Shown: positions 1 to 620 of the stretch, piece by piece
Layout of the letters: each line of letters starts with the position of its first letter
How positions within the stretch are numbered: position 1 is the stretch's first letter
From: a phage
Strand: one strand, 5' to 3'
Sequence record: DQ006826.1
DNA length: 620 bases
Position numbers and translations under genes: made by a program
The notes under the pieces: generated by a model
What the model saw: the letters and a program-made list of their open reading frames with translations, nothing else
Database searches by the model: none
What the model was told of the DNA's origin: nothing

Positions 1-25
1 AGTAGCAACCATTACTGGAGGCAAC
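1..25 (+). other. 3' portion of the phage 5' untranslated leader, truncated by the window edge
   Basis: Frame 2 is open from position 2 but has no ATG/GTG/TTG before 26, and homology to the A2 N-terminus begins exactly at Met26. In Qbeta the leader is about 60 nt (from memory), so the genome 5' terminus would lie roughly 35 nt upstream of the window. Confidence 0.6.
17..21 (+). promoter_or_regulatory. Shine-Dalgarno-like GGAGG ribosome-binding site for the A2 start codon
   Basis: GGAGG at 17-21, then a 4-nt spacer (CAAC), then ATG at 26-28. The arrangement resembles the purine-rich AGAGGA-CAU-AUG I recall upstream of Qbeta A2. The spacer is on the short side but workable. Confidence 0.55.
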
Positions 26-620
26 ATGCCACGTTTACCTAGGGGACTTCGATTCGGAGCGAATATGGAGGTCTTAAACGACTTCCAGGAACTCTGGTAT
101 CCAGAGTCCCACATCGATTCCGATATGATCTTCCCTTTGTATACCTTCAAAGGTAACATGGGTGGTTCGTTTTTCGATTCCTACGGCACAAATAATATTG
201 TCCGTCAGGTCCGGAAGACGCCACACCGTGCTACAGTTCCTATAGCCTCTTCTGGCTTAAGGCCCTGTACCTCTGTATGGTATGACCCAGCCAGCCTGCT
301 TTTCAGAATTCCTGAAATGAGGGCTGAGTGGGACAATGGCATGGGTGACACTGGAGATATTGTCTATAAAGACTTTCTCTTCAGTGCGCCGGCACCTAAG
401 GAGTTCGATTTCTCCAATTCCTTAGCGCCACGCTACAGTAATGCCTTTTCCGCCTTTAACGCCAAGTATGGCGTCATTATCGGAGAAGGGCACGAAACAC
501 TTAAGTATTTCGCGCTATTACTTCGCAGACTACATAAAGCAGTCCGTGCCGTTCGGCACGGAGATTTACGTGGTCTCCGGAGGATCCTTGACTCTTACCA
601 TAAGGGTCATTGGAAACCTG
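26..620 (+). CDS. A2: Maturation (A2) protein of a Qbeta-like ssRNA phage, N-terminal 198 codons; in Qbeta this protein is also the single-gene lysis protein that inhibits MurA. Partial, continues past the 3' window edge.
   Basis: Uninterrupted frame from ATG 26 to the end of the window; frame 1 has about 15 stops and frame 3 has 7 before position 426. Translation: MPRLPRGLRFGANMEVLNDFQELWYPESHIDSDMIFPLYTFKGNMGGSFFDSYGTNNIVRQVRKTPHRATVPIASSGLRPCTSVWYDPASLLFRIPEMRAEWDNGMGDTGDIVYKDFLFSAPAPKEFDFSNSLAPRYSNAFSAFNAKYGVIIGEGHETLKYFALLLRRLHKAVRAVRHGDLRGLRRILDSYHKGHWKP. This is collinear with the recalled Qbeta A2 N-terminus (MPKLPRGLRFGA...RQVRRTPHRVTVPIASSGLRP...APKEFDFSNSL...FSAFNAKYG...LLLRRL...SYHNGKWKP), with roughly 60% identity by eye and one 1-residue indel. 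No database search was run. Confidence 0.9.
   Translation, partial: MPRLPRGLRFGANMEVLNDFQELWYPESHIDSDMIFPLYTFKGNMGGSFFDSYGTNNIVRQVRKTPHRATVPIASSGLRPCTSVWYDPASLLFRIPEMRAEWDNGMGDTGDIVYKDFLFSAPAPKEFDFSNSLAPRYSNAFSAFNAKYGVIIGEGHETLKYFALLLRRLHKAVRAVRHGDLRGLRRILDSYHKGHWKP
88..110 (+). other. Predicted RNA hairpin within the A2 coding region: 7-bp perfect stem 91-97/101-107 (ACUCUGG/CCAGAGU) with UAU loop 98-100, extendable by G88-C110 and G89-C109 across an A90/C108 mismatch
   Basis: Inverted repeat read directly from the sequence. The homologous Qbeta segment (GAGCUCUGG UUU CCAGACCU, from memory) can form the same stem with a different loop. Confidence 0.4.
543..562 (+). other. Predicted RNA hairpin within the A2 coding region: 8-bp perfect stem 543-550/555-562 (UCCGUGCC/GGCACGGA) with GUUC tetraloop 551-554
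   Basis: Perfect inverted repeat read directly from the sequence. The codon-aligned Qbeta segment (ACCGCGCU GUUA AGCGUGGC, from memory) forms a stem in the same register with different base pairs, which is covariation. Confidence 0.5.

Follow-up and report, generated by a model that had tools for sequence, protein, structure and literature searches.

F-specific RNA coliphages serve as indicators of faecal pollution. The closest described relatives of the sequence analyzed here are the alloleviviruses M11 and MX1, in both of which the genes for A, coat, A1, and replicase follow one another in that order as the only four CDS. The subgroup formed by these two phages was sequenced in the 1990s and is placed in the NCBI taxonomy under Qubevirus durum, the same species as Qbeta. 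The literature on F-pilus binding and on lysis by inhibition of MurA concerns the A2 protein of Qbeta (PMC10610835, PMC12856241), and our literature search found no paper directly testing the A2 of M11 or MX1, MurA lysis included. For Allolevivirus, an inhibitory long-distance interaction at the ribosome-binding site (RBS) of the A protein is described as forming late, in passages of PMC4615214 and PMC6071253 that cite Beekwilder et al. (1996, J Mol Biol 256:8-19).

The window, by which the whole 620-nt stretch of DNA under analysis is meant (sequence record DQ006826.1), was assigned with near certainty as a DNA copy of genomic plus-strand RNA (approximately nt 32 to 651) from an F-specific ssRNA coliphage of the M11/MX1 subgroup, genogroup III (Fiersviridae, Qubevirus durum), the strain being different from the two members already sequenced. 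The major data for this assignment were blastn comparisons with 50,697 phage records, in which 44 records matched, every one of them an allolevivirus. Full-window ungapped matches were obtained for three records only: M11 (AF052431, nt 32-651) with 93.4% nucleotide identity over 100% of the window, MX1 (AF059242) with 89.7% over 100%, and the RefSeq entry NC_001890, also with 89.7%. Despite its title "Qbeta," NC_001890 was found to be the MX1 sequence, as it carries the locus tags MX1p1-4 and matches the window over the same coordinates and with the same identity as AF059242. At the amino acid level (tblastn plus alignment), identities were 94.4% for M11, 89.9% for MX1, 61 to 64% for Qbeta-type phages, and 37 to 43% for SP, FI, and NL95. 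The ungapped full-length match to M11 and MX1, together with the low identity to SP, FI, and NL95, led to the deduction that the window comes from a third strain of the M11/MX1 subgroup. Characters specific to the subgroup were also present, namely, a one-codon insertion relative to Qbeta, a UTR shorter by 5 nt, and the CAUUACUG:CAGUAAUG helix described below.

The two relatives could be ranked. M11 is collinear with the window over all 620 nt without gaps, and its 25-nt UTR segment, start position, and every RBS-sequestering arm are identical; it differs by 41 substitutions and 11 amino acid changes, and its nt 1 to 31 are absent from the window. MX1 is likewise ungapped, with the same UTR and long-range helices, and differs by 64 substitutions and 20 amino acid changes. 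The p-distances of the window in an 11-genome alignment were 0.066 to M11 and 0.103 to MX1, and quartet sites polarized by the Qbeta-type outgroup supported the grouping of the window with M11 by 9:2:1, leaving MX1 as the outgroup to this pair.

A different lineage had been favored in the original prediction, which was made from the letters alone and recognized a Qbeta-like ssRNA phage of a well-known family that is not Qbeta itself. These points were borne out, but the lineage offered as an example was not. An allolevivirus of genogroup IV (Qubevirus faecium, the group of SP, FI, and NL95) or a deep relative that is unclassified would account for the 76% identity of the N-terminal 29 residues to SP and FI and for the general RBS-sequestering architecture, which is common to both. 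It would not account for amino acid identities of 37 to 43% in that group against 94% for M11 and 90% for MX1, and the alignment to SP and FI needs several gaps, with blastn returning 120-nt patches at about 73% identity and no long match; the probability left to this reading is negligible. Qbeta proper, or a laboratory-evolved variant of it, was judged to have hardly any chance of being correct either. It could appeal to the shared NCBI species label and to the 89.7% match with an entry titled "Qbeta," but that entry is the MX1 sequence, and genuine Qbeta strains gave blastn matches over only the 3' 37 to 44% of the window, with 72 to 75% identity. The eight Qbeta-type genomes in the alignment differ from the window at 36 to 38% of positions (p-distance, 0.36 to 0.38), whereas their mutual p-distances do not exceed 0.087. 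The description of the encoded A2 as diverged accordingly holds relative to Qbeta and not relative to the sequenced phages, M11 standing at 94% amino acid identity.

The sister relationship to M11 was also weighed against a mosaic origin by recombination between M11 and MX1. A few clusters of M11-specific substitutions (for example, positions 322-328 and 370/384/386), at which the window equals MX1, would fit a mosaic, as would the sub-window 456-555, which is marginally nearer to MX1 (93 versus 92 matches per 100). The clusters are, however, equally explained by changes in the M11 lineage, for which 20 unique sites were counted versus 15 unique to the window. Since M11 was at least as close as MX1 in eight of nine sliding 100-nt windows and the polarized sites favored the pair of the window and M11, it was concluded that there is no recombination signal, and a recombinant is considered very unlikely. 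A DNA copy carried by a cell or plasmid, whether endogenised or cloned cDNA, could be suspected, since the sequence is presented in DNA form and cDNAs of alloleviviruses have been cloned in laboratories. This is less probable still: no matches were found in 5,426 complete Escherichia coli genomes, 72,556 PLSDB plasmids, or one genome each of 185,579 prokaryotic species, there is no flanking vector or host sequence in the window, and the signatures of purifying selection and RNA structure presented below fit a replicating RNA. Two findings had been named beforehand as speaking against the original prediction, a lack of similarity to alloleviviral A2 proteins and a location in a cellular DNA genome. 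Neither was made, as the similarity to A2 is overwhelming and the searched E. coli genomes, plasmids, and prokaryotic genome contigs gave no match.

The assignment to a third M11/MX1-type strain was next set against metagenome collections. No relative closer than M11 was found in the IMG/VR or JGI metagenome contigs, the scans of which returned one Qbeta-type contig (L007, the same as L008) with 63% amino acid identity and BR12 as its nearest phage, and one SP/FI-like contig (L009) with 44%. A 21-mer that spans the UTR and start of the M11 type had no exact match in IMG/VR. A large protein database gave no homologue at an E value of ≤1e-3, that collection being apparently without alloleviviruses. 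The window adds an ordinary strain to a family that has been studied well; its gene and its translational control are known, and the current understanding of the family is left unchanged. As the collections searched hold only two other sequenced members of the M11/MX1 cluster, a third strain, 6.6% distant in nucleotide sequence, increases the natural variation available.

The window begins inside the 5' UTR. Its first nucleotide is the counterpart of M11 nt 32 and MX1 nt 31, so that the first 31 nt of the genome lie outside it, and positions 1 to 25 (all features given here are on the plus strand) form the 3' part of the 5' UTR, identical to M11 nt 32-56 and MX1 nt 31-55. In M11, MX1, and Qbeta, the missing 5'-terminal segment forms a GGGG...CCCC hairpin; because this hairpin is absent, the window is near the 5' end of the genome and does not include it. 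The earlier claim that the window is the 5' end was therefore right as to the region and wrong as to the true terminus. The Shine-Dalgarno (SD) motif of the A2 cistron was read from the sequence as GGAGG at positions 17 to 21, 4 nt upstream of the AUG, its counterpart in Qbeta being GAGGA. The ATG at position 26 coincides with the annotated start of the A-protein CDS in both M11 (nt 57) and MX1 (nt 56). By these coordinates, A2 has the position expected of the first cistron of an allolevivirus genome, which has an SD of its own and follows a short UTR, with a start about 55 to 62 nt from the 5' end.

From ATG 26-28, no stop codon interrupts the frame before the window ends, giving 198 codons (positions 26-619) plus one base; the A2 (maturation or A-protein) CDS thus occupies positions 26 to 620, where the end of the window cuts the frame after 198 of approximately 421 codons, the N-terminal 47% of an allolevivirus A2. 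No other ORF of more than 50 aa was found on either strand of the window. The translation matched Pfam family PF03863 (Phage_mat-A) with 271 bits (E = 2.4e-80; curated cutoff, 25 bits), residues 32 to 198 aligning to profile positions 16-212 of 446, and it matched the Qbeta A2 structures (5VLZ/5VM7/7LHD and 5MNT) with E values of about 1e-77 and 62% identity. Residues 1 to 198 are collinear with residues 1 to 197 of Qbeta A2 with a single one-residue gap, an indel at residue 96. The prediction that the only long ORF is collinear with Qbeta A2 and encodes a maturation/lysis protein of this type was confirmed by these data, as was the presence in the translation of all five peptide blocks that it quoted: LPRGLRFGA at residues 4-12, RQVRKTPHRATVPIASSGLRP at 60-80, PKEFDFSNSL at 124-133, FSAFNAKYG at 141-149, and LLLRRL at 164-169. 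All five are identical or nearly so in Qbeta A2 (5MNT, 5VLZ, and 5VM7 with MurA), which has the same family and domain order and in which LPRGLRFGA, TVPIASSGLRP, PKEFDFSNSL, and FSAFNAKYG are conserved. AlphaFold2 prediction from the single sequence of these 198 residues gave an unusable model (mean pLDDT, 33.8); given the 62% identity to a solved structure, such a model was unnecessary. The full-length A2 and the downstream coat, A1, and replicase genes are assumed from synteny with M11, the window itself ending at codon 198.

The A2 is under strong purifying selection. The UTR is free of the 41 substitutions relative to M11, 29 of which affect codon position 3. The changed codons comprise 28 synonymous and 11 nonsynonymous cases, and dN/dS was 0.10 versus M11 and 0.14 versus MX1. 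The amino acid changes (window to M11) are H29R, I30V, M34T, S52T, K64R, A89S, E101V, K115N, S120N, A121T, and H156R.

Candidates for an embedded lysis gene were sought in the alternative frames, namely, the short ORFs at positions 162-245 and 336-425 and a +1-frame ORF beginning at ATG 441. The last is stop-free for 78 to 89 codons in MX1 and M11. Over the same span, however, 47 of 60 residues in the +1 frame are identical to M11, compared with 59 of 60 in the A2 frame. Because they are much less conserved than the A2 frame, the alternative-frame ORFs were rejected and, judged from sequence conservation, are probably not genes.

The second class of evidence concerns the RNA itself. The minimum free energy (MFE) of the 620-nt RNA was −266.8 kcal/mol, compared with −179.6 ± 7.4 kcal/mol for dinucleotide shuffles (z = −11.9) and −186.4 ± 6.4 kcal/mol for 100 synonymous-codon shuffles (z = −12.6), the best of which reached −200.9 kcal/mol. 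As the synonymous-codon shuffles keep the protein, the codon usage, and the RBS, an MFE so far below theirs was taken to mean that structure has been selected on top of coding.

Three long-range helices are predicted to bury the start site of A2; they are thermodynamic predictions for the 620-nt fragment taken by itself. Two of them together make up the SD-covering helix, the upstream arm of which (positions 10..22) consists of CAUUACUG at 10-17 and GGC at 20-22, which pair with CAGUAAUG at 436-443 and GCU at 432-434, respectively; SD bases 18 and 19 are predicted to be unpaired. This helix is found in both the MFE and the centroid structure with pair probabilities of 0.96 to 0.99, and its downstream arm (432..443) lies in A2 codons 136-140. 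In the third, the start-codon helix, CAUGCCA at positions 25..31, which includes the AUG, pairs with UGGCAUG at 337..343 with a probability of >0.99. A fourth helix closes the domain through pairing of positions 1..6 with 514..519, the equivalent in Qbeta being 32-37:551-556. For the AUG, the folding gave a predicted unpaired probability of 0.00 in the native sequence versus a mean of 0.55 in the shuffles, and none of the 100 synonymous shuffles showed equal occlusion. The SD region and AUG of A2 are thus predicted to be buried by long-range pairing in the equilibrium RNA. Rfam has no curated family for the region; the only matches at E ≤ 10 were two on the minus strand, both of chance level.

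The predicted fold was then compared across relatives. Independent folds of the first approximately 650 to 700 nt of M11, MX1, Qbeta, BR12, FrMerlot, SP, and FI gave the same long-range helices as the window for M11 and MX1, and the pairing of the RBS with a downstream segment recurred, with different arm sequences, in Qbeta, BR12, FrMerlot, SP, and FI. The arms in Qbeta are CUGAGUAUAA:UUAUACUCAG plus GAGGA:UCCUC, against CAUUACUG:CAGUAAUG in the window, and those in SP and FI are GGAGAAUCUA:UAGGUUCUCU. Beekwilder, Nieuwenhuizen, Poot, and van Duin reportedly used the M11 and MX1 sequences in their 1996 study.

When the window structure was projected onto the 11-genome alignment, 72.5% of cells were paired versus 40 to 45% in slid controls, and 23 pairs were changed on both sides versus 7 to 15 in the controls, the window structure having an advantage over the slid controls because its source is itself among the aligned sequences. 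The domain-closing helix had 89% of cells paired across the 11 genomes, with one compensatory pair (UA/CG). A stable local hairpin of 8 bp with a GUUC loop at positions 543..562, conserved in M11-type and Qbeta-type genomes, had 90% of cells paired and two double-sided changes (CG to or from UA and UA to or from CG). The SD-covering helix had 51% of cells paired, its register in M11-type genomes being offset by about 3 nt (about one codon) from that in Qbeta-type genomes, and because of this shift the column-by-column covariation is weak rather than strict. Among the window, M11, and MX1, long invariant runs were found at positions 1-34, 80-109, 250-273, 329-348, 416-447 (32 nt), 497-516, and 530-570 (41 nt). 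These runs contain every arm of the three helices covering the SD and AUG, the downstream arms of the SD-covering and start-codon helices lying in 416-447 and 329-348, respectively, and the local hairpin lies in 530-570. The invariance of the RBS-helix arms while synonymous sites elsewhere diverge provides independent support for the classical model of A2 translational control.

The predicted fold over the A2 start matches the control of A-protein synthesis known from alloleviviruses, in which, likewise, the SD and AUG are paired to a downstream complement. In MS2, the inhibitory complement is upstream, in the 5' UTR cloverleaf, whereas in the window the complements of the A2 RBS are within the A2 coding sequence, about 310 to 420 nt downstream. 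With the complement so far downstream, the long-distance interaction would form late, and A2 would consequently be made only from nascent strands. The support for this obtained here came from 5'-truncated "nascent" folds, in which the AUG was predicted to be unpaired with a probability of 0.3 to 0.8 up to nt 336 and of ≤0.05 once positions 337-343 were included, and we infer that A2 translation may be restricted to nascent plus strands. Ribosomes would start A2 only on such strands, before the replicase makes the downstream complements; A2 would thereby be held at a low copy number, and mature templates would be kept free of ribosomes.

The remaining data concern the activity expected of the protein. 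By homology to Qbeta A2, the A2 of the window would bind the pilus, bind RNA, and inhibit MurA, the last activity having been shown in Qbeta. One A2 per virion would attach both to the genomic RNA and to the F-pilus, the latter at its side, and A2, either free or virion bound, would inhibit MurA via its exposed N-terminal beta-region, leading to lysis. As quoted in PMC12856241 from Cui et al. (2017), most contacts of Qbeta A2 with MurA are made via residues 30-120, and the shortest lytic fragment reported there is residues 1-180. The window encodes the whole equivalent of this fragment.

The exposed beta-region corresponding to the contact range, codons 30-120 (positions 113..385), shows more divergence than any other part of the protein, with 52% identity to Qbeta A2 compared with 72% in residues 1-29 and 121-180, and it probably also faces the pilus. 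Eight of the 11 amino acid changes relative to M11 fall within residues 30-120, an enrichment that is only suggestive (binomial P, about 0.07). Given this low identity to Qbeta and this clustering of the M11 differences, the surface of the beta-region may evolve fast, and an M11-type A2 could engage MurA or the F-pilus unlike Qbeta or could hit a different lysis target. We regard this as improbable, but if it were true, the M11 cluster would lend itself naturally to comparisons that map the interface of A2 as a "protein antibiotic." The concentration of amino acid changes mostly in the region that contacts MurA in Qbeta could, in any case, guide mutagenesis. The "por" suppressor changes of Qbeta, which we take to be at L28, D52, and E125, correspond to S28, S52, and E126 in the window.

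The subdivision of Qubevirus durum was seen in alignment A4, in which window positions 1-620 were aligned with the homologous regions of genomes L001-L004, L007 and L010-L014. Two sharply distinct clusters, M11-type and Qbeta-type, were observed in this region. Nucleotide differences were 36-39% between the clusters and ≤11% inside either, and the between-cluster identity of the A2 N terminus was just 61-64%.

The RefSeq record NC_001890.1 carries the title "Enterobacteria phage Qbeta, complete genome". The record bears the locus tags MX1p1-4, its match coordinates and identity to the window are equal to those of AF059242 (MX1), and genuine Qbeta strains are unlike it at 36-39% of positions in the window region. 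The whole record is the MX1 sequence despite its title, and users taking it for the Qbeta reference could be misled. In its annotation, A2 is labelled "head maturation protease" and the coat protein "minor head protein".

The downstream arm of the helix predicted to cover the A2 Shine-Dalgarno sequence (window 436-443) corresponds to the codons for A2 residues 137-140. These are Y-S-N-A (UAC AGU AAU G) in M11-type A2, whereas the equivalent arm of Qbeta encodes Y-T-Q-A (UAU ACU CAG G). The arm in the 5' untranslated region (window 10-17) changes in step with the coding arm, being CAUUACUG in M11-type genomes and CUGAGUA in Qbeta, and two A2 amino acids thus seem to vary jointly with the untranslated leader. 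The register of the helix is offset by approximately one codon between the M11-type and Qbeta-type subgroups.

This long-range helix arm (436-443) also contains the ATG at position 441 of an ORF in the +1 frame relative to A2, which occupies window 441-620 and is open past the window end. The stretch without a stop from this ATG spans 89 codons in M11 and 78 codons in MX1, and a hydrophobic segment, LLLLVISGS, is located past the window end. Between the window and M11, only 47/60 residues were identical in the +1 frame, compared with 59/60 in the overlapping A2 frame. Given this lower conservation and the position of the ATG inside the helix, the ORF is probably not expressed.

A very stable hairpin, CCGUGCC-GUUC-GGCACGG, was predicted at window 543-562. 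It is invariant across all three M11-type genomes as part of a 41-nt invariant run, and is retained in Qbeta-type genomes via two compensatory pairs. Operator-like coat-binding stem-loops have been reported in the 5' half of the Qbeta genomic RNA (PMC8880383), and the hairpin may be the counterpart of one of these.

The sole allolevivirus contig matched by the window query in IMG/VR and the JGI metagenomes was a 2.9-kb Qbeta-type fragment (IMGVR_UViG_3300019216_000421, the same as Ga0179939_1057709), nearest to strain BR12 (p-distance 0.027). Since, in addition, an A2 homologue search of a large protein collection gave zero matches, alloleviviruses appear to be almost missing from these resources. 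The SP/FI-like metagenome contig L009 (MAVO01000006.1) has approximately 56 nt more ahead of the usual 5' end, and its positions 53-75 and 349-371 are perfectly complementary over 23 bp, a feature absent from every other genome folded. The extra sequence and the complement may represent a fold-back or chimeric assembly artefact.

Follow-up and report, generated by a model that had tools for sequence, protein, structure and literature searches.

A compensated hairpin in the A2 gene of Qubevirus, probably an architectural helix of the plus-strand genome fold

A short hairpin inside the A2 coding sequence of Qubevirus phages has a core whose pairing is maintained by compensatory change beyond what shared ancestry gives. 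Its core of seven base pairs is conserved and covaries across the genus, the pairing prefers the plus strand and the loop is not conserved. We read the hairpin as probably an architectural helix of the plus-strand genome fold, forming the apex of a stem-loop of about 62 nt within the A2 coding sequence. The structure was analysed in a stretch of 620 nt, called the window here, and compared with its relatives by alignment, tree-aware statistics and synonymous recoding.

Materials and methods

We compared the window with 25 other Qubevirus genomes (26 in total, both species), using the 5' ~900 nt of each. The relatives were M11 and MX1, fifteen Qβ-type sequences, SP, BR1, BR8, NL95, HB-P22, HB-P24 and FI, together with MAVO01000006, a metagenomic contig related to SP. 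UViG421, one of the fifteen Qβ-type sequences, is a viral-metagenome contig and not a cultured isolate. Scans of metagenomes and viral contigs contributed just two non-redundant relatives, and the 26 genomes represent 23 distinct sequences in the hairpin segment. The alignment was built codon by codon via the protein, and the hairpin segment was free of gaps in every genome. Positions are those of the window throughout unless a genome is named; window position n corresponds to Qβ nt n+32.

The tree-aware null was a tip-based simulation in which each column's own number of changes was placed randomly on the tree. As an empirical control, the stem pairs were compared with every remaining column pair that matched them in codon-position class and was similarly variable. 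In the recoding test, synonymous codons were resampled by each genome's own usage. The hairpin scan covered 579 gap-free positions and kept local hairpins of at least 5 bp that were retained in at least 93% of cells.

Results

The window has one long open frame, which starts from the ATG at 26, and the encoded protein matched the A2 structures 5vlz, 5vm7, 7lhd and 5mnt (E = 1e-77). No record searched was identical to the window; the best match was M11 with 93.4% DNA identity, and a search of IMG/VR with exact 32-mers gave no hit. Identity to MX1 (NC_001890/AF059242) was 89.7%, and identity to true Qβ isolates was ~73-75%, counted over the alignable part only. The protein showed 94% amino-acid identity to the M11 A-protein, 62% to Qβ A2 and ~40% to the group IV phages. 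Judged by sequence, the window can be placed as plus-strand sequence of a group III Qubevirus of the M11/MX1 lineage, and its source appears to be a distinct isolate of that lineage.

One of the records used carries a misleading title. NC_001890.1 is named 'Enterobacteria phage Qbeta, complete genome', but bears the locus tags MX1p1-4, gave the same span and score as AF059242, and showed 90% identity to the window against ~73% for genuine Qβ. From the locus tags and the identity we judged this record to be phage MX1, not Qβ. Its A2 gene is labelled 'head maturation protease', an annotation that is doubtful.

The first-pass annotation had described UCCGUGCC-GUUC-GGCACGGA as a perfect 8-bp stem with a tetraloop, and this element was found at 543-562, where it folds in the described way (Table 1). 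The energy of the hairpin was -14.5 kcal/mol (z = -5.1 against 200 dinucleotide shuffles), and all eight pairs had a pair probability of at least 0.986 when the whole window was folded. No other perfect 8-bp Watson-Crick hairpin was present in the window. However, such a hairpin also appeared in 118 of 2000 dinucleotide-shuffled windows (5.9%), so its occurrence in a single sequence is only mildly unusual and the case for it depends on the comparison with relatives. M11 and MX1 have the same hairpin sequence as the window, and the full-length MFE folds of M11, Qβ, SP and FI all (4/4) contained 7 of the 7 apical core pairs.

Table 1. Features of the window and histories of the covarying pairs.
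Feature	Position	Strand	Basis
A2 maturation/lysis CDS, partial, first 198 codons	26..619	+	ORF, protein identity, structure match
Whole stem-loop, ~62 nt: basal helix, irregular middle, apical hairpin	521..582	+	window MFE; full-length folds
Basal helix, 5' strand, pairs with 574-582	521..529	+	RNAalifold pairs 521-524/579-582 and 527-529/574-576; covariation
Irregular middle, 5' side, lineage-specific pairing	530..542	+	single-sequence folds
Reported hairpin, 8-bp stem in M11-type lineage	543..562	+	sequence, folding; outer U543-A562 pair lineage-specific
Conserved element: 7-bp core (544-550 with 555-561) and 4-nt loop, genus-wide	544..561	+	alignment, covariation, full-length folds
Loop GUUC: Val codon GUU and first base of Arg codon	551..554	+	sequence varies across genus
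Irregular middle, 3' side	563..573	+	single-sequence folds; no RNAalifold consensus pairs
Basal helix, 3' strand	574..582	+	RNAalifold; covariation as for 521-529
Pair: C-G/U-A switched 3 times independently; unpaired in no genome	550/555		parsimony
Pair: C-G to U-A twice (M11 clade, BZ1); C-G to U·G 3 times; one C·A	547/558		parsimony
Pair: five G-C/G·U toggles; U-A once, in FI	546/559		parsimony
Pair: A·C to U-A twice	543/562		parsimony

The Qβ sequence used for the comparison in the first-pass annotation was correct. Nucleotides 575-594 of AB971354 read ACCGCGCU-GUUA-AGCGUGGC, which gives U-A at 550/555, C-G at 547/558 and G·U at 546/559, as stated there. The codon assignments hold as well: in the window 554-556 is CGG (Arg, against Lys in Qβ) and 557-559 is CAC (His, against Arg in Qβ). 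The length of the shared element needed correction. All eight pairs form in the window, but Qβ has A·C at 543/562, and the unit common to both is 7 bp. Across the sample, 543/562 was U-A only in the window, M11, MX1, FI and HB-P22; elsewhere it was A·C, U·C or U·U.

The hairpin occurred at homologous codons in 26/26 genomes, in Q. durum and Q. faecium alike; the A2 N-terminal regions of these two Qubevirus species are ~40% identical. The 7-bp core at 544-561 was intact in 24 of the 26 genomes and 180 of 182 cells were paired (98.9%), which means that the proposed pairing register is preserved in the relatives. The two exceptions were single C·A mismatches, at 549/556 in TW18 and at 547/558 in HB-P24. 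When the 3' partner was slid by 1-3 columns, pairing dropped from 89% to 24-54%. An alignment of allolevivirus genomes examined with RNAalifold had been proposed as a check, and the 7-bp core was predicted by this program without guidance.

The core C·A mismatch in TW18 (576-595) and HB-P24 (561-580) changed the predicted stability from between -12 and -14 kcal/mol to -8.2 kcal/mol. In HB-P24, Arg is replaced by His, but the silent C-to-U change that accompanies this replacement in the M11 clade and BZ1 is missing, so HB-P24 may represent an uncompensated intermediate.

Three core pairs were altered on both sides, and the observed covariation score was reached by 0 of 500 shuffles. These were 550/555, 547/558 and 546/559, the pairs already singled out in the comparison of two sequences. 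Parsimony gave 3 independent double switches at 550/555, 2 at 547/558 and 1 at 546/559, about six in the core. The combination of Arg-to-His at 557-559 with CGC-to-CGU at 545-547 has two independent origins, one in the M11 clade and the other in BZ1. Under the tree-aware null, core pairing was 85.4 ± 6.4% compared with the observed 98.9% (P = 0.0004), and none of 5000 simulations equalled both the pairing and the count of doubly changed pairs. The signal was weaker (P ~0.02-0.05) when the non-conserved eighth pair (543/562) was included. Control column pairs performing equally well numbered 0 of 9424 for 550/555, 10 of 4822 for 546/559 and 48 of 4924 for 547/558. The earlier suggestion that the RNA is selected as well as the protein is thereby borne out and strengthened, with compensatory changes, some of which alter amino acids, holding in a proper alignment. 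A test based on same-branch substitution counts (P = 0.12) was dropped as an artefact of ambiguous ancestral reconstruction, because independent Fitch resolution of equally parsimonious histories split one change over different branches.

The apical hairpin is part of a larger arm. In the window MFE fold, pairs were formed between 521-525/578-582, 527-533/570-576, 535-538/565-568 and 543-550/555-562, and the arm 521-582 was also found in the full-length folds of M11 and Qβ. The basal helix had 95.7% of cells paired and both-sided change in 3 of 7 pairs, for example at 523/580 (U·G, G·U and G-C). A two-helix model of basal and apical helices was 97.2% paired with 6 doubly changed pairs, which 0 of 500 shuffles reached. 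RNAalifold returned no consensus pairs in the middle section (530-542 and 563-573), and in single-sequence folds the register of this section differed among the M11 clade, the Qβ clade and group IV.

The hairpin scan yielded four non-overlapping hairpins (68-85, 93-105, 460-473 and 544-561), as well as the partial alternatives 532-549 and 547-563, which overlap 544-561. Among the scanned hairpins, 544-561 was the longest and had the most covarying pairs. The hairpins 68-85, 93-105 and 460-473 were present in 26/26 genomes, 97-100% paired, with 1-2 covarying pairs each. The last of these is Qβ 492-505, operator-like stem-loop 7 (Chang et al. 2022, PMC8880383), and it caps a conserved arm at 446-487. 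The 547-563 alternative (6 bp, 5-nt loop, G·U-rich) was 96% paired genus-wide with no doubly changed pair and does not form in the window, where G548 faces A562; the near-palindromic sequence probably gives rise to it incidentally.

Third-position variability was lowest at 518-545 and 80-110, where sites had 1.1-1.4 changes compared with 3.2 on average. The 518-545 segment spans the 5' strand of the basal helix and the middle section, and 80-110 spans two hairpins near the gene start. Compared with group III, the A2 gene of group IV contains an in-frame insertion of 66-93 nt directly 3' of the arm (after window 601), and this insertion accounts for much of the greater length of the group IV gene.

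A separate long-distance pairing was seen at the start of A2. In the window fold the start region CAUGCCA (25-31) pairs with UGGCAUG at 337-343, ~310 nt downstream, and the pairing was also present in the full-length folds of M11 (56-62/368-374) and Qβ (58-65/370-376). The Shine-Dalgarno side pairs ~410 nt downstream. SP showed an analogous start pairing (47-55/450-458), and the FI fold was without such pairing. In these predicted folds the start-region pairing resembles a long-distance interaction by which, as van Duin's group reportedly proposed, A2 translation is switched off once a strand is complete.

Five loop sequences were found in the genus (GUUC, GUUA, GUAA, GUGA and GCUA), with variation even between close relatives. 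The window loop, GUUC, is not a GNRA loop; this motif fits only group IV (GUAA) and FrSangria (GUGA). Judging from the aligned sequences, the helix and nothing else appears to be conserved. Seven full genomes contained no kissing-loop partner covarying with the loop, as would be expected for a contact of the R22/RT4 type known in Qβ. The best kissing candidate, Qβ 3632, failed in SP, NL95 and FrSangria, the last of which keeps UAAC despite its GUGA loop.

Rfam gave no family for the region, only two chance-level matches (E = 2.6 and 3.9) on the minus strand and far under the gathering scores. One of these, tsr1 at window 499-620, spans the hairpin coordinates; it scored 9.7 bits, whereas its gathering score is 235. 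The 42 Qβ point mutants studied by Domingo-Calap et al. include none in Qβ nt 575-594. A literature search for a function of the hairpin, or for probing or packaging-signal data on this region, returned nothing specific.

We also located the hairpin in the Qβ virion. The virion model contains 77 stem-loops, 59 of which lie within 5 Å of coat or A2 protein, and residues are given for these 59 (PMC8880383). Qβ 575-594 falls between the listed stem-loops 8 (528-541) and 9 (628-640) and is absent from the contact tables; with those 59 accounted for, it would belong to the other 18 of the 77 stem-loops, which stay away from the capsid. In this model, which is of medium resolution for the RNA and represents Qβ only, not an M11-type phage, the hairpin seems untouched by the capsid. 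It resembles the stem-loops of the contact lists in being a short stem-loop of the same genome, but differs from them in being off those lists (PMC8880383). The whole genome was traced in the virion in the 2022 cryo-EM work with the model from Beekwilder's 1996 thesis (PMC8880383).

The pairing has to be separated from the demands of the protein. The geometry of the pairs links third codon positions of the 5' arm to second positions of the 3' arm, and because of this link silent substitutions (Ala GCC/GCU, Arg CGU/CGC) go together with amino-acid replacements (Arg/Lys, His/Arg). No protein-level constraint accounts for silent changes in the 5' arm following amino-acid changes in the 3' arm. 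Third positions of the stem had 3.0 changes compared with a gene mean of 3.2; they change at a normal rate, and the stem is therefore kept by compensation and is not frozen. Position 544 was C in 26/26 genomes while its codon encodes Val, Tyr, Phe or Ile.

Could the hairpin still be a chance by-product of the protein, a conserved basic motif (R-A-V-K/R-R/H-G) that happens to be coded by a near-palindrome? The recoding test showed that the protein alone fixes ~4-5 of the 7 core pairs, the hairpin segment is among the most conserved protein stretches of the region, and the 5.9% of shuffled windows holding a perfect 8-bp hairpin point the same way. However, the full 7 pairs are present in every deep lineage, yet arose in just 1.5-12% of synonymous recodings, depending on the lineage, and, when intact hairpins were recoded, 0.1-4.5% of the recodings reached native-like stability. 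The silent changes at 547 and 550 follow the non-synonymous ones at 558 and 555, and the tree-aware null was rejected. The by-product explanation is largely refuted by these results and we regard it as hardly credible. A related question is which strand carries the selected structure. A Watson-Crick hairpin can form on either strand and the 8 pairs of the window are all Watson-Crick, which would suit a complementary minus-strand hairpin acting, for example, as a feature of the replicase template. Across the 26 genomes, however, 17 core cells were G·U or U·G, equivalent to C·A mismatches on the minus strand, and 180/182 cells were paired on the plus strand versus 165/182 on the minus strand. 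The G·U pairs favour the plus strand as the selected structure, and since G·U states also recur as evolutionary intermediates, selection on the minus-strand hairpin is very improbable.

Discussion

The roles listed for the hairpin in the first-pass annotation (replicase or coat recognition, translational control, genome packaging) were generic. Coat recognition receives no support from the contact tables of the Qβ virion model. A packaging signal, in which an operator-like stem-loop would recruit a coat dimer during assembly, would have company in the 33 sequence-diverse operator-like stem-loops that are spread over the Qβ genome, with neighbours at 492-505, 528-541 and 628-640 (PMC8880383), and in most lineages the final loop base is A. 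Against this, Qβ 575-594 appears in none of Tables S1-S3, which cover the 59 stem-loops within 5 Å of capsid proteins (PMC8880383). Moreover, the loop has 4 nt and there is no bulged A, the window, M11 and MX1 end their loop with C, and the loop differs between close relatives (GUUA, GUGA, GCUA), leaving a coat-binding signal quite unlikely. A different specific task on the plus strand is doubtful but more conceivable: the hairpin might pause ribosomes in A2 synthesis, bind A2, replicase or a host factor, or seed co-replicational folding. It is the best-conserved local hairpin of the first ~600 nt of A2, it makes no capsid contact in the Qβ model and so is perhaps free for another task, and synonymous variability is unusually low just upstream (518-545). 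However, no sequence feature is conserved beyond the stem and the loop varies, the replicase sites annotated in the SP record are elsewhere (1331-1443 and 2629-2956), and the literature searched assigns no function. An 8-bp hairpin is also a weak obstacle to ribosomes. A narrower version, in which the hairpin nucleates folding and sets the register of the A2 domain while the plus strand is being made, or else is bound by A2 or a host protein, is unlikely in our judgement; if true, it would explain why the strongest conservation and covariation in the first ~600 nt belong to an element that points away from the capsid.

We prefer the architectural role over ligand binding because the loops vary, capsid contact is absent and the loop has no covarying partner. 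A sequence-specific docking site for a protein is probably not what is being maintained. The hairpin is under selection for base pairing itself. A base change in the 3' arm, often conservative in the protein (Lys/Arg, Arg/His), is compensated by a synonymous third-position change in the 5' arm; alternatively, the pair passes via a G·U wobble. As an architectural element, the hairpin would be one rigid helix among those that give the genome a compact and defined fold. Single-stranded RNA phages need such a compact fold to resist nucleases, to prevent the plus strand from annealing to the minus strand as the genome replicates, and to fit the capsid. The C·A mismatch tolerated by the natural isolates TW18 and HB-P24 counts against the architectural role, which is also the default and hard to falsify. 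This is the longest and strongest-covarying local hairpin found genus-wide in the ~580 alignable nt, which could point to something more specific.

Helices of this kind have precedents. In RNA coliphage genomes, selection acts on helices as such, because they compact the RNA, protect it from nucleases and keep the replication strands apart. Arora et al. in 1996 for Qβ, and Olsthoorn and van Duin in 1996 for MS2, are said to have described helices under the rule 'fold as you please, but fold you must'. The A2 hairpin is like these helices in that the pairing is selected, the sequence is free and there is no known ligand, but they were identified via deletion and reversion experiments, whereas the evidence for the hairpin is comparative only. 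The Qβ translational operator, a hairpin at the replicase start reportedly described by Witherell and Uhlenbeck in 1989 (cited in PMC8880383), also has a stem of ~8 bp in plus-strand RNA, located inside a coding region or beside one. The operator combines a bulged A with a loop of 3 nt whose 3' adenine is critical; in contrast, the A2 hairpin has a 4-nt loop without a bulge, and the loop ends in C in the window lineage.

The hairpin itself is almost certainly already known. Beekwilder, Nieuwenhuizen, Poot and van Duin reportedly presented in 1996 (J Mol Biol 256:8) a comparative model of Qβ RNA covering the first three domains, ~860 nt, and Beekwilder and van Duin are said to have sequenced M11, MX1 and NL95 to derive a covariation-based structure. 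The 1996 model and the present analysis share the 5' ~860 nt, the phages Qβ, M11, MX1, SP and NL95, the use of covariation and the description of hairpins in domains. The hairpin was almost certainly drawn there, since with those same sequences no other covariation signal in the region is as strong. The present work differs from that model in its 26 genomes, tree-aware statistics and recoding test. What is new is therefore the larger alignment with its tree-aware statistics, the recoding test, the plus-strand argument and the absence of the hairpin from the capsid-contact lists.

The hairpin is an expected feature of a well-studied genome and matters little for discovery. It is of use as a teaching example, in which non-synonymous changes in one arm are offset by silent changes in the other, repeatedly and independently. 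Recoding or engineering of A2 for display, attenuation or RNA delivery should keep the pairing at Qβ nt 576-593 and the basal helix. The hairpin also offers a handy and well-controlled target for measuring how much a conserved helix without capsid contact contributes to the fitness of the phage.
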